From Longimicrobiales bacterium (lineage in GTDB: Bacteria; Gemmatimonadota; Gemmatimonadetes; Longimicrobiales; Gaopeijiaceae): DNA of 64,000 nt. Both the position numbers and the translations under genes were made by a program. Below are positions 1 to 64,000 of this stretch, one piece after another. The notes below the pieces were generated by a model that searched no databases, was not told the DNA's origin, and saw only the letters and a list, made by a program, of their open reading frames with translations. How positions within the stretch are numbered: position 1 is the stretch's first letter; every line of letters begins with the position of its first letter. The stretch covers positions 1,440,001 to 1,504,000 of the forward strand of contig CBDCNQ010000005.1 of assembly GCA_965219445.1 (NCBI GenBank), read 5' to 3'.

Positions 1-974
1 CCTTCATCCTAGCGCTCTCGGCCGTTCCCTTCGCCCCGGGCGACGTCGTCCTTACGACGCGGAACGATTATGTGTCCAACCAGATCATGTTCCTCTCGCT
101 CGCCTCTCGCTTCGGTATCGAGGTCGTGCGAGCGCCAGACGAGCCCACCGGCGGAGTAGACGTCCAGGCTCTCGCTAAGCTCGTCCACAGAAAGCGGCCC
201 AAGCTAGTGGCTGTCACGCACGTCCCGACGAGCTCGGGCCTGGTTCAGCGCGTAGCGGACGTCGGCACGATCTGTCGCGACCGTGAGATCCTCTACCTGG
301 TCGACGCGTGTCAGTCCGTTGGACAGATGCCCGTCGATGTGGACGACATCGGGTGTGACTTCCTGACCGCGACTTCACGAAAGTTTCTGCGTGGGCCGCG
401 GGGAGTCGGTTTCCTGTACGTCTCCGACCGTGCTCTCGAACTCGGGCTGGAGCCGCTCTTTCCCGACCTCCGCGGGGCGGACTGGATCGAGGGAGATCTC
501 TATCAACCCGCTCCGGGTGCTCGGCGCTTCGAGAACTTCGAGGCGCCCGTGGCACTGGCGCTGGGCATGGGTCGGGCGGCCCGCTACGCAAACGATCTGG
601 GCCTCGAGCTGATTCGGGAGCGTGCCTGGGCCCTCGCGAGATCGATGCGGGAGCGTCTCGCCGACGTGGGCGGCGTGCAGGTCCAAGACAAGGGTGAGGA
701 GCGTTGCGCGATCGTGACCGTGTCCACCGAAGGTCACCATCCCTTGGACCTTCTGCGGGCCCTCAGGAAGGAGGGCATCAATACGTCACGCACCGGGCGA
801 GATGCCGCCATCTTCGACTTCGATGAGAAGGGTGTGGACCAAGTGCTCCGGGTCTCACCCCATTACTACAACACCGAGGAGGAGATCGTAGCTTTCGTCG
901 ATGCGCTGTCGCGTCTCATGACGACTTGGGCCCCGCAAGCGCCTCACGAGTTGCCCGATATCCCTCCTGGATGA
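1..974 (+). CDS. Class V PLP-dependent aminotransferase (cysteine desulfurase-like), 5'-truncated by the window edge
   Basis: Frame open from the window start; VDACQSVG, SRKFLRGPRG (PLP Lys), RVSPHYYNT motifs. Confidence 0.85.
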   Translation, partial: FILALSAVPFAPGDVVLTTRNDYVSNQIMFLSLASRFGIEVVRAPDEPTGGVDVQALAKLVHRKRPKLVAVTHVPTSSGLVQRVADVGTICRDREILYLVDACQSVGQMPVDVDDIGCDFLTATSRKFLRGPRGVGFLYVSDRALELGLEPLFPDLRGADWIEGDLYQPAPGARRFENFEAPVALALGMGRAARYANDLGLELIRERAWALARSMRERLADVGGVQVQDKGEERCAIVTVSTEGHHPLDLLRALRKEGINTSRTGRDAAIFDFDEKGVDQVLRVSPHYYNTEEEIVAFVDALSRLMTTWAPQAPHELPDIPPG

Positions 975-1788
975 AGAAGTGACGCCTTTCGAAGTCGAAC
1001 CCGTCGGTCTCATTGAAGTCCGGCTGCACATAGGTGAGCGGAACGCCGGTCCAGTTCCGTACCGACTCCCTCCTATTCTGGCCAGCCATAATGGAGAAGA
1101 CCCTCTGATGAACCGCGACCAGACCGCCGCCCATCACGGCTCGGGCATCGGCCTGCGGGCCGGCACCGACATCGATGGCGATGATCCGGGTGGCGCCCAT
1201 TTCCGCAGCTTTCCCGAGGGGAAGCATGTCCAACGCCCCCCCGTCGATGAACATACGCCCCCCCACCTCGGCCGGGGGAAAAACAACCGGCAACGCGGCT
1301 GACGCATAGACAGCATCGACCAGGGCCACATCCTGATCGCTCCCGTGACCGAACCAGACCATCTCGCCCGACGCCAAGTCCACCGTATTGACCATGAGAG
1401 GGATGGCCAGCTCGAGCCATTGCTCGGTCGGCAGAAGGTCCAGGATAAAACTCCGCAGCGTGTCGCCCCGGAACATGCTCGGGGATCGAATCCCGTTGAT
1501 CCATACAGCGCGGGGGTTTAGCCGCATGACGTCGCGCCGTCGGAAGCGTTCGGAGTGCTTCTCCATTTCCTCGACGGACCGCCCCCCGGCGAACGCTGCG
1601 CCCATCATTGCCCCGGTGCTCGTACCGATGATCCCGGCCACGGGAATTTTGGCCTCTTGAATCGCCTTCCAGGCCCCCACATGCGCGAACCCCTTGGCCG
1701 CCCCACCACCCATGATGACCCAGGTTCGAGAATGGGCCCCTCTTCCCTCCCCGGGAGGCTGGTTAGAGTCCTTCACTACTCGGACCAT
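916..1788 (-). CDS. Patatin-like phospholipase
   Basis: GGGAAKG, GTSTG nucleophile elbow, DGG motif. Confidence 0.9.
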   Translation of the reverse strand: MVRVVKDSNQPPGEGRGAHSRTWVIMGGGAAKGFAHVGAWKAIQEAKIPVAGIIGTSTGAMMGAAFAGGRSVEEMEKHSERFRRRDVMRLNPRAVWINGIRSPSMFRGDTLRSFILDLLPTEQWLELAIPLMVNTVDLASGEMVWFGHGSDQDVALVDAVYASAALPVVFPPAEVGGRMFIDGGALDMLPLGKAAEMGATRIIAIDVGAGPQADARAVMGGGLVAVHQRVFSIMAGQNRRESVRNWTGVPLTYVQPDFNETDGFDFERRHFFIQEGYRATREALAGPKSS

Positions 1789-1807
1789 GCATGGAACCGT
1801 GCTTGGC

Positions 1808-1860
1808 TTGACGGTATGTTGCAGCCCATCTAGCTTTCACCTAAATGAGAATCATTCTCG
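1808..1860 (+). promoter_or_regulatory. Sigma70-like promoter and Fur-box-like operator of the suf operon
   Basis: TTGACG(1808)-17 nt-TAGCTT(1831); CTAAATGAGAATCATTCTC (1841-1859) matches the 19-bp Fur consensus at 14/19 and contains the GAGAAT-C-ATTCTC dyad. Confidence 0.7.
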
Positions 1861-1891
1861 ATAAGCCCCTCACAGCAGCCTTCGCCTCCAC

Positions 1892-2671
1892 ATGAGCGAT
1901 ACTCCTATCCTTACGATTACTGGCCTTCATGCCAAGGCTGAGGGCGAAGAATTAGACATCCTGAAGGGTGTGGATCTCGAACTTCAACCCGGTGAAATCC
2001 ATGCTATCATGGGACCCAATGGCTCCGGAAAGAGCACCCTCGCCAAGGTGTTGGCGGGGCATCCCGAATACGAAGTCACGGGCGGTGAAATCGTCTTCGA
2101 CGGCGCGTCTCTCCTTGATCTGGAGCCCAATGAGCGTGCTCTCGCGGGAGTCTTCCTGGCGTTCCAATATCCCGTCGAGATTCCCGGCGTCTCCATCGCA
2201 AACTTCTTGAGGTCGGCCCTGCAGGCCCGGCTCGAGGACGGCGAAGAGGTGGACCTCTTCGACTTCCAAGACGAGCTCATGGACCGGATGAAGCTCCTCG
2301 GTATGGAGCCGTCCTTCGCCGAGCGTCCCGTGAACGACGGATTCAGTGGCGGCGAGAAGAAGCGTAACGAAATCCTTCAGATGGCCGTGCTTCGCCCATC
2401 ATTCGCGCTCATGGATGAAACGGACTCGGGACTCGACATCGACGCTCTCCAGATCGTGGCACGGGGCGTAAATACGTTGCGGGAGGAAAATCCGGGGATG
2501 ACGATCCTCCTGATCACGCACTACCAACGCCTGCTCAACTTCATCACGCCGGACGTCGTTCACGTGATGGTCGGCGGCCGTATCGTTCGATCCGGCGGAC
2601 CCGAGGTGGCGATTGATCTGGAGGAGCAGGGATACGCCGACTGGAAGGAACAGGAGGTGGTGACCGCATAA
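1892..2671 (+). CDS. sufC: Fe-S cluster assembly ATPase SufC
   Basis: [40 protein letters not shown]. Confidence 0.97.
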
Positions 2672-2755
2672 CGGACATCAACTGAGAACACGACGTCGTT
2701 TGAGAACACATTGGATCTTTGAGCCGCTCGCCGACTTCAGCAGGACTAGAGTGCC

Positions 2756-4170
2756 ATGCCAGAAAATGAACTAGTAGAAGGACTCGGCCTCGACGAATAC
2801 CAGTACGGGTTCGTCGATGATGAAGCGCACGTTTTCCGGACCAGACCCGGCCTGGACGAGGATATCGTGCGGCAGATTTCGAAGCACAAGGAGGAACCCG
2901 AGTGGATGCTCGAGTTCCGTCTGAAGGCGCTGAAGATCTACGAGCGGAAGCCGATGCCGACCTGGGGCGGCGACCTGTCGGATCTCGAGGCGACGCTCGA
3001 TGAGATCTACTTCTATGTGAAGCCACAGGATCAGATGGAGCGGTCCTGGGACGACGTGCCGGAGACGATCAAGAACACGTTCGAGCGCTTGGGCATCCCC
3101 GATGCGGAGCAAAAGCTCCTGGCAGGCGTCGGCGCGCAGTACGAGTCCGAGATGGTTTACCACTCCCTCAAGGAGGAGTGGTCGTCGAAGGGCGTGATCT
3201 TCGATTCGATCGAAGACGGGCTCAAGAACCACCCGGAGCTCTTCCGTGAGTATTTCGCGACCGTCATTCCCGCTGCAGACAACAAGTTCGCGGCGCTCAA
3301 CTCGGCGGTCTGGTCTGGGGGCTCGTTCGTCTACATTCCGAGGGGTGTGGAGCTCGAGACGCCGCTACAGGCGTACTTCCGGGTCAACCAAGAGCGCATG
3401 GGGCAGTTCGAGCGCACGCTGATCATCGTCGACGAGGGCGCTCACGCTCACTACATCGAGGGATGCACGGCGCCGGTCTATTCCACCGATTCGTTCCACT
3501 CCGGTGTGATCGAGATCGTGCTGAAGAGGGACGCGAGATTCCGCTACACGACCATCCAGAATTGGTCGAACAACATGTACAACCTCGTGACTCAACGCGC
3601 CTTGGTGAACCAAAACGCGAACATGGAGTGGCTCGACGGCAACCTCGGGTCCAAGCTCACGATGAAGTATCCGTCGTGCTATCTCGTGGGCGAGGGAGCA
3701 CACGGCGAGATCATGTCGATCGCATACGCCAGCGACGGGCAGCACCAAGATACCGGGGGCAAGGTTGTCCATGTGGCGCCGAACACGACGTCCTCGATCA
3801 TTTCGAAGTCGATCTCGAAGGGCCACGGCCGCTCATCGTATCGTGGCCTCTGCAAAGTGTACGAGGGTGCGGTCAACGCCCGCTCCAACGTCGAGTGTGA
3901 TGCGCTTCTCATCGACGCGACTTCGCGCACCGATACCTACCCGTATATCGAGATCGAAGAGCAGCAGGCGTCGGTGGGACACGAGGCCACCGTCTCCAAG
4001 GTAGGCGACGCTCAGCTCTTCTACCTCATGAGCCGCGGGCTGACAAAAGAGGAGGCCATGGCGCTCATCGTGCGTGGATTCATCGAGCCCATCGCCAAGG
4101 AGCTTCCGCTCGAGTACGCGGTCGAGCTCAACCGGCTCATCGAGCTCGAAATGGAGGGATCGGTCGGCTG

Positions 4171-4171
<1 letters not shown>
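2756..4171 (+). CDS. sufB: Fe-S cluster assembly protein SufB
   Basis: [33 protein letters not shown]...EGSVG. Confidence 0.97.
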
Positions 4172-5521
<1,350 letters not shown>

Positions 5522-5529
<8 letters not shown>

Positions 5530-5851
5530 TGGAGGGGAGGGCGACGGCGCGTGGATAAGGGTCGCCGACCTCGGTGAGTGCGCGCCGGGCAACCTTTTGG
5601 AAGTAGAGGCCGGACCGGAAAGGATCGTCCTGGCCAACGTCGACGGAGATCTTTACGCCCTCGAGAATCGCTGCTCACATGAGGATCAACCGCTCTCCGA
5701 CGGAGAGCTGGACGGGGATCGATTGGAGTGCTTGTACCACGGTGCTCAATTCGACGTGTGCACGGGTAAAGCCATGGAGCTTCCGGCCGTCAAGCCGGTG
5801 GAAACGTTCACCGTCGAAATCCGGGGCCAAGACATCTACGTCCAGATCTAA
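5522..5851 (+). CDS. Rieske-type [2Fe-2S] ferredoxin
   Basis: CSH...CLYH ligand motifs. Confidence 0.92.
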
Positions 5852-5894
5852 AGACGTCATCTTCTGAAGACGTCGAAGAGGTGAAGGAACTGAC

Positions 5895-7142
5895 ATGCCT
5901 ACCACCACTCCTGGACTCGAACGGACGGCCTTGAGGGATCAGTTCCCGATCCTGACCCAGGAGGTGGGCGGGCATCCGCTCGTATACCTGGACAACGCCG
6001 CAACATCGCAGAAGCCCCAAAGCGTGCTGGACGTCCTCTCGGAGTATTATGAGCAGGACAACGCCAATGTGCACCGCGGCATCCACGAGCTGAGCCGCCG
6101 AGCCACCATTGCCTTCGAGGGGGCACGCGTGAAGCTGGCGAAGTTCATCGGCGCGGCGGATTCGGCCGAATTGGTGTGGACCCGCGGCACCACGGAGGCC
6201 ATCAATTTGGTGGCGGGCAGTTGGGGGCTGGACACACTTGCTGAGGGCGACGAGATCCTTCTGAGCTCCTCGGAGCACCACTCCAACATCGTTCCATGGC
6301 AGTTGGTGGCCCGCCGTACCGGCGCCCGCCTCCGGTACATCGAGATGGACGAGCAGGGCCGACTGATCATCGACGATCTTCCTGGGCTGATTACGGATCG
6401 CACTCGGATGGTCTCCATATCCCATATCTCGAACGCGTTGGGGACGGTCAATCCGGTACGTGAGATCGTCGAGCAGGCCAAGAGGGTCGGGGCACTGGTG
6501 CTGGTCGACGGTGCCCAGGCGGTCCCCCACCGTCGGGTCGACGTTCAGGAACTCGGCTGCGACTTCTACGCGTTCTCGGGACACAAGATGTGTGGTCCCA
6601 CGGGGACGGGTGGCCTGTGGGCCCGGCGCTCGCTCCTCGAGTCGATGCCGCCGTACCACGGGGGGGGCGAGATGATTCGCATCGTCGGCCGTGAGGAGAG
6701 CACCTGGGCCGAGATTCCACACAAATTCGAGGCCGGCACGCCGAACATCGCGGGAGCCATTGCTCTGGGAGCGGCGGCAGACTTCCTCGACGAGGTCGGG
6801 TTCGACGCCATCGCCGAGCACGAAAGGGACTTGCTCGCCTACGCTCTCGGACGGCTCGACGACCTGGGGGGGATTCACATCTACGGGCCCACCGACTTGG
6901 ACGAACGGTCCGGCGTCATCTCATTCACCATGGGAGACGCCCACCCTCACGACATCTCGACGATCCTCGACTCCAAGGCGATCGCCATCCGCGCCGGTCA
7001 TCACTGCGCTCAACTCGTCATGCAGCACTTCGGGATCTCAGCCACCGCGCGCGCGAGCTTCTACCTCTACAACTCGAGGGACGACGTGGACCGTCTCGTT
7101 GAGGGCCTCGCCTCGGTGAAGGAGATTTTCGGACCGGCTTGA
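5895..7142 (+). CDS. sufS: Cysteine desulfurase SufS
   Basis: YLDNAATSQKP, SGHKM, RAGHHCA. Confidence 0.96.
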   Translation: MPTTTPGLERTALRDQFPILTQEVGGHPLVYLDNAATSQKPQSVLDVLSEYYEQDNANVHRGIHELSRRATIAFEGARVKLAKFIGAADSAELVWTRGTTEAINLVAGSWGLDTLAEGDEILLSSSEHHSNIVPWQLVARRTGARLRYIEMDEQGRLIIDDLPGLITDRTRMVSISHISNALGTVNPVREIVEQAKRVGALVLVDGAQAVPHRRVDVQELGCDFYAFSGHKMCGPTGTGGLWARRSLLESMPPYHGGGEMIRIVGREESTWAEIPHKFEAGTPNIAGAIALGAAADFLDEVGFDAIAEHERDLLAYALGRLDDLGGIHIYGPTDLDERSGVISFTMGDAHPHDISTILDSKAIAIRAGHHCAQLVMQHFGISATARASFYLYNSRDDVDRLVEGLASVKEIFGPA

Positions 7143-7248
7143 AGGCGCGGAATGGAGCTCCGAATTCGGAGATCACCCGGCAACTCGAAATATCCGCATC
7201 GAGGCCGTATACTATGTTTGCTTAGCCCCCCCTTCTTGTGGCCGACTC

Positions 7249-7743
7249 ATGACGGAAGTCCCCTTAACCTCTCTCTACCAAGAGCTCATCCTCGAGCACT
7301 ACCGCCGCCCGCGGAACAAGGGGAAGCTGACCGATCACACCACGGCAGCGCACGTGGCCAATCCGGTGTGCGGCGACGAGGTCACCATTCAGATTCGTCT
7401 CGATGGGGAGCGAATCGAAAAGATCGCTTTCGACGGCCAGGGATGCTCGATCTCGCAAGCGTCCGTGTCGATGATGACCGACCTGGTCAAGGGGAGTGAG
7501 CGGAGCGAAGCCATTCGCCTGGCCGACCTCTTTACCGATATGATGCACGGCAGTGTGGGTGCCTCCTCCGATCGGTCCTTGGGGGACTTGCGCGCGTTAC
7601 AGGGCGTCTCGAAGTTCCCGGTGCGCATCCGGTGCGCACTGCTGGCCTTCGACGCGCTCCGCGAGGCACTCGGTAACGGGCTGGAAGCTGATCCAAGGGG
7701 GGAGACGATGGATCCCAAGGGGAGACGACACACTGATGGCTGA
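7249..7743 (+). CDS. sufU: SUF system NifU-family protein SufU
   Basis: LYQELILEH, NPVCGD, GCSISQAS, RIRCALL. Confidence 0.94.
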   Translation: MTEVPLTSLYQELILEHYRRPRNKGKLTDHTTAAHVANPVCGDEVTIQIRLDGERIEKIAFDGQGCSISQASVSMMTDLVKGSERSEAIRLADLFTDMMHGSVGASSDRSLGDLRALQGVSKFPVRIRCALLAFDALREALGNGLEADPRGETMDPKGRRHTDG

Positions 7744-8308
7744 GCATGAGAGCGCTTCCGCAGTTTACTCGGGAGTCTTGCACAACACGCCCGCCGGAGC
7801 CATCGCCGTCTGGGTCACCCGCAACGGGGTTCGCCGGATCGCTGGGGTCACTCCCGAGATGATCGAGGAGGGTCACTGGGATCCGGAGGGACACCGCACG
7901 CTCAGGGTCGCCCTTCACCAGCTCAATCAATACTTCAACCGGAAGAGAGAGCAGTTCCATCTTCCGCTCGATTTCTCCGGAGCCACTGAATTCCAGAAGC
8001 GCATTTTCGAGCGGCTGACTGAAATTCCCTATGGTCGCATCGTGTCGTACGGGGACATCGCCGACGAGATGGGAGTGGCCGGCGCCGCGCGGGCGGTCGG
8101 CCAGGCCGTGGGGGCCAACCCCCTTCCGATTGTCGTTCCGTGCCATCGCGTCATCCGAAGCGACGGCCGGCTGGGGGGCTATTCCGGAGGACTTCGCCAG
8201 AAGGTCGCCCTCCTTGCTGTCGAGGGTGTCGACGTCGACGGGCACCAGCCGGGGAGCCGAGTCCATCCGGAAGTGCTGCGGCTTCCGCTGTCGGACCTGC
8301 ATATGTGA
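7736..8308 (+). CDS. ogt: Methylated-DNA-protein cysteine S-methyltransferase
   Basis: IPYG, ARAVG, VPCHRV active site; start re-assigned to ATG 7736 overlapping sufU. Confidence 0.92.
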   Translation: MAEHESASAVYSGVLHNTPAGAIAVWVTRNGVRRIAGVTPEMIEEGHWDPEGHRTLRVALHQLNQYFNRKREQFHLPLDFSGATEFQKRIFERLTEIPYGRIVSYGDIADEMGVAGAARAVGQAVGANPLPIVVPCHRVIRSDGRLGGYSGGLRQKVALLAVEGVDVDGHQPGSRVHPEVLRLPLSDLHM

Positions 8309-8571
8309 AGCTGCACCCATACCGACAACAATCGCACCTGTATGGAGCACACACACCGCGCCTCTGGACACCGGGGGCGTTCGACGCTCAGCAGATGACA
8401 GCCGCGAACCTTCGGCAGAATACCTTGTGCACGATGGCACCCCATCCTAGGCCGCTTGCCGGGAATGCAGCACCCTAGGTATCGTTTAGACAGTGACAAG
8501 AGATTCGAAAGAGTTGGATCGAAGCCGCGCCGAGCGAATTTCCGTGGAGTCGGCCCATTAGGAGTGTTGTT

Positions 8572-8967
8572 ATGCCCCAAGGACGCCGCGGCTTTACTCT
8601 GATCGAGCTTTTGCTCGTGCTGGTAATCACCGCGACCCTCGCTACGATCGCCATCCCCCAACTCTCGGGGGCCAGAGAAAAGGCGTTCATTGCCACGGTA
8701 ACGTCGGATCTCAAGATCATGGCCTCTCAAATGGAGATCTACCAGTCGGAGAATCAGATCTACCCGGCGAACGTCGCGTTGCTGACCAATCTTACGTTGA
8801 GCGACGGTGTCAACATCACCATCAACGAGTCCTCGGCTGGATCGGGCTGGGCCGCGACCGCATACCACAATGCGCTGACGGCACGTCAGTGTGGAATCTT
8901 CTACGGCAATGCATCGGCCAGCAACGCGGTTCCGGCGATTTCTCCGGGCACGGTCATATGCCAATGA
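8572..8967 (+). CDS. Type IV pilin-like protein
   Basis: RRG/FTLIE prepilin cleavage site, hydrophobic helix, C-terminal Cys pair. Confidence 0.9.
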   Translation: MPQGRRGFTLIELLLVLVITATLATIAIPQLSGAREKAFIATVTSDLKIMASQMEIYQSENQIYPANVALLTNLTLSDGVNITINESSAGSGWAATAYHNALTARQCGIFYGNASASNAVPAISPGTVICQ

Positions 8968-8974
8968 GGGCTCC

Positions 8975-9433
8975 CTAAGTTCTCCTCGACGGCTGAGGTG
9001 GCCGAGCCGCTCCGCGGTCCTCTGCTGCCAGGCCCCCGCCAGATTCGGCCCGCCCACTTAGTGCCACCATCATCCTGTTAAAGCCCGTCTCGACCTCCTG
9101 CAAATACGTATCGGACTGTCGGAATCTCAAACGGTAATCCAAGTCGCCGTGCTCGACGTCCTTGAAGGCCCGTGTCAGATGCACCCACGGACCCGCCAGT
9201 CGATTGGTCGTGAAGATGGCGATCCCTATAGCCACCAATGCGATTATCGGCGTTCGGGTAAGAAGGAAAAACCAGACTTCGCGGTGCAACAATGGCGGCA
9301 CCAGGCCGCTCAGTATCATGCCGACGATGACGACCGGCGCCATCAGCACCACCACAACGACCCAGACGGCAGAGAACCAGAACACGGCTGGAAGGGTGTA
9401 CCTGAATCCGCTTCCAGGGATGTGCTTTTTCAT
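8975..9433 (-). CDS. Small membrane protein with HAMP-like domain
   Basis: Two hydrophobic helices, then RLAGP...GDLDYRLRFR...FNRMM. Confidence 0.7.
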   Translation of the reverse strand: MKKHIPGSGFRYTLPAVFWFSAVWVVVVVLMAPVVIVGMILSGLVPPLLHREVWFFLLTRTPIIALVAIGIAIFTTNRLAGPWVHLTRAFKDVEHGDLDYRLRFRQSDTYLQEVETGFNRMMVALSGRAESGGGLAAEDRGAARPPQPSRRT

Positions 9434-9506
9434 CTCGATCGCCCTCCCGCTGTGAGATCTCGAAAACCGCGGCTATTCCAACGGTAACAGGTGCAGTACG
9501 ACTTCT

Positions 9507-10787
9507 CTACGAAATCTCACGATGATGCGGACCGCCTTGCCACGGCTGGAGCACCACCTTCACCGCGCCGCTCTTCCGGTGGTTCGCCGCCGCACGCAGC
9601 GCGTCCCGAAACTGCTCGAGCGGATAGACGTGCGTGACCATATCTTGGACGGGCGCCCCCGTCTCGAGCAGGAGATCGTGTGCGATCTCGAAGGTGTGCC
9701 GTCGCTCGCCCCGCCAGCTTTCCTGTCCGTAGCCGACCGCTCCCCGGATGCGGAGCTCTCTGGCCCAGACGAAGGTGAGATCCAGCTTCTTGAACTCGGC
9801 CACGCACCCGATGACCACGATGCGCCCGCGCGGTGAGGCGAAACCGAGCGACTGGGCGACGCTGCTCCGGTTACCGACACAGTCGTAGATGAGTGGAAAG
9901 CCACCCCCTGAGTAGACTTCGGGGCCCACTACGGGCATATAGGCAGACGCCCCGGTGTCGATTAACGCCTCTCGCGCGTCCAAACCCGGTGCCACCACGT
10001 CGGTAGCGCCCAACCTCCGGGCCAACTCCTGTTCATGTGCCCGCTTGGCCTGCGCCAGGATCGGGCCGTGGAAGCCGGTCGCCCGGAGGGCCCAAATGGT
10101 GGCCAGGGCGATCGTGCCACTCCCGATGACCAAGACCGGCTCCTGGTCCCTCGGAGGCGTGCGCAACACAGCGTGCAGGGCGATGGAGAGCGGCTCCAAA
10201 AGCACGGCCGCGTTGTCCGTCAACGCGTCGGCAACGGCAAAGACCTGGGACTCGTGGGCGAGCACGGTCTGGCCCCACCCACCCGGCAGATCTCGGTGAT
10301 AGCCGATTGTGAGGCCTCTTGAGAGCGGCTGATCTCCAATCAACGTGAGGCCCTCCTCGCCGGCCCGCTCACAGGTGCAGTGAAGCCCCTCGTAACAGGA
10401 GGGACACGGATTGTCGGGAGGGTATCCTCGGGTCGTGCACGAGATCATCGGGTCCACCGTCACCCGCTGGCCGGGCGACACCCTGGAGACCTGCGCACCG
10501 ACCGACCTCACCCTTCCCAGAATCTCATGCCCGAGCACCGCCGGGAACGAACCGAAGGGCTCCATCGCCGGGCTCGCGGAGTAGGTCAGGTTGCCGACAT
10601 CGCTTCCACAAATCCCCCCCGCGGTGACCTCGATCTCGACCCAGTCCGGCCCTGGCAGCTCCGGCTCGGGAAGATCGCGCATTCTTACGCCGCTGAGAAG
10701 CCCGAACAGAGCCGAATCCGTGACCCGCCCCGCCGTCTTCGCGAGAAGGAAGTGAGGCACAGATACGTTGAACGTGACTCCCTTCAT
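9507..10787 (-). CDS. Zn-dependent medium-chain dehydrogenase
   Basis: GICGSD, GHE, structural Cys cluster, GSGTIA. Confidence 0.9.
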   Translation of the reverse strand: MKGVTFNVSVPHFLLAKTAGRVTDSALFGLLSGVRMRDLPEPELPGPDWVEIEVTAGGICGSDVGNLTYSASPAMEPFGSFPAVLGHEILGRVRSVGAQVSRVSPGQRVTVDPMISCTTRGYPPDNPCPSCYEGLHCTCERAGEEGLTLIGDQPLSRGLTIGYHRDLPGGWGQTVLAHESQVFAVADALTDNAAVLLEPLSIALHAVLRTPPRDQEPVLVIGSGTIALATIWALRATGFHGPILAQAKRAHEQELARRLGATDVVAPGLDAREALIDTGASAYMPVVGPEVYSGGGFPLIYDCVGNRSSVAQSLGFASPRGRIVVIGCVAEFKKLDLTFVWARELRIRGAVGYGQESWRGERRHTFEIAHDLLLETGAPVQDMVTHVYPLEQFRDALRAAANHRKSGAVKVVLQPWQGGPHHREIS

Positions 10788-10995
10788 GGTCGCGTGCTTC
10801 GCCTCCCGTTCGTTTCCAGCTTACTCTTCGCTTCGGGCACCGACTCGAGTCATGGCCTCGCCGTCGGGGGGGCCGGAGTCGAACGGGGACCAGTCTAGCT
10901 CCGGACGATTCGCCAAGCCACCAGTGGGTAGCCGCCAGTGGGTCGCAGTCCTCCGTCACGGAACTGCGGCCGGAGGCCGTGGGTTACAGGGGGTC

Positions 10996-12276
10996 ATGAC
11001 CAAGCGCACCGCCATCATCACGGGAATCCGTACGGCGTTCGTCCGGTCCGGGACCGTCTTCAAGGACCTGACGGCCATCGATCTGGGTGTGCTCGCCGTG
11101 CGTGAACTCATGGACCGAAGCGGTGTCCGTGGCGAGGACATGGGCCATCTTGTCTACGGGACCGTCGTGCACGATCCACACGCTCCCAACATCGCCCGCG
11201 AAGTCGGACTGGCCACCCTCCCCAAAACCGTGCCTGCCGTGACCGTCTCCCGGGCCTGCGCCACCGCCAATCAGTCGATCGCGGACGGCGCGAATCTCAT
11301 CGAGCGTGGCTACGCTGACGTCGTCGTCGCCGGGGGTGCCGAGTCGCTCACGCACATTCCGATCACCCTCAAGCACTCCTTCGCGCAAAAGCTGATCGGC
11401 GTCTCCAAGGCGAAGACGCTCGGCGCCCGGCTCGGTACACTGGCCAAGATCCGACCGAGGGACTTCGTGCCCAACTTCCCCCAGATCGCCGAGCCCACCA
11501 CCGGCGAAAGCATGGGTGAGTCCGCCGAGCGCATGGCCAAAGAGAACGGCATCAGTCGGTCTGATCAGGACGAGTGGGCACTCCGCTCTCATCAGCTCGC
11601 CTCGGCCGGTACGAGAGACGGGAGGCTCACCGCAGAGATCGGGCCCGTCTACTTGCCCCCGCGTTTCGAGACCGTCGTGGAGACCGACAACGGCATACGC
11701 ACCGACACCAGCGCAGAGGCCCTGGCCAAGCTGAGGCCCGTATTCGACCGAAAACACGGGAGCGTGACGGCCGGCAACGCTTCGCCTCTCACCGACGGGG
11801 GCTCGGCGGTCCTGATGATGTCCGAGGAGCGGGCGAGGGCGGACGGCCTCGAGCCAATGGGCTTCATCCGCAGCTACGCCTTCTCAGGCCTGGACCCAGG
11901 GGGGCAACTCCTCCAGGGACCCGCCTACGCCGCGCCGATGGCACTGGACCGTGCGGGCGTCACCATGGCGGACATCGGCCTCATGGAGATGCACGAGGCC
12001 TTCGCGGCGCAGGTGCTCTCGAACCTCCAGGCGCTCTCTTCTCAGAAGTTCGCCGAGGAGGAGTTGGGCCGAAGCCAAGCCGTGGGGCATCCGGACATCG
12101 AGCGCATCAACGTGATGGGCGGCTCCATCGCGATCGGCCATCCGTTCGGGGCAACCGGTGCCCGCATCACGACGACGCTGCTCAACGAGATGAAGCGGAG
12201 GGATGTGGAGTTCGGGTTGATCACGGTGTGTGCGGCGGGCGGGCTGGGGTTCGCGATGGTGGTGGAGCGGGCCTGA
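10996..12276 (+). CDS. fadI: Acetyl-CoA C-acyltransferase (FadI-type thiolase)
   Basis: VSRACAT, HEAFAAQ, GHPFGATG, CAAGGLG; start re-assigned to ATG 10996. Confidence 0.88.
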   Translation: MTKRTAIITGIRTAFVRSGTVFKDLTAIDLGVLAVRELMDRSGVRGEDMGHLVYGTVVHDPHAPNIAREVGLATLPKTVPAVTVSRACATANQSIADGANLIERGYADVVVAGGAESLTHIPITLKHSFAQKLIGVSKAKTLGARLGTLAKIRPRDFVPNFPQIAEPTTGESMGESAERMAKENGISRSDQDEWALRSHQLASAGTRDGRLTAEIGPVYLPPRFETVVETDNGIRTDTSAEALAKLRPVFDRKHGSVTAGNASPLTDGGSAVLMMSEERARADGLEPMGFIRSYAFSGLDPGGQLLQGPAYAAPMALDRAGVTMADIGLMEMHEAFAAQVLSNLQALSSQKFAEEELGRSQAVGHPDIERINVMGGSIAIGHPFGATGARITTTLLNEMKRRDVEFGLITVCAAGGLGFAMVVERA

Positions 12277-12337
12277 GGAGGGAGATCTCCGATCGAGCTA
12301 CTGGCCGCCGGGAACGATCTCCTCCGAGCGACCGCTT

Positions 12338-12829
12338 CTACTCGCTCCCCAACTCCCTTTCCAAAGCCTCACGGTTTTCCCGCCGCCGTTTGCCGTCCTC
12401 GAACCTCTCCTTGTCCTCATCCGTGACGAGCTTCAGCCCAGGCACCGGCGCCGGTCGGCTGTTCTCGTCGATGGCCACGAAGGTCAGAAAACAGTCGTTG
12501 GTGTGACGTCGGCGACCCGTGATCGGATGCTCCGCCACGACACGGACGCCGATCTCCATCGAGGTACGGCCGACGTAGTTGACCCGCGCGCTGCATGTCA
12601 CGAACTCGCCCGTGTAGATCGGCTCCTTGAAGTCCACCTGGTTGATCGATACGGTCACACACGGCTGACGGGAATGGCGCATCGCCGTGACGGCAGCGGC
12701 CCGGTCCACCATCGAGAGCACAACGCCCCCGAAAACGTGGCCGAGGTTGTTGACGTCGCCCGGCATCATGAGCTCCGCGATCTCCGAGGCGGACTCGTCC
12801 GGGCTCTTGGCTTCTCGTTCTTCAGTCAT
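12338..12829 (-). CDS. Acyl-CoA thioesterase (hotdog fold)
   Basis: NNLGHVFGG, YVGRTSMEIGV, TFVAID. Confidence 0.92.
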   Translation of the reverse strand: MTEEREAKSPDESASEIAELMMPGDVNNLGHVFGGVVLSMVDRAAAVTAMRHSRQPCVTVSINQVDFKEPIYTGEFVTCSARVNYVGRTSMEIGVRVVAEHPITGRRRHTNDCFLTFVAIDENSRPAPVPGLKLVTDEDKERFEDGKRRRENREALERELGSE

Positions 12830-13076
12830 CAGGGGACTCATCCTGGCTCTCGGACTCCGGAATCCATTCCTGCTGCGACACGGAAACGTGTGCACTCCGG
12901 GAAATCCAGATCTGGAAAGCTAAAAGGTGAGCCTGGCTCGGGGCTACCCGGTGTTCACGCGGGTGCGCCGAGGGCACCGGCGGGTACGGCAAAGGGACAC
13001 CGGCGGGCGCCCCCATTTGAGTAGCCCCCGGCCTCCCTTGTCCTTCGGCACCCGCCTCACTAGCGTACTGCCCCTC

Positions 13077-13751
13077 ATGAGGAATTTCCTTGGACCGATT
13101 TCAGGCGCCTTCCCTCTCTCAGCCGCCCTCGCAACGGTCGCAGTCGTCGCTGCGCTGCCCGCGAGCGCACAGGATCTGCCGCCAGTCATCGTGCAGCCAG
13201 GCGCCCCCGGTGAGCCGACTCGCACGCTCACTGCCGAGGCGGCGGCCGCCCTCGGGCAGCCGGTACACGTCGAAGCGGACGTTCGCTTCATGCAGGGGAT
13301 GATCCACCACCACGCCCAAGCCCTGGAGATGACCGACCTGCTATCGAGCCGCACCGCGAGTGAAGAGATGCGACTGCTCGCCCAGCGGATCGACATCTCA
13401 CAGACCGACGAGATCGTGATGATGGCGCGGTGGCTGGAGTCCCGCGGTGAGGACGTCCCCGGCTTGCCTGAAGAGGAGGCCTCGCCCCTCAATGACGACC
13501 AACTCATGCCCGGAATGCTCACGGAGGGGCAGATGGCTCAGTTGGCCTCAGCGACGGGCGAGACGTTCGACCGCCTTTTCTTGGAGTTCATGATCGTCCA
13601 CCACGAGGGCGCGTTGACGATGGTAAGTGAACTCTTCCTGGTCTCTGGGGCCGGCCAGGAGCCGGTGATCTTTCAGTTCGCCTCCGACGTCGACGCCGAC
13701 CAGACCGCGGAGATCGGGCGGATGAACACGATGCTGCAGGCACGGCGATGA
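13077..13751 (+). CDS. Secreted DUF305 (ferritin-like) protein
   Basis: Signal peptide; MIHHHAQA and MIVHHEGA repeats; VQPGAPG. Confidence 0.88.
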   Translation: MRNFLGPISGAFPLSAALATVAVVAALPASAQDLPPVIVQPGAPGEPTRTLTAEAAAALGQPVHVEADVRFMQGMIHHHAQALEMTDLLSSRTASEEMRLLAQRIDISQTDEIVMMARWLESRGEDVPGLPEEEASPLNDDQLMPGMLTEGQMAQLASATGETFDRLFLEFMIVHHEGALTMVSELFLVSGAGQEPVIFQFASDVDADQTAEIGRMNTMLQARR

Positions 13752-13794
13752 CCCGATACCCCACACGCCGATACCCCACACCTAAGAGGCCTGC

Positions 13795-15591
13795 ATGAAA
13801 ATCCGGTCCACCCTGTCCTGTCTTATGCTAGCCGCGGCCGTCTCCTTGGTCGGCGCAACCCTGGCGGCCGCCCAAGATGCGGCGCCGTCCGCTGATCCCC
13901 GTGTAGGGCTCGCCGCCGGTTGGCACGACGCCGCCTCTGCGATCAGCAACCTCGAGCTGTTGGCATCGGTGCCAAAGGGCGTGGCCTTCGTGAACCCCGA
14001 TTCGGCGTTCGGGAGCGGGTATTCCAACTCGGACATCGCGTTCACGGCGAACTATGCGATCCAGGGCAACTACCGGGGCTTTCAGATCTACGACATCGAG
14101 GACCCGCTCAACCCGACGCTACGGACCGCGGTGGTGTGCCCCGGGGACCAGAGTGACCCCTCCGTCTTCGGCGACCTTCTCTTCATATCGGTACAGGCCC
14201 TGAGCGCGCGGCTCGACTGCGGAACGCAAGGCGTCGCGGACTCGATCAGCGCCGAACGTTTCAGGGGCATCCGCATCTTCGACATCAGCGACATCCGGAG
14301 TCCCAGACAGGTCGCGGCCGTGCAAACGTGCCGGGGCTCCCACACGCATACGGTCGTCGAAGATCCCAGAGACGACGAGAACGTCTACATCTACGTGCAG
14401 GGCACGGGTTCCGTACGCCCCCGCGAAGAGTTGGAGGGTTGTTCGGGCCTTGGGGCAGAAGACCCGAACACGTCCCTTTTCCGCATCGAGGTGATCCGGG
14501 TGCCGCTCGCCCGGCCCCAGGATGCCGCGGTCGTGAACGAGCCTCGCATCTTCGCCAACGAGCAGACGGGGGACATCGCCGGCCTGTGGGGCGGCGGTGA
14601 CCATGGCCCGGGAACCCAAACGTCGAGGGAAACCAACCGGTGCCACGACATTACGGCGTATCCCGCGATTGGATTGGCCGCCGGGGCCTGCGGCGGAAAC
14701 GGCATCCTCCTGGACATCTCGGATCCGGTGAACCCGTACCGCATCGACGAAGTCGTGGACCCGGGGTTCGCGTCCTGGCACTCGGCGACGTTCAGCAACG
14801 ACGGTACCAAGGTGATCTTCACAGACGAGTGGGGCGGGGGTAGTCAACCCCGCTGCCGCGACACGGACCCACTCACTTGGGGCGCAGACGCCATCTTCGA
14901 TATCGTCGGCCGCAAGCTTCTCTTCGCGGGCTACTACAAGATGAGTGCCCCCCAGACCGAGGAGGAAAATTGCGTGGCCCACAACGGGTCGCTCATTCCC
15001 GTGCCCGGTCGGGACATCAAGGTCCAGGGCTGGTACCAGGGCGGCTTGTCGGTTTTCGATTTCACGGATCCGGCGAACCCCATCGAGATTGCGTACTTCG
15101 ACCGCGGCCCGGTCACCGACCTGCAGCTGGTGTCGGGTGGTTACTGGTCGACGTATTGGTACAACGGCTTCATCTACGGAGCGGAGATCTCCAGGGGCTT
15201 CGACGTGTTCCGTCTGGTGCCCAGCGTGCACCTGAGCCAGAACGAGATCGACGCGGCGGTCGAGGTTCGCATGACCGTGTTCAACACGCAGCACCAGCCC
15301 AAGATCGTTTGGGAGCCCACGCTTGCCGTGGCGCGCGCCTACCTCGACCAACTCATGAGGAGCGACGCCATCCGGGCCGACCGGGCCGTGAGCATCGCGG
15401 GCGCCTTGGACCGGTTCGAGCGGCTGGGGAGCGGGCCGGAGCGGACGGAGCTGTTGGCGCAGCTCCAGCAGACGGCATTCGATCTGGAGAGCGACTCACG
15501 GGTTTCGGTCGCCGGCGACCGGCCCACCCATCGGAGTCGTATGCGCTTGCTCGCCGCAACGCTGAGGGGCCTGGCCGGCTCGGTGCGCTGA
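13795..15591 (+). CDS. Secreted LVIVD-repeat beta-propeller protein
   Basis: Signal peptide; repeated IxDIxDPxxP motifs; CRGSHTHT, CHD, WHSATF, CVAHN. Confidence 0.8.
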   Translation: MKIRSTLSCLMLAAAVSLVGATLAAAQDAAPSADPRVGLAAGWHDAASAISNLELLASVPKGVAFVNPDSAFGSGYSNSDIAFTANYAIQGNYRGFQIYDIEDPLNPTLRTAVVCPGDQSDPSVFGDLLFISVQALSARLDCGTQGVADSISAERFRGIRIFDISDIRSPRQVAAVQTCRGSHTHTVVEDPRDDENVYIYVQGTGSVRPREELEGCSGLGAEDPNTSLFRIEVIRVPLARPQDAAVVNEPRIFANEQTGDIAGLWGGGDHGPGTQTSRETNRCHDITAYPAIGLAAGACGGNGILLDISDPVNPYRIDEVVDPGFASWHSATFSNDGTKVIFTDEWGGGSQPRCRDTDPLTWGADAIFDIVGRKLLFAGYYKMSAPQTEEENCVAHNGSLIPVPGRDIKVQGWYQGGLSVFDFTDPANPIEIAYFDRGPVTDLQLVSGGYWSTYWYNGFIYGAEISRGFDVFRLVPSVHLSQNEIDAAVEVRMTVFNTQHQPKIVWEPTLAVARAYLDQLMRSDAIRADRAVSIAGALDRFERLGSGPERTELLAQLQQTAFDLESDSRVSVAGDRPTHRSRMRLLAATLRGLAGSVR

Positions 15592-15644
15592 GGGCGGAGG
15601 GTGCACCCCGCGCGGCGTGATCCGAAGAGCCTCCTCCATCTGCC

Positions 15645-17168
15645 ATGATGCAGAAGAACCTGACGCAGCGGATCGGCTTGGCACTCGGACCGATTCTGTT
15701 CTTCGTGATCAACTTCCTCGAGCTGGAACCGGGAAACCCGGCCCTCACGCGCATGGCCGCCGTGGCGGCCCTGATGGCCACCTGGTGGATCACCGAAGCG
15801 ATTCCGCTGTTCGCCACCGCGCTCCTGCCCCTCGTGCTCTATCCCCTGCTCGAGATCGAGCGGGGGGGAGGCACGGCGCCCATCTACTTCAACAGCACGA
15901 TCGTGCTGTTTCTGGGCGGCTTCATGATCGCCCTGACCATGGAGAAGTGGAATCTGCACCGCCGAATCGCCCTCACGATCATCCGGGCGATCGGCGGCGG
16001 GCCGTCCCGAATCGTGCTGGGCTTCATGGTGGCCGCAGCGTTCCTGTCCATGTGGGTCTCCAATACGGCCACCGCCATCATGATGGTGCCGATCGGGCTC
16101 GCCATCATCCTCGAGATGGAGAAGGACTTCGGAGAGGACGCTACGCACACTTTCGCGGTGGGCGTCATGCTCGGCATCGCGTACGCGTGCTCGATCGGAG
16201 GAATCGCGACGCTGGTGGGAACGCCCCCCAACCTCTCGCTGGCCCGGATCTTCGAGATCACGTTTCCCGACGCGCCGCCTCTGGTCTTCGGCCAGTGGAT
16301 GGTGATGGCACTGCCCATTTCGATCGTCATGTTGGTGATCGCCTGGCTGCTCATCACCAAGGTCTTCTTCCGCGTGCCGGAGCACATCACCGTGGACCAA
16401 ACCGTTGTTGAGGAGCAGGCGAAGGCGCTCGGACCGGTGGCGTATGAAGAGAAGGCAGTGCTCGTCGTCTTCGGGCTCACCGCGTTCCTTTGGGTGTTCC
16501 GGCTGCCCCTCCAACTCGGCTTCATCACCATACCGGGCTGGTCCCAACTGCTTCCCTACGCCGACCTGATCGATGACGGAACCGTCGCCATCGCCATGGC
16601 CTCACTTCTGTTCCTCATTCCGACGCGCACGCAGGACGCGCCCGCCCCGACCCTGGCGGGCAGAGACATCATCCCACGCCTGCCGTGGGACATCGTGCTC
16701 CTCTTCGGGGGCGGGTTCGCGCTCGCCTACGGCTTTCAGGTCACGGGGCTGTCCATTCTGATCGGCAATAGCTTCGCCGGCCTCGCGGGCGTGCCGCCCT
16801 TTGTGCTGGTCCTGATAGTCTGCCTGTCGATCACGTTCCTCACGGAATTGACGTCCAATACGGCCACCACGGAGATGATCCTGCCGATCCTGGCCTCCGT
16901 GGCCGTCGCGACGAACGTGCACCCTCTGTTGTTGATGATCCCCGCGACTCTGTCCGCCTCGTGCGCGTTCATGATGCCCGTGGCCACACCGCCCAACGCC
17001 ATCATCTTCGGAAGCGACCGGGTCCGGATTCCGGAGATGGCCAAGATCGGACTCGTGCTGAACCTGATCGGGGCCTTGGTGATTACTGTCGCATTTATGG
17101 TCCTGGGAACCGCGATCTTCGGGATCGAGTCGGGGGTGATGCCGGAGTGGGCGGTGTTGGGGGGGTAG
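15645..17168 (+). CDS. DASS/SLC13 sodium-coupled anion symporter
   Basis: SNTAT twice, GTPPN, PVATPPNA; many TM helices. Confidence 0.93.
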   Translation: MMQKNLTQRIGLALGPILFFVINFLELEPGNPALTRMAAVAALMATWWITEAIPLFATALLPLVLYPLLEIERGGGTAPIYFNSTIVLFLGGFMIALTMEKWNLHRRIALTIIRAIGGGPSRIVLGFMVAAAFLSMWVSNTATAIMMVPIGLAIILEMEKDFGEDATHTFAVGVMLGIAYACSIGGIATLVGTPPNLSLARIFEITFPDAPPLVFGQWMVMALPISIVMLVIAWLLITKVFFRVPEHITVDQTVVEEQAKALGPVAYEEKAVLVVFGLTAFLWVFRLPLQLGFITIPGWSQLLPYADLIDDGTVAIAMASLLFLIPTRTQDAPAPTLAGRDIIPRLPWDIVLLFGGGFALAYGFQVTGLSILIGNSFAGLAGVPPFVLVLIVCLSITFLTELTSNTATTEMILPILASVAVATNVHPLLLMIPATLSASCAFMMPVATPPNAIIFGSDRVRIPEMAKIGLVLNLIGALVITVAFMVLGTAIFGIESGVMPEWAVLGG

Positions 17169-17240
17169 AAGTAGTCGGGCGCCTCAGGGCTCGAAGGCGA
17201 CACACGCGTTCCCGCGGGAACGTCGAGGCGCGGTAGCGGC

Positions 17241-17651
17241 TCAGGGCTCGCCCGCGGCCTCCGCGAGACGCTGGTCTGCGGTGAGGAGCTCGAGCCCCTC
17301 GATATGCCTTCGAGCGAGGAGGTAGGTCGAGAGGTGGAGCGCATCCAACGTGCGGAGCGACTTGGTGGGAGCGACCCGTTCCGCAAGCTCACACACCTGC
17401 GCCGTGAGTCCCCATACGTCACAGCGCGCCCAAAGGGCATCCAGCTCTCTGGTCGCGTCCGCGAGCGCCTGCTCGCTCACGAGCCCCCGCGTGCGAACCC
17501 GAAGGACGGCCCGGGCAGCCTCGACCAGCGACAGTCGAGAGGTGACGAGCAGGGTGGCGTTTTTGATGCGCTCCTCGACCTTCGGGCTGGTACCTGCCTC
17601 CAGAAGCGCGCGGAGTACGGCGGAGGTGTCTAGATAGAGGGGCACCGTCAT
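17241..17651 (-). CDS. vapC: Type II TA toxin, PIN/VapC family
   Basis: YLDTSA, LRTLDALHL, LLTADQRL; ATGA overlap with the antitoxin. Confidence 0.9.
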   Translation of the reverse strand: MTVPLYLDTSAVLRALLEAGTSPKVEERIKNATLLVTSRLSLVEAARAVLRVRTRGLVSEQALADATRELDALWARCDVWGLTAQVCELAERVAPTKSLRTLDALHLSTYLLARRHIEGLELLTADQRLAEAAGEP

Positions 17652-17962
17652 GAGTCGCTGGGAGACCAATCGCGTCGCAGCTCGTCGAGCAGCTCGGCCG
17701 CGCTATCCTCCGGCAGCCCGAGCCCGCACGTTTGCCACGTCCAATCGTTCTTTGGCGTCCGAGCCCGTTGAAGCTCGCCCGCTTGGGCCAGGCCCTCCAG
17801 GATGTCCTCGATGTCGTCGCGTGGTGGAAGGCGGCCGGACACCGGACGGATCTCGGCGATGACCTCGTCGCGATCGGTTACCAGGAGGGTCTCCCCCGCC
17901 TTAACCGCGCGCAAATACTCGGACAGCTTGGCCTTCAGCTTCTTCACGCCCACAGCCTTCAT
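17648..17962 (-). CDS. Type II TA antitoxin, Phd/YefM family
   Basis: MKAVGVKKLKAKLSEYLRAVKAGETLLVTDR, directly upstream of the PIN gene. Confidence 0.9.
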   Translation of the reverse strand: MKAVGVKKLKAKLSEYLRAVKAGETLLVTDRDEVIAEIRPVSGRLPPRDDIEDILEGLAQAGELQRARTPKNDWTWQTCGLGLPEDSAAELLDELRRDWSPSDS

Positions 17963-17970
17963 AACCGAAA

Positions 17971-17999
17971 GGTAGTCACTAGTAGTTACCACTACAACC
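17971..17999 (-). promoter_or_regulatory. Probable TA autoregulatory operator
   Basis: Tandem near-palindromes GTAACTAC/GTGACTAC just upstream of the antitoxin start. Confidence 0.5.
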
Positions 18000-18043
18000 A
18001 CGACCTCGATGGATGATGGGAGAAGACATGGGGCGCTGGAATG

Positions 18044-18071
18044 TTGACATGCCACACAGCTTCGCTATCGT
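18044..18071 (+). promoter_or_regulatory. Sigma70-like promoter of the proCBA leader
   Basis: TTGACA-16 nt-TATCGT. Confidence 0.55.
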
Positions 18072-18259
18072 CCGTCACATGATCTTTTCGACCATTTCGA
18101 CAGCTCTTTGACCCTTTCGACCGAACTGACCGTGAACCAGCACGTACGACCGCGACGCCGACCGCGAACCGACCGTCCACTTCCCAGGGAGCGGGCGCGT
18201 CCTGTCTTGCGTGGGGAGATTCGATAGAACCACCTTCAACCCCCTAGACCTGACGTTCG

Positions 18260-18289
18260 CCGGCCCCCATTCCAGGAGCCGGTTTTTTT
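18260..18289 (+). terminator. Intrinsic terminator in the proC leader (attenuator-like)
   Basis: CCGGC...GCCGG stem followed by T7, 18 nt before the proC ATG. Confidence 0.7.
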
Positions 18290-18307
18290 GTTTCCGAGAG
18301 GTTTCCG

Positions 18308-19153
18308 ATGTCCGCAAAAAAAGCATCTGAATCATCGTCCGCCGACCTGGCAATTCTGGGCGGCGGGAACCTGGGCCAAGCCCTTGCACGTGGCTTGGTA
18401 CGTAGCGGGACGCTACGGCCTGAGCAGATTCACGTCACTTCTCTGCATCCGCCCGGCCTGGAGGGATTGGCCGAGGAGGGATTCTCGGTCGGGCGCGATA
18501 ATCTCGCTGCTATCCGGGGCGCGAGTACCGTTCTGTTGGCGGTTCAGCCGCAACAGATCGTGGATCTTCTCGACGAGATCCGGGGAGGTATCGATTCCGG
18601 ACGCCACAAGGTCATCTCGGTGGTGTCCGGCGTGACCGTCGCTCAGTTGCGGGAGATGATCCCGGCTCCGACTCAGGTCGCGCGGGCCATGCCGAATACG
18701 GCGGTCTCGATCGGAGAGTCCATGACCTGCCTCTCGGCCGATCCCGATTCGATGGCTGCCCTCGAAGAGGCGGAAATGTTATTCAAAGGCGTCGGAATCA
18801 CGCTCCGCATCGAGGACGAGATGATGGTCGGAGCCACGGCTTTGTGCGCATGCGGCGTAGCGTTCTTTCTCCGATCGGTTCGGGCGGCCTCGCAGGGCGG
18901 TATCGAGATCGGCTTCCACCCCGAGGACGCGCTCCTGCTCGCGGCACAGACGGCCAGGGGAGCAGCCTCACTTGCCCTTCGCGATAACCAACACCCGGAA
19001 TCGGAGATCGACCGGGTCACGACCCCCCGTGGCTGCACTATCGCGGGGCTGAACGAGATGGAGCATCAGGGCTTCAGCTCCGCGATGATCAAGGGCTTCG
19101 TGCTTTCGGCACGCAAGGCCGGTGCACTGTTCGATGAAGGGGACGCGGCGTGA
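18308..19153 (+). CDS. proC: Pyrroline-5-carboxylate reductase
   Basis: GGGNLG, RAMPNT, VTTPRGCTIAGL. Confidence 0.95.
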   Translation: MSAKKASESSSADLAILGGGNLGQALARGLVRSGTLRPEQIHVTSLHPPGLEGLAEEGFSVGRDNLAAIRGASTVLLAVQPQQIVDLLDEIRGGIDSGRHKVISVVSGVTVAQLREMIPAPTQVARAMPNTAVSIGESMTCLSADPDSMAALEEAEMLFKGVGITLRIEDEMMVGATALCACGVAFFLRSVRAASQGGIEIGFHPEDALLLAAQTARGAASLALRDNQHPESEIDRVTTPRGCTIAGLNEMEHQGFSSAMIKGFVLSARKAGALFDEGDAA

Positions 19154-20418
19154 CGGACACCCCGGGCACCGGCGCCGGCCGGGACTTCGGTGACCTCCGC
19201 AGAGTCGTGGTCAAGGTCGGGAGCGGCATCATCGCGCCCACAGGGCACCTCGATCCGCTCGTCATCGAGCGTATCGCCAAGGACGTCACAGAGCTCCGTG
19301 ACACAGGCCTCGAGGTCGTCCTGGTCGTGTCGGGTGCCGTCGCGGCGGGATACCTCGGGATGGGACGGGATCAGCCCCCGACATCGGTCGTCGAGCGGCA
19401 GGCCTCCGCGGCGGTGGGGCAGTATCAGCTCATGACAATGTTCGCACACGAGTTCGAGAAGTGTGACACCGTCGTCGCGCAGCTCCTCATGATGCAGGAG
19501 GACATCGAGGACCGGCGCCGGTTCCTGAGTGCCAGGCACACGCTACAGGAGCTCCTGTCGCGGAGCGTCCTTCCCATCATCAACGAGAACGACCCGCTCG
19601 CGGACGACGAGGCGAAAATCGGGGATAACGACCATCTCGCGGCGCTCGTGACCAGCCTCATCACGGCGGATCTGCTCGTGATTTTGAGCACGGTCGCCGG
19701 CGTGCTTCGGTTTGACGAAGACGTGGCCACGGGCGGTGAGGAGGGCACAGGAGGTAAGGAGGCCCGCCAGGACGGCGATGACCGAGCCCACACCGCCGAG
19801 GTGATCAGCACCATTGAAGTCGACTCCGAGATCGACATCCACATCACCGATGACCAGAGTGAGACCGGCGTAGGTGGGATGAGGGCCAAAGTCCGGGCGG
19901 CGAGGCTGGCGAGTGACTGGGGCGTTCCCACCGTCATCGCTTCGGGCAGGGAGCCCGGACTTCTCACGCGCGTCGTGAAGGGCGATGAGGTGGGATCGCA
20001 CTTCGTAACGGGCGCCAAACGCCTCACCGAGCGCAAGCGGTGGATCGCCATCCGGACGCGTTCCCGTGGTTTGATCGTCGTGGACGACGGCGCCAAACAT
20101 GCGCTCATCGAGCGTGGAGCCAGCCTACTGCCGGCCGGGATCCTCAAGGTCGAAGGGGACTTCGGGATCGGTGCGCGCATCGATCTGCTCGACGGGCACG
20201 GACAAGCGTTCGCGGTGGGTCTCGTGTCGTACCCGGCTTCGGAGATCGAGCGCATGAAGGGACGGCAGAGCGAGGAGTTCCAGGAGGTGCTCGGATACAA
20301 GTATGTGGAGGAGATCGTGCATCGAGAGGATCTGGTCTTGCTCGACGTGAAGAACGACAATGGAGAGAGCCTCGACGATAAGGAGAGCGCCTTCGACGAC
20401 GGGGAGGACCGGGGATGA
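19150..20418 (+). CDS. proB: Glutamate 5-kinase
   Basis: VVKVGS, PIINEND, GDNDHLAA, GVGGMRAK, C-terminal PUA domain. Confidence 0.96.
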   Translation: MTDTPGTGAGRDFGDLRRVVVKVGSGIIAPTGHLDPLVIERIAKDVTELRDTGLEVVLVVSGAVAAGYLGMGRDQPPTSVVERQASAAVGQYQLMTMFAHEFEKCDTVVAQLLMMQEDIEDRRRFLSARHTLQELLSRSVLPIINENDPLADDEAKIGDNDHLAALVTSLITADLLVILSTVAGVLRFDEDVATGGEEGTGGKEARQDGDDRAHTAEVISTIEVDSEIDIHITDDQSETGVGGMRAKVRAARLASDWGVPTVIASGREPGLLTRVVKGDEVGSHFVTGAKRLTERKRWIAIRTRSRGLIVVDDGAKHALIERGASLLPAGILKVEGDFGIGARIDLLDGHGQAFAVGLVSYPASEIERMKGRQSEEFQEVLGYKYVEEIVHREDLVLLDVKNDNGESLDDKESAFDDGEDRG

Positions 20419-21683
20419 GTGAGGCAATGAAAGAGGTGATGAGTGAGGTACGGAGGGCGGCCGAGGCCGCACGCGACGCCGCACAGCACGTGGCGACGCT
20501 CACGACCGAGCAGAAGAACGACTACCTCCGTGATCTGGCGGGAGCGCTCGTGGCCGCCGAGGAGGACATCCTCCGGGCCAACGCCGCGGACCTCGCACGC
20601 GCTGAAGAGGATGGCTTGTCGACACCCAAGCTCAAGAGGCTGGGCCTCACGGCCGAGAGCCTCACGCAAATGGCCGAAGGGCTGAGGCAGGTCGCGGTCC
20701 TCGACGATCCGGTCGCGCAGGTCACCCGGGACCAGACCCTCGACAACGGTCTTCGCGTAACTCGCGTGCGCTGTCCGCTTGGCGTCGTGATGATGATCTA
20801 CGAGTCACGCCCGAACGTCACGATCGACGCGTTCTCCCTCTGCTTCAAGTCGGGCAACGCCTGCATCCTCAAGGGCGGCAAGGAGGCGCAAGGCAGCAAC
20901 GAAGCGCTCGCCGAAGTGATCCACGCCACGCTTCGCGAGCACGGTCTGCCCGAGGAGGCACTCGTGCTCGTGGGCTCCGGCGGACGAGAGGCCGTCGCCG
21001 AGCTGCTCACCTTCGACGACTGTATCGATCTGGTCATCCCGCGCGGCGGCGAGCCGCTCATCCGATACGTGAGCGAAAATTCCTCCATTCCGACCGTGCA
21101 GCACTTCCACGGGGTCTGCCACGTGTACATCGACGCCGACGCGAATCTCGAGCAGGCGCTGGAGATTTCGGTCACCGGCAAGACGTCGGCGCCGGCCACC
21201 TGCAACGCGACCGAAGCCGTGCTGGTCCATGAGGACGTGGCGGCGACGTTCGTGCCCGATCTCGCCGCTGGCTACAGGGAGGCGGGCGTCGAGGTCCGTG
21301 GGGACGACGCCGTACGTGCCATCGAGGCGGATGTGACCGTCGCCGCCGCGGACGACTGGGGCCGGGAGTTCCTCGATATGATCGTGGCAGTGAAGGTGGT
21401 TCCCGACATGGACGCGGCCATCGATCACATCCGCCGCTTCGGCTCGGATCATACGGATACGATCGTCACCGAGAACGCGGAGACGGCCGCGGAGTTCACC
21501 AACCGGGTTCAGTCGTCGTGCACCCTGGTGAACGCGTCGACACGCTTCAACGACGGGTTCCAGCTCGGCATGGGCGCCGAGATCGGGATCAGCACGTCCC
21601 GCGTGCACGCGTACGGGCCGATGGGCCTGGAGGAGCTGACCTCGCAGCGGTTCGTGGTGGAGGGAGCGGGGCATGTGCGATGA
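20415..21683 (+). CDS. proA: Gamma-glutamyl phosphate reductase
   Basis: IYESRPNVT, IPRGG, CNATE, NASTRFNDG, GAEIGIST. Confidence 0.96.
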   Translation: MSEAMKEVMSEVRRAAEAARDAAQHVATLTTEQKNDYLRDLAGALVAAEEDILRANAADLARAEEDGLSTPKLKRLGLTAESLTQMAEGLRQVAVLDDPVAQVTRDQTLDNGLRVTRVRCPLGVVMMIYESRPNVTIDAFSLCFKSGNACILKGGKEAQGSNEALAEVIHATLREHGLPEEALVLVGSGGREAVAELLTFDDCIDLVIPRGGEPLIRYVSENSSIPTVQHFHGVCHVYIDADANLEQALEISVTGKTSAPATCNATEAVLVHEDVAATFVPDLAAGYREAGVEVRGDDAVRAIEADVTVAAADDWGREFLDMIVAVKVVPDMDAAIDHIRRFGSDHTDTIVTENAETAAEFTNRVQSSCTLVNASTRFNDGFQLGMGAEIGISTSRVHAYGPMGLEELTSQRFVVEGAGHVR

Positions 21684-21710
21684 GGGGGCTGGGCATGTGC
21701 GCTGAGGGGG
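21669..21710 (+). repeat. 22-bp-period tandem duplication of the proA 3' end
   Basis: GGGCATGTGCG(A/C)TGAGGGGG at 21669 and 21691. Confidence 0.8.
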
Positions 21711-21729
21711 GTAGCGCACTGAGCTGAGC

Positions 21730-22446
21730 GTGGATATCCCGCCCTTCGAGCTTCGAGGCGTCGGCCAGGAAAGGGCCGGTCGTACGGTGCTTCAGGACAT
21801 CGACGTTACGATTCCTCGGCATCTGATTACGGTCCTGTGTGGGCCCTCCGGTGGAGGAAAAACGTCCCTTCTCAGGCTCCTCAACCGGCTCGACGATCCC
21901 GTCAAAGGAGACATCCTCCTCGACGGGCGTCCGATCGTCGAGTACGCGGTGCCCGAGCTTCGACGACGGGTGGCGCTCGTCTTCCAGACCCCGGTCATGT
22001 TTCCGGGTACGGTTTCGGACAACCTGGCGGTGGCTGCCGAACTCGGTGGCGTTCAGGACGGTCAGTTCGATCGACAAGCAAGCGAAGTCATGCTTCTCGC
22101 TGAGCTCGAGCCATCGCTGCTCACACGGCCCGGGGATGAGCTATCTGTGGGCCAGAAGCAGCGGGTGAACCTCGCACGGGCGCTGATGACCTCCCCGGAG
22201 GTGCTACTGCTGGACGAACCCACATCCGCCCTGGATCCCGAGACGTCGCGGGCGCTGATGAAGACGATTGGGAGTCTGTCCGAGGTTCGGCGACTGACCA
22301 TCATCGTGGCTACGCATCGAGTCTCCGAGGCCAGGGAATATGCCCATCACGCCGTGGACCTTCGGGATGGACGTGTGATCGACTCCGGCGATTCAGAGCG
22401 AGTTCTCAGCGGGTTTCCGGACCCTGATAGATCTGTGAGGCTATGA
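21730..22446 (+). CDS. ABC transporter ATP-binding protein (FetA/YbbL-like)
   Basis: GPSGGGKT, LSVGQKQR, LLLDEPTSALD; adjacent to a FetB-like permease. Confidence 0.85.
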   Translation: MDIPPFELRGVGQERAGRTVLQDIDVTIPRHLITVLCGPSGGGKTSLLRLLNRLDDPVKGDILLDGRPIVEYAVPELRRRVALVFQTPVMFPGTVSDNLAVAAELGGVQDGQFDRQASEVMLLAELEPSLLTRPGDELSVGQKQRVNLARALMTSPEVLLLDEPTSALDPETSRALMKTIGSLSEVRRLTIIVATHRVSEAREYAHHAVDLRDGRVIDSGDSERVLSGFPDPDRSVRL

Positions 22447-22498
22447 CGATGGCACCGGATATGAGTCCATGATGACTTCGTTCGAGCGGAGCAGCTGA

Positions 22499-23305
22499 AT
22501 GCAAACGGTCGACATTCTCGAGCAGCCGCTCCTCGATCTCACCTGGATCGACCTGACGGTGGCTGTCGGATTGGTGCTGATGGCGATCGGGCTTTCCGGC
22601 TGGCATCGCACGGGTCTCGCCCGGAGTTTCGCGGTGGGTGCGATCCGTACGGTCCTTCAGCTCACACTCGTCGGATACCTGCTGGTCTACATCTTCGCGA
22701 TCGACCGGTGGTACCTGGTCGTTGCTGCCCTTCTCCTGATGCTGGCGGTGGCAAGCAAGGCCGCCGTCGACCGACAGGATTCGAAGCCAGCCGGGCTGTT
22801 CAACATTACCGGAGCCGCGCTTCTTCTCGGTTCAGGGCTGACGTTGATCTACGTCAGTGTCATGGTCGTGCACGTCGATCCCTGGTACAACCCGAGGTAT
22901 CTCATCCCTCTGTTCGGCATGATCCTGGGCAACGCCATGAACGCGGCTGCCCTGGCGGCCGATCGACTGGCGGGCGAGATGGAGACGCGGCACGCCGAAA
23001 TCGAGGCGTATCTAGCGCTGGGTGCGAACTCGGTGAGAGCGGCCCGAGAGCCGGTTCGAAGGGCCCTGAGGGCTTCGATGATCCCAACGGTGAACAGCCT
23101 GATGGTCGTGGGAATCGTTTCTCTCCCGGGAATGATGACCGGTCAGATCATTGCGGGTTCGGATCCGTTGCTCGCGATTCGGTATCAGATCGTGGTGATG
23201 TTCATGTTGGGGTCCGCGGTGGCCCTCGCTGCGGTCATCGTGGTGTTGGGCTATCGGAGAACCTTCTTTACCGCCTCCGAGCAGCTTCGGCCCAAGGATG
23301 CCTAG
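22499..23305 (+). CDS. fetB: FetB/YbbM (UPF0014) ABC permease
   Basis: RTVLQL, IPLFGMILGNAM, GIVSLPGMMTGQI. Confidence 0.88.
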   Translation: MQTVDILEQPLLDLTWIDLTVAVGLVLMAIGLSGWHRTGLARSFAVGAIRTVLQLTLVGYLLVYIFAIDRWYLVVAALLLMLAVASKAAVDRQDSKPAGLFNITGAALLLGSGLTLIYVSVMVVHVDPWYNPRYLIPLFGMILGNAMNAAALAADRLAGEMETRHAEIEAYLALGANSVRAAREPVRRALRASMIPTVNSLMVVGIVSLPGMMTGQIIAGSDPLLAIRYQIVVMFMLGSAVALAAVIVVLGYRRTFFTASEQLRPKDA

Positions 23306-23370
23306 GCGTCCCTGGCCGATCTGGTCCCACCCACATACGCCGTTCCGGCCCGGAAGGGAAAGGCCTGGGC

Positions 23371-24540
23371 TCAGGCTTCTAGCGCCTGCTCCACGTCCGC
23401 GATCACGTCTCGGACGTCTTCCAGGCCGACCGAAATTCGGATCAGTCCCGGCGTGATGCCCACCGCCTGACGCTCCTCTTCCGTGAGCTTGGCGTGCGTG
23501 GTCGACGAGGGATGGCTGACGATGGTGCGTGTGTCACCGAGATTGGCGGTGAGCGAACACAGTTTCACGGAATCCATGAAGCGCTTGCCCTGCTCGAGCC
23601 CGCCCTCGACCACGAACGAGAGGATGCCGCCGCCCAAAGACATCTGCCGCTTGGCGATCTCGTACTGGGGATGGGAAGGGAGGAAGGGATAACGCACTGA
23701 AGCGACGCCCGGCCGCCCCTCCAACCACTCTGCCACCGCCAAAGCATTTTCCGAATGCTTCTCCATCCGGACCTCGAGCGTCTCCACGCTCTTGGAGAGC
23801 ACCCACGCGTTGAACGGCGATAGGGAAGGTCCGGTGGCCCGCGAGAAGTCGTAGATCTCCTGTACCAGATCCTTTCCGCCCACCACCACGCCGCCCATCA
23901 CGCGGCCCTGCCCATCGAGGTACTTGGTGGCGGAGTGGATCGCGAGGTGCGCGCCGAACTCGAGAGGACGCTGCAGGATGGGTGTGGCGAAGCAGTTGTC
24001 CACGACAAGGAGGATGCCCTTTTCGGCCGCCAGTTTTCCCAGCCACTCGAGGTCCACCAGGTCCACGGCTGGATTCGTGGGTGTCTCCACGAAGATCATC
24101 CGGGTGTTCTCGAGAATCTCGCCGGGCCACGGATCGGGGTCAGCGGCATCGACGTACGTGTGCATGATCCCGAACCGGGGCAGAATCTTGGTGAGGATCG
24201 TGTGGGTCGATCCGAAGAGCGACCGGCACGCAAGGATGTGATCCCCGCTGGAGAGCAGCGCTCCGAAGGTCGCGAACACGGCAGCCATGCCGGTGGCCAA
24301 CGAGTGCCCCGCCTCGGCGCCCTCCATCCGCCGGATCTTCTCGGAGAGCTCCTCGACGTTCGGGTTGGTGAACCGAGCATAGATGTTCCGTTCGATCTCC
24401 CCCGCGAAGGCAGCCCGCATCTCCTCACTGTCCTCGAAGACGAAACTCGACGTCAGGAAAATCGGCACCGAGTGTTCGTGGTGCGATGATTCCTCGGCCT
24501 GTGCTCGCACGGCCCACGTTTGGGGTTTCCAGTCGTTCAT
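23371..24540 (-). CDS. metZ: O-succinylhomoserine sulfhydrylase-like trans-sulfuration enzyme
   Basis: YARFTNP, ETPTNP, HSATKYLDGQGR, NLGDTRT. Confidence 0.85.
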   Translation of the reverse strand: MNDWKPQTWAVRAQAEESSHHEHSVPIFLTSSFVFEDSEEMRAAFAGEIERNIYARFTNPNVEELSEKIRRMEGAEAGHSLATGMAAVFATFGALLSSGDHILACRSLFGSTHTILTKILPRFGIMHTYVDAADPDPWPGEILENTRMIFVETPTNPAVDLVDLEWLGKLAAEKGILLVVDNCFATPILQRPLEFGAHLAIHSATKYLDGQGRVMGGVVVGGKDLVQEIYDFSRATGPSLSPFNAWVLSKSVETLEVRMEKHSENALAVAEWLEGRPGVASVRYPFLPSHPQYEIAKRQMSLGGGILSFVVEGGLEQGKRFMDSVKLCSLTANLGDTRTIVSHPSSTTHAKLTEEERQAVGITPGLIRISVGLEDVRDVIADVEQALEA

Positions 24541-24549
24541 GTCTGAACT

Positions 24550-27500
24550 CTACTCCAAACGAATCATCAAGTCACCGGGCGCCACCTGGCTCCCCGGGTA
24601 TACAAGTACCTGGGCCACCGTCCCCTCTACTTCCGCGTAGAGAGTGGTCTCCATCTTCATGGCCTCCAAGCTCAATAGCTTGTCCCCCTGCGCAACGGTG
24701 TGGCCCACGCGGGCGGCTACGTCCACGACCATCCCGGGCATGCTCGCGCCGATCTGCTTCGGATCGTCCGCATCTGCCCGCACCGCGGCTTGCGTCTCCG
24801 GCTCGAGCGATCGGTCGATCACGTTGACGTCGCGCGGCTGTCCGTTCAGCTCGAAGAAGACGGTCCGTTTCCCGTCCGGTTGGGGCTCGCCGACGGTAAC
24901 GAAATTTACGATGAGCGTCTTTCCTCGTTCGATGTCGACGGCGACCTCCTCGCCCGGCTCCTGTCCGTAAAGGAAGACCGGCGTGGGAAGTGCCGAGGTG
25001 TCGGAGTAGCGTCTCTGATGGTCCGCGAATTCGCGGTACACCTTTGGATAGAGCAGATACGAAATGACGTCGCGCCGGGTGGGCTCCCGCCCGAGCATCT
25101 TCTCGACGATCTCGGTGGCGGCGGCGAAATCTACCGGCTCCAACGTCTCACCCGGGCGGTCACTCAGACCGGGCTCACCGCGTAGGACGCGCTTCGTCAC
25201 CTCTTCCGGAAAACCGCCCGGCGGCTGTCCCATGCCTCCCCCGATCAAGTCGATCACGGAAGCGGGAAACGCGAGCTCGCGATTCGGATCCAGGACGTCC
25301 TCCGGCGTGAGCTCGTTCGCAACCATGAACAGCGCCATGTCGCCCACGGCTTTGGACGTCGGCGTCACCTTCACGATGTCGCCGAAGATCTCGTTTACAT
25401 CCGAGTAAACCCGGCAGATTTCGGCCCAACGATCGGCCAGACCCAGGGCTCGGGCCTGTTGGAAAAGGTTCGTGTACTGGCCTCCGGGCATCTCGTGGTC
25501 ATACAGGTCCGCCGTGGCGGGCAGTACCTGGCCGTCGAACGGCGTGTAGAAGTCGCGTGTCGCCCTCCAGTAGTCCGCGATGCCGTCCAGGTCCTCCCTC
25601 GTCAATCCCGGATCGCGGGGAGTGAAGCGGAGCACCTCGGCCACCGTGTTGAGGTTCGGCTGCGACGTCGTGCCCGACATCGGTGCCATGGCCGCATCGG
25701 CGATGTCGAGTCCTACGTTCGCGCCCTCCAGGATCGCCGCGGCCTGCACCCCGGAGGTGTCGTGCGTGTGGAAGTGGATCGGAATGCCCACTTCCTCCTT
25801 GAGGGTGCGCACCAGCTTGGCCGCCGCGTACGGCTTGCAAAGTCCCGCCATGTCCTTGATCGCGAGGATGTGTGCGCCCATCCTCTCCAACTCCTTGGCC
25901 AGCTCCACATAATACTTCAGGTCGTACTTCGTGCGGCTCTCATCGAGGATGTCCCCCGTATAACAGATCGAAGCCTCACAGAGCGCGTCCGCCTTGAGCA
26001 CCGCCTCCATCGCCACCTGCATGTTGGACGCCCAGTTGAGGGCGTCGAACACGCGGAACAGATCGATTCCCGCAGCGGCCGCCTCCTCCACGAACGCCTG
26101 CACGAGGTTGTCCGGGTAGTTCTTGTACCCGACCGCGTTCGAAGCACGAAGCAGCATCTGAAAGAGGATGTTTGGAATGCGCTCTCTGAGGTCGGTCAGT
26201 CGCCGCCAGGGGGACTCCTTCAGGAATCGCATCGAAACGTCGAACGTGGCGCCGCCCCACATCTCGATGGAGAACAACTCGGAGCCCCTCCGGGCGTACG
26301 CATCGGCTACCCTGAGCAGGTCCTGCGTCCGGAAGCGGGTCGCGAGCAGCGACTGATGCGCGTCGCGGAACGTGGTGTCGGTCAGGAGCAGCCGTTCCTG
26401 GTCGGAGATCCACCCGCCGAACTCGATGGGCCCGAGCTCCCGGAGCTTTTGCCGTGTGCCGTCCGGAATCGGGCTCTGGTAATCGACCCTCGGAACCGGC
26501 GCTGGCTCCCGGCGCACGGCTCGCGGGCGATCCTTCACCAGGGAGTTTCCGTTGACGATCGTCTCTCCGAGATACGTCAGAAGCCGTGTCGCGCGGTCCT
26601 GTCTCTCGGGCAGCTTGAACAACTCGGGCGTATGATCGATGAAGCGCGTCGTGCATCCACCCTTCAGGAACTGCTCGTGGGTCACCAAGCGAATCAGGAA
26701 CAGGATGTTCGTCTTCACCCCCCGAACGCGGAACTCCTGGAGGCTCCGCTCCATGCGCCTGGCTGCGTCGATGAAGCGCGTCCCCCGTGTCGTCACCTTC
26801 ACGAGCAGCGAGTCATAGTACGGATTCACGACCGCACCACTGAACGCACTGCCTGCGTCGAGCCGCACCCCCATCCCTGCCGCAGAGCGATAGTGCGACA
26901 CACGCCCGTAGTCGGGCATGAAGTCGTTGGCCGGATCTTCCGTGGTCACGCGGCATTGCATGGCAAAGCCGTCGGTGCGCACAGCGATCTGGGACGGTAA
27001 GCCGATCTCCTCGTCGTCGAGCGCCAGCCCCTGAGCGACGAGGATCTGCGACTTGACCAGGTCCACGCCGGTCACCTCCTCGGTGACGGTGTGCTCCACC
27101 TGGATGCGGGGATTGACCTCGATGAAGTAGAAGCCGCCCTCGTCCTGATCGACGAGAAATTCCACCGTGCCCGCGTTCTGGTAACCCACCTCACGGCCGA
27201 TCGCCACCGCCGCTTCGTGCAGGCTCCGGCGCACCTTGTCGTCCAGCGCCAGGGCCGGCGCGATCTCCACTACCTTCTGGTGCCGCCTCTGCACGGAGCA
27301 GTCACGTTCGTACAGATGGACCAGGTTGCCACGCTCGTCGCCCATGAGTTGGACTTCGATGTGGCGCGCCCTCTGGACGAATCGCTCGATGAAGACGTCC
27401 GCGCTGCCGAAGGCCGAAAGCGACTCGCTGCGAGCGTCCTCGAAAGCGCCAGGGAAGTCTCTCGGATCGCCCACCACGCGCATTCCCCGCCCACCGCCGC

Positions 27501-27993
27501 CCTTGGCGGCCTTGAGAATGACGGGATACCCCACCTTCCCTGCCTGCCGCTCCCCGTCGATCACATCGGTGATCGCTTCCTCGCTGCCCGCCAGGACCGG
27601 CACACCCACCTTTTCGGCGATCTTGCGGGCGGCGGTCTTGTCGCCCAGGCGCTCGAGCACCTCGACCTGGGGGCCGATGAAGATGATCCCCTCACGCTCA
27701 CAAGCACGCGCGAAATCAGGGTTTTCGGACAGGAAACCATATCCGGGGTGGATGGCGTCCGCCTGATTTTCCCGAGCCAGACCGACGATCCACTCGATAT
27801 CGAGGTAGGCCCGGATCGGCTCTTCCTGGTCCCCGATCAGATATGCCTCGTCGGCCTTGAAGCGGTGTAGCGCGTATCGGTCCTTGTGCGAATAGATCGC
27901 CACTGTCCGAATGCCCAACTCGTGGGCCGAGCGGAAGACACGAATCGCAATCTCGCTACGATTGGCGACGAGAAGCTTCTTGATCTCTTTCAT
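24550..27993 (-). CDS. pyc: Pyruvate carboxylase
   Basis: ANRSEIA, GGGGRG, RDAHQSL, HFHTHDT, EAMKM biotin site; start re-assigned to 27993. Confidence 0.97.
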   Translation of the reverse strand: MKEIKKLLVANRSEIAIRVFRSAHELGIRTVAIYSHKDRYALHRFKADEAYLIGDQEEPIRAYLDIEWIVGLARENQADAIHPGYGFLSENPDFARACEREGIIFIGPQVEVLERLGDKTAARKIAEKVGVPVLAGSEEAITDVIDGERQAGKVGYPVILKAAKGGGGRGMRVVGDPRDFPGAFEDARSESLSAFGSADVFIERFVQRARHIEVQLMGDERGNLVHLYERDCSVQRRHQKVVEIAPALALDDKVRRSLHEAAVAIGREVGYQNAGTVEFLVDQDEGGFYFIEVNPRIQVEHTVTEEVTGVDLVKSQILVAQGLALDDEEIGLPSQIAVRTDGFAMQCRVTTEDPANDFMPDYGRVSHYRSAAGMGVRLDAGSAFSGAVVNPYYDSLLVKVTTRGTRFIDAARRMERSLQEFRVRGVKTNILFLIRLVTHEQFLKGGCTTRFIDHTPELFKLPERQDRATRLLTYLGETIVNGNSLVKDRPRAVRREPAPVPRVDYQSPIPDGTRQKLRELGPIEFGGWISDQERLLLTDTTFRDAHQSLLATRFRTQDLLRVADAYARRGSELFSIEMWGGATFDVSMRFLKESPWRRLTDLRERIPNILFQMLLRASNAVGYKNYPDNLVQAFVEEAAAAGIDLFRVFDALNWASNMQVAMEAVLKADALCEASICYTGDILDESRTKYDLKYYVELAKELERMGAHILAIKDMAGLCKPYAAAKLVRTLKEEVGIPIHFHTHDTSGVQAAAILEGANVGLDIADAAMAPMSGTTSQPNLNTVAEVLRFTPRDPGLTREDLDGIADYWRATRDFYTPFDGQVLPATADLYDHEMPGGQYTNLFQQARALGLADRWAEICRVYSDVNEIFGDIVKVTPTSKAVGDMALFMVANELTPEDVLDPNRELAFPASVIDLIGGGMGQPPGGFPEEVTKRVLRGEPGLSDRPGETLEPVDFAAATEIVEKMLGREPTRRDVISYLLYPKVYREFADHQRRYSDTSALPTPVFLYGQEPGEEVAVDIERGKTLIVNFVTVGEPQPDGKRTVFFELNGQPRDVNVIDRSLEPETQAAVRADADDPKQIGASMPGMVVDVAARVGHTVAQGDKLLSLEAMKMETTLYAEVEGTVAQVLVYPGSQVAPGDLMIRLE

Positions 27994-28285
27994 GAGGTGA
28001 GGCAGTGGGAAAAACCGAGTGACCGTACCGAGGAGGCCGCCAGGCCGCACCGAGAAGGTGGACCATCTGGACAGGTCGAGGCAAGGTGGGGCCCCTCTCG
28101 GCGGCCCACCTCCGCTACCGTTGCTTTCGGCACCGATTGATAAATGCTTCCCGAGCTGCTCTTATGGTTAGACCTGTGTGTGGAATTACCGCGCGAGGGG
28201 CCGGGTAGCCCCACCGGGGTGCTCGGCCCGAAGAGGATCCGCAATCCGGGCGGTAATGGATTTACGCGAGAAAGGGGTGACTCAG

Positions 28286-29347
28286 ATGAGACGCATGCTA
28301 GCCGTTTCCGTGACGGGCCTCCTGGTCCTCGCCCCGGTAGCATCCGGGGCCGCTCGCGCCGCGGCGCAGGGCGCTCAGGAAACGTTCAAGGTGCATCCCT
28401 CGACCCAGGACCCGGCGGTCAAGGTCACCCTCGAGACTCTCGAGCGTTGGGAAACCGAGCTGTCGAACTGGGGCCGTTGGGGCCCGAGGGACCAGCGCGG
28501 CGCGCTGAACCTGATCACCCCGGAAAAGACCCGTGCGGCCACACGTCTCGTCGAGGACGGCGTCACGGTGACCCTCGGGCACTTCGTCACCGAGGAGGAC
28601 GCGATCGACAGCCAGACGTTCGCACCGACCGAGCACTGGATGACCTCGATCGACCCGAACACCGGCCAGCCTCGGGGCGCGCTCGACGCCATGAGCTTCT
28701 CGCTGCATGACGGCCAACTCGCGCACATGGACGCCCTCTGCCACTACGCCACCGAGCGGGACGGGCAAAGAATCATCTTCAACGGCTACCCGCAGAACTT
28801 GACCCTCGGCGGGTGCACCGGCGACCTCGCCATCGACGACATGGGGCCCGGCTACGTCACGCGGGGCATCCTCGTGGACATGCCTCTGCTGCGGGGCGTG
28901 GACTATCTGGAGCCGAGCACGCCCATCTACGTGTCCGACCTCGAGGAGTGGGAGGCGTTCGCCGGGATCAAGGTCTCGAGTGGAGACGTGCTCTTCATCC
29001 GTGGAGGCCGCTGGGCGCGGCGTGAGGCGCTCGGCCCGTGGAACTACGCACGTGGCGGGGCGGGGCTGCACGCCTCCGTACTGCCCTGGCTCAAGGAGCG
29101 GGGCGTGTCACTCCTGGTCGGCGACGCCGTGAACGACGTGCAGCCGTCCGGCGTGGAGGGCATCAACCGTCCGGTACACACCATGACGCAGGTCTTCATC
29201 GGACTTCCACTCGTGGACAACGGCTATCTGGAAGACGTGGCCAGGGAGGCGGCGAGCCGCCAGCGGTGGGAGTTCATGGTATCGTGGCAGATCACCAAGG
29301 TGCCGAACGGGACGGCGGGTCCGTTCAACGCGATCGCTACGTTCTAA
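28286..29347 (+). CDS. Secreted cyclase-family (kynurenine formamidase-like) metallohydrolase
   Basis: Signal peptide; NWGRWG...GALNLI, HMDALCH, RGILVD. Confidence 0.85.
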   Translation: MRRMLAVSVTGLLVLAPVASGAARAAAQGAQETFKVHPSTQDPAVKVTLETLERWETELSNWGRWGPRDQRGALNLITPEKTRAATRLVEDGVTVTLGHFVTEEDAIDSQTFAPTEHWMTSIDPNTGQPRGALDAMSFSLHDGQLAHMDALCHYATERDGQRIIFNGYPQNLTLGGCTGDLAIDDMGPGYVTRGILVDMPLLRGVDYLEPSTPIYVSDLEEWEAFAGIKVSSGDVLFIRGGRWARREALGPWNYARGGAGLHASVLPWLKERGVSLLVGDAVNDVQPSGVEGINRPVHTMTQVFIGLPLVDNGYLEDVAREAASRQRWEFMVSWQITKVPNGTAGPFNAIATF

Positions 29348-30489
29348 GGGAGAAAGATATCCTTCGGGATATACCCCGTGACCACCTGAGTGAGGTCGAC
29401 CACCTCGCTCACCCGGAAGTCCACGGCGATGCTCGCGAGCGAGAGCGCCTTGGCGGGTGTCAGTCCCTTTTCCTTCACCAGGAAGTCGACGACCTCCCAG
29501 GTCGCGTGCCGCGTGGCGCGATCGAGGTCGAGGTCGATTCCCATGATCATGTAGTGCGTCTCGTTCTCCGCGCGTGGGCCCAAGATCTCGACGTCCTTGT
29601 GCACGACGAAGCGGAATACGCCAGCGAGTGACTGTTCGATGGCGGTCCCGCTCACCTCACCGTCGCCCTGGGCGCCGTGCGGGTCACCCGTATAGAAGAG
29701 CGCTCCGGGATGGAAGACGGGAAGGTAGAGGGTCGTGCCAGCCTTGAGGTCCTTTACGTCCATGTTGCCGCCGAAGGCGCCCGGGGGCCTCGAGCCCTGG
29801 ACGCCCGGCACCGTCACGCCCGGCTCGCCCAGGACAGGATCGGGCGCGACCGCCATGATCCCCATGAAGGGCGCCAGAGGCACTTGGATGTCGGGCGAGA
29901 ACAGCGCGACCTCACGGCCGTCGACCACGGCGGTGCGAATCACGTGCCGCGTTCCCGGTGGGATGTCCAGCGGCGGGTCGTCGGCCTCGACTCCCGGGTA
30001 GCCCGACGAGAATACGCCACCGTTGGAGCTCGTGTTGTTGATTCCCCAGGACATGCGCGTCTCGAGGGCGAGAATCTGCACCTCGAGCATGTCTCCGGGC
30101 TCGGCTCCCTCGATATAGACCGGCCCGGTGATGACGTGGCCGCTCCGACCCTCTCTCGGCCGCTCATCTCTCGACGCCCAGAAATCCAGCATGTCCTGAT
30201 GGATTTCTTCCCGGGGTATGTCGAGTCCGGTGAGATACTCCACCGGCTCGGCTTCCTGGGTGGACCCGGCGTGGGTCAGCGTGTTGATGCGGACCGTCTC
30301 TCCGGACTGGATCGTGAGCACGGGCTCCTTGTCGATCGGGTACCACCCCCAGCTCACCGTCTCGGGACGCGAGGGCACGAAGTGGTCGGCTTCGATGCTC
30401 ACGCCGGTTGTCGTGGCGTCCGGTCCGGCGCAAGCAGTCGTCGCCAGCATGGCGATGCAAGAGAAGAGGCGGAACGCTGACGTTCTCAT
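29344..30489 (-). CDS. Acetamidase/formamidase family protein, probable lipoprotein
   Basis: GHVITGP, GGNMD, GDPHGAQGDGEVSGTAIE; TTAC lipobox-like signal. Confidence 0.9.
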   Translation of the reverse strand: MRTSAFRLFSCIAMLATTACAGPDATTTGVSIEADHFVPSRPETVSWGWYPIDKEPVLTIQSGETVRINTLTHAGSTQEAEPVEYLTGLDIPREEIHQDMLDFWASRDERPREGRSGHVITGPVYIEGAEPGDMLEVQILALETRMSWGINNTSSNGGVFSSGYPGVEADDPPLDIPPGTRHVIRTAVVDGREVALFSPDIQVPLAPFMGIMAVAPDPVLGEPGVTVPGVQGSRPPGAFGGNMDVKDLKAGTTLYLPVFHPGALFYTGDPHGAQGDGEVSGTAIEQSLAGVFRFVVHKDVEILGPRAENETHYMIMGIDLDLDRATRHATWEVVDFLVKEKGLTPAKALSLASIAVDFRVSEVVDLTQVVTGYIPKDIFLP

Positions 30490-33186
30490 CTAGTTCCCCA
30501 CCCGCTCCCTCAGCTCCTCGAACCAGTTCACGACGACCTCTACTGGTATGTCAGGCGCGCCGGCGCCGGCGTCTCCGGGCTTGGCCCCTACGCTTCCGAC
30601 GAAGACGAACGACGTACCGTCCGGGTGCACGTCCCAGTTCGATACCGGAGCGTTCTGGGGGCGAGTTGCCCAGTTCCCCTCGAAGAGCATGCGGCGCCCG
30701 CGAACAGCCCCGTCCCCCAACTCCGCCCGCCACACGGCACCGCCGTCGAGATAGTATACCGCCGACCCATCGGGCGCCCACACGGGATCGGTGCCGCCGC
30801 CCTCGGAGACCTGGAGCTGACCCACGGGCTCCGGGAAGGAGCGGACGTAGACCTCCGCGTTCCCCGACTCGTCGGACACGTACGCGACGCGCCCCCCGTC
30901 CGGGGAAATCGTGCCGTACGCCTCCGACCAGGGAGCGACGAGGTAATTCGTGAAGACGGCACTGTCCGGACCTAAGGTCAGGATCAGAAGATCGTCGTCC
31001 CGGTCATCGGTGGGCTCCACTACGAGCAGCTGAGTCCCGTCGAGTGATTCCGCCAAGGGGACCTGCGTACCCGGGCGACGGAAGAGCTGCTCGGCCTCCC
31101 TGGAGCCATCCGCGAGCGTGCGGAAGCCGTCCCGCCCGTCTGTGAGTCCTGAGGAGATACTGCTGAAGTAGACGTAGCGGCCGTCCCTCGACCAGAACGA
31201 GTAGTCGTTATTCCCCCCCGTCGTGATGGGCGGGTTGGCCCCCGACTCACGATCCCACACCCAGATCCGGTTCCCCGCGGTGTAGGCGATGTATCGCCCG
31301 CTCGGCGAGAAGCGTGGCATATAGTATGGCCCGGCCCCGAGCGGGGATGCGCTCCCTCGACCCTCCATGTCGACGATGACCAACTGTACCCCCGAGGCCC
31401 CACCGCCATTTCGGGAAAGGGCGTATACGGCGGTACCCGTCTCGGAGACCGCGAACTGGGTAGCGCCACCCACGTACACGAGGACGTCGGGCAGGACCGT
31501 CGACGGCTGACCGGTGACCCGGTGCGTTTCGAGGTCGAAGGGCACCGCCATCAGCGCCTGGCTCTGATGGCCGAATACGAGATGGCCGGTCGGCACGTAT
31601 CTGGGGTTGTCTCCGGTCACGCCCAGATCCGTCATTTCACCAGACCCGATTTCGACCAGCGTCAGCCTTCTTTCGTCACCGTAGAAGGCTTGCAGGACAA
31701 CAGCCCTCCCGTCCGGCAAGAGGTACGGCCGTGTGCCGCCGATGCCGTCCAGCCGTCCCTCGACCTCCCCAATCGAGACCGGGTCGCCACCGGAGGGTGC
31801 AACCCAGTAGAGGCCGCCGTCAGGACCCCCGAACACCAGCATGTCGTCGAGCCCCCAATGTGGATAGGACCCCTCGGCTACGGGCAGGATCGGCCCGCCG
31901 GAGACCTCGACCCGACTGATGACGCCGTCTGCCGCGAAGACGAGCCACTGGCCATCGGGTGAGAAGCCCGGGTGTTGGGCGCCCTCCGTGCCAGGGATCT
32001 CTCGGAAGTCCCGCTGACCTGCGTCACGCACGAAGATCTTCGGCACACCATCCACGAAGCTCGCTAAGGCGATCTGAGAGCCGTCGCTGGAGATGGCCAC
32101 CCGGTTTCCGCTCCCCCCCGGAGCGTTGAACTCGAAGTCCGTCAGCGCCGTGCGGAAGGGGACTGCGGGCGCGGTGCTGGGCGCGGCTCCCCGCAGCATG
32201 CCCCAGAGTGCGATCAGCACGATGGCCACCAGAGCGGTGAGAGAGCGCCGGTCTCGAAGCCAGGGCCGGGCGGCGACCTCCGGAACCGCCGTGGGTGTTT
32301 CAGACGCCGAAATCGCGATGCCTGTTCGCGGCCGTGCCTGATAGTTGAAGCCCTCGTCCCCGAGCGCCGTCGCGAATTCCGCCGCGCTCGTGAAGCGGTC
32401 GGCGGGCAGCTTCTCCAGAGCCCGCGCGAGTACGTGGCCGACGTGAGGAGGCACGGTCCTTCGCATGCTCGTGATCGAAGGCGCATCCGACGTGAGGATC
32501 TGGACCAAGACCGCTTGGGCAGTAGGCGCTGAGAACGGAGGCTGTCCGGCGAGCATCTCGTACAGCACGCAGCCGAGCGCGTAGACATCCGAGCGTGGGT
32601 CCACGTCGCGGTCGCCTGTTGCTTGTTCGGGGCTCATGTAGTGCGGCGTTCCGAGGCTGAGACCTGTCTCTGTGATGCGCCCGCCTCCTGCTTGGGCCAC
32701 AGCCAACGCAATGCCGAAGTCAGCGACGAGTGGCTCGCCCTGCTCACTCAAGAGGATGTTACCGGGCTTGATGTCGCGGTGGACGACGCCGTGGCCGTGG
32801 GCGTAGTGGAGAGCGCCCGCCACCTTCTGCGTGATCGCCACCGAGTCATCCACACCGAGTTGCTTCTCGCGGTCGATGCGCTCCCTGAGTGACTCCCCTT
32901 GGACGTGGGGCATCACGTAGAACAGGAAACCGTCCGCCTCGCCCGAGTCGAACAGCGGCAGGATGTGCGGGTGTTGCAGGTTGGCCGTCGTCTTGATCTC
33001 GGCCAGGAAGCGCTCGGCGCCGACCACAGCGGCCAGCTCCGGCTTGAGGACCTTCAGCGCGACCTTGCGCTCGTGCTTGAGGTCGTCGGCCAAAAACACG
33101 GTGGCCATGCCGCCCTCGCCGAGCTCACGCTCGATGGCGTAGCGGCCTTCGAGAGCGGTGTTGAGGCGAGCGACGGGATCAGGCAT
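30490..33186 (-). CDS. Hanks-type Ser/Thr kinase with TM helix and TolB/PD40-like propeller
   Basis: GEGGMATV, VALK, HRDIKPGN, DFG, YMSPE; repeated SPDG motifs; start re-assigned to 33186. Confidence 0.93.
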   Translation of the reverse strand: MPDPVARLNTALEGRYAIERELGEGGMATVFLADDLKHERKVALKVLKPELAAVVGAERFLAEIKTTANLQHPHILPLFDSGEADGFLFYVMPHVQGESLRERIDREKQLGVDDSVAITQKVAGALHYAHGHGVVHRDIKPGNILLSEQGEPLVADFGIALAVAQAGGGRITETGLSLGTPHYMSPEQATGDRDVDPRSDVYALGCVLYEMLAGQPPFSAPTAQAVLVQILTSDAPSITSMRRTVPPHVGHVLARALEKLPADRFTSAAEFATALGDEGFNYQARPRTGIAISASETPTAVPEVAARPWLRDRRSLTALVAIVLIALWGMLRGAAPSTAPAVPFRTALTDFEFNAPGGSGNRVAISSDGSQIALASFVDGVPKIFVRDAGQRDFREIPGTEGAQHPGFSPDGQWLVFAADGVISRVEVSGGPILPVAEGSYPHWGLDDMLVFGGPDGGLYWVAPSGGDPVSIGEVEGRLDGIGGTRPYLLPDGRAVVLQAFYGDERRLTLVEIGSGEMTDLGVTGDNPRYVPTGHLVFGHQSQALMAVPFDLETHRVTGQPSTVLPDVLVYVGGATQFAVSETGTAVYALSRNGGGASGVQLVIVDMEGRGSASPLGAGPYYMPRFSPSGRYIAYTAGNRIWVWDRESGANPPITTGGNNDYSFWSRDGRYVYFSSISSGLTDGRDGFRTLADGSREAEQLFRRPGTQVPLAESLDGTQLLVVEPTDDRDDDLLILTLGPDSAVFTNYLVAPWSEAYGTISPDGGRVAYVSDESGNAEVYVRSFPEPVGQLQVSEGGGTDPVWAPDGSAVYYLDGGAVWRAELGDGAVRGRRMLFEGNWATRPQNAPVSNWDVHPDGTSFVFVGSVGAKPGDAGAGAPDIPVEVVVNWFEELRERVGN

Positions 33187-33200
33187 CGTTACCGACCGCC

Positions 33201-33437
33201 TTGGGAAGCGGCGCGGATGGACGCCGAGCTGCGGCGCAGGCTGTTTTCTCGAAGATGAACACCATTTTCGAGACGATTGCACCCCATCCTCAGCTGGCGG
33301 ATGTGTACCGGCGTGGGACTGAAAACCTGTCGGCCCTCAGCACCGTTCATCATTTGCCTCGCGAGGTAGAGCAACGAGGCGATTACGCCGACTGCTCCGA
33401 GCAGTTCAGCTATGGCACCGATTGCGGTCCAATTCAT
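33201..33437 (-). pseudogene. Remnant of a small membrane-anchored protein gene, apparently with an internal inversion
   Basis: Minus strand MNWTAIGAIAELLGAVGVIASLLYLARQM; a plausible continuation lies on the opposite strand. Confidence 0.5.
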
Positions 33438-33561
33438 ACGCGGGTCCTCGGCATGGGAGGATCAGACCGCGCTCAACATCCGAGAGTGGGCCGGTAGGCG
33501 CAAGCAGAATCGTCTCAGACGCTACAGAATCGCGTTCTAAGCGCCTTCGGGCTTCTGGGTT

Positions 33562-34476
33562 TCAGCCGACGCAAACCGCTTCCTCTACCGTGGCGACATG
33601 GATGGAGACCGTATCGGCGAGCTGGTGCGCATACCCGCCTGCCATAAGGACAGCGACGGGGATCGACCGTTCCACCGCCCGCTCGAGCACCATACGGTCG
33701 CGCCGCCTCAAGCCCTCCAGAGTCAAGGAAAGTCCTCCCAGCTGGTCTTCCTCGTACGGATCCGCCCCGGCGAGATAGACGATCAGCTCTGGTGTCGGAT
33801 CGCCGAGCACATCCAGGAGTGCACCGTCGAGCAGATTGAGGTAGTCGTCGTCTTCCGTTCCGTCCTCCAACGCGATATCGAGATTCGACGGCGGCTTGAC
33901 GGCCGGATAGTTGTTCTGCTGATGCATCGAGAAGGTGAAGACATCATCGTCGTCGGCGAAGATCGCGGTGGTCCCGTTGCCCTGATGTACGTCGAGGTCG
34001 ATCACGGCGGAGCGTTCGAGCGCGTCCTCCGCCTGCAGGACCCGCACCGCGACGGCGATGTCATTGTATAGGCAGAATCCCTCGCCGTGGCCCGCATGTG
34101 CGTGGTGAAACCCACCGCCAAGGTGCACAGCCACGCCGTCCTCGAGTGCCCTCCGCACAGTGAGAAGCGTGCCCCCACACGACATGGCCATCGCCTCCCG
34201 CAGTTCCTCCGTGAGCGGCACCTCTAACTGTATCCTCTCGCCGAACGATAATGAGTCGGTCTCGACCCTAGTCAGGAACTGCTCCGTGTGCGCGCGAGCC
34301 AACTCCTCGTGCGTCGCCGCAATCGGGGAAACGAAGTCGCCTTCAGTGAGCGTGCGATCCGAGAGTAGCCGCTCTCGTGCCAGCCGGTACTTGGCGGTCA
34401 CGAAGACGTGCGGCCCAAGGTCAACTTCGTACGTGGGAGACCAGATGACCGCAGGCACAGCTCCGTCGCACCGCAT
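33562..34476 (-). CDS. Histone deacetylase family protein
   Basis: GGFHHA, GFCLYND, DLDVHQGNGT, AGAD, GGY; start uncertain. Confidence 0.93.
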   Translation of the reverse strand: MRCDGAVPAVIWSPTYEVDLGPHVFVTAKYRLARERLLSDRTLTEGDFVSPIAATHEELARAHTEQFLTRVETDSLSFGERIQLEVPLTEELREAMAMSCGGTLLTVRRALEDGVAVHLGGGFHHAHAGHGEGFCLYNDIAVAVRVLQAEDALERSAVIDLDVHQGNGTTAIFADDDDVFTFSMHQQNNYPAVKPPSNLDIALEDGTEDDDYLNLLDGALLDVLGDPTPELIVYLAGADPYEEDQLGGLSLTLEGLRRRDRMVLERAVERSIPVAVLMAGGYAHQLADTVSIHVATVEEAVCVG

Positions 34477-34774
34477 CGCTTCTTTGCCAACGTCAGTCGA
34501 TCCCCGGTACGAGCCCCCGAGTTTGCTGCGGATCATCATGCCTCTACATCTCAAGGCCGACCAACAAATCTCATTGATCACGAAGCATTCGCGCTTGCTC
34601 ACGTCTCTGCGATTCTGCCGGGCATCACCATGCCCAGGAGCAGCCTAAGACGCAACCTAAGAGCCGAGAGCGTCTGAACGAGAAGACGGCCACCTCCGAA
34701 CGATGGGGGTGGTCCGTGTGCTTATCGGGGATGGCTGGGTGGGCTAGTCGTCAGCCCACCAGTGCTCTCCGCGC

Positions 34775-35164
34775 TCAGCCAACGCCCCTCCGGGCGGGTG
34801 CGGTCGAGCCATGTCGAGTTGCCTTTTCAAGGGCTTCAACGAGTTCGTCGCGGTCAACAGGCTTGTTGAGCACCGCAAACACACCCATGCGCTTTACCGC
34901 AGCAATCAGATCCGGCCCCGAACCGGAAACGGCGATGATCGCCGCATCTGAAAACGAAGCTCGCAACGCCCTGATCAACCCGAGCCCATCGACGTGAGGC
35001 ATTTGAAGATCCGTGATGACGACATCAATGCGTTTTCCAAAGTGGAGATTGAGGGCTTGCACTCCATCAACCGCGACATAGACCTCGTGACCCAGCCCCT
35101 CGACGATGCTTTCCAAGATGACCCGATCACTCGGTTCGTCTTCGACGATGAGTACGTTTTCCAC
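34775..35164 (-). CDS. Stand-alone response regulator receiver
   Basis: LIVEDE, TDLQMP, VSG, KP. Confidence 0.9.
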   Translation of the reverse strand: MENVLIVEDEPSDRVILESIVEGLGHEVYVAVDGVQALNLHFGKRIDVVITDLQMPHVDGLGLIRALRASFSDAAIIAVSGSGPDLIAAVKRMGVFAVLNKPVDRDELVEALEKATRHGSTAPARRGVG

Positions 35165-35606
35165 GATATCGAACCCTTGTCCGGGCCGCTGGGCGGGGAG
35201 GGTGGCTGGGTGAATATGCTGTTACTAAACGATGCGACGGAGATCCGAGTGCGGGCAAGCGTTTTAGTTGGGCACTTCCGCCCGGTGGTAGGTCGGCTTC
35301 CGTTGGTCGAGGGGGAGCGCCGCTGCAAGCAATCGGGAAATCTGTCCCATCCAGACATTGACAGGTTCGAGCAGGCACCTTTCCCGAGATCCGGGATCCT
35401 GCCCCGGCCCCCCCCCTGAGCACACCTGGCTTGTGACGTGACCGCCGAGGGCGAACCCCGGACCCTTCGGAAAGCCTCGAATCCCGTCCACGCCCGCCCA
35501 GAAGCCAGCCAGAGCCTCGAAAAACCGCCGTTAGATTTATGGGAGTCATTCGTCTGGAAGGTAGCTATTCCCTATAACCCGCTCCCCCCTCCTGGAGGCT
35601 CCCCGC

Positions 35607-37281
35607 ATGATCGACTTCGCTCAACCGGTACTTGGAGATCACACCGCGCTGGCGACAACTTCGACGACGACACACCGAGCTCGGTCGCGGACCGAGACGT
35701 GGCCCGTCGTTGCTACTGCCGCAACGGTCGAATCCCCCACCCCACTGCCCGCCCCCACCCCCTTCCCACGTGCCGAACTCGAGCGGCTGGGCGATGAGAT
35801 CGCCGAACTCGCCGCCCACATCCATGCCGCCACGTACCGTCTGCTGGTGCTGATCCGTGAGTTCGACCAGCGAGGGGGCTGGGACGCCAGCTTCAAGACC
35901 TGCGCCCACTGGCTGAGCTGGCGCACCGGCATCGCCATGGGACCGGCACGCGAGAAGGTCCGCGTGGCCCACGCTCTCGAGCATCTACCCGGTTTGAGCG
36001 CGAGGATGCGGAGCGGAGAACTGTCATACTCCAAGGCACGAGCCCTCACGCGCGTGGCCACACCGGAGAACGAAGAGGAGTTGATGGACTTCGCCCGCCA
36101 CGGTACAGCGTCGCACGTTGAGAAGCTCGTGCGTGCGTGGCGGCGGGTGGACCGGCTGGAGGAGCAATGGCAGGAGCGGGAGCGTCACCGAACCCGCTCG
36201 CTCACGTTATGGCCGGACGAGGACGGGATGTATGAGCTCCGGGGCCGGTTGGATCCCGAGGTGGGCGCCATATTGATGCGGGCGCTCGAGGCCGCGAGGG
36301 GTGCCCTCTACCGACGGTCCGGGAAGTTCCGGCGTCCGGAGGCTCGCGAGGATCCGGAATCTCGCAAGGATCCGGAACTCACCGCCGAGCAGATGCGGGC
36401 CGATGCCATCGGACTCCTCGCCGAGCGAGCGCTACAGAGTGGTGGGCTGGAATGCGACGGCGAGAGTATCGGCCGCGCTGATCGCTTTCAAGTCGTCGTG
36501 CACGTGGACGCCGAAGCACTCGCGGGATCATCGGAGTCATCGGGACCATCGGGATCATCGGAGTTGCCGGAGTCGTCGGAGTCGTGGCCGCCGCCGCTGC
36601 CCTCGTCGTCACCGCCAACGTTGGGCAGTGCCCTGCTCGAGGACGGCGTACGCGTTCCCGCGGGAACGTCGAGGCGCCTCGCTTGTGACGCGAGTCGCGT
36701 CATTATGACACTCACACAACATGACAGCCGAGATGACGCGTACCGAGATAACACGCACACAGAGCGGTTCCGTGCTCGACGTGGGCAGAAAGACCCGGAC
36801 CGTCCCCCCCGCCATCCGGAGGGCGCTCGACCATAGGGACGGAGGCTGTCGCTTCCCAGGCTGCGGGCTGCGCTTCTGTGACGCGCATCACATCAAGCAC
36901 TGGGCGGATGGCGGAGAGACCCGGCTCGACAACCTCGTCTTGCTTTGTAGGCGCCATCACCGGGCGGTGCATGAAGAGGGATTCGCGGTCGAGATGGTTG
37001 AGGATGCGGAAGGAGGAGGGGGTAGGGGTGAGGGGAGAGACCCGAGGTGGAGGCAGGTAATCCACAGCGGCGCCCGCAGAAATGTCCGCTTCTCCTGGCC
37101 CGACGGACGGCCCTTTCCGGACGCGCCCCGGGCACCAAGGCTGCCCGACGACCCCGTGAGGGCCCTCGAGTCCAAGCACGCCACACTGGGGATCCATGTG
37201 GGTGCTGAGACCACAACCCCGCACTGGAACGGAGAGAGCCTCGACCTGGGGTGGGCAATTCACACGCTTTGGAGGCCCTGA
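35607..37281 (+). pseudogene. DUF222/HNH endonuclease split by a frameshift near 36710-36770
   Basis: CAHWLSWRTG, RRLACDA in frame A; VLDVGRKTRT, RDGGCRFPGC, HHIKHW, NLVLLCRRHH in frame B. Confidence 0.8.
36523..36585 (+). repeat. 9-bp tandem repeat (7 degenerate units) inside the DUF222/HNH gene
   Basis: CGGGATCAT/CGGAGTCAT/CGGGACCAT/CGGGATCAT/CGGAGTTGC/CGGAGTCGT/CGGAGTCGT. Confidence 0.8.
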
Positions 37282-37529
37282 GCGGCCAGACCCGTGGAAA
37301 CGCGGAGCCGTGAACGCGCCGTGATACGTATCTTCTTATTTGATTTATACGTACGCCGACATCCCTCGTGGACCTTCCCCGCGGCTTTGGAGCCGATGGT
37401 CTGTATTCCTAACATGAAGTCGGACTGACAGATACGCTAATAGGATGGACGGATCACGGTGGGGCATATCGCACCACGCCATCGTCCTGCCCGATGCCCA
37501 AGAAGCCAGGGCCTCGCCCTACTCTCGCC

Positions 37530-38531
37530 CTACCCTGCCTCGGTCGGCCGCGCGACCATCACACCGTCCTGGCCACGGATTCGCTGGATCCTCTCGGCCA
37601 GAGGTACTTCGCTGATCTGTACTACGCCGCCGGCGAGCGGAGCGTGCAGTAGGTGCAGCCGTCCGTCCTGCCACAGGGCGATCCCCGTGTGGGCGATGTC
37701 CAACCCCGCCACGGTGCTGGTGGCCGCGATGATATCCCCATTCTGAATCCCGACCTCGACTCCGGCGATGCGATCCTCAGGGATGTAGTACCGGGGCTCC
37801 GTGCTGAGGCGTTCCTCGACGGCGCTCAGCTCCGTGAGGAAATCCGGATCCTCACCCAATTGGCGGTATGCGTCCGGATGTGTCGTCATGAAGTCGATCG
37901 GCTCGGCATCGGCGACCCCGCCCAGCTCCTGCGACACGTCACGCAAGAGGCCCATCGCATCATTGTCACTGATCCACTCGCTGAAGTAGTGCAAACGGCT
38001 CGGATACTCCCCGAGCTCCCCACCCCGGTAACGGATGTCCTCCAGGAGCCAGGAGAACAACGGCCGTTGGTGACCCTCCGTGCGTGCGACCAACAATGCG
38101 TCGGGGACGATTTGAACGAGGCGCGCCAGCGCCAGGACGTTCTCCACGAAGGTCACGCAGTCCAACTCCTCGAGCTCGATCACGAGGCCCTCTTCGCCGG
38201 GCACCTCGAGGGTATGAGGAGCATAGGGGGTTCCAACGAACGTCTCCCCGATGCGAACGATCAGATCGCCGATGCTCAGATCGGAATATCCCTGCTCCAC
38301 CGCCCAGCGGGCCTTTTCCTCGACGATGGCCCAGTCGGCCTCCGTTCCGGGCAGAGTGGTGGGGCCAGCCGGCGCGTCGGCCCCCGCGCCTAGTTCCGCC
38401 GCCGCCGATTGGGTGGTCGTGCTAGGGAGCGAGCCCTCGGAGGGATCTCCGGAGTTTCCCCCGCAGGCAGAAAGCACACCGGCGCTCAAAATCGCAAGCG
38501 ACCATCGGACCGTCTTGGCTCTGATCAGCAT
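37530..38531 (-). CDS. DUF1460 N-acetylmuramoyl-L-alanine amidase-like lipoprotein
   Basis: LSAC lipobox; GTPY, LDCVTFVE, RLHYFSEW, LDIAHTG. Confidence 0.88.
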   Translation of the reverse strand: MLIRAKTVRWSLAILSAGVLSACGGNSGDPSEGSLPSTTTQSAAAELGAGADAPAGPTTLPGTEADWAIVEEKARWAVEQGYSDLSIGDLIVRIGETFVGTPYAPHTLEVPGEEGLVIELEELDCVTFVENVLALARLVQIVPDALLVARTEGHQRPLFSWLLEDIRYRGGELGEYPSRLHYFSEWISDNDAMGLLRDVSQELGGVADAEPIDFMTTHPDAYRQLGEDPDFLTELSAVEERLSTEPRYYIPEDRIAGVEVGIQNGDIIAATSTVAGLDIAHTGIALWQDGRLHLLHAPLAGGVVQISEVPLAERIQRIRGQDGVMVARPTEAG

Positions 38532-38998
38532 GCCCTATCCTCCAACAACAATCCCATCTCCGCAAACTACGGCCCCTCTCCTCCTCCCTGCATCATAAAT
38601 CGAATCGATTCCCGCGGGAATGGACGGATCGTCGCATCCGGCGACTCGGCATCACTCTGATCGGATCGCTCATCGGGATGCTCCGGGCTGCGAGACTCCG
38701 GCTTATGGAATCGAAAGTTCGGATCATGAAATCGTAACTATCAGTCGGACTATCACTTAGCTATAGGCTCGCCTCACGCCAACCGGGGCTGTTGGGCGCT
38801 ACCACAGCGGCGCACGCACCTTTCAAACCCCCCGGGGTAGTCATTTGGGTTCCAGGAACTGACGTTGATCACCGAGCTCGCATGATTGCAGGCTTCCCCA
38901 AATACCGAAGGACCCCGATATTACAAACCCGTGAAGTTGCCGACCGTGAAAGAGACGGTCCGGCCGACGGATCCGGAATTCCGCCAGCACAGGAGTAC

Positions 38999-39427
38999 AT
39001 GATGCCATATCCAGAAGCGCTTATCGCTCCGATGAGACAGGACTTGGTGCAACTCGGCTTCAAAGAGATGAGAACGCCCGATGACGTGGACGAGGTCTTG
39101 GGGACGGAGCAGCGCACGACGGTCGTGGCCATCAACTCGGTCTGCGGGTGCTCGGCCGGAGGCATGCGCCCCGGCGTGGCGGGTTCGTTGACCAACGAGG
39201 CCAAGCCCGACGTTCTCGTGACCGTATTTGCTGGACAGGATCTCGAGGCTACTGAAAGAGCCCGGGAATACTTCACCGGCTATCCGCCGTCGTCACCCTC
39301 CATAGCGTTGATGAAAGACGGCGAGCTGGTCTACATGATGGAGCGCCACCAGATCGAAGGGCGCCACCCGCTCGAGATCGCAGACACCTTGAAGGCGGTC
39401 TACGACGAGCACTGCTCGACAACCTAA
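38999..39427 (+). CDS. BrxA/BrxB family bacilliredoxin
   Basis: NSVCGCSAG, TVFAGQD, PPSSPSIAL; AGGAG RBS. Confidence 0.93.
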   Translation: MMPYPEALIAPMRQDLVQLGFKEMRTPDDVDEVLGTEQRTTVVAINSVCGCSAGGMRPGVAGSLTNEAKPDVLVTVFAGQDLEATERAREYFTGYPPSSPSIALMKDGELVYMMERHQIEGRHPLEIADTLKAVYDEHCSTT

Positions 39428-39491
39428 GTTCAAGCTAGTTGGGGGCGACGCGCCTGACGGTGCGAGAGCGCCCACGTGTGACTCGTCGGCT

Positions 39492-40199
39492 TCAGCTGTC
39501 CGGCCCGGACATGAGTCTCGGCTGAGCGCCCTTCCGTTCCAAGCGACGTCGTCTTTTGGCCTGCCTGGGGGTCTCTCCCGGGAGCCGGACTTCGACGCCC
39601 ACGCCACCGAGCAGGGCAAAACCTCGGATCCGTAGAGTCGGGAGATCCGGATCGCTACGGAGCGGCGTGTCGGTCTGATGCTCGAAGCCGCCGAGCAGGG
39701 CGATTCCGTCCACCTCCACCGCCATCTCGGGCGGGACGATGATCTCGACCCCGCCCAGAACGGCCAGAACGTTCACGTCCGTGACTCCCGGTCCGAGTAG
39801 GGCTTCCCGGAAGTCGAGCGAGATGCCACCCAAGAAGCCGAGTGCGAAGTTCCTTCGCGCCGGGATCCAACGGCCAGAACGGTTCGTGCCGCCGAGGCAG
39901 CTGATCACGAAACCTTGATCCCTCACTCGATCGGCGTCTACGACGACGGGAGATCCACCCTGGGCGGGGATCATGTCGGTGGCGGGCTTCGACGACTCCA
40001 GAGGCGGCAGCCTACGGAGAAGCTCGCGAAGCTCGCCCGCCGTGGAGGATCGATTGACCTCGTCCAAGAGGCCCTCGAACTCCTCCAGATCCATGACATC
40101 GTTGGAGAAATGCTCCATGAGCACTTCGACCGCCCGCTCTCGGACTGTCTCGATGTTGGGCCCCTGGGCCGGCCCCTGGACCGGATAGTCCTCGCTCAT
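39492..40199 (-). CDS. DUF1707 plus LiaF/DUF2154-like domain protein
   Basis: RERAVEVL...EFE N-domain; GGISLDFREA, GGVEIIVPP. Confidence 0.75.
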   Translation of the reverse strand: MSEDYPVQGPAQGPNIETVRERAVEVLMEHFSNDVMDLEEFEGLLDEVNRSSTAGELRELLRRLPPLESSKPATDMIPAQGGSPVVVDADRVRDQGFVISCLGGTNRSGRWIPARRNFALGFLGGISLDFREALLGPGVTDVNVLAVLGGVEIIVPPEMAVEVDGIALLGGFEHQTDTPLRSDPDLPTLRIRGFALLGGVGVEVRLPGETPRQAKRRRRLERKGAQPRLMSGPDS

Positions 40200-41419
40200 C
40201 CCGCCTCCGCTAACACGTCGCTCACCATCTCGCCCGGATCTCCTTGCAGGAAGTCGCGCGAAAACCGCTCGAGAACGGCCGCGCACGTCATGATCTCAGA
40301 AGGATCGATCCACTCGTCGGCGGAATGTGCCTGAGCAATCGAGCCCGGACCGAAACAGACCGCAGGCGTACCTGCTTGGTTCAAGAAAGCCGCATCGACC
40401 CAGGCGGTCATGCCGGCCACCACGGGATCGACTCCCTCACCGACACACGCGGCCACGAGGCCTTCGGCAAGAGGGGAATCGTTCGGTATTTCGGTGGCAG
40501 GACGTGCCAATCCCTCAGTTAGTTTCGCGTCGAGCTCGGGTACTTCTTCCGCCAACTCGTCCAGCACGGCTTGAAACTCTTCGATAATGCCGGCCGCGTT
40601 TTCTCCCGGCAACGTGCGTCGCTCCAGAACGAGCCGGCATGCGTCGGGATAGACGGAGGGCGCCGAGCCGCCGTCGATCGTGCCCGCGTGAAAGGAGCCG
40701 TGACCCAAAAGCGGATGCGGCTCTTCTGCGCGGAGCCGACTCCGCAGAGCGCCCAATGCCGTCAGGTAGCGAGCGGCATGCTCGATGGCGTCCACACCGG
40801 CATCGGGGCGCGAACCGTGCGCTGCACGCCCCCGGAAGGCCGCCTCGATCCACACGAAACCTTTGTGGGCGGGCATGACCGCCAAGCTCGTGGGCTCACA
40901 TACGACCGCGGCGTCGGCCCCTATTCCGGAGCGTACCAATGCCTGCATTCCCAGGCTGGCGTGCTCCTCGTCCGCGGTGAGCGCTACGATCAACGCCCCC
41001 GGCGGCCCACTCCGGGCGACCCTGGCCGTGGCGGCAAGCAATGCCGCGACTCCACCTTTCATGTCGCACGATCCCCTCCCCCAGAGCCGCCCATCGCTCA
41101 GTTCGGCTCCGAACGGGTCGACGCTCATTCCCGCCACGCCTACGGTATCGAGATGGCCGTTCAGGAGGAGCGTCGGGCCATCTCCCTTGCCCTCGAGGCG
41201 ACCCATGACGTTGCAGCGGCCCGGCGCCACCTCGGACATTTCCACCGAAAGACCCCACACACGCAGCCACTCCGCGGTCAACTCGGCAACGGCCCCCTCT
41301 CCCGCGCCGGACTCTTCCAGCTCCGGATTTACCGAGGGAGTGGCGACCAGGGCGCGAGCGAGCGCAACGGGGTCCCCCGCGGTGGCATCCTTCAGAATCC
41401 GGCCCCTTTCCTGTGACAT
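40196..41419 (-). CDS. ArgE/DapE family M20 deacylase
   Basis: NGHLDTV, GRGSCDMKGG, DEE, CEPT, AHSADE. Confidence 0.9.
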   Translation of the reverse strand: MSQERGRILKDATAGDPVALARALVATPSVNPELEESGAGEGAVAELTAEWLRVWGLSVEMSEVAPGRCNVMGRLEGKGDGPTLLLNGHLDTVGVAGMSVDPFGAELSDGRLWGRGSCDMKGGVAALLAATARVARSGPPGALIVALTADEEHASLGMQALVRSGIGADAAVVCEPTSLAVMPAHKGFVWIEAAFRGRAAHGSRPDAGVDAIEHAARYLTALGALRSRLRAEEPHPLLGHGSFHAGTIDGGSAPSVYPDACRLVLERRTLPGENAAGIIEEFQAVLDELAEEVPELDAKLTEGLARPATEIPNDSPLAEGLVAACVGEGVDPVVAGMTAWVDAAFLNQAGTPAVCFGPGSIAQAHSADEWIDPSEIMTCAAVLERFSRDFLQGDPGEMVSDVLAEAG

Positions 41420-41664
41420 ACTCCGCCCCCAAGTCGTCATGAACCCCAGACAGGCATGGTGAAGGCCCCGGCCCGCCGAGACAACCCCGAGCGGAGTGTT
41501 GGGAGACCAACAATCCCGCCCTACTTGCGAGATTGAAACCAATTCGCACACTTTTAGTATTGGGAACAGTCGGCACCAAGATCGAATACGACAGGGAGCC
41601 GGTATGAGAATCACGAAACCCGAGCGAGGAGAGTACTATTCGCAAATTTATGTTAGGAATCGTG

Positions 41665-41826
41665 GGTGCCGCGGCTGTAGCGGCGGGCTTGCTCTTGATG
41701 CGACAGCAGAAGCAGAATCAGCCGAAGGAAGCCGTAACTGAAGCGGAAAGTGCTTCAGCGATCCCGCTGGATCGTATGCGGGAGCTAGGCCTCTAGCACC
41801 ATCCCCCGAAGGGCAACTGGGGCGCC
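41665..41826 (+). ncRNA. Candidate structured ncRNA, 6S-RNA-like
   Basis: 5' GGTGCCGCGGCTGT pairs with 3' GCAACTGGGGCGCC; purine-rich internal strand; hairpins at 41738-41758 and 41762-41783; no credible ORF. Confidence 0.45.
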
Positions 41827-41845
41827 GACCGATCTGATCGATGGG

Positions 41846-41914
41846 CGTCACTCAGTTCTCGACCTGCGTCACTCAGTTGCCGACGTCCGCCACTCAGTTG
41901 CCGACGTACGTCAC
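41846..41914. repeat. 21-bp tandem repeat (3 units plus a partial unit)
   Basis: CGTCACTCAGTTCTCGACCTG, CGTCACTCAGTTGCCGACGTC, CGCCACTCAGTTGCCGACGTA, CGTCAC. Confidence 0.85.
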
Positions 41915-42150
41915 ACGTCGTCGAAGTGGTCGGCATTCTTCGCGATGTAGCTGGTCCACTCGGGGGGCACGTCCGTATCCGGGAAAATCGCCGTCACGGG
42001 ACACTCAGGCTCACATGCGCCGCAATCGATGCACTCCACCGGATGGATGTAGAACATGTCCTCCCCCTCGTAGATGCAATCGACGGGGCATACCTCCACG
42101 CAGCTGGCGTCTTTGAGGTCGATGCAGGGCTCGGCAATGATGTACGTCAT
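41911..42150 (-). CDS. Dicluster (7Fe-type) ferredoxin
   Basis: MTYIIAEPC...[10 protein letters not shown]...[12 protein letters not shown]. Confidence 0.95.
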
Positions 42151-42267
42151 GGTCTGATACGTGTCGTAGCGTGATCGAGACGGGAACCGATGTACGGCCA
42201 ACCATTAATGCAGAAAAAATCGGGGCCGTCAAGTATCCTGCACATTGATGTCGTGCATCCCCACGCA

Positions 42268-42843
42268 TCAATGTCGGGCATCCGGGGCATCAACAAGGTA
42301 CTTCTCCCTGAAAGTGCGGCACCAGCTGAGGTAACGTCTGGCCAGCTGGGCATGCGTGCGCTGGGCCATCTTCAGGTAGACCTCGGACACTTCTTCATGT
42401 GCCGCTCGGGCCTCCGCCAGATTTCCCCAAAGGTGCGCGTGGCGGACCTGGTCGAGCCGCTCCGCCAGGGCCACCAGAACGATGTCAGACCCGCTGGCGA
42501 GCAGGTCCTCGAGAAGCGTACCGGAGCTGGAGCGGGGCACCGCGTTCCGGAAGGCCGTCACGGCGGGACTCACCCGCTTGGTGACCTCGCCATCGGGCGC
42601 CTCCAAATCCTCCCGGCGCGTATCCAGAAGACAGGCAGCTGCGAGTGCCACGGGGTCGGCCAGACCGACATCATCCAGGAGGACCACGATGGTACGGCCC
42701 GGGTGCAGGTAGTCGGGATCGTGGTCGTCATCGATGACGGCCAAGCGCGGCGCCATCGCCGCCTCGATCGCTGTCCGGATGAGATCTCTGCCTGAGCCGT
42801 CGATCCCGACGATCCGCGCCGTCCGCTCGACACGATCCGACAT
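42268..42843 (-). CDS. Degenerate HD-domain protein (Mesh1/SpoT-hydrolase-like)
   Basis: YLHP, LAAACLLDTRRED, VALAERLDQVR; start re-assigned to 42843. Confidence 0.6.
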   Translation of the reverse strand: MSDRVERTARIVGIDGSGRDLIRTAIEAAMAPRLAVIDDDHDPDYLHPGRTIVVLLDDVGLADPVALAAACLLDTRREDLEAPDGEVTKRVSPAVTAFRNAVPRSSSGTLLEDLLASGSDIVLVALAERLDQVRHAHLWGNLAEARAAHEEVSEVYLKMAQRTHAQLARRYLSWCRTFREKYLVDAPDARH

Positions 42844-42898
42844 CAACTCCCACCTACTCGGCGGACCGGCATTCGATGTGCCGCCTGTCCCGCTCACT

Positions 42899-43483
42899 TC
42901 ATTCCTTACTCCAGGGCACGTCCGCATGCCCTGCCCGGTGGTTTTCAAGACGAGCCCACACGAAGAGTAGATCGGACAGTCGGTTGAGGTAGGGGACGAT
43001 CCCGGCGTCCAAAGACTCTTCTCGCCCCAGGGCGACCACGGCGCGTTCCGCCCGGCGGCACACCGACCGACATACATGGAGCGTCGCCGCCATCTCGGTC
43101 CCACCAGGGAGCACGAATTCCCGCAGCTCGGGAAGTTCCTCGGTGGCCTGGTCGATCCATTGCTCCATCGCCTCGACCCGATCCACGGGAACGTCGGGCG
43201 TCTGAGGCCGGGGGCGCGCATCGTCTCCCTGTGGGGTCGCGAGGTTTGCACCGAGAGCGAAAAGATCGTTCTGAATCAGTCGAAGTCCGCTCACGACGTC
43301 GGACTCGGGGAGTGAGGATTCGGGGAGTGAGGACTCGGGGAGTGAGGTGAGAGCGAGGCCGACAAACGAATTCAGCTCGTCCACCGCTCCGTAGGCTTGG
43401 ACCCGTTTGTCGTTCTTGGGCACCCGTCCACCGCCGAAGAGTGCGGTGTCGCCCTCATCCCCGGTCCTCGTGTAGATGGCCAT
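42899..43483 (-). CDS. PduO-type cob(I)alamin adenosyltransferase
   Basis: IYTRTGDEGDT, YGAVDELNS, RSVCRRAER, YLNRLSD. Confidence 0.95.
   Translation of the reverse strand: MAIYTRTGDEGDTALFGGGRVPKNDKRVQAYGAVDELNSFVGLALTSLPESSLPESSLPESDVVSGLRLIQNDLFALGANLATPQGDDARPRPQTPDVPVDRVEAMEQWIDQATEELPELREFVLPGGTEMAATLHVCRSVCRRAERAVVALGREESLDAGIVPYLNRLSDLLFVWARLENHRAGHADVPWSKE
43301..43345 (-). repeat. 15-bp in-frame tandem repeat (3 copies) within the PduO gene
   Basis: GGA(C/T)TCGGGGAGTGA x3 encoding SLPES repeats. Confidence 0.9.
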
Positions 43484-43487
43484 GGGA

Positions 43488-43733
43488 TCAACGCAGCCGA
43501 GTCAGATTTCGGAGCTGCTGGGCTTTGTCGAGAAGAGACGACGTGGACTTTTCGTCCTCGGGAGAGCCACCCAGCAGATCCCTCAGGTCGAGGATGACCT
43601 CCAGATAGAGCTGGTCGCGTTGGAACTCGAAGTCCAGGCGCTCCCCGCCAGCCCCCTTGGTCTCCGCACTCCGGTCCAACTCATCGCGATAGAGCTTCTC
43701 CAGGTTGTCGAGGATCCGCTGCCGATCTCTCAT
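43488..43733 (-). CDS. Small hypothetical protein (81 aa)
   Basis: MRDRQRILDNLEKLYRDE...; overlaps the upstream stop, GGAG RBS. Confidence 0.75.
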   Translation of the reverse strand: MRDRQRILDNLEKLYRDELDRSAETKGAGGERLDFEFQRDQLYLEVILDLRDLLGGSPEDEKSTSSLLDKAQQLRNLTRLR

Positions 43734-44371
43734 CCGATGCTCCCTCCTACGACGTCGCCTCCAAGGCCGCTTTGGAAATATTCGCTCAACACGGCCTTCA
43801 TCTCGTCGATGTGTCCGTCGAAGTAATGGTCCCCTCCCGCGATTCTTGCCAGGGTCACGTGGGATCCCAAGGCGGCTACCACCGCCTCCACTTCTGGACC
43901 TGAGCCAAATTCGTCTTCCTCCCCCTGAATCACGAGGATGGGCTTGGCGACATCCGCAAGAAATCGGAAGTCGTACATCCGAACGGGAAGCCCCAGGCCG
44001 AAGAGCGCGACGGCCCGGGGATCGTCCGCCGCCGCCGAGAACGCGACCATCGAACCGAACGAAAAGCCGCCCACCACGAGCGGCATGCCGGGATACCGTT
44101 CTTCGAGCCAATCCAGCGCGGCCAGCACATCCTCTCTCTCACCGAATCCTTGGTCATAACTGCCGGTGCTGGTCCCCACGCCGCGGAAGTTGAAACGCAG
44201 GGCTGCGATCTTCACATCCGCCAGAGCCTGCGCGGCCCGGAACACGGCCGTCGTGTGCATGGTCCCACCCTGAAGAGGGTGGGGGTGACAGACGACACCG
44301 GCGCCCCTCAACGTGCCTGGGGGCTCCCGGTAAGCCACCTCCAAATGCCCATGGGGGGCGGGAATGTTCAC
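43730..44371 (-). CDS. Alpha/beta hydrolase
   Basis: HPHPLQGGTM, RFNFRGVG, GFSFG, GDHYF. Confidence 0.92.
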   Translation of the reverse strand: MNIPAPHGHLEVAYREPPGTLRGAGVVCHPHPLQGGTMHTTAVFRAAQALADVKIAALRFNFRGVGTSTGSYDQGFGEREDVLAALDWLEERYPGMPLVVGGFSFGSMVAFSAAADDPRAVALFGLGLPVRMYDFRFLADVAKPILVIQGEEDEFGSGPEVEAVVAALGSHVTLARIAGGDHYFDGHIDEMKAVLSEYFQSGLGGDVVGGSIG

Positions 44372-44475
44372 GTGCGTCTCCTACTTCCCTGGCCCTCTTC
44401 TCGCCCGGGCCCAGCCGCCTCGCTATCTTTGGCCCCCGTGCTCGAACGGATTTCTCAGGGACACCACAACGTTCA

Positions 44476-44964
44476 ATGCCATCCAAGAAAAGCGACGACC
44501 AGAAGCTCGCGGATCAAGCCAACGAATTGTACTGGCGGTCGGGCCAAAGCGTGAATCAGATCGCCGAGGCGATGGACCTCTCCAAGAGTGGCCTGTACGC
44601 GTTGATCCGCCCACTGCCCGCCAAGCATGATTGTCCAGAATGCGGAGCGGGGCTCGTCTTTTCCAACCGCACCACCGCGCACAAGGCGATCGGGTCGTGT
44701 CCTGAGTGCAAGTACGAGTGCGTGTGCGAAGCCCCGAAGCCGGGCTCCGAGGTGAAGGCGTCCAAGCGGCGGCCCGTTCGCAGGCCGACCCCCTCCGCCC
44801 AACCCGATGGGGGGGCGGCGAGCGACCTCGAGACCGGAGCCGGGGACGCCGCCGTACTCGAGACGAACGGCCGCCGCCCCCTGAGATCGAATCGGATCCT
44901 GTGGGCGTCGGTGCTCCTGGGGGTGGCCGCCGGGCTATATGTGACCACCCGCCGCTCCCGCTGA
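44476..44964 (+). CDS. Hypothetical HTH / Zn-ribbon / C-terminal TM protein
   Basis: SVNQIAEAMDLSKSGLY, CPEC...CPEC, hydrophobic tail. Confidence 0.75.
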   Translation: MPSKKSDDQKLADQANELYWRSGQSVNQIAEAMDLSKSGLYALIRPLPAKHDCPECGAGLVFSNRTTAHKAIGSCPECKYECVCEAPKPGSEVKASKRRPVRRPTPSAQPDGGAASDLETGAGDAAVLETNGRRPLRSNRILWASVLLGVAAGLYVTTRRSR

Positions 44965-44998
44965 TCGGGCGGCGCACAACCGATTCTACGAACGACCC

Positions 44999-45736
44999 AT
45001 GGACGCCGCGAGTGTTTCCCTGCCTTTCGCGTTCTTCGCAGGCTTGGTCTCGTTCCTGTCACCGTGCGTGCTTCCCGTAGTGCCGGCTTACGTGTCCTTC
45101 GTCTCCGGCCTCACGATGGATGAGTTGTCCGATGGCTCCACGGCCGCCGCGCGACGCACCGCCGTGCTCCACGCGGTGCTCTTCATCCTCGGCTTCCTTC
45201 TGGTCTTCATGACTCTGGGTGCGTCCGCCACGGCCGCCGGCCAAGCCTTCAATCGATTTCTTCCCACCCTCACCCGCGTGGGAGGCGTGGTCGTCATCCT
45301 CCTCGGGATTCTGCTCCTCGACTGGGTTCGGCTCCCGCCGCTGGCTCGGGACGTCCGCATCCACCTCAGGTCCAAGCCCTCGGGCGCAGCCGGCTCCGTG
45401 GTCGTGGGACTCGTGTTCGGAGCCGGATGGACGCCCTGCATCGGTCCCATCCTGGCCACGATCCTTCTCTACGCCTCGATGGAGGCCACCGTCGCGCGAG
45501 GCACCGTCCTGCTGGCCATGTACGGCCTAGGGCTCGGCGTTCCGTTCCTGGTTGCCGCCATCGGATTCAGCTGGTTTCTTACGAGTCTGGAGACGTTGCG
45601 CAGTTGGGCCCGGCCAATTCAGAGGTTCGCCGGGATCCTTTTGGTCGTGATCGGCGTTCTTCTCCTTACCGGTGAGTTTGCCGCCGTCTCGGCATCGCTT
45701 GCGGACCTCGGGCAATGGATCGACCTGGAATTGTGA
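44999..45736 (+). CDS. ccdA: Cytochrome c biogenesis protein CcdA
   Basis: SFLSPCVLP, WTPCIGP. Confidence 0.93.
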   Translation: MDAASVSLPFAFFAGLVSFLSPCVLPVVPAYVSFVSGLTMDELSDGSTAAARRTAVLHAVLFILGFLLVFMTLGASATAAGQAFNRFLPTLTRVGGVVVILLGILLLDWVRLPPLARDVRIHLRSKPSGAAGSVVVGLVFGAGWTPCIGPILATILLYASMEATVARGTVLLAMYGLGLGVPFLVAAIGFSWFLTSLETLRSWARPIQRFAGILLVVIGVLLLTGEFAAVSASLADLGQWIDLEL

Positions 45737-46560
45737 TGAACCGAATTCACTCCACGCACCGGGTGACGCCGATGAACCGTCGATTCGTATCGCGGCTTCT
45801 GCTCACCGTATTGGTCACGCACGGAGCCGCGGCAGCGTGTACATCGGGCGGAGCCGATTCTGACGAGCAGGTCAGCGCGCGCCTCAGCACGGGGGCCGCC
45901 GGTGAGCTCCTTTCCAGTGGATTTACGCCCTCCGAGTCGAGGAGCACTGGCTTCGAAGCGCTCATGCGGCCGGCGCCCACGGGACCCCCCCCGGGGGAGC
46001 TGACGGCTGATTCCCTCGGCGTCGATTTTGGAACGTCCGAGGCACCACTTCGGTTGGTCGAGTTCTTCGACTACGGTTGCGGCTACTGCCGAGGGTTTCA
46101 CCAAGACACGCGCGGACCGCTCCTCGAAGAGTACGTGGATCCGGGGCAGATTTTCTGGAAATCGATCCCGTTCATCATCGGAAATTGGCCGGCATCGTTG
46201 CCCGTGTCGCTCGCGGCCGAGTGTGCGAGAGCCCAAGGACGGGATTATTTCGAGGCGATTTCCAACCTCATCTTCGAACATCAGAGCGAGTGGAAGGCCA
46301 GTGCCACCCCTGAGGAGCTGGCGGAGGGCTACGCCGTGGACGTGGGGCTCGATATGCCCAGATACCGGACTTGTTTCGAGAACGACGAGCTTCTGTGGAG
46401 GGTGCAGGCACAGACCCGCTGGGCGACGGACCTCGGTATCCGAGGCACGCCCACCTTCTTTATCGTCGGCTTCGGTCCGATCCAGGGCGCGCTGCCATTG
46501 GACACGTTCCGGGAGGTCTTCGACACCCTGCTCGTCGATGTAGCCGCCGAGCAGCCTTGA
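45736..46560 (+). CDS. DsbA/thioredoxin-fold protein
   Basis: EFFDYGCGYC, GIRGTPTF. Confidence 0.9.
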   Translation: MNRIHSTHRVTPMNRRFVSRLLLTVLVTHGAAAACTSGGADSDEQVSARLSTGAAGELLSSGFTPSESRSTGFEALMRPAPTGPPPGELTADSLGVDFGTSEAPLRLVEFFDYGCGYCRGFHQDTRGPLLEEYVDPGQIFWKSIPFIIGNWPASLPVSLAAECARAQGRDYFEAISNLIFEHQSEWKASATPEELAEGYAVDVGLDMPRYRTCFENDELLWRVQAQTRWATDLGIRGTPTFFIVGFGPIQGALPLDTFREVFDTLLVDVAAEQP

Positions 46561-47495
46561 CCAAGAGGCCGTATCTCGGTGCTCTGGTCCGGGCTATCAG
46601 ACGGGCCGCGTGGATGACGCTACCCGCGGTCACGGCCTGCGGACACTACTTCGCCGACGGACCGGAGTGCCGTCCGGTCGGATCGGCCGTTGCCCTCCCT
46701 GGCAGCCTCAGCGAGACGAGCGGCGTCGCCGCGAGCATTCTGAACCCGGCCCTGGTCTGGACACACAACGACGGGGGCCGTGGATCCTTCCTCTACGCGC
46801 TCGACCGCGAGGGTCAGCTCCGAGCCCGCGTCGAATTGAATCAGCGCAACCGTGACTGGGAGGACATCGCTCGTGCACGTTGCGATCTCGGCGCCTGCCT
46901 TTATGTGGCGAACACCGGCGACAACTCGGAGCGCAGGGACATCATCTCCTTTTACCGGCTAGCCGAGCCCGAGGGAGTCGGTGAGTCGAACGTGGACGCG
47001 GACGGGAATGTGGATACCGACCAGAGCGTGGAGGCGGAGCGTTACAGGATGGTGCTCCCCGACGGACCCCGTGATATCGAGGCGATGTACGTCCTGCCTA
47101 CCGAGCAGATCTTCTTTGTCACCAAGGGAAGAAATCATCCGGTCTCGGTCTATCGTTATCCGTCGCCGCTCCGCTCCGAGGACATCGTCACCTTGGTCGA
47201 AGTTCAGCGCCTCACGTCCGCTCCCGTGACCCTAGCACGCATGGTCACCGGCGCATCGGCAACACTCGGCGGAGACATCGTCGCCATCCGCACATATGAG
47301 AGCCTCGAGTTCTTTGATGTCACCGAGGGAGAGCAACTCCTCAAGAGCAGCCTGGGGCGCGTCAATCTTCGGACGCTCCGGGAGCCCCAGGGGGAGGGCG
47401 TCGCGTTCGGTGCCGACGGAGCGGTCATCCTGACCTCGGAGGCCGTGTTGGGGTCGAGCCCCTCGGTAACGTTCCTGAGCTGCAATCTGAACTGA
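46557..47495 (+). CDS. Hypothetical secreted/lipoprotein, beta-propeller-like
   Basis: ETSG, WTHND, DWEDIA, DIEA, QGEGV; start uncertain. Confidence 0.7.
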   Translation: MTKRPYLGALVRAIRRAAWMTLPAVTACGHYFADGPECRPVGSAVALPGSLSETSGVAASILNPALVWTHNDGGRGSFLYALDREGQLRARVELNQRNRDWEDIARARCDLGACLYVANTGDNSERRDIISFYRLAEPEGVGESNVDADGNVDTDQSVEAERYRMVLPDGPRDIEAMYVLPTEQIFFVTKGRNHPVSVYRYPSPLRSEDIVTLVEVQRLTSAPVTLARMVTGASATLGGDIVAIRTYESLEFFDVTEGEQLLKSSLGRVNLRTLREPQGEGVAFGADGAVILTSEAVLGSSPSVTFLSCNLN

Positions 47496-47521
47496 GGCGC
47501 GCTCGATCAGCGTAGCCCTGC

Positions 47522-47569
47522 TTGACGCTCAGAGGTACCCGGGCTATTGTAGTTGCATATTACAACTAC
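47522..47569 (+). promoter_or_regulatory. Sigma70 promoter with overlapping palindromic operator upstream of arsM
   Basis: TTGACG-17-TATTGT; GTAGTTG-N7-CAACTAC at 47549-47569. Confidence 0.7.
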
Positions 47570-47595
47570 TAACCTCATGGAAAGAGGCCAGAACC

Positions 47596-48441
47596 ATGAA
47601 TAAGGACGCCATTCGTGAGGCGGTCCGTGAGCGTTACGCCCGCGTCGCTGAGGGCACCGAGGGGGGTTGCTGCGGAACATCCTGTTGCGGGGATTCGGAA
47701 AAGACGTCCTCAGCCACGCCCCAAGGCGTGGAGGCTCTCCCCTCCACGACCGTCGGATACGATGAGGAGCAGTTGGGCAAGATCCCAGAGGGAGCAGACC
47801 TCGGCCTGGGCTCCGGCAACCCGGTGGCTCACGCCGACCTCCAAGAAGGTGAGACGGTCCTGGACTTGGGCTCCGGGGGAGGGATCGACAGCTTTCTCGC
47901 CTCCTTGAAAGTCGGACCCTCGGGGAAGGTCATCGGTGTGGATATGACGCCCGAAATGGTCACACGGGCTCGCGGCAACGCTCGAAAGGGAGGGTACGTG
48001 AACGTCGATTTCCGCCTCGGCGAGATCGAGTCGCTGCCCGTAGCCGACGCCACGGTCGACGTGATCATCTCGAACTGCGTGTTGAACCTTTCCCCCGAGC
48101 GGGATCGGGTACTGACCGAAGCGCTCCGGGTCTTGAAGCCCGGCGGCCGGCTCGTGATCTCGGACCTCGTGTGCGACGTTGCGGTCCCGGCGCAGCTCCG
48201 TGAGGAAGCCGACGCGGTCACCGCCTGCCTGCCTGTGGAACGGGAGGACTACATGGGTCAGCTCCGAGCGGCAGGATTCGTCGATGTGAGGATATCGGCG
48301 GGTCAGCCTTATCCTCGCGGAACGGCGTCCTCGACCCCCATCGGACAAAGGATCGCCGACGAAGAGCCGGAGCTCGCCAACTCCCTCGAGGCTTTCGCGG
48401 ACTCGGTCAGGGGAGTGATCATCGAGGGACGGCGGCGCTGA
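47596..48441 (+). CDS. arsM: Arsenite methyltransferase
   Basis: VRERY, CCGTSCC, DLGSGGGID, GVDMTPEM, ISNCVLNL. Confidence 0.85.
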   Translation: MNKDAIREAVRERYARVAEGTEGGCCGTSCCGDSEKTSSATPQGVEALPSTTVGYDEEQLGKIPEGADLGLGSGNPVAHADLQEGETVLDLGSGGGIDSFLASLKVGPSGKVIGVDMTPEMVTRARGNARKGGYVNVDFRLGEIESLPVADATVDVIISNCVLNLSPERDRVLTEALRVLKPGGRLVISDLVCDVAVPAQLREEADAVTACLPVEREDYMGQLRAAGFVDVRISAGQPYPRGTASSTPIGQRIADEEPELANSLEAFADSVRGVIIEGRRR

Positions 48442-48578
48442 TCACCCCGGGGGCTGGACGCACGAGCCTCCGTACTCGATGTTGACGAAGAGTCCGTGTC
48501 GGCTCGCCACCGTTGGCGTGCCGGTGAGGCCAATGCTCCGTAACCATCGATGGACACCTCCGGGAATTGGAGAGTCGA

Positions 48579-49313
48579 ATGAAGCCGTCCGTTACCTCAC
48601 GTTTGTGCATGCTCGCAGCATTCCTCGGCATGGCGGCGCCCGCCCTTCTCTCCGGGCAAGTTGCCGATCCCGATCCAACTCGCTTCGCCGAGAAGATGGC
48701 GGAGTTCGCGGCGTATGACGCCATGAACAGCTTCCCCGCCAATGCCACGGTCTTCGTCGGCAGCTCGAGCGTGGTGCGCTGGAACACCGCAGACGGTCTT
48801 CCCGGGATCCCGCTCATCAACCGAGGCTTCGGCGGCTCTCAGATGTCGGACCTGGTCTATTGGGTTGATGAAGCCGTCCTCAAGTACACCCCGAGGACCG
48901 TCGTCGTCTACGAGGGCGACAACGACTCAGGCGCCGGCAAACGGAGCGAGCAGATCCTGGAGGACTACAAGGAGTTCGTCGAGGCGGTCCTTACGGCCCA
49001 ACCATCCACACGCATCGTAATCATGTCGATTAAGCCCAGTCTGCGCCGTTGGAACGTGTGGTCCGAGATGCAAGCCTCGAACGCGGCCCTCGAGGCGTAC
49101 GCTAACGAAGACGCTCGCGTCGACTTCGTCGACGTCGGCACGGACATGCTCGGGGCGGATGGTCTGCCGATTGCCGAGTATTTGGTCGACGACGGACTGC
49201 ACATGACGCCCGCCGGATACGTCGTCTGGAACAGGATCGTGGGGGAGGCGCTGATGCATGGGCCTATGAGCGGGATGCACATGCGCATGCACGGTCAGGG
49301 GGCCGGCCACTAG
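48579..49313 (+). CDS. Secreted GDSL/SGNH hydrolase
   Basis: Signal peptide; FVGSSS, NRGFGGS, GDND, DGLH. Confidence 0.9.
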   Translation: MKPSVTSRLCMLAAFLGMAAPALLSGQVADPDPTRFAEKMAEFAAYDAMNSFPANATVFVGSSSVVRWNTADGLPGIPLINRGFGGSQMSDLVYWVDEAVLKYTPRTVVVYEGDNDSGAGKRSEQILEDYKEFVEAVLTAQPSTRIVIMSIKPSLRRWNVWSEMQASNAALEAYANEDARVDFVDVGTDMLGADGLPIAEYLVDDGLHMTPAGYVVWNRIVGEALMHGPMSGMHMRMHGQGAGH

Positions 49314-50050
49314 GCACCCCCGTCGGACCCGCTCCCCAGATAGCGTAGGAAAACGGAGGCGAGCTCGCTCGCCAGTTGCTGGTCTTCGATGCCGTCGGGG
49401 CGGTCTCCCCAGGCGAAGATGAATCGGCTTCTGAGTGTGGCGAACACCTGAAGCGTGGCGAGCCGGATGGCCCGCTCCGGGTCGTCGTGGGTGTACTGCT
49501 CAGCCCGGGGCAGCAGAAGCCCAATCAGATGATCCGCGACGGTGTTGTCCAGCTCCGCCGTCTGGTCCAAGAGATCGTAGCCCTCGTACGTCATCGCGTG
49601 GATCAGGAATGCACGGAGCAGGGCCCCGTGAGCGTGCATCCATACGACCGCCATTCGGGTGAACTGCGTCACGATCTCCCTCGGACCGGCCGCCTCCCAT
49701 CGGCGCGGCGAGAGTACGCCGGCCCAGCCCTCCTCGGCGTCGGACCGAAATCGGATAGCAAGGTACGCGAGTAGCGCGTCCCTTCCGTCAAAGCGCGCGT
49801 AGAACGTCCCCGAGCCGACCCCGGAGCGCAGTAGGATCCCCTGAACCGTCGCCCCCTCCAGGCCGGACTCCGCGATGAGGTCCTGAGCGGCGGTGATCAT
49901 GCGTTCGAACGAGGCGTGGCTTCGGGGTTGCCGAGGAAGTCGCACGCCCGGCGGGGGAGCCGTCTCGTCCAGCCGAGAGGAGGGCTCCTCTCGGGAGGCA
50001 CTTTCGGTTCTCGCGTTTCCTTGCGCCGCTCGCTCGATGGCTCCCTCCAT
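49310..50050 (-). CDS. TetR/AcrR family regulator
   Basis: PRQPRS...GATVQGI...GTFYARF HTH. Confidence 0.9.
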   Translation of the reverse strand: MEGAIERAAQGNARTESASREEPSSRLDETAPPPGVRLPRQPRSHASFERMITAAQDLIAESGLEGATVQGILLRSGVGSGTFYARFDGRDALLAYLAIRFRSDAEEGWAGVLSPRRWEAAGPREIVTQFTRMAVVWMHAHGALLRAFLIHAMTYEGYDLLDQTAELDNTVADHLIGLLLPRAEQYTHDDPERAIRLATLQVFATLRSRFIFAWGDRPDGIEDQQLASELASVFLRYLGSGSDGGA

Positions 50051-50144
50051 GCCTCCCTCGGTGGCTCCCTTCGTGGCTTCGCCAGCTCACCCGGATTCGA
50101 ACGGGAGCCAGCACGTCCGCGGGTTCCCTTTGAAGCAGTTATAT

Positions 50145-50162
50145 GAATTTGAATTCAAATTC
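50145..50162. promoter_or_regulatory. Perfect 18-bp palindrome, probable TetR operator
   Basis: GAATTTGAATTCAAATTC in an AT-rich gap. Confidence 0.7.
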
Positions 50163-50202
50163 CAATAAGGTGCAAAACTGCTCGCTCCGCAAGGATTTAC
50201 GA

Positions 50203-50847
50203 TCAACTCCAGATGTCGAAGAACTCCACACTTGCCGCGGGAGGGGGAGGAGACGGTCGATCCCCCACGAGGTGCGAGACCAGCGCGGTGCACAGATCCT
50301 CGAGGAACGCCGGCTCGGAGAGGTGGGCTGAGGCCTCCAGTGTTCGACTGACCGTCTCCACGGCCAACTCAGGGTCGGAGTGAACAATCTCATCCCGCTT
50401 TTGGAGAAGCAGATGCGTCGAATCCTCCCGCACACGGGCCCGAATCCGTGACGCTGCATCCGATGGGCCGGCGCCGGGGCCTCGCAGCGCCTGCCCGATC
50501 GCATCTCTGGCACCCCGGTGCACGAGCTCCAGATCCGCATAGAGCCTCGCCAAACCCCGTACCAACTCTTCGATCTGGCGGTCGGCCAAGCCCTCGTTGA
50601 TGGCTTGAGACCACTGCTGCTCGACGGACTCCCAGATACGCTCATCCAGATAGACGAGCAGATCGCTCTTTCCCTCGAAGCGGGCATAGAAGGAGCCCAC
50701 CGACGATCCCGCTCGTCTGGCGATGGCCCCGACCGTGGTGGCCTCCACGCCGTTTTGTGCGATCAGCTCCAGGGCGGCGCGTGCGATGCGCTGTAGGGTC
50801 CGGCGACTCCGGTGCTGCTTCGGTGCTCTAGCTGTGGCCGTTTCCAT
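50203..50847 (-). CDS. TetR/AcrR family regulator
   Basis: PKQHRS...TTVGAIARRAGSSVGSFYARF. Confidence 0.9.
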   Translation of the reverse strand: METATARAPKQHRSRRTLQRIARAALELIAQNGVEATTVGAIARRAGSSVGSFYARFEGKSDLLVYLDERIWESVEQQWSQAINEGLADRQIEELVRGLARLYADLELVHRGARDAIGQALRGPGAGPSDAASRIRARVREDSTHLLLQKRDEIVHSDPELAVETVSRTLEASAHLSEPAFLEDLCTALVSHLVGDRPSPPPPAASVEFFDIWS

Positions 50848-50902
50848 GGCGTCCTGCTGAGCGGCTGCCCTCCCGGCGGGCGCTTACCTAAGTACGATAA
50901 AC

Positions 50903-50918
50903 TAGAATGAGAGTTCTA
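50903..50918. promoter_or_regulatory. Probable TetR operator
   Basis: TAGAA-N6-TTCTA upstream of the second tetR gene. Confidence 0.5.
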
Positions 50919-51019
50919 AATAACCCAGTAGCATCGGAGTTGGCAAGGTGGCGTGTGGTAGGGTCGGGCTCGCACGCTTCGCTTGTGCTGGAGCTCTAGC
51001 CGATTTGGTCGGTGCGACC

Positions 51020-52234
51020 TCAGTCCTCGCCTCCCGGGCCGGACTGAGCCACGATTGACTTGGCGTCCGGAACCACCAGCCCTGTCGCCGTGATCGCGAA
51101 AACCCGAACCGGGCGACGCACATTCCTCAGGTCGAATTCACCGAGCGCGGTCGCGGGCAGTTCGGGGTGATTCTTGATCTCATCGAAGACCTTTCCCGAG
51201 ATCATGACTGCTCCTGCGACCGAGAGTCCCTGGATGCGAGCGGCAACGTTGACCCCGTCGCCGTATACGCCATCCTCGTCTCGGTTGATGTCTCCGATAT
51301 GAAGTCCGATCCTGACGGGTATCGAAGGAGCCTGCTGCAGTGTCCGTTGGGCCGCGACGGCGGACGACACCGCTTCGATTGCGCTCGCGAAGACGCTGAG
51401 AGTCCCGTCCCCGTAGAACTGCACGATCTCACCCCCGTGGCTTTCGATGGACTGGCGGAGCACCTCCCGATGCCGATCGCGGATGCTCTTGGCCCGATGC
51501 TCGTCGTCCTGCATCAAGGCCGTGAAGCCCACCATGTCCGTAAACATGATCGCCGAGAGTCGTCGGGTAAGCGCCCTCTTGGCCTTGTTCATCTCGGACC
51601 CCATGGAGTAGACGATGCGTGCACCAATCCCAGCCATGACTACCGAAGCGAAGTTGGGGGTGTACAGGCTGGCTACGGTAACCCAGGGGGCCGCCTCGCT
51701 ACCGCCGGCTATTGCGATCAGGTGGGCCAGCGGGCCCATGGCCGCCGAAGCGGAGGCCGCCAACCATGCCTTTCCGGGTGTGTTCGGGACGAGCACCGGA
51801 AAGAGCACGATCCAGACGCAGACCCAGGACACTCCTCGCACGAATCCGGCCTCCGGCCAAGACACGAGGTTGTCCATCATCGACACGCCGAGACTGACCG
51901 CAATCTCATACAGGAGGGCCAGGTCGAGAACCAGGCTAGGCTCGAGGCGACGGGAATGGGCCATCACCACGACGGCAACCGACAGACCAACGAGCACCAA
52001 GGCGATCGTGTGCCCAGGCCGGCCCCAACCGTCTGGACCGGCGAGGTACTGGCCGACCGCCGCCAGCGTCACGACCACTGCCAGCGCACCGGCCACCACC
52101 ACGAGACGTCGGGCACCATCGGCAATCAGCTCTTCGCCGAGCCCGTACGTAATGGGAGCGAGCGTGCTGTCGGACGGGTCCGGAGGAGGGGCCGTTGTCT
52201 GCCGTCGGATGCCTCCTGGCGTGTCGTCGTTCAC
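51020..52234 (-). CDS. Membrane-bound class III nucleotide cyclase
   Basis: About 6 TM helices; FTDMVGFT, YGDG, RIGLHIG, GDGVNVAARIQ. Confidence 0.88.
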   Translation of the reverse strand: MNDDTPGGIRRQTTAPPPDPSDSTLAPITYGLGEELIADGARRLVVVAGALAVVVTLAAVGQYLAGPDGWGRPGHTIALVLVGLSVAVVVMAHSRRLEPSLVLDLALLYEIAVSLGVSMMDNLVSWPEAGFVRGVSWVCVWIVLFPVLVPNTPGKAWLAASASAAMGPLAHLIAIAGGSEAAPWVTVASLYTPNFASVVMAGIGARIVYSMGSEMNKAKRALTRRLSAIMFTDMVGFTALMQDDEHRAKSIRDRHREVLRQSIESHGGEIVQFYGDGTLSVFASAIEAVSSAVAAQRTLQQAPSIPVRIGLHIGDINRDEDGVYGDGVNVAARIQGLSVAGAVMISGKVFDEIKNHPELPATALGEFDLRNVRRPVRVFAITATGLVVPDAKSIVAQSGPGGED

Positions 52235-52311
52235 GCGGAGGAGTATCTCCGGTCCCCCTCGATCTCACAAGTCGGCTGACGGACCGCCACAACGCTCGCC
52301 CTCTTCCTCGG

Positions 52312-53046
52312 TCATGAAGCGGCGTTACGGCCTTGTGAAATTTCCCCTGGCTGCCGTCCCATTACAGCGATGTACGCCGCCGCGGCCACAGACGCGGCCG
52401 TGATCCACAGCACGAGCCAGGCGGTCGGCGGGATTCCAGCCTCATCGGCAAACCGGGCGAGGCCCATCTGGCTGCTGAAGAAAGTGTGAGCGGTGATGAG
52501 GAGGACCACGCCGTAATCGAACATCCGGTCAAGGAGTCGCAAAACCCCGGCCAAGAGCACGAAGACCGTCGTCGCGCTGTGCCCCACGATACTGACCGCG
52601 CTGTGTTGCTCATGTTGCAAAAACACCACCGCAAACGCGGCGGCCGCGATCAGGATCTGAATGGACGGGAGTACCTCGGTATACCGAGTCGTCACCAGGA
52701 CGAAGGCTGCGAGCCCGAGCAGCATCAGGTTCAGAGAGACGTGTTGGAGCTCGGCCCTGCCGGCACCATCGAAGATTCCGAGTGGAGGATGCATGATGAA
52801 GGTGTCGACGAGGATGTAGAGCGACGCGGCGCCAAGAGCCAGATAGGCCTCGATCTGTATGAGTCGACGCATATCGAGCGTCCTAGACATGCTCGTGAGT
52901 CCGGCGCTCGCAAATAGCATCGCGGGGCCGAGATGGCCGAAGAACTGGAGAACCCCAACCCTGTCCGAGAATACTCCGGCGAAATAAGCGAGGCCGGTGA
53001 CCGCCAAGACGTGCGCCGCGGCCAATTGGGACGCTTTCTTTAGCAT
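52312..53046 (-). CDS. Hypothetical polytopic membrane protein
   Basis: 7-8 hydrophobic segments with several membrane-proximal His. Confidence 0.7.
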   Translation of the reverse strand: MLKKASQLAAAHVLAVTGLAYFAGVFSDRVGVLQFFGHLGPAMLFASAGLTSMSRTLDMRRLIQIEAYLALGAASLYILVDTFIMHPPLGIFDGAGRAELQHVSLNLMLLGLAAFVLVTTRYTEVLPSIQILIAAAAFAVVFLQHEQHSAVSIVGHSATTVFVLLAGVLRLLDRMFDYGVVLLITAHTFFSSQMGLARFADEAGIPPTAWLVLWITAASVAAAAYIAVMGRQPGEISQGRNAAS

Positions 53047-53358
53047 GGCTCGTGGGTCCCCCGTGAACTTGATGGCCCCCCCGGCGCGGGAGAGGGAAGC
53101 TTCCCCCGCGTAGGGGGGCAGTCAAGGGCGCTGACCGAGCGCCGCCGGGAATCCGGCGGGGTATCCATGTGGCGCATATCACGGAGCTCAGGGGAAAGGG
53201 AGGGGTGGTAGGGGGCAGCCCGAGCAGCCCGAGCGGCCCAACCACCCCACCTAAGAGACCAGGCTTCATTGTTTTCCGGGGCGATGATAGAACGATGATG
53301 CCGGCCACCTATGATGTCCGTCTCAAAGTCCTGATGTCACGCCCACTGGAGGAAGGTT

Positions 53359-54270
53359 ATGAAAGCCCGGCCAGCCCAAGCCCTTCCACTTTCCCTCTTC
53401 TCACCGCCCTACAACCGGCTTGAACCACTGCGCTGGGACGACCGTCGCTTCGCGCAACCCAGCGGTCCCGGCACCGGACTAGTGTGGCAACTCGGGCTTG
53501 GAAGCTGGAACGGCGTATTCAAGGTCGTTCGCCGCCGTCCACCCGGGATGGCACTTGTCGTCATCCTGCCTGCGACGGTTGATCTCGATTCGGAGCCGCA
53601 GCTGCTACGCGTAGTCGAGGCATGTCGCCCTCATAGCATCCTGCCTTTCCATCGTGAGCCACAGGTCGACGATCTCAGTGGGCTCCTCAGGCGAGAGCCC
53701 GAGGACCTCTCGGTGGAGGTCATGGACTATCTGCAATGGCGTGGTATCAATGTGGATATCGAGGTCCGACGGCTGATCCGAAGAACCATCGACCTTTCCT
53801 CAGAATTACGCAGTATCACGGCCCTTGCTCGATCCCTTTACCTCTCCAGGCGCGCTCTTGGACGGCGCTTCCTAACGAACGGGCTGCCCGTGCCTTCGCA
53901 TTGGCTCCATTTCGGTCGGGTGCTACGCGCCGCCCTTTGCCTCCAAAGTTCCGGCGTAACCTTGGCGGAGGCCGCTAGCCGATTGGGATATCCCGACGGT
54001 TTCGCATTGTCGAACCAAATGCAACGCCTCGTAGGTGTCCGCCCCTCCGACACACGACGTTATCTCGGATGGGAGTGGCTCGTCGAGGCATGGATCCGCA
54101 CGGAGGCGGCCAGCGGTGGCTTTTCAAGCCACATGTGGGGTACTTTGACCAAAGACTTCAGCTTAGCCCCCGCTCGGCGGGCGGCGGCTGACCCTGACGA
54201 AGAGCAAAAGACTGAGATTTCGAGCGGCCCTCCCCCCCGGCCCAGCGAGAAGGAGCGGTCCCGGTTGTAA
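53359..54270 (+). CDS. Divergent AraC-family regulator
   Basis: ITALARSLYLSRRALGRRF, LAEAASRLGYPDGFALSNQMQRLVGVRPS; GGAGG RBS. Confidence 0.85.
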   Translation: MKARPAQALPLSLFSPPYNRLEPLRWDDRRFAQPSGPGTGLVWQLGLGSWNGVFKVVRRRPPGMALVVILPATVDLDSEPQLLRVVEACRPHSILPFHREPQVDDLSGLLRREPEDLSVEVMDYLQWRGINVDIEVRRLIRRTIDLSSELRSITALARSLYLSRRALGRRFLTNGLPVPSHWLHFGRVLRAALCLQSSGVTLAEAASRLGYPDGFALSNQMQRLVGVRPSDTRRYLGWEWLVEAWIRTEAASGGFSSHMWGTLTKDFSLAPARRAAADPDEEQKTEISSGPPPRPSEKERSRL

Positions 54271-54315
54271 GAGACCAGGCGTTAAGAACTAAACCTCGCG
54301 AGCGAGGCGACCCAA

Positions 54316-57300
54316 GTGAGCGCTCACACCAACACTGACGATCCCCTGCGTACTGAGGTGCGTCTCTTCGGAGGGCCCCTGGTGCTCGTGGACGGCGAGG
54401 CGATCAAGCTATCGAAATATCAATCGTACCTCATTGCTCTCGTTTTCGGACACGGAGAGGAAGGGATCTCGCGTTCTCGACTGATCGACTTCTTGTGGGA
54501 TGAGCCCGACGGGGCTGCTCAACGTCATCGGTTGAGTCAGCTGTTGCATGGCGTCACGAAGAAATGCAGTCGGAAGATCATACGGGACGACGGGGGATTC
54601 TTACTAAGCGACCTCTCGGACCTGTCGTGCGACCTCACGCGAGTACTGCGGTCGGTCAGAGGCCAGGATTTTCACGGACTGGACGCGCCGTGCGTCGCTG
54701 ACTTTCTCTCCCGCGTCGAAAACGCACCGACGGTCGCGTTCGAGAGCTGGCATGAATCATCGGCCCGACAGATAGAGGATCACTTCACGGACGCCTTATC
54801 GGCAGCTTGTTCGAGCGCTGAAGCGGAGGCGAGATGGTCCGACCTGGGCGGCCTCTTAACCGTGGCGGTCAACGCCTACCCACCAAATGAAGATTTTCTA
54901 CAGCGTTCTATCCGCCACCTCGTCATGACCGACAGCGCTGATCAGGTCCCAAAAGCGGTGTCAGATTTCGCGGCCTGGTGGGAAAGAGCCCACGGGAGGT
55001 CGTGGGTCCCGGAGCGCGCAACTTCGGAGCTGTGCCAGGAGGCCACCGAGAGTGGCCCTCTGGGGCGAAACACGGATGTCGGAGGCAGCACTACTCCCCT
55101 GGTTGGCCGAGGGCCTGAGCTGAAGTTTCTTCATACACGGCTGTCCGCACGAAAGACAGAGCCGCGACTCATCGTCGTGATGGGAGAAGCAGGAATTGGC
55201 AAAACGAGGATCATCGAGGAGGCGATGCGGCGGATTCGCCTGGACGGTATACGGACTCTTGCGGCCAGGGGAGCTGAATTTGAGGACTGCATTCCCCTTA
55301 GCCCGATCATCGATGTGCTTCAGCAACTGTCGACAGAAGATCTTTCCGTCCTGGGTGAGCCCTGGGTAACGGTGCTGCGAGGCCTCCTGCCGCGAGCACA
55401 CGGAGCACCGGAGAAGACCATCCCGCCCCCCCTCCGACCGTTGAGCCTATCTCGGCGCCTGATGGAAGCCTTTCTTCTTCTGTTCGAACATCTCTCGGAA
55501 CGTCAGCCCCTCACGCTATTTCTTGACGACGTACACTGGATGGACGAGACCTCACTCGCGGTCATTCAGTTCGTCAGGCGGCGGGCCAAGGGTGATCTCA
55601 CGATGGTTCTGGTGTTGACCACCGAGTTGATCCAGAAGCGGGCTTACGTTCAGGAGTTCCTGACCTCCATCAACGGGCAGTACGAACGTCTGTCCGTGGA
55701 AGAACTCGACTCGACCTCCGCGGAGGCCATCGTAGATCACCTCACCCAGGGAGTTCTGCCACCTAGGACACTGGAGTCGATCTGCGCTTTGGGCGCCGGC
55801 AACGCATTCTATCTCACCGAGCTGGCGGCCGAGGCCAACGCAGGACGGCTGGAATTCACCACGGAGCTCGACGAGCCCGCGATTCCTCCGTCAGTGCACA
55901 ACCTCCTCCAGCCCAGATTATTGGAGCTTTCCACAGATGCTAGGGATCTGCTTGCGATATTGGCGATCTGGGGGCAGACACAGCCTCTAGCCGACACCGC
56001 CGAGATGCTGAACAAGACGCTGTCTACCCTCATCGAGCCGAGCGAGGAGCTGCTGCGTTCCCGGCTAGTGGTTGAGGATGAGGGAGGATGTCGTATCGGG
56101 CACCCACTCGTTCGCAGGGCCGTTTATGATTCTCTTAGCACGGCGCGGCGTCGGATGTTGCACGAACACGTGGCCCAATCTCTCAACGCGGACGACGAAG
56201 CCAATTGGGGAGCCCTGGCGATGCACTTCGACAGGGCCGGTAAGGCCACGGAGGCCGTCAAATATTCAATGCTTGCGGCAGAGTTCGCGCAGCGGTCGGG
56301 GGCAATTCCAGAGGCTATCAGACACCTGTCGATCGCCCGGCGGAACGAATCCAATGTGGAAGCAAGGAGTGATATCCTCTGGAGATTGGGGCACCTCCAT
56401 TACCTCCGCCAGGATTTGGCAACCGCGGCTCCCATACTCGGGCTCTCCTGTGAAGGCTTGAGAGCGGCGGGTCGGCGAGGTAGAGCCTGGGAGGCCGAAC
56501 TTGAGGAAATGGATTGCCTCCTTCGCCTCAATCCAGGCCTGACTGCCGACCTCCTGGCCAGGCTTCACGAGATGGAAACAACCCTCAAATCCGAAGGGGA
56601 ATCTGAGGCCTATGCTAAGGCTTTGGATATTGAAGTTCACGCGCTCGACCGAAAGGGAGATGTCCAAGCGATTCGAGCAAAGCTCGAAGAGGCCGATGCA
56701 TTGAGCAGAGTCGGCACACCCCGGGCACAGTGCAGGGCGCATTGCACGTTGGCATTACACCAACTATACGGCATACCCGAGCTCGCCCTCGCGAGTGCTC
56801 GAAAGGCAGTCGCTTTGGCGAAGGCACACGACTCGGTCGCTGAGAGACCGATCGCCATAAATCGGCTAATTGTTGTCCTAAACTATCAGGGACTATTGGC
56901 CTCCACAGGAGGTCTGAATCTCATCACCGACGCGGAAACGGCGGCGGCGCTGACGGGCGATCTACTGCTTCGGTTCACCCTTCGACTTAATAGGGGCGTA
57001 TGGCACTTGGATTCCGGTAATTATGATGCTGCCGAGGTTTCCTTCTGCGAAGCGAGAGAGATAGTCGAGAGTGGAGACTCGGAGGCTGCAAGTGTCCTTC
57101 TGGACGTCAATTGTGGGGAACTCAACTTGGGGCTGGGAAAAAACTCGAAGGCCTTAGAGTTTTTCGAACGAGTAATGAATAAGGATCCGGAATCCCTGCC
57201 CGCTAACCTCTCCCTGAGCGCCAAGGCGGGGTTGGGAATATGCGAACTTCACCAGGGCAATCTGCGGCGTGCCGTCGAGAGGCATGATCTAATGCAATTC

Positions 57301-57582
57301 CCAAGCCATTGGTCCTTCGACCCAACGCTACCCATCACTTTCCGAGCCCGCATTCGTCGGTGCAATAGTGACCTGCCGGGTGCCTTAGGAGTCTTGCGTG
57401 CGACCGCTGAACAAGTCGAAACGAGGTTCCCCTTGAGTTGGATCAAGCTTCGTATGGAGGAAATTCGACTCTTACGAACCACCGACGAAGCCACGGCAGG
57501 CCGGCTGGCCGACGATGTGTCAAGAAAGGCTATGAACTTGGGACTCACTCATCAGCAGAAGAGAATTCAAGCCCTCGTTTAA
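54316..57582 (+). CDS. SARP-like wHTH/BTAD + STAND NTPase + TPR regulator
   Basis: ISRSRLIDFLW, LVGRGPEL, GEAGIGKT (Walker A), LFLDDVHWMD (Walker B), GNAFYL, helical TPR-like C-terminus. Confidence 0.88.
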   Translation: MSAHTNTDDPLRTEVRLFGGPLVLVDGEAIKLSKYQSYLIALVFGHGEEGISRSRLIDFLWDEPDGAAQRHRLSQLLHGVTKKCSRKIIRDDGGFLLSDLSDLSCDLTRVLRSVRGQDFHGLDAPCVADFLSRVENAPTVAFESWHESSARQIEDHFTDALSAACSSAEAEARWSDLGGLLTVAVNAYPPNEDFLQRSIRHLVMTDSADQVPKAVSDFAAWWERAHGRSWVPERATSELCQEATESGPLGRNTDVGGSTTPLVGRGPELKFLHTRLSARKTEPRLIVVMGEAGIGKTRIIEEAMRRIRLDGIRTLAARGAEFEDCIPLSPIIDVLQQLSTEDLSVLGEPWVTVLRGLLPRAHGAPEKTIPPPLRPLSLSRRLMEAFLLLFEHLSERQPLTLFLDDVHWMDETSLAVIQFVRRRAKGDLTMVLVLTTELIQKRAYVQEFLTSINGQYERLSVEELDSTSAEAIVDHLTQGVLPPRTLESICALGAGNAFYLTELAAEANAGRLEFTTELDEPAIPPSVHNLLQPRLLELSTDARDLLAILAIWGQTQPLADTAEMLNKTLSTLIEPSEELLRSRLVVEDEGGCRIGHPLVRRAVYDSLSTARRRMLHEHVAQSLNADDEANWGALAMHFDRAGKATEAVKYSMLAAEFAQRSGAIPEAIRHLSIARRNESNVEARSDILWRLGHLHYLRQDLATAAPILGLSCEGLRAAGRRGRAWEAELEEMDCLLRLNPGLTADLLARLHEMETTLKSEGESEAYAKALDIEVHALDRKGDVQAIRAKLEEADALSRVGTPRAQCRAHCTLALHQLYGIPELALASARKAVALAKAHDSVAERPIAINRLIVVLNYQGLLASTGGLNLITDAETAAALTGDLLLRFTLRLNRGVWHLDSGNYDAAEVSFCEAREIVESGDSEAASVLLDVNCGELNLGLGKNSKALEFFERVMNKDPESLPANLSLSAKAGLGICELHQGNLRRAVERHDLMQFPSHWSFDPTLPITFRARIRRCNSDLPGALGVLRATAEQVETRFPLSWIKLRMEEIRLLRTTDEATAGRLADDVSRKAMNLGLTHQQKRIQALV

Positions 57583-57665
57583 ACGCCTGCCGAACAAACT
57601 CGAGGACATCTCTTTCTCGATTACCGACAAACAAGAACGTAACGCGCGGTTGGTCGGCGCTCAGG

Positions 57666-59055
57666 TCACCGGTTCAGCCTCCCCCAGGATGCCTCAGATC
57701 TTCGTCGATAAGTTCCCGTTGAGGCGCTTCCATGGATCGTCTCTGGCACATTCAAGCCAGCTGCTAAGATCTCGTCGGCGTGGTCTTGCAGCACCGAGGA
57801 CGATACGATCGCGTGGACGACGCCGGGATCAAACTGTGTACCGCAGAACTCGAGTAATTCCTCCCGAACGACAGCGAGTGGAAGGGCCTTTCGATAGGGT
57901 CGGTCGGACAGCATCGCATCTATTGCATCCGCCACCTTGATAATTCGAGCGCCTATGGGGATCTCGTTTCCGACTAGTCCGTGCGGATATCCTCCACCAT
58001 CTACGCGCTCATGATGGTGTCGAACGGCACCAAGCACAGCCTCAGGGTAGGACGAAAGTGACTCGAGTAGCTCTACGCCCGTCGTGACATGAGATTGGAT
58101 CACCCTCCGTTCGAGCACGTTGAGTGGCCCTTCCTTCTGAAGGATTTCCACGTAGATCTCGTCGATCTTCCCAATATCATGAAGCAGCGCTGCAGTCTCG
58201 ACGTATTTGGCCTGTGTAGTGGAGAGACCCAAGGGTTTCGGCAATGCGACGGGATAACGTTGAAACACGCTGCGAATGGCCGGACGTGTACGGATCGCGA
58301 ACATCGATGGCCTTGACGAGAGCCTTCAAGAGGTTGGCACTCACCTCCTGAAGCTGGAAGGTCCTGAGGTAGGCTGTTCGGATGAACAAGAGGGGCAAAA
58401 TGACGAGAAGAAAGCCAGCAATGTTGTAATCCACATAAAGAAATGCCATTACGATCGAGATCGGACTTATAAGCAGATCGTAACCCAGATTCGCACCTGA
58501 GCGGCCTACAACAAGGTCCAATACCCTTCGGAATGGCATGCTCTCCATGATCGCAATGGCGATGGCCACGGCGCTTTGATTGACCACGAGGAAAGTCAAG
58601 CCGAATCCGACAAGTTGAACGCCCTGAATCGCGAACGGTGTGGTGACTGTAGCCTGTGGAACACCGCCAAGCGCCTCAAACACGATGCCCCCCACGACCG
58701 TACAAAGCAGATACTGACTGATGTTGAAGATCGCTTTGATGGGCTCGTTCCGGCGAACAATGACCTCGCCGAACGCGCCGGTGGCAGCGTGGAGGATTAC
58801 CGCAGGAACCGGCCCGAAAAGCAGGACGCAGGTAAGCAGCGGCAAAAACGTGATCGACGAACTGCCTGAATTTCCCGCGAGCTTGACCTTAATGGAGAGG
58901 GCTTCCGAGACGAGACCCAGTATCACGAGAGATAACAAGCCCGCCCAGGACTCAAATGATAGGGAGCTCAGGACCCCCCAATCCAGCAAGAAAAAGGATC
59001 CTGTAGCGAGCGCCACAACGCATCCAACATAGATCCTAAACGAGCTGCTCTGCAT
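57666..59055 (-). CDS. Membrane-bound HD-GYP phosphodiesterase, frameshifted at 58228-58230
   Basis: 7-8 TM helices; RDPYTSGHSQRV in frame A; LHDIGK, HHERVDGGGYP, DAIDAMLSDRPYR in frame B; removing one G joins the frames. Confidence 0.88.
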
Positions 59056-59082
59056 GCGCGAAAGCCCCCCTCGACGGCCCGT

Positions 59083-59145
59083 CTAGATACCCAAAATGCC
59101 TCTAAAGAGCAAAGCTCCTAGAAAATTGAACAGAGAGCTAAACAT
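59083..59145 (-). CDS. Unannotated 20-aa hydrophobic peptide MFSSLFNFLGALLFRGILGI
   Basis: ATG at 59145, TAG at 59083; AAGGAGGTG Shine-Dalgarno 6 nt upstream; co-oriented between two genes. Confidence 0.8.
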   Translation of the reverse strand: MFSSLFNFLGALLFRGILGI

Positions 59146-59275
59146 GAGCTGCACCTCCTTTCGTAGGTGTCAGCTTCTACCGCTCAAGAAGCTGCGGCCG
59201 CTTCGCTCGCTCCCCGCTCCGCTCTTGGCCCGTCGAGGGGGTCTCCCTTTTACTTTGAGTCTTGCGGGGCTCCGC

Positions 59276-59965
59276 TCAGATTCTGCCTCGGACCCAACGG
59301 TCCGCGGCCTGTAGCGTCCCCATTATTACAGCCCTATCGGCTGTGTCTTCAACGGCCGCAGCCCCCGCGAGGGCCGTGATCGACCGTCCGTGAATCGCAT
59401 GTATCCCAACCAAGACGAACTGTCCGTCGAACGCCTCGACTGGTTTCACTCCATCTACTGATAACGCTACTTCACCCTCGCCGAGTAAGGCAATGATCGC
59501 CCTCTCGATGGCACGCAGCGTCGCCTCGAGTCTCGCCCGAGGAAGGTCGGCCCCACTCGCTTCTCCCTCATACTGCTCGCCGCCCCACTCCACCGTGACG
59601 GCGACCCTCACTCGGTGCGCCTTCTCCGCGTTGACCCGGTGGGTCACGAAGAGAAACCGCCCCTCTGCACTCCGGCCTCCGAACCCCCTCAAAGCTGTCA
59701 GCGCAGCAGCCTGCTCATCTTCTTTCTGCGCGACCGACACCTTTCGGTGGTCGATCTTCAGACCGAAGTGAGCCAGCAGCGCCGACTCCACATTCCGGAC
59801 CGACTGTTTCGCCGGCACGTCCCCCTCCGTGAGGAGGTGGATCTCCTCTATCACTCCACCGGGGCGAGCCACGACTCGCGCCGACACGACTCCCCGAAGT
59901 GAGTTGAGAAGCGACTCTGCCCTCTCGATGTTCCACTCAGATTTGGGGGTCAGTTCTGCGTCCAC
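59276..59965 (-). CDS. Conserved hypothetical protein
   Basis: GVVSARVV...IEEIHLL...KQSVRNVESAL...IDHRKVSVAQ; first gene of the peptide/HD-GYP unit. Confidence 0.8.
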   Translation of the reverse strand: MDAELTPKSEWNIERAESLLNSLRGVVSARVVARPGGVIEEIHLLTEGDVPAKQSVRNVESALLAHFGLKIDHRKVSVAQKEDEQAAALTALRGFGGRSAEGRFLFVTHRVNAEKAHRVRVAVTVEWGGEQYEGEASGADLPRARLEATLRAIERAIIALLGEGEVALSVDGVKPVEAFDGQFVLVGIHAIHGRSITALAGAAAVEDTADRAVIMGTLQAADRWVRGRI

Positions 59966-60449
59966 TACTTTGCGGGTTCGAGGAACGATTTATTGGGCGA
60001 GTCCGAGCAACGACCATTCCGGCCACTCGAACTTGGCCCCACTCCACCGTTCATCGTTCCGGCATTCATGGCCGGCAGAACCGCAGCCCCCTTTGCGTGG
60101 GTTCTCCCTCTCATCTGTTTCCGAGTCGAAATTTTCCTGGACACATCCCTCCTGCGCACGAGTATTCTCGTCCTGAGGGGGGAAATTGAGGCACTTGATA
60201 TGAAGGCCAAAGGCGACGCCTGTCAAGGATTTCATTTTTTTCGCAAACATTTGACGTCAACGGGAGCCGTCATCGCTCTAAGTTGGTTCAGGGATGTAAC
60301 CTTAGGAAAGTGTCCAAAATAGGAAACACTTGGAGTTGGGTTCTGACCGGGTCAGCCACCCAGCGATCTGGACACAGCCTCGGGCCTCAGTATAGACTAC
60401 ACGATACGGGTGAACACCTAGAAGCTCGCCTCAACAGGACCCCGAAACC

Positions 60450-61161
60450 ATGGTGAAATCCGGCGGTGCGGCCGCACTCGTCTTCGTTCTCTCCCTCCTT
60501 CTCGGTGGCTGCGCCTCGGGTGGCTCGATCCCGGTTGTGGACGTCGTGAATCTTCCATCGGTGACGCGAACGGGTATTCAGCCGGGGCGACCAGGTGAGC
60601 ATCGCCTTCTACACGGCGGCGGGAACAAGACTGGACGAGGTCTCCGGTGAGCGCACGGTGGATCCCAACGGCGAGCTCTTTCTTCCCTTTCTCGGTACCG
60701 TCTCGGTACTCGGGATGGAGTCGGCCGACATCCGGAAGCTCCTGGAGGAGCGGTATGGAGCCCTCTATTCGAGTCCGGTCGTCGAGGTGGTCACACAGGT
60801 GAATGTGAACATCACGGGCGCGGTCCGGATTCCAGGCCAGTATTTCGTCTCGCCTTCGGCGACGTTGGTCGATGCCCTGGCTCTCGCCGGGGGAGCAACG
60901 TCCGAGCTCGACTTCTCACTGCAGGGTGGAGCGTCCGATCCGAGCCAAGTGCGCCTCGTCCGCGACGGCGTCGGCACGGTGCTCGACCTGCGTCCCCTCG
61001 ACGTACGCCCCGAGGTGATCGACCTCCTGGTCCAGTCGGGTGACTGGCTCTACGTGCCCAGAGCTCAGAGCTCCCAACTCAGACAGGATGTTTCCTTCTG
61101 GGGGAGTGTGCTCAGCACCCTCTTCACTGGGGTATCCCTCGTCATCCTGATCGCCCGGTAG
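60450..61161 (+). CDS. Wza/SLBB polysaccharide-export-like lipoprotein, frameshifted at G4 60584-60587
   Basis: LGGC lipobox; IQPG/DQV, VDPNGELFLPFLG, ITGAVRIPG, LVDALALAGG, QSGDWLYVP. Confidence 0.8.
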
Positions 61162-61236
61162 ATCCCTGCGAAGTCCTTGACACCCCCCGGCTCAGCGGTA
61201 GAGTATTTCTGTCGATGCACGCCTGGTAAGAACCGA

Positions 61237-61309
61237 TCCCGCGTAGCTCAGTTGGTAGAGCAGACGGCTGTTAACCGTCTTGTCGCTGGTTCGAGTCCAG
61301 CCGCGGGAG
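61237..61309 (+). tRNA. tRNA-Asn(GTT)
   Basis: TCCCGCG/CGCGGGA acceptor stem, AGCTCAGTTGGTAGAGC D arm, GACGG-CTGTTAA-CCGTC, GGTTCGAGTCC; CCA not encoded; upstream TTGACA-16-TAGAGT. Confidence 0.97.
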
Positions 61310-61546
61310 TTTTCTTGGAGACGGTCCGGCACCTCCCCCCAGGGGGTCGGGCCCTTTCGCTATCGCGCTTCTCTCAGGTGGTCGCTCCGGGGCCGACCCC
61401 GGTTCCCGCCTGGACCTGACCGCCCGTTCTTTTAGCTTCAGGGTTTGCCCCTCATCAGCGGGCGCCGACCCGAGATCGTTCTTGGAACGAAGGCTGGGCG
61501 ACGGAAATTGGGGCTGGACCAAAAGGCATCTTGGATGGAGGGCTCG

Positions 61547-62899
61547 ATGGGCGAGAAAAAAGCGGACGGTACCAGCCAAAGCAGCATGTTCCACGACAGG
61601 TCCGGCAAGCAACTCCCGCTCGCCATGCAGTACGACTACACCAACTTCTACTTCGGGGCGGGGGAGGATGCCTTCGCCATGCTCGACCCCTTCGACGAAT
61701 GGTGGAAGGACTCCGAGCCGTCCGGCTACTACCTGTACGGCCTTCCCATGCAGGGTGCGCCCACCACGCGAGTCGACGTGCGTGACACCAAGACGGGTGA
61801 GGTCCACACCGACCTCCTCAACTTCGCCTCCTACAACTACCTGGGCCTGTCGTACCGGTCCGAGGTCAAGGAGGCCGTGGTCGAGGCAGCGAGTCGCTAC
61901 GGCAACGGTGCGTCTGGATCCCCCATCCTCAGTGGATCGCTGGAGGTGCACCACGAGCTCGCCGACCGCCTGGCCGAGTTCAAGGGCAAGGAGGCCGTCC
62001 TACTCTTCCCGACCGGCTACAGCGTAAACGTCGGGGTCATCGCCGGACTCATGCGCTCGGGCGACCTCTGTGTCGCCGACCAGTACGCCCACGCCAGCTT
62101 GGTCGACGGCATGATCCTCTCGAAGGCCAACAGCCGCTTTTTCCGGCATAACAAGGTCGATGACCTCGAGCGCAAGCTGAAGCGATACGAGGGCAAGAAG
62201 CTGGTCATGATCGAGGGCGTCTACTCGATGGACGGCGACGTTGCGCTCGTGCCCGACATCGTGGAGGTCTGTCAGCGCTACGGGGCCCGCATTCTGATCG
62301 ACGAGGCACACTCCACCTTCATCTATGGAGAAAACGGTCGTGGCGTGGCCGAGCACTTCGGGCATGATGACGAGATCGACATACACGTCGGTACGTTCTC
62401 CAAGAGCCTGGGTGGCCAGGGCGGATTCGTCGCCGGGTCTCAGAAGTTGATCAATTATCTCCGCGGATTTTCGCGGTCCCGAACCTTCTCTTGTGGGCTA
62501 TCACCTGTTGTGGCCGCGGGAATCTTGAAGGCGCTGGAACTTTTCTTGGAGGAACCCGAGCTGAGGACCAAACTCTGGGACAACGTCGAGTTCATGCAGA
62601 AACGCCTTCGCGACTCCGGCGTCTCGGTTGGAGACTCCGAGTCGCAGGTGATTCCGATTATGATACGGGATGACGCGCGAGTCTTCCAAATCGGTGAGGC
62701 ACTCATGCACGAGGGGGTTTACCTGAACCCGGTCAAGTATCCCGCCGTGGGGAAGCACAAATCTCGCTTCCGGATGTCGATCTCCGCCGCTCACTCCCGT
62801 GAGGAACTGGAAGAAGGAGCTCGGATCATCACAAGCGTACTGCAAAGGTATGGCATATGCCCGACGGCCGAGGCCGCTATTACTTCAACCATGGGCTGA
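61547..62899 (+). CDS. Alpha-oxoamine synthase family PLP enzyme (serine palmitoyltransferase/BioF-like)
   Basis: SYNYLGL, HASLVDG, EGVYSMDGD, DEAHS, GTFSKSLG; GGAGG RBS before ATG 61547. Confidence 0.88.
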   Translation: MGEKKADGTSQSSMFHDRSGKQLPLAMQYDYTNFYFGAGEDAFAMLDPFDEWWKDSEPSGYYLYGLPMQGAPTTRVDVRDTKTGEVHTDLLNFASYNYLGLSYRSEVKEAVVEAASRYGNGASGSPILSGSLEVHHELADRLAEFKGKEAVLLFPTGYSVNVGVIAGLMRSGDLCVADQYAHASLVDGMILSKANSRFFRHNKVDDLERKLKRYEGKKLVMIEGVYSMDGDVALVPDIVEVCQRYGARILIDEAHSTFIYGENGRGVAEHFGHDDEIDIHVGTFSKSLGGQGGFVAGSQKLINYLRGFSRSRTFSCGLSPVVAAGILKALELFLEEPELRTKLWDNVEFMQKRLRDSGVSVGDSESQVIPIMIRDDARVFQIGEALMHEGVYLNPVKYPAVGKHKSRFRMSISAAHSREELEEGARIITSVLQRYGICPTAEAAITSTMG

Positions 62900-63528
62900 G
62901 CTGCCTCTTTGAGATGCCGACGTCCGATGCACGGCGGCTGGTCGCATCGGACCTCCAACCCCTCGAAGTCCAGCACGAGCGCAGCGTTCTCTCGGTCACC
63001 GTGTTCGACTTTTACGAGGGCGACGCCGGTGCATTCCAGGAAGTGGTGCTCTCCGTGCTGGTGCCACCACTCGTGAAGCCCGGTGATCCACTTCCAAAAG
63101 CCGCCCTTTACCCCTTCCTCGTAGCCACGAGTACGGAGACGGGCCGCAGGGAAGGCGTCGACCGCTGGAAGTTGCCGCACCTCGAACGAGACGTCGAGGT
63201 CACGTTTACCGAGGCCGAGGGTCACATCTGTGCCACCACGAGCGTCGATGGAGAGCCGATCTTCCAGCTGACGGGCACGAGTCATCTTTTCGAGCCCGCT
63301 GAGCTGCTCTTTCACACCTTCGTGTCCGACGCCGGGGGGGTCTATAAGTCGGACATCACCTTGCTCGGCGAGAGCTACAGTGAACACGAGTTCGAGACGG
63401 GCTCACTCGTGATCCATCCACACGAGTTGACCGCGGGTCTGACCATAGACGAGATCGCGAGAGCCCCCTTTCGGGAGCAGTGGATGAAGAAGGGTGTGGA
63501 GGTCTTCGCCCCCCTCGAAGCCATCTGA
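62857..63528 (+). CDS. Acetoacetate-decarboxylase-fold protein
   Basis: ARRLV...LQPLEV, DFYEGDAGAFQEVVLS, GRREG...WKLP pattern. Confidence 0.6.
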   Translation: MPDGRGRYYFNHGLSCLFEMPTSDARRLVASDLQPLEVQHERSVLSVTVFDFYEGDAGAFQEVVLSVLVPPLVKPGDPLPKAALYPFLVATSTETGRREGVDRWKLPHLERDVEVTFTEAEGHICATTSVDGEPIFQLTGTSHLFEPAELLFHTFVSDAGGVYKSDITLLGESYSEHEFETGSLVIHPHELTAGLTIDEIARAPFREQWMKKGVEVFAPLEAI

Positions 63529-63561
63529 AGACGACCCCGCACGGGAAGTCCCATCTGAGCC

Positions 63562-64000
63562 ATGCCACCCGACGCGATATCCCCCGATGACCGCCGTGTC
63601 TTTGTCATCTTCAATCCGGCGTCGGGGCGAGGCCGCGGTGCACGCAGGATCGGGCGACACCTTTCACTCCTCGGGAAACACCTACCCGGCTTTACGCACG
63701 CGGGCACATCGCGCCCCGGCGAGGAGGGTATTCTCGCGGAGCAGGCGATCGCCGACGGGTTCAACCTCATCGTCGCCGCAGGTGGGGACGGGACCTGGAG
63801 TAACGTCGCGGACCGGATCGTGTCGTCGCCCACGGAGAACGTGGCGCTGGGCCTTCTCGCTTCCGGCACCGGAAACGATTTCGCACGCAATTTCGGCGTT
63901 TCGATGCGTAAGCCCGACGTGGCCGTCCGGATGCTGGCGAGGGGAGTCGTCCGTAGCGTCGACGTGGGCAGGGTCGTCACGAGTGGGACACCGGTGGGGG
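63562..64000 (+). CDS. Diacylglycerol/sphingosine kinase family lipid kinase, 3'-truncated
   Basis: Translated by hand: IFNPASGRG, AAGGDGT, SGTGNDFAR, VDVG. Confidence 0.9.
   Translation, partial: MPPDAISPDDRRVFVIFNPASGRGRGARRIGRHLSLLGKHLPGFTHAGTSRPGEEGILAEQAIADGFNLIVAAGGDGTWSNVADRIVSSPTENVALGLLASGTGNDFARNFGVSMRKPDVAVRMLARGVVRSVDVGRVVTSGTPVG

Follow-up and report, generated by a model that had tools for sequence, protein, structure and literature searches.

The comparative evidence presented here suggests that a small open reading frame (ORF) encoded just upstream of a membrane-bound HD-GYP protein probably gives rise to an exported tetrapeptide, which would be sensed by the MASE9 domain of that protein and would tune the breakdown of c-di-GMP in a lineage-specific manner. 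An initial annotation of the window, the whole 64,000-nucleotide stretch of DNA analyzed, had taken this peptide for a ligand or membrane subunit of the sensor and had linked it to c-di-GMP. That view gained support from conserved synteny and from covariation of the peptide tail with the sensor, and we favor a ligand over a membrane subunit because a fixed four-residue tail follows a small residue. However, the sensor gene is broken in this particular genome.

Organization of the locus

As described previously, three units lie in the same direction, all on the minus strand: an ORF of 229 amino acids (59276..59965), which has 1387 relatives among 50%-identity representatives, a small ORF of 63 nucleotides (59083..59145), and the MASE9 gene, which begins at 59055, 27 nucleotides from the small-ORF stop. 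The small ORF, missed by automatic ORF detection, encodes a predicted pre-peptide of 20 amino acids, MFSSLFNFLGALLFRGILGI, and the perfect Shine-Dalgarno (SD) sequence attributed to it, AAGGAGGTG, is indeed present at 59152..59160 (minus strand). Codons 17–20 (ILGI; 59086..59097, minus strand) correspond to the predicted mature tetrapeptide and putative specificity determinant, as judged from the family-wide tail pattern.

The HD-GYP gene, previously thought to be an intact multi-transmembrane gene, is split by one extra base at 58226..58240 (minus strand), the single gap in 1071 aligned bases relative to the related locus L008. The resulting ORFs are one of 292 amino acids (58177..59055, minus strand), containing the MASE9 membrane sensor and the first HD-GYP motif, and one of 212 amino acids (57666..58304, minus strand), out of frame and without an SD sequence, containing the remainder of the HD-GYP domain (HD_5, E = 5.7e-27). 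MASE9 was assigned by PF20972 (E = 4.6e-09; 36.9 bits versus a cut-off of 24.3); a sequence search for a solved MASE9 structure found none, and the clusters retrieved from the Atlas were all either hypothetical or MASE9. The frameshift is not an assembly error, because independent short-read contigs from four runs (at most three samples, from two studies) align to the window with no gap at the site. The HD, HHExxDGxGYP, DAxDA and RPYR motifs are intact in the C-terminal ORF. The first two were found in 29 of the 43 loci of the window's family, as called; the remaining loci are at contig ends, uncalled or broken. These motifs suggest that MASE9-HD-GYP is a c-di-GMP phosphodiesterase. Sensor and catalytic domain share one reading frame in related loci, including L004, L008, L010 and L014, but not in the window, and the frameshift in the phosphodiesterase gene probably leaves the module unable to function in this genome.

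Distribution and neighboring genes

The initial annotation had raised the question of whether an SD-led small ORF and a transmembrane HD-GYP gene recur at homologous loci, and they do. A small ORF with a strong SD sequence was found in 74 of 77 MASE9-HD loci of Gemmatimonadota, far beyond chance. In other phyla, 71 of 80 loci have a small ORF, and in 52 of these it precedes a called HD-GYP ORF. The recurring set, consisting of the 229-residue protein, a leader with AGCGR repeats, the small ORF and MASE9-HD-GYP, occurs in Gemmatimonadota, Bacillota, Chloroflexota, Armatimonadota and Actinomycetota, and the module is present in 74 of the 151 Gemmatimonadota genomes searched, or about half. A stand-alone MASE9 paralogue (L205) has neither the leader nor the small ORF nor the 229-residue gene.

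A further gene that had been missed is conserved beside the module in Gemmatimonadota. It encodes a convergent AAA-ATPase/TPR protein of 1088 amino acids (54316..57582, plus strand; AAA_16 and TPR matches) and lies 1.5 kb from the peptide gene. It adjoins the module in 26 of the 38 genomes of the window's family that hold both genes, and one related cluster of convergent ORFs was present in 56 of 70 loci. In other phyla, the gene after MASE9-HD-GYP encodes DUF5317 or another HD protein (20/22 loci scanned). DUF5317 was not found in the 41 Gemmatimonadota genomes searched, nor in this genome. A role for DUF5317 as an LspA-like maturase was not supported: the best relevant Foldseek match had an E-value of 5.6, there was no informative VIA match, the best Pfam match to Peptidase_A8/LspA had an E-value of 0.065 (2 of 42 proteins), and the hhalign probability against LspA was 2.4%, close to that of controls (0.1–1.1%). 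No solved structure was found for DUF5317 by sequence, and no dedicated exporter or protease emerged for the peptide.

A conserved body and a hypervariable tail

The small ORFs of the recurring module encode hydrophobic peptides of 14–46 amino acids. In the window, the peptide body is amphipathic/hydrophobic and ends in Gly16, and in the window's genus (four sequences) codons 2–16 are under purifying selection (pN 0.057, pS 0.443). In two genera, one from each of two phyla, the body is nearly invariant and the last four residues are hypervariable: pN was 0.074 for the body versus 0.40 for the tail in Desulfosporosinus (27 ORFs) and 0.036 versus 0.59 in the Gemmatimonadota genus g33 (18 ORFs). 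The pattern is weaker in a third genus, g35, in which body and tail diverge alike (0.30 versus 0.35). Each genus holds 15–17 distinct tails among 18–24 distinct peptides.

The residue preceding the tetrapeptide is Gly, Ala, Ser or Thr in all 105 distinct peptides of four groups, against a background of 31–40%, and the residue at –3 is small in 62 of 62 peptides of the three genera. Signal peptidase prefers small residues at both positions, the (–3,–1) rule, which these sequences fit. In the window's family, where the 43 peptides had been chosen for having a Gly close to the end, 12 peptides have a bulky residue at –3, the window's own being Phe. Because these peptides also have no basic N-terminus (their median charge is –1) and are only moderately hydrophobic, their sequence features are not those of canonical Sec signal peptides. 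Among the Gemmatimonadota peptides, many are short (the shortest has 14 amino acids) and carry acidic residues; those of other phyla are strongly hydrophobic, with a median best 11-residue hydropathy of 2.85.

Covariation of the tail with MASE9

The covariation between peptide and transmembrane domain envisaged in the initial annotation was found in three genera for the last four residues. MASE9 is the most divergent part of the module, with mean distances of 0.40 in Desulfosporosinus (upstream protein, 0.18; HD-GYP, 0.14), 0.49 in g33 (0.12 and 0.23) and 0.40 in g35 (0.15 and 0.13). When MASE9 and the flanks pointed to different nearest neighbors for a locus, the neighbor indicated by MASE9 had the closer tail by 17–0 (2 ties), 10–3 (2 ties) and 6–0 (6 ties) in the three genera; with the distal half of MASE9 alone, the counts were 15–2, 11–1 and 6–0. 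In a MASE9 tree, 25 Desulfosporosinus loci cluster by tail (TFRW, 99/95; SFKW, 95/90; His-containing tails, 96/90; xYRI, 100/98; xFRI, 100/100), whereas the trees of the upstream protein and HD-GYP are mostly congruent and run across the tail groups. Loci L232 and L234 show a hypervariable block that spans the peptide tail and the MASE9 sensor and begins within the peptide gene: the leader has a nucleotide identity of 1.00 and codons 1–20 one of 0.98, but identity falls to 0.58 in the tail and 0.60–0.71 in MASE9 before returning to 0.93–0.96 in HD-GYP.

Since only about 30–110 nucleotides separate the tail from MASE9, an exchanged block would carry both; linkage could therefore mimic part of the association, and covariation alone is no proof of contact. 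A partial Mantel test showed a small effect (r = 0.15, p = 0.02, with kin not independent), and the tail SFRI was found with two dissimilar MASE9 types (L245 and L253). Identical tails in g35 were recovered via HD-GYP (6/21) as often as via MASE9, and in the window's family the nearest-neighbor test gave the same result for MASE9 and for the upstream gene (12/31 each).

A structured RNA leader and its candidate reader

The small ORF is surrounded by a folded RNA that had been overlooked, in which 18 of 24 helix pairs show compensatory changes. The long-range helix P1 surrounds both leader and small ORF (5' arm, 59227..59244; 3' arm, 59063..59080; minus strand); it is an 18-nucleotide inverted repeat with 89% complementarity, and 11 of its 15 pairs show two-sided changes across the 43 loci of the window's family. 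The hairpin P2 (59169..59195, minus strand) has an AGCGG loop and a conserved GC/GAC base, with two-sided changes in 7 of 9 pairs; in the predicted minimum-free-energy fold, its 3' side has the SD region of the small ORF as an alternative pairing partner. The evidence for the long-range helix consists of alignment covariation and a helix search, in which the helix exceeded all 15 shuffles in 53 of 71 loci; these replaced an RNAduplex test, which was noisy (z below –2 in 33/71).

Six AGCGR repeats occupy 59180..59223 (minus strand), the last in the loop of P2, and a seventh overlaps the stop of the 229-residue gene at 59276. Their density is 3.5–4.4 per 110 nucleotides, versus 0.33–0.56 in shuffled sequences and 0.02–0.14 on the reverse strand. 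A regulon of such leaders in this genome was rejected, as only one of two candidate AGCGR clusters, the present locus, precedes a hydrophobic small ORF. The repeats were likewise rejected as an anti-SD switch acting by base pairing: when they were forced to be single-stranded, median SD accessibility was 0.21 versus 0.22. No known riboswitch or Rfam family was matched in the leader by covariance-model searches, which returned only tRNA and a chance nrdJ match for positions 57000–61500 of the window (E up to 5) and only tRNA and RNase P for 20 other loci at the gathering threshold. A promoter and terminator scan gave nothing beyond chance.

In the window's family, MASE9 has a G-rich ribosome-binding site that lies in the 3' arm of P1; the median unpaired probability of this site is about 0.0001 (43 loci) and rises to 0.25 with a modelled terminating ribosome. 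Because P1 is predicted to hide this site, a ribosome finishing the peptide would open P1 and switch on translation of the receptor.

The 229-residue protein matches no Pfam or NCBIfam family, and no solved structure was found for its family by sequence. In its AF2 model (pLDDT 91), the N-terminal domain is predicted to have an alpha/beta arrangement resembling KH-II, BolA and CDF C-terminal domains (residues 11–80 versus the CzcD C-terminal domain 6vd9: Z 8.3, rmsd 2.1, 68 aligned). The C-terminal domain has the LeuA/CimA regulatory fold, (beta-beta-beta-alpha)x2, with a Foldseek E-value of 5.4e-07 to LeuA (residues 102–226 versus the CimA regulatory domain 3f6g: Z 10.2, rmsd 3.0, 109 aligned); a LeuA_dimer match was found in 2 of 108 family members. 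This protein had been regarded as an accessory of the sensor. Its modelled fold and its co-occurrence make it more likely to be a reader of the leader RNA, and it may control translation of the peptide through the AGCGR repeats.

Discussion

In the mechanism that we infer, the small ORF would be translated into a pre-peptide, which would be exported and cut after the small residue to free the last four residues; the tetrapeptide would then bind the MASE9 domain of the adjoining HD-GYP enzyme within the membrane and tune c-di-GMP breakdown, whichever the sign of its effect. Small membrane peptides can also modulate sensors directly, as MgrB does with PhoQ, and the peptide might accordingly stay uncleaved as a subunit or modulator of MASE9-HD-GYP, its last four residues forming the specific contact. 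We consider this unlikely. It would account for the same covariation with no need for export machinery, it would suit both the strong hydrophobicity of the peptides from other phyla and a stoichiometric coupling via P1, but it offers no reason why a private subunit should have so many tail types beside a fixed body. It also leaves unexplained why a small residue always precedes exactly four residues (105/105), and many Gemmatimonadota peptides, as short as 14 residues with acidic side chains, argue against it.

It is less likely still that the small ORF acts only in cis, its translation opening P1 and setting phosphodiesterase expression while the tail hitchhikes with a diversifying sensor. 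P1 is strongly supported, and in the window's family both the predicted concealment of the MASE9 ribosome-binding site and its modelled exposure would be expected of such a leader. This gating is not universal, however, because P1 usually ends ahead of the MASE9 SD sequence in Bacillota and its 3' arm is pyrimidine-rich in the class Gemmatimonadetes, whereas the peptide features are universal; moreover, the modelled opening fails when the SD sequence lies at least 15 nucleotides from the stop (most such loci remain near 0), and neither the amino-acid constraint on the body nor the fixed length and chemistry of the tail is expected of a cis-acting leader. Finally, the tetrapeptide could be taken up again and recognized by the TPR domain of the convergent ATPase-TPR protein, with MASE9 having another role. 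RRNPP receptors bind C-terminal peptides via TPR domains (in the available text of PMC7425212), the gene is a conserved neighbor in Gemmatimonadota (26/38 and 56/70), and in g35 its C-terminal part tracks the tails nearly as well as MASE9 does (1.06 versus 0.94 mismatches). This arrangement is nonetheless highly improbable, as there is no such tracking in g33 (3.00 versus 2.21 mismatches; rho 0.14 versus 0.38) and in 20 of 22 loci scanned from other phyla, DUF5317 or another HD protein follows MASE9-HD-GYP. Sensing of an exported tetrapeptide by MASE9 is thus the reading that we prefer.

The same pair of PF20972 and HD-GYP domains is present in the membrane-bound proteins TM1467 of T. maritima and HdgA of S. 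venezuelae, from which the window's copy differs by its frameshift. In the available texts, MASE9 is described as an orphan sensor with a predicted ligand-binding site inside the membrane (10.1101/2021.11.05.467447), and hdgA as weakly expressed and without phenotype, its activating signals being thought to be missing (PMC6205966). The word "peptide" does not occur in the main text of either, and these texts contain no small ORF, RNA leader or partner. Searches of the literature, mostly of openly accessible main texts, turned up no account of the peptide, the leader, the 229-residue family or DUF5317.

In the agr system, the peptide has an amphipathic leader, the signal is internal and cyclic, with a conserved Cys or Ser and a charged C-terminal tail, and the receptor is a histidine kinase. 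Here, the adjacent receptor would be a MASE9-HD-GYP phosphodiesterase, the variable part is a predicted linear C-terminal tetrapeptide with neither a conserved Cys nor a charged tail, and no AgrB was found among ten ORFs of the window or 32 proteins of 22 other loci. The two systems resemble each other in that a hypervariable block over the peptide and the sensor part of the receptor sets specificity groups, which in agr extends from agrB to agrC (available text of PMC6834553). The RRNPP systems (Phr/Rap, SHP/Rgg, Alo and arbitrium) have a short ORF with a hydrophobic N-terminus, and their mature peptide is freed from the extreme C-terminus by one cut, as far as described in PMC7425212, a pattern that the present sequences fit; they differ in having a cytoplasmic TPR-pocket receptor and peptides usually of 5–10 amino acids, in place of an integral membrane domain and the four predicted here. 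Coupling through a leader ORF, in which small-ORF translation uncovers the ribosome-binding site of the following gene by opening a helix, is described for mgtQ (available text of PMC8092293) and is predicted here; the present helix differs in closing over about 150 nucleotides around the whole ORF, with AGCGR repeats, no Rfam match and a peptide under selection. Small hydrophobic proteins are also linked to c-di-GMP in C. difficile, but as outputs of c-di-GMP riboswitches, and the available text of that report mentions HD-GYP in a reference only and MASE not at all (PMC13724677).

Whether these features amount to a third class of peptide-based communication among bacteria, without any component in common with agr/ComCDE or RRNPP, is nearly an even call that we would answer only tentatively. 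Such a class would combine a four-residue pheromone, an intramembrane MASE9 pocket directly gating a c-di-GMP phosphodiesterase, specificity groups swapped as tail-plus-sensor cassettes, and control of peptide synthesis by a new RNA-binding protein on AGCGR-repeat RNA, in monoderms and diderms alike (Bacillota, Chloroflexota, Actinomycetota, Armatimonadota, Sumerlaeota and Gemmatimonadota). The orphan MASE9 sensor gains a concrete candidate ligand that can be tested cheaply, and the genus-level tables pair tetrapeptides with sensors, giving cognate and non-cognate pairs. The locus also adds a structured RNA not described before and what is probably a new family of RNA-binding proteins. If the proposed sensing is true, there would be a direct path from a kin-specific peptide signal to c-di-GMP, including in many anaerobic Bacillota.

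Organization and spread of the module

The initial annotation had described three genes in one orientation, and all three units do lie on the minus strand of the window. The first, a 229-aa ORF (59965-59276), matched no Pfam or NCBIfam family; its named homologues at 61-65% identity are from Gemmatimonadota. The second, a 20-aa small ORF (59145-59083), has the Shine-Dalgarno sequence (SD) AAGGAGGTG at 59160-59152 and, as annotated, ends 27 nt ahead of the third. That third unit, however, is not the intact multi-TM HD-GYP gene it had been taken for, but is split into a 292-aa MASE9 ORF (start 59055, minus strand; PF20972 match) and an overlapping 212-aa HD-GYP ORF, also on the minus strand. An alignment of the window with a relative, L008, covers 1071 bases at 85% identity and contains a single gap, of one base; in four of the relatives compared, the frame stays open through the break site. 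Because contigs from 4 runs (at most 3 samples, 2 studies) align to the window gap-free across this site, the frame break is biological. Downstream of it, synonymous changes continue to outnumber nonsynonymous ones (23 versus 3 codons), which suggests that the loss is recent.

Several side observations concern this region. The G+C contents of the small ORF (38%), MASE9-HD-GYP (55%) and the convergent 1088-aa ATPase-TPR gene (58%; 54316-57582, plus strand) are all below those of the leader, the 229-aa gene and the genome (63%) (window 54316-59145). A TTGACA hexamer (60226-60221, minus strand), ~260 nt 5′ of the 229-aa gene and kept in the five genus members compared, is likely a −35 element; it is not among the sites listed by a consensus promoter scan. 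A polysaccharide-export (Wza-like) gene (60450-61161, plus strand) also appears split, with a 66-aa ORF bearing a lipoprotein-like signal (60450-60650) that overlaps, in a different frame, a 188-aa Poly_export/SLBB ORF (60595-61161); a tRNA (61237-61309) lies 3′ of the latter. The module is damaged in other members too. In genome G007 (locus L006) an IS-like ORF begins exactly where the 229-aa gene ends; MASE9 is cut short at ~205 aa in G004 (L005) and the receptor is broken or partial in L200, L212 and L215, defects that could be assembly errors.

MASE9 was found in 74 of 151 Gemmatimonadota genomes. The Pfam model overlooks many members from the bacterial family of the window genome (the window's family); the 229-aa gene was found in 58 of 120 genomes of that family. 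The small ORF and the TM-HD-GYP gene recur together, a point that the initial annotation had proposed to check. We examined 80 loci from Gemmatimonadota. A MASE9-HD match was present in 77, of which 74 also have a small ORF preceded by an SD; of the three others, two are truncated by contig ends, and the third was recovered later in the same genome. The 229-aa gene was also present at 70 of the 74, and three of the four loci without it are short. For other phyla (Bacillota, Armatimonadota, Chloroflexota, Actinomycetota, Sumerlaeota and others), we took the best 80 of 588 confirmed loci, retrieved with a distant-homologue alignment. A hydrophobic small ORF lies 3′ of AGCGR repeats in 71 of these 80, or 71 of the 76 having at least 350 nt downstream; a called HD-GYP ORF comes next in 52, and BLAST found more. 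The second MASE9 gene of D. acididurans is without leader, small ORF and upstream gene alike. Several Gemmatimonadetes (L032, L039, L051, L060, L062) carry, between the 229-aa gene and the leader, a ~200-aa ORF that by eye looks like a receiver-domain protein, and some genomes (G044, G405, G356, G209) have two MASE9-HD-GYP copies or tandem ATPase-TPR genes.

Conserved body and variable tail of the peptide

We compared the last four residues of the peptide (the tail) with those before them (the body). In Desulfosporosinus, 32 of 42 genomes matched and 30 loci were fetched, giving 27 complete ORFs and 25 loci with all parts; residues 2-20 are conserved (pN 0.074, pS 0.38) and residues 21-24 variable (pN 0.40, pS 0.81). 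For g33, a genus of Gemmatimonadota, 19 of 22 loci were parsed; the difference there was 0.07 for the body versus 3.2 of 4 residues for the tail (pN 0.036 versus 0.59). In the third genus, g35 (21 of 30 parsed), body and tail diverge similarly (pN 0.30 and 0.35). Exactly four residues follow a Gly in 39 of 43 peptides of the window's family, a set selected for Gly near the end. In all 105 distinct peptides of four groups, G, A, S or T stands immediately before the last four residues, and the −3 residue is small in 62/62 peptides of the three genera and 31/43 of the window's family. Other-phylum peptides resemble signal peptides (median charge +2, hydropathy 2.85). The window's family has amphipathic peptides with a slightly acidic character, so the export route may differ.

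All nine Trp-ending Desulfosporosinus peptides (L230-L234, L236, L238, L240, L247) have a 97-110-nt spacer ahead of MASE9, versus 36-44 nt for the other complete peptides; the extra DNA in some of these loci resembles a decayed copy of the peptide 3′ end. In Armatimonadota-type loci (L123, L124, L127, L141, L145, L146, L161, L163, L167, L172), the encoded peptides are 38-46 aa long; their N-terminus is signal-like, and a long Pro-rich tail takes the place of the four residues.

Covariation of the tail with MASE9

In all three genera, MASE9 diverges 2-4 times as much as the flanking upstream protein and HD-GYP. For 11 of 25 Desulfosporosinus loci the nearest MASE9 neighbour had the same tail, versus 4 of 25 by either flank, and in g33 mean tail mismatches at the nearest neighbour were 1.58 by MASE9 versus 3.21. 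Where nearest neighbours were discordant, MASE9 was ahead 17 to 0, 10 to 3 and 6 to 0 in the three genera; with only its distal half, the counts were 15 to 2, 11 to 1 and 6 to 0. In the MASE9 tree, loci with like tails form well-supported groups, which is not the case in the flank trees. In the discordant pairs L230/L231, L232/L234 and L233/L234, nucleotide identity is 0.98-1.00 across the leader and codons 1-20, drops at the tail, remains low over the length of MASE9 (0.60-0.79) and is back at 0.93-0.99 in HD-GYP. The covariation of peptide and TM domain that the initial annotation proposed to check was seen, for tail versus MASE9, in three genera, more weakly in g35. Genetic linkage could account for part of the association; by a partial Mantel test the correlation is low (r 0.15, p 0.02), and one tail is paired with two sensor types. 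In the window's family, sampled at one genome per species and with deeper divergence, there was no separation (12/31 each); its ten closest pairs are mostly consistent with the association.

The RNA leader and the upstream protein

An 18-nt inverted repeat flanks the small ORF on both sides. Of 52 loci of the window's family, 43 were parsed and aligned. In these, pairing across two leader helices reaches 90.5%, and 18 of 24 pairs show two-sided changes, in a structure derived from these same sequences, whose kin are not independent. None of 500 shuffles equalled this, and in slid controls the paired fraction was 38-53%. In other phyla the ORF also lies inside a helix, of different sequence; 53 of 71 exceed all 15 shuffles. 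No Rfam family matches the leader. In the window's family the 3′ arm contains the MASE9 ribosome-binding site, predicted closed, whereas in Bacillota the helix mostly stops ahead of the MASE9 SD; receptor gating is therefore a lineage-specific extra. AGCGR density is 3.5-4.4 per 110 nt; shuffles have 0.3-0.6, and the opposite strand no more than 0.14. This strand bias, together with a hairpin-loop position, points to an RNA-level protein-binding site.

The structure model of the 229-aa protein (pLDDT 91) has a C-terminal domain with a predicted LeuA/CimA regulatory fold (Foldseek E 5.4e-07; Z 10.2, rmsd 3.0, 109 residues). For the N-terminal domain, modelled as a small alpha/beta unit, CDF C-terminal domains, BolA and acyl-CoA ligase subdomains match about equally well (Z 6.4-8.3). 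Because the protein co-occurs with the repeats and its N-terminal domain has conserved His, Lys and Arg residues, we infer that it may bind AGCGR. Distant paralogues in the window genome (G000:C4:842862-843556 and C3:81076-82044; tandem pair, multi-domain form) are without the leader.

Proposed mechanism and alternatives

We favour, with some reserve, an interpretation from sequence comparison in which the small ORF would encode a putative pre-pheromone; MASE9 would sense its C-terminal tetrapeptide and so set phosphodiesterase activity, and the AGCGR leader would control peptide synthesis. The −1/−3 pattern is consistent with one cleavage event under the (−3,−1) rule. An uncleaved peptide serving as a membrane subunit seems unlikely to us, and a purely cis-acting leader ORF is less probable still. 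Reading of the peptide by a TPR receptor is very improbable: the ATPase-TPR gene does occupy, in Gemmatimonadota, the place that DUF5317 has elsewhere, but it does not follow the tail in g33.

DUF5317 itself occurs at 52 of the best 80 of 588 other-phylum loci (partial matches included) and was not found in the 41 Gemmatimonadota genomes searched. Asn, Asp, Gly, Met-Pro and Ser-x-Gly-Asp residues are invariant (L104, L114, L142 and other loci among the same 80) and suggest an enzyme. Its structure model (pLDDT 92) gave no fold match, the literature search found no paper on it, and a role as maturase was examined and gained no support.

The proposed pre-pheromone module resembles agr in cassette logic, and its variable block from tail to MASE9 resembles the hypervariable block that runs from agrB to agrC (PMC6834553). 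It is like RRNPP systems in its precursor (PMC7425212), but it cannot be assigned to either. MASE9 is not known to have a ligand (10.1101/2021.11.05.467447; PMC6205966), and literature searches turned up no account of the module. In the window itself the module probably does not work; this reduces the interest of the locus but not that of the family.

Follow-up and report, generated by a model that had tools for sequence, protein, structure and literature searches.

Here, we describe an unannotated gene of 20 codons for a hydrophobic micropeptide, read on the minus strand at 59083-59145 (ATG start, TAG stop; the last residue of this allele is Ile) of the window, the whole 64,000-nucleotide stretch of a Longimicrobiales bacterium contig that was analysed. 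The gene sits within a conserved RNA fold, directly upstream of a MASE9-HD-GYP gene, and its Shine-Dalgarno sequence (SD), AAGGAGGTG (59152-59160, minus), lies 6 nt from the ATG, with the AAGGAGGT columns invariant among 13 aligned family sequences. The original prediction had named a 20-residue peptide with a full-length SD, T-rich codons unlike the surroundings and a single charged residue, all of which was recovered: the frame is as quoted on the minus strand, its T content is 44% and its GC3 0.48 against 17-28% and 0.64-0.79 in four neighbouring genes (GC of the window, 63%), and Arg is the sole charged residue. No basic residue is present before position 15. The amphipathic helix that it also proposed is borderline in this case (against shuffles, the hydrophobic moment at 100 degrees gives p = 0.036-0.099 over four windows of the peptide) and is enriched across the family, with p<0.05 in 14/40 Gemmatimonadota and 11/27 Bacillota peptides. 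The genome holds 53 ORFs of 15-32 aa behind AGGAGG, three of them with mean hydropathy >0.8 and this peptide at the top; the pattern of leader plus ORF occurs once, and the peptide is single-copy.

As judged from sequence, the locus is a four-part cassette consisting of a LeuA-regulatory-like protein, a structured RNA leader, the peptide and a MASE9-HD-GYP phosphodiesterase. The first part, at 59276-59965 (minus), encodes a conserved 229-aa protein without a Pfam family, for which a structural model (pLDDT 89.9) was obtained from a 58-row alignment. Its C-domain resembles the regulatory domain of LeuA/citramalate synthase (3f6g; Z 10.0, rmsd 3.0, 109 aligned residues) and its N-domain the C-terminal domains of cation-diffusion facilitators (6vd9; Z 9.3, rmsd 2.1, 68 aligned); because these amino-acid- and metal-binding domains outscore double-stranded-RNA-binding domains (Z 6.6-6.9), an RNA-binding role is little supported. 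An Atlas search with the protein returned unnamed clusters only. Two distant paralogues in the same genome (C4 842862-843556 and C3 81076-82050) have no match to the leader pattern. Downstream of the peptide, the membrane sensor half of the enzyme gene (58177-59055, minus, 292 aa) matches MASE9 (PF20972, E 4.6e-9; 36.9 bits against a cut-off of 24.3) and runs out of frame near 58230, and the HD-GYP catalytic half (57666-58230, minus; PF13487, E 5.7e-27) follows in a different frame. A MASE9-HD-GYP enzyme of this kind would be expected to hydrolyse c-di-GMP.

Beyond the enzyme lies a convergent gene for a STAND ATPase-TPR regulator of 1088 aa (54316-57582, plus), in which the BTAD match seen in relatives is absent. 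This gene adjoins the cassette in 13/20 Gemmatimonadota regions (12 by tblastn and one more by Pfam), its end and the HD-GYP stop, on opposite strands, being a few to about 100 bases apart in each; it was not found in 20 Bacillota regions. The genome has two STAND-TPR homologues in total, the second near C3 300906. More loosely linked is an AraC-type regulator gene upstream of the STAND-TPR gene (53359-54270, plus), present in 4/20 Gemmatimonadota regions. Elsewhere in the window, a tRNA gene (61237-61309) lies between a Wza-like polysaccharide-export gene and a PLP-dependent aminotransferase gene, and two ORFs of equal length (281 aa; 45715-46560 and 47596-48441) stand 1.9 kb apart, possibly copies of a repeated mobile element.

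Alignment with intact relatives places a one-base insertion, which splits the MASE9-HD-GYP gene, at 58224-58234 (minus); the two halves are thus not fused in one frame here, and the gene is intact at 462 aa in relatives G005 and G006. An assembly error was considered and set aside: contigs assembled from four runs (two studies with three samples in all), one run possibly being the source of the assembly, span the insertion gap-free, and long housekeeping genes located by motif have full-size frames (four motifs matched nothing). On this agreement the frameshift is probably real, with a systematic error not fully excluded since the sequencing platform is not on record. Programmed frameshifting was rejected, as both halves share one frame in G005 and G006. 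Compared with the intact gene of G006, the HD half still has a pN/pS of 0.09, which makes the break recent, and the loss of the terminal Trp from this peptide did not depend on it, because G006 pairs a Trp-less peptide with an intact enzyme. Catalytic output is therefore probably lost, with the sensor half and the peptide remaining; with its broken enzyme gene and Trp-less peptide, this copy is a poorer test object than its intact relatives.

Conservation was assessed at 81 loci, one per genome and sampled as the best-scoring 30 of each search, all run through one script for peptide-ORF calling. Nine loci (L022-L030; mostly other-family paralogues of the upstream protein, with no MASE9 or peptide seen) were left out, and the duplicate of the own locus was omitted. 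Among these best-scoring loci, a short hydrophobic ORF with an SD was called at 72/81: 45/50 in Gemmatimonadota (17/21 in the family of this genome, 28/29 in others) and 27/31 in Bacillota. The four misses in the own family comprise three contig ends and one insertion sequence, the peptide of the latter genome being found elsewhere; the sole miss among the other Gemmatimonadota is a locus without upstream DNA, and the four in Bacillota are MASE9 genes that likewise have no upstream protein. Natranaerobius thermophilus (NZ_CP144220.1) has the identical gene order, with the peptide unannotated. The start, the SD and the short frame are kept in relatives, and a refutation that the original prediction had named for itself, lack of conservation of start, stop and SD, did not come about. 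Several irregular loci were seen along the way: in relative G036 (L015) the ORF seems to begin at ATT behind a perfect SD; relative G004 (L095, L145) carries the cassette in two copies with different peptides, the enzyme frame being intact in one and truncated in the other; and several family genomes have insertion sequences inside the cassette or next to it (L006, L096, L097, L098), one of which, in relative G007, comes between the upstream gene and the leader with its peptide.

Comparison of alleles indicates that the peptide gene is under purifying selection at the amino-acid level. The pN/pS is 0.20 for 20-codon alleles (6 pairs) and 0.31 for 23-codon alleles (87 pairs, which are not independent), and third positions make up 12/18 variable columns among four alleles of the genus. 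Between families the peptides diverge strongly (mean column identity 24%); hydrophobicity and a terminal Trp are nonetheless maintained across phyla despite different DNA, with Trp among the last five residues in 33/40 Gemmatimonadota and 23/27 Bacillota peptides. The terminal Trp is replaced in this allele and in those of relatives G001 and G006. Scans of 51/54 members against Pfam and NCBIfam returned neither a family nor a toxin match.

The leader, like the peptide, is read on the minus strand. Its region folds better than 200/200 shuffles (z -3.39). From the SD outward it contains an anti-SD arm (helix P4, 59166-59170), the predicted pairing partner of the peptide SD (in 13 sequences, 96% of cells are paired and no pair changes on both sides); a hairpin, P3 (59171-59194), in which 6/8 pairs change on both sides and whose loop holds an AGCGG motif kept in both phyla; repeated AGCG(G/A)AG motifs (59200-59225), candidate protein-binding sites that in the own family are predicted to base-pair with the beginning of the peptide ORF; and the 5' arm (59230-59241) of a long-range helix, P1, of 12 perfect pairs and a few bases more. 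The 3' arm of P1 (59066-59077) overlaps the G-rich SD of the MASE9 gene, so that the helix joins a stretch about 85 nt before the peptide start to one 5 nt past its stop and encloses the ORF. In the family alignment helices P1 and P3 covary: 5/11 pairs of P1 show changes on both sides, a score matched by 0/500 shuffles (13 family sequences), with the slid controls for P1 and P3 being lenient because the structure was derived from the same alignment. At least two AGCG(G/A)AG motifs precede the SD in 44/45 Gemmatimonadota and 21/27 Bacillota leaders, one of them usually in the P3 loop; their columns are invariant in the leader alignment, which was itself cut at the motif. CsrA sites were considered for these repeats and rejected, since the motif varies at the GGA position of the CsrA consensus. 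At gathering score, Rfam matched only tRNAs in the window and 20 related loci, with no riboswitch, leader or antitoxin among the matches.

This folding bears on whether the ORF is a functional gene or a by-product of a non-coding RNA. A by-product would suit a strongly folding region and an ORF of which part pairs with the leader, and since the first codons pair with the leader repeats in the own family, conservation of the peptide's N-terminus may be partly RNA-driven. That there is no functional gene is nevertheless scarcely credible to us, given the low pN/pS (0.20-0.31), the third-position bias and an SD, start and hydrophobic frame kept at 72/81 loci. Prediction places most of the peptide SD in base pairs (mean unpaired probabilities of 0.27 and 0.25, with 0.25 here, values without a control set), so the suggestion that the peptide is highly translated goes further than its strong SD allows.

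A short hydrophobic helix, a paired SD and long-range pairing of the message ends also recall the type I toxins hok, fst and aapA1, whose messages are locked by SD sequestration and 5'-3' pairing, and the original prediction had listed a type I toxin-like peptide among three options. Two weak terminator-like matches on the opposite strand (59227-59249; 6 found in the region against 2.9 expected) could be read in the same way. Against a toxin, the gene is single-copy, always lies between the same two genes of a signalling cassette in both phyla, encodes no conserved basic tail and has no promoter-like antisense site near the ORF, and neither Rfam antitoxins nor, in the 51/54 members scanned, Pfam/NCBIfam toxins were matched. 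We regard a toxin as very improbable.

The position of P1 raises a further alternative, that the ORF is mainly a cis-acting leader peptide whose finishing ribosome melts P1 and so frees the start of the MASE9-HD-GYP gene or prevents termination, the peptide itself mattering little. A perfect P1 helix of at least 8 bp forms round the ORF in 48/66 cognate arm pairs, compared with 11% of 528 non-cognate combinations, and the arm sequences of the two phyla are unrelated; the 3' arm starts within about 30 nt of the peptide stop; and, together with the covariation, the overlap of this arm with the enzyme SD in 13 own-family loci (cover 0.41-0.91) agrees with such control. P1 covers the enzyme SD window in only 18/37 Gemmatimonadota and 6/27 Bacillota loci, however, and in many Bacillota loci the enzyme gene is served by a separate SD that lies past the P1 arm; because the ribosome site is covered in some lineages only, SD gating is not the conserved core. 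Nor does P1 behave as a giant-loop terminator, a candidate that was rejected: the U-tract is only mildly enriched, with at least 5 U after P1 in just 13/66 loci, and here 3 T in 8 follow, which does not amount to an intrinsic terminator. The selection on the protein and the Trp shared across phyla would also be left unexplained. A role that is mainly in cis is thus rather unlikely, if far from negligible. It and a role of the peptide as a partner of MASE9 are not mutually exclusive, and gating in cis through P1 likely adds to the partner role in the own family without being general.

The two phyla differ in what accompanies this core. In Bacillota, a DUF5317 gene lies 3' of the enzyme in 13/20 regions, namely in 13/16 that bear a peptide and 0/4 that do not, and the peptides have a median net charge of +3, a LAGGA-like motif (25/27) and the look of a signal peptide, with a small-residue site followed by a tail of 4-7 residues. 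The Gemmatimonadota peptides have a median charge of 0, no basic N-region, often an acidic residue within the hydrophobic stretch, and no LAGGA motif (0/40); DUF5317 was found neither in this genome, also with a custom profile, nor in 61 relatives (0/61) nor in 151 genomes of the phylum (0/151). MASE9 was detected in 75 of a comparable sample of 151 genomes, and both MASE9 and DUF5317 were detected in Thermus and Thermotoga controls. As kin are not independent, these counts describe two lineage states rather than many events. The joint absence of DUF5317 and LAGGA from Gemmatimonadota ties the motif to DUF5317, and the Gemmatimonadota form is a DUF5317-free minimal core of peptide, leader, upstream protein and sensor. 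That DUF5317 might be a relative of LspA (signal peptidase II), an idea taken from two conserved Asp motifs, was tried and dropped after a profile comparison of 14 against 5 sequences (probability 0.5%), a result that with such shallow alignments neither supports nor excludes it; sequence searches of the PDB with DUF5317 gave no match, and the Atlas nothing usable. Some Bacillota cassettes have a second gene for a membrane sensor-enzyme before or after DUF5317 (L124:3799-5052, L116:3964-5223, L117:4183-6192, L120:4277-6343), and several of these cassettes lie directly upstream of secA. A longer Bacillota class of MASE9 genes (frames of 577-634 aa; L074, L077, L093) has no peptide or leader ahead, and relative G367 instead has a homologue of the upstream protein on the downstream side of the longer MASE9 gene (L123:6010-6663).

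These differences weigh on the proposal that the peptide is a precursor from which a Trp-ending tail is cut as a diffusible signal, with MASE9 as its sensor or, for Gemmatimonadota, the TPR domain of the STAND regulator. The TPR domains of RRNPP receptors bind peptides, and both candidate receptors are adjacent, MASE9 with a weak complex prediction and the STAND-TPR gene abutting the cassette in 13/20 Gemmatimonadota regions even though the genome has only two; in Bacillota, the signal-peptide-like peptides and the company of DUF5317 agree with processing. This peptide, by contrast, shows no Sec-type signal with a basic N-region and cleavage site, such as the Bacillota members by their appearance have; the Gemmatimonadota peptides at large have no basic N-region, LAGGA or DUF5317; the tail of this allele has no Trp, yet the gene is still under selection; and the STAND-TPR gene was not found in the Bacillota regions. 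In the own locus no gene for processing or export was found, and no other membrane gene follows the enzyme. The pheromone precursor offered in the original prediction accordingly fits Bacillota better and Gemmatimonadota poorly. We consider a precursor improbable overall; a cleaved signal that diffuses may still apply, chiefly in Bacillota.

The reading that we prefer, with about an even chance of being right, is that the peptide is a single-helix partner of the MASE9 sensor within the membrane. The peptide would bind the MASE9 domain there and set the activity of the attached c-di-GMP phosphodiesterase. Until the AGCG(G/A)AG repeats are bound by a protein, for which the upstream 229-aa protein is the obvious candidate, the leader would keep the SD and start of the peptide gene in paired form, and P1 would close the peptide message into a single domain; in the own family alone, P1 also covers the enzyme SD, which translation of the peptide would then open. 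The position of the peptide ahead of a MASE9 sensor is fixed in two phyla, and the peptide persists where DUF5317 was not found. A single hydrophobic helix under selection, as found here, is also what characterises an MgrB-like small membrane regulator. The ligand of MASE9 is unknown, and Galperin and Chou propose that binding takes place within the membrane (10.1101/2021.11.05.467447). Selection at the protein level, the Trp kept across phyla and this proposed in-membrane binding all point the same way, favouring a partner over a purely cis-acting ORF, which would not need the kept hydrophobicity and Trp.

For the pair from relative G168 (a 35-residue peptide with MASE9 residues 1-236), complex prediction from purpose-made alignments scored 0.54 against 0.00 for the best of three controls, with at least 96% of contacts agreeing between runs and a partner pLDDT of at least 70. 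The mark that this score passes was reached in a benchmark by 116/157 solved complexes and 2/215 mismatches. At scores of 0.60 or below, it was reached by just 18 solved complexes and by both mismatches, which makes 0.54 a weak pass; unless a pairing was already probable, most passes of this kind are false. The predicted contact between peptide and MASE9 is accordingly weak, and it belongs to the pair of this relative, not to the 20-residue peptide of the window. Recall of a solved complex is not evident, as no solved structure matches MASE9 significantly by sequence. Three S-components of folate ECF transporters match most of the MASE9 profile weakly (E 0.08-0.32, not significant); if MASE9 has a pocket like theirs, the terminal Trp of the peptide could occupy it. 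With the fixed position ahead of MASE9 and the weak G168 complex prediction, a receptor modulator is the best supported of the three options originally named, an interpretation that held up in part and overlooked the RNA structure and the cassette.

A broader conjecture, possible but doubtful, is that MASE9 sensors are peptide receptors, that each cassette supplies the matching ligand in the form of a micropeptide tipped with Trp, and that a protein reading the AGCG(G/A)AG repeats on a self-enclosed mini-mRNA switches the synthesis of this ligand. If it is true, peptide reception by MASE9 would be a route, so far undescribed, by which peptides feed into c-di-GMP signalling in several phyla, and Gemmatimonadota would retain the ligand-receptor core without DUF5317, coupled to the STAND-TPR regulator. 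With a co-encoded, unannotated peptide, what switches this enzyme class can be tested directly and cheaply. The Gemmatimonadota form, in which the cassette persists without DUF5317, is a natural deletion experiment, and the RNA leader, which both phyla retain and Rfam lacks, points to an RNA-binding regulator that has gone unrecognised. The gene is real and the cassette undescribed. In the literature searched, no description of the peptide, leader or cassette was found, the supplement of PMC5737381 (224 candidate RNAs), which may bear on the novelty of the leader, and the bioRxiv supplements lying outside its scope. The main text of 10.1101/2021.11.05.467447, as far as available, contains 'peptide' and 'small protein' 0 times and describes no upstream peptide, RNA leader or partner protein; the available text of PMC6205966 contains 'small' 0 times and likewise mentions none of the three. 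According to the accessible text of PMC13232838, deletion of hdgA/hdgB in S. venezuelae has no visible effect on standard medium.

The downstream gene shares its architecture with the MASE9-HD-GYP phosphodiesterases TM1467 of Thermotoga maritima and HdgA of Streptomyces venezuelae, and differs from them in being frameshifted. Small membrane-associated proteins tied to c-di-GMP are described for Clostridioides difficile, where, in the available text, the CD1980.2 family consists of multi-copy outputs under c-di-GMP riboswitches (PMC13724677). Here, without a riboswitch match, a single peptide lies on the input side of the enzyme. As in RRNPP-type quorum sensing, a small peptide gene lies near a TPR regulator and the Bacillota members are signal-peptide-like; unlike in those systems, the neighbour that is conserved encodes a membrane HD-GYP enzyme, the Gemmatimonadota peptides have no basic N-region, and the TPR regulator, a convergent gene of the STAND type, is confined in our sample to one phylum. 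Leader peptides of the ermC, cat and secM types control a downstream ribosome site, and in the own family the short ORF similarly ends beside a helix able to cover the SD of the next gene. In contrast to those leaders, the helix here starts about 85-150 nt upstream and takes in the ORF entirely, the SD is covered in some lineages only, and no conserved stalling motif was seen in the peptide alignment. MgrB and SafA are small membrane proteins that regulate the membrane sensor PhoQ, and like them the peptide would present one short hydrophobic helix to a membrane signalling enzyme, with the contact in the membrane being predicted here. Unlike MgrB and SafA, it matches no sequence family, its target would be the sensor of a c-di-GMP phosphodiesterase rather than a histidine kinase, and its gene is wrapped in a covarying RNA fold beside that target.
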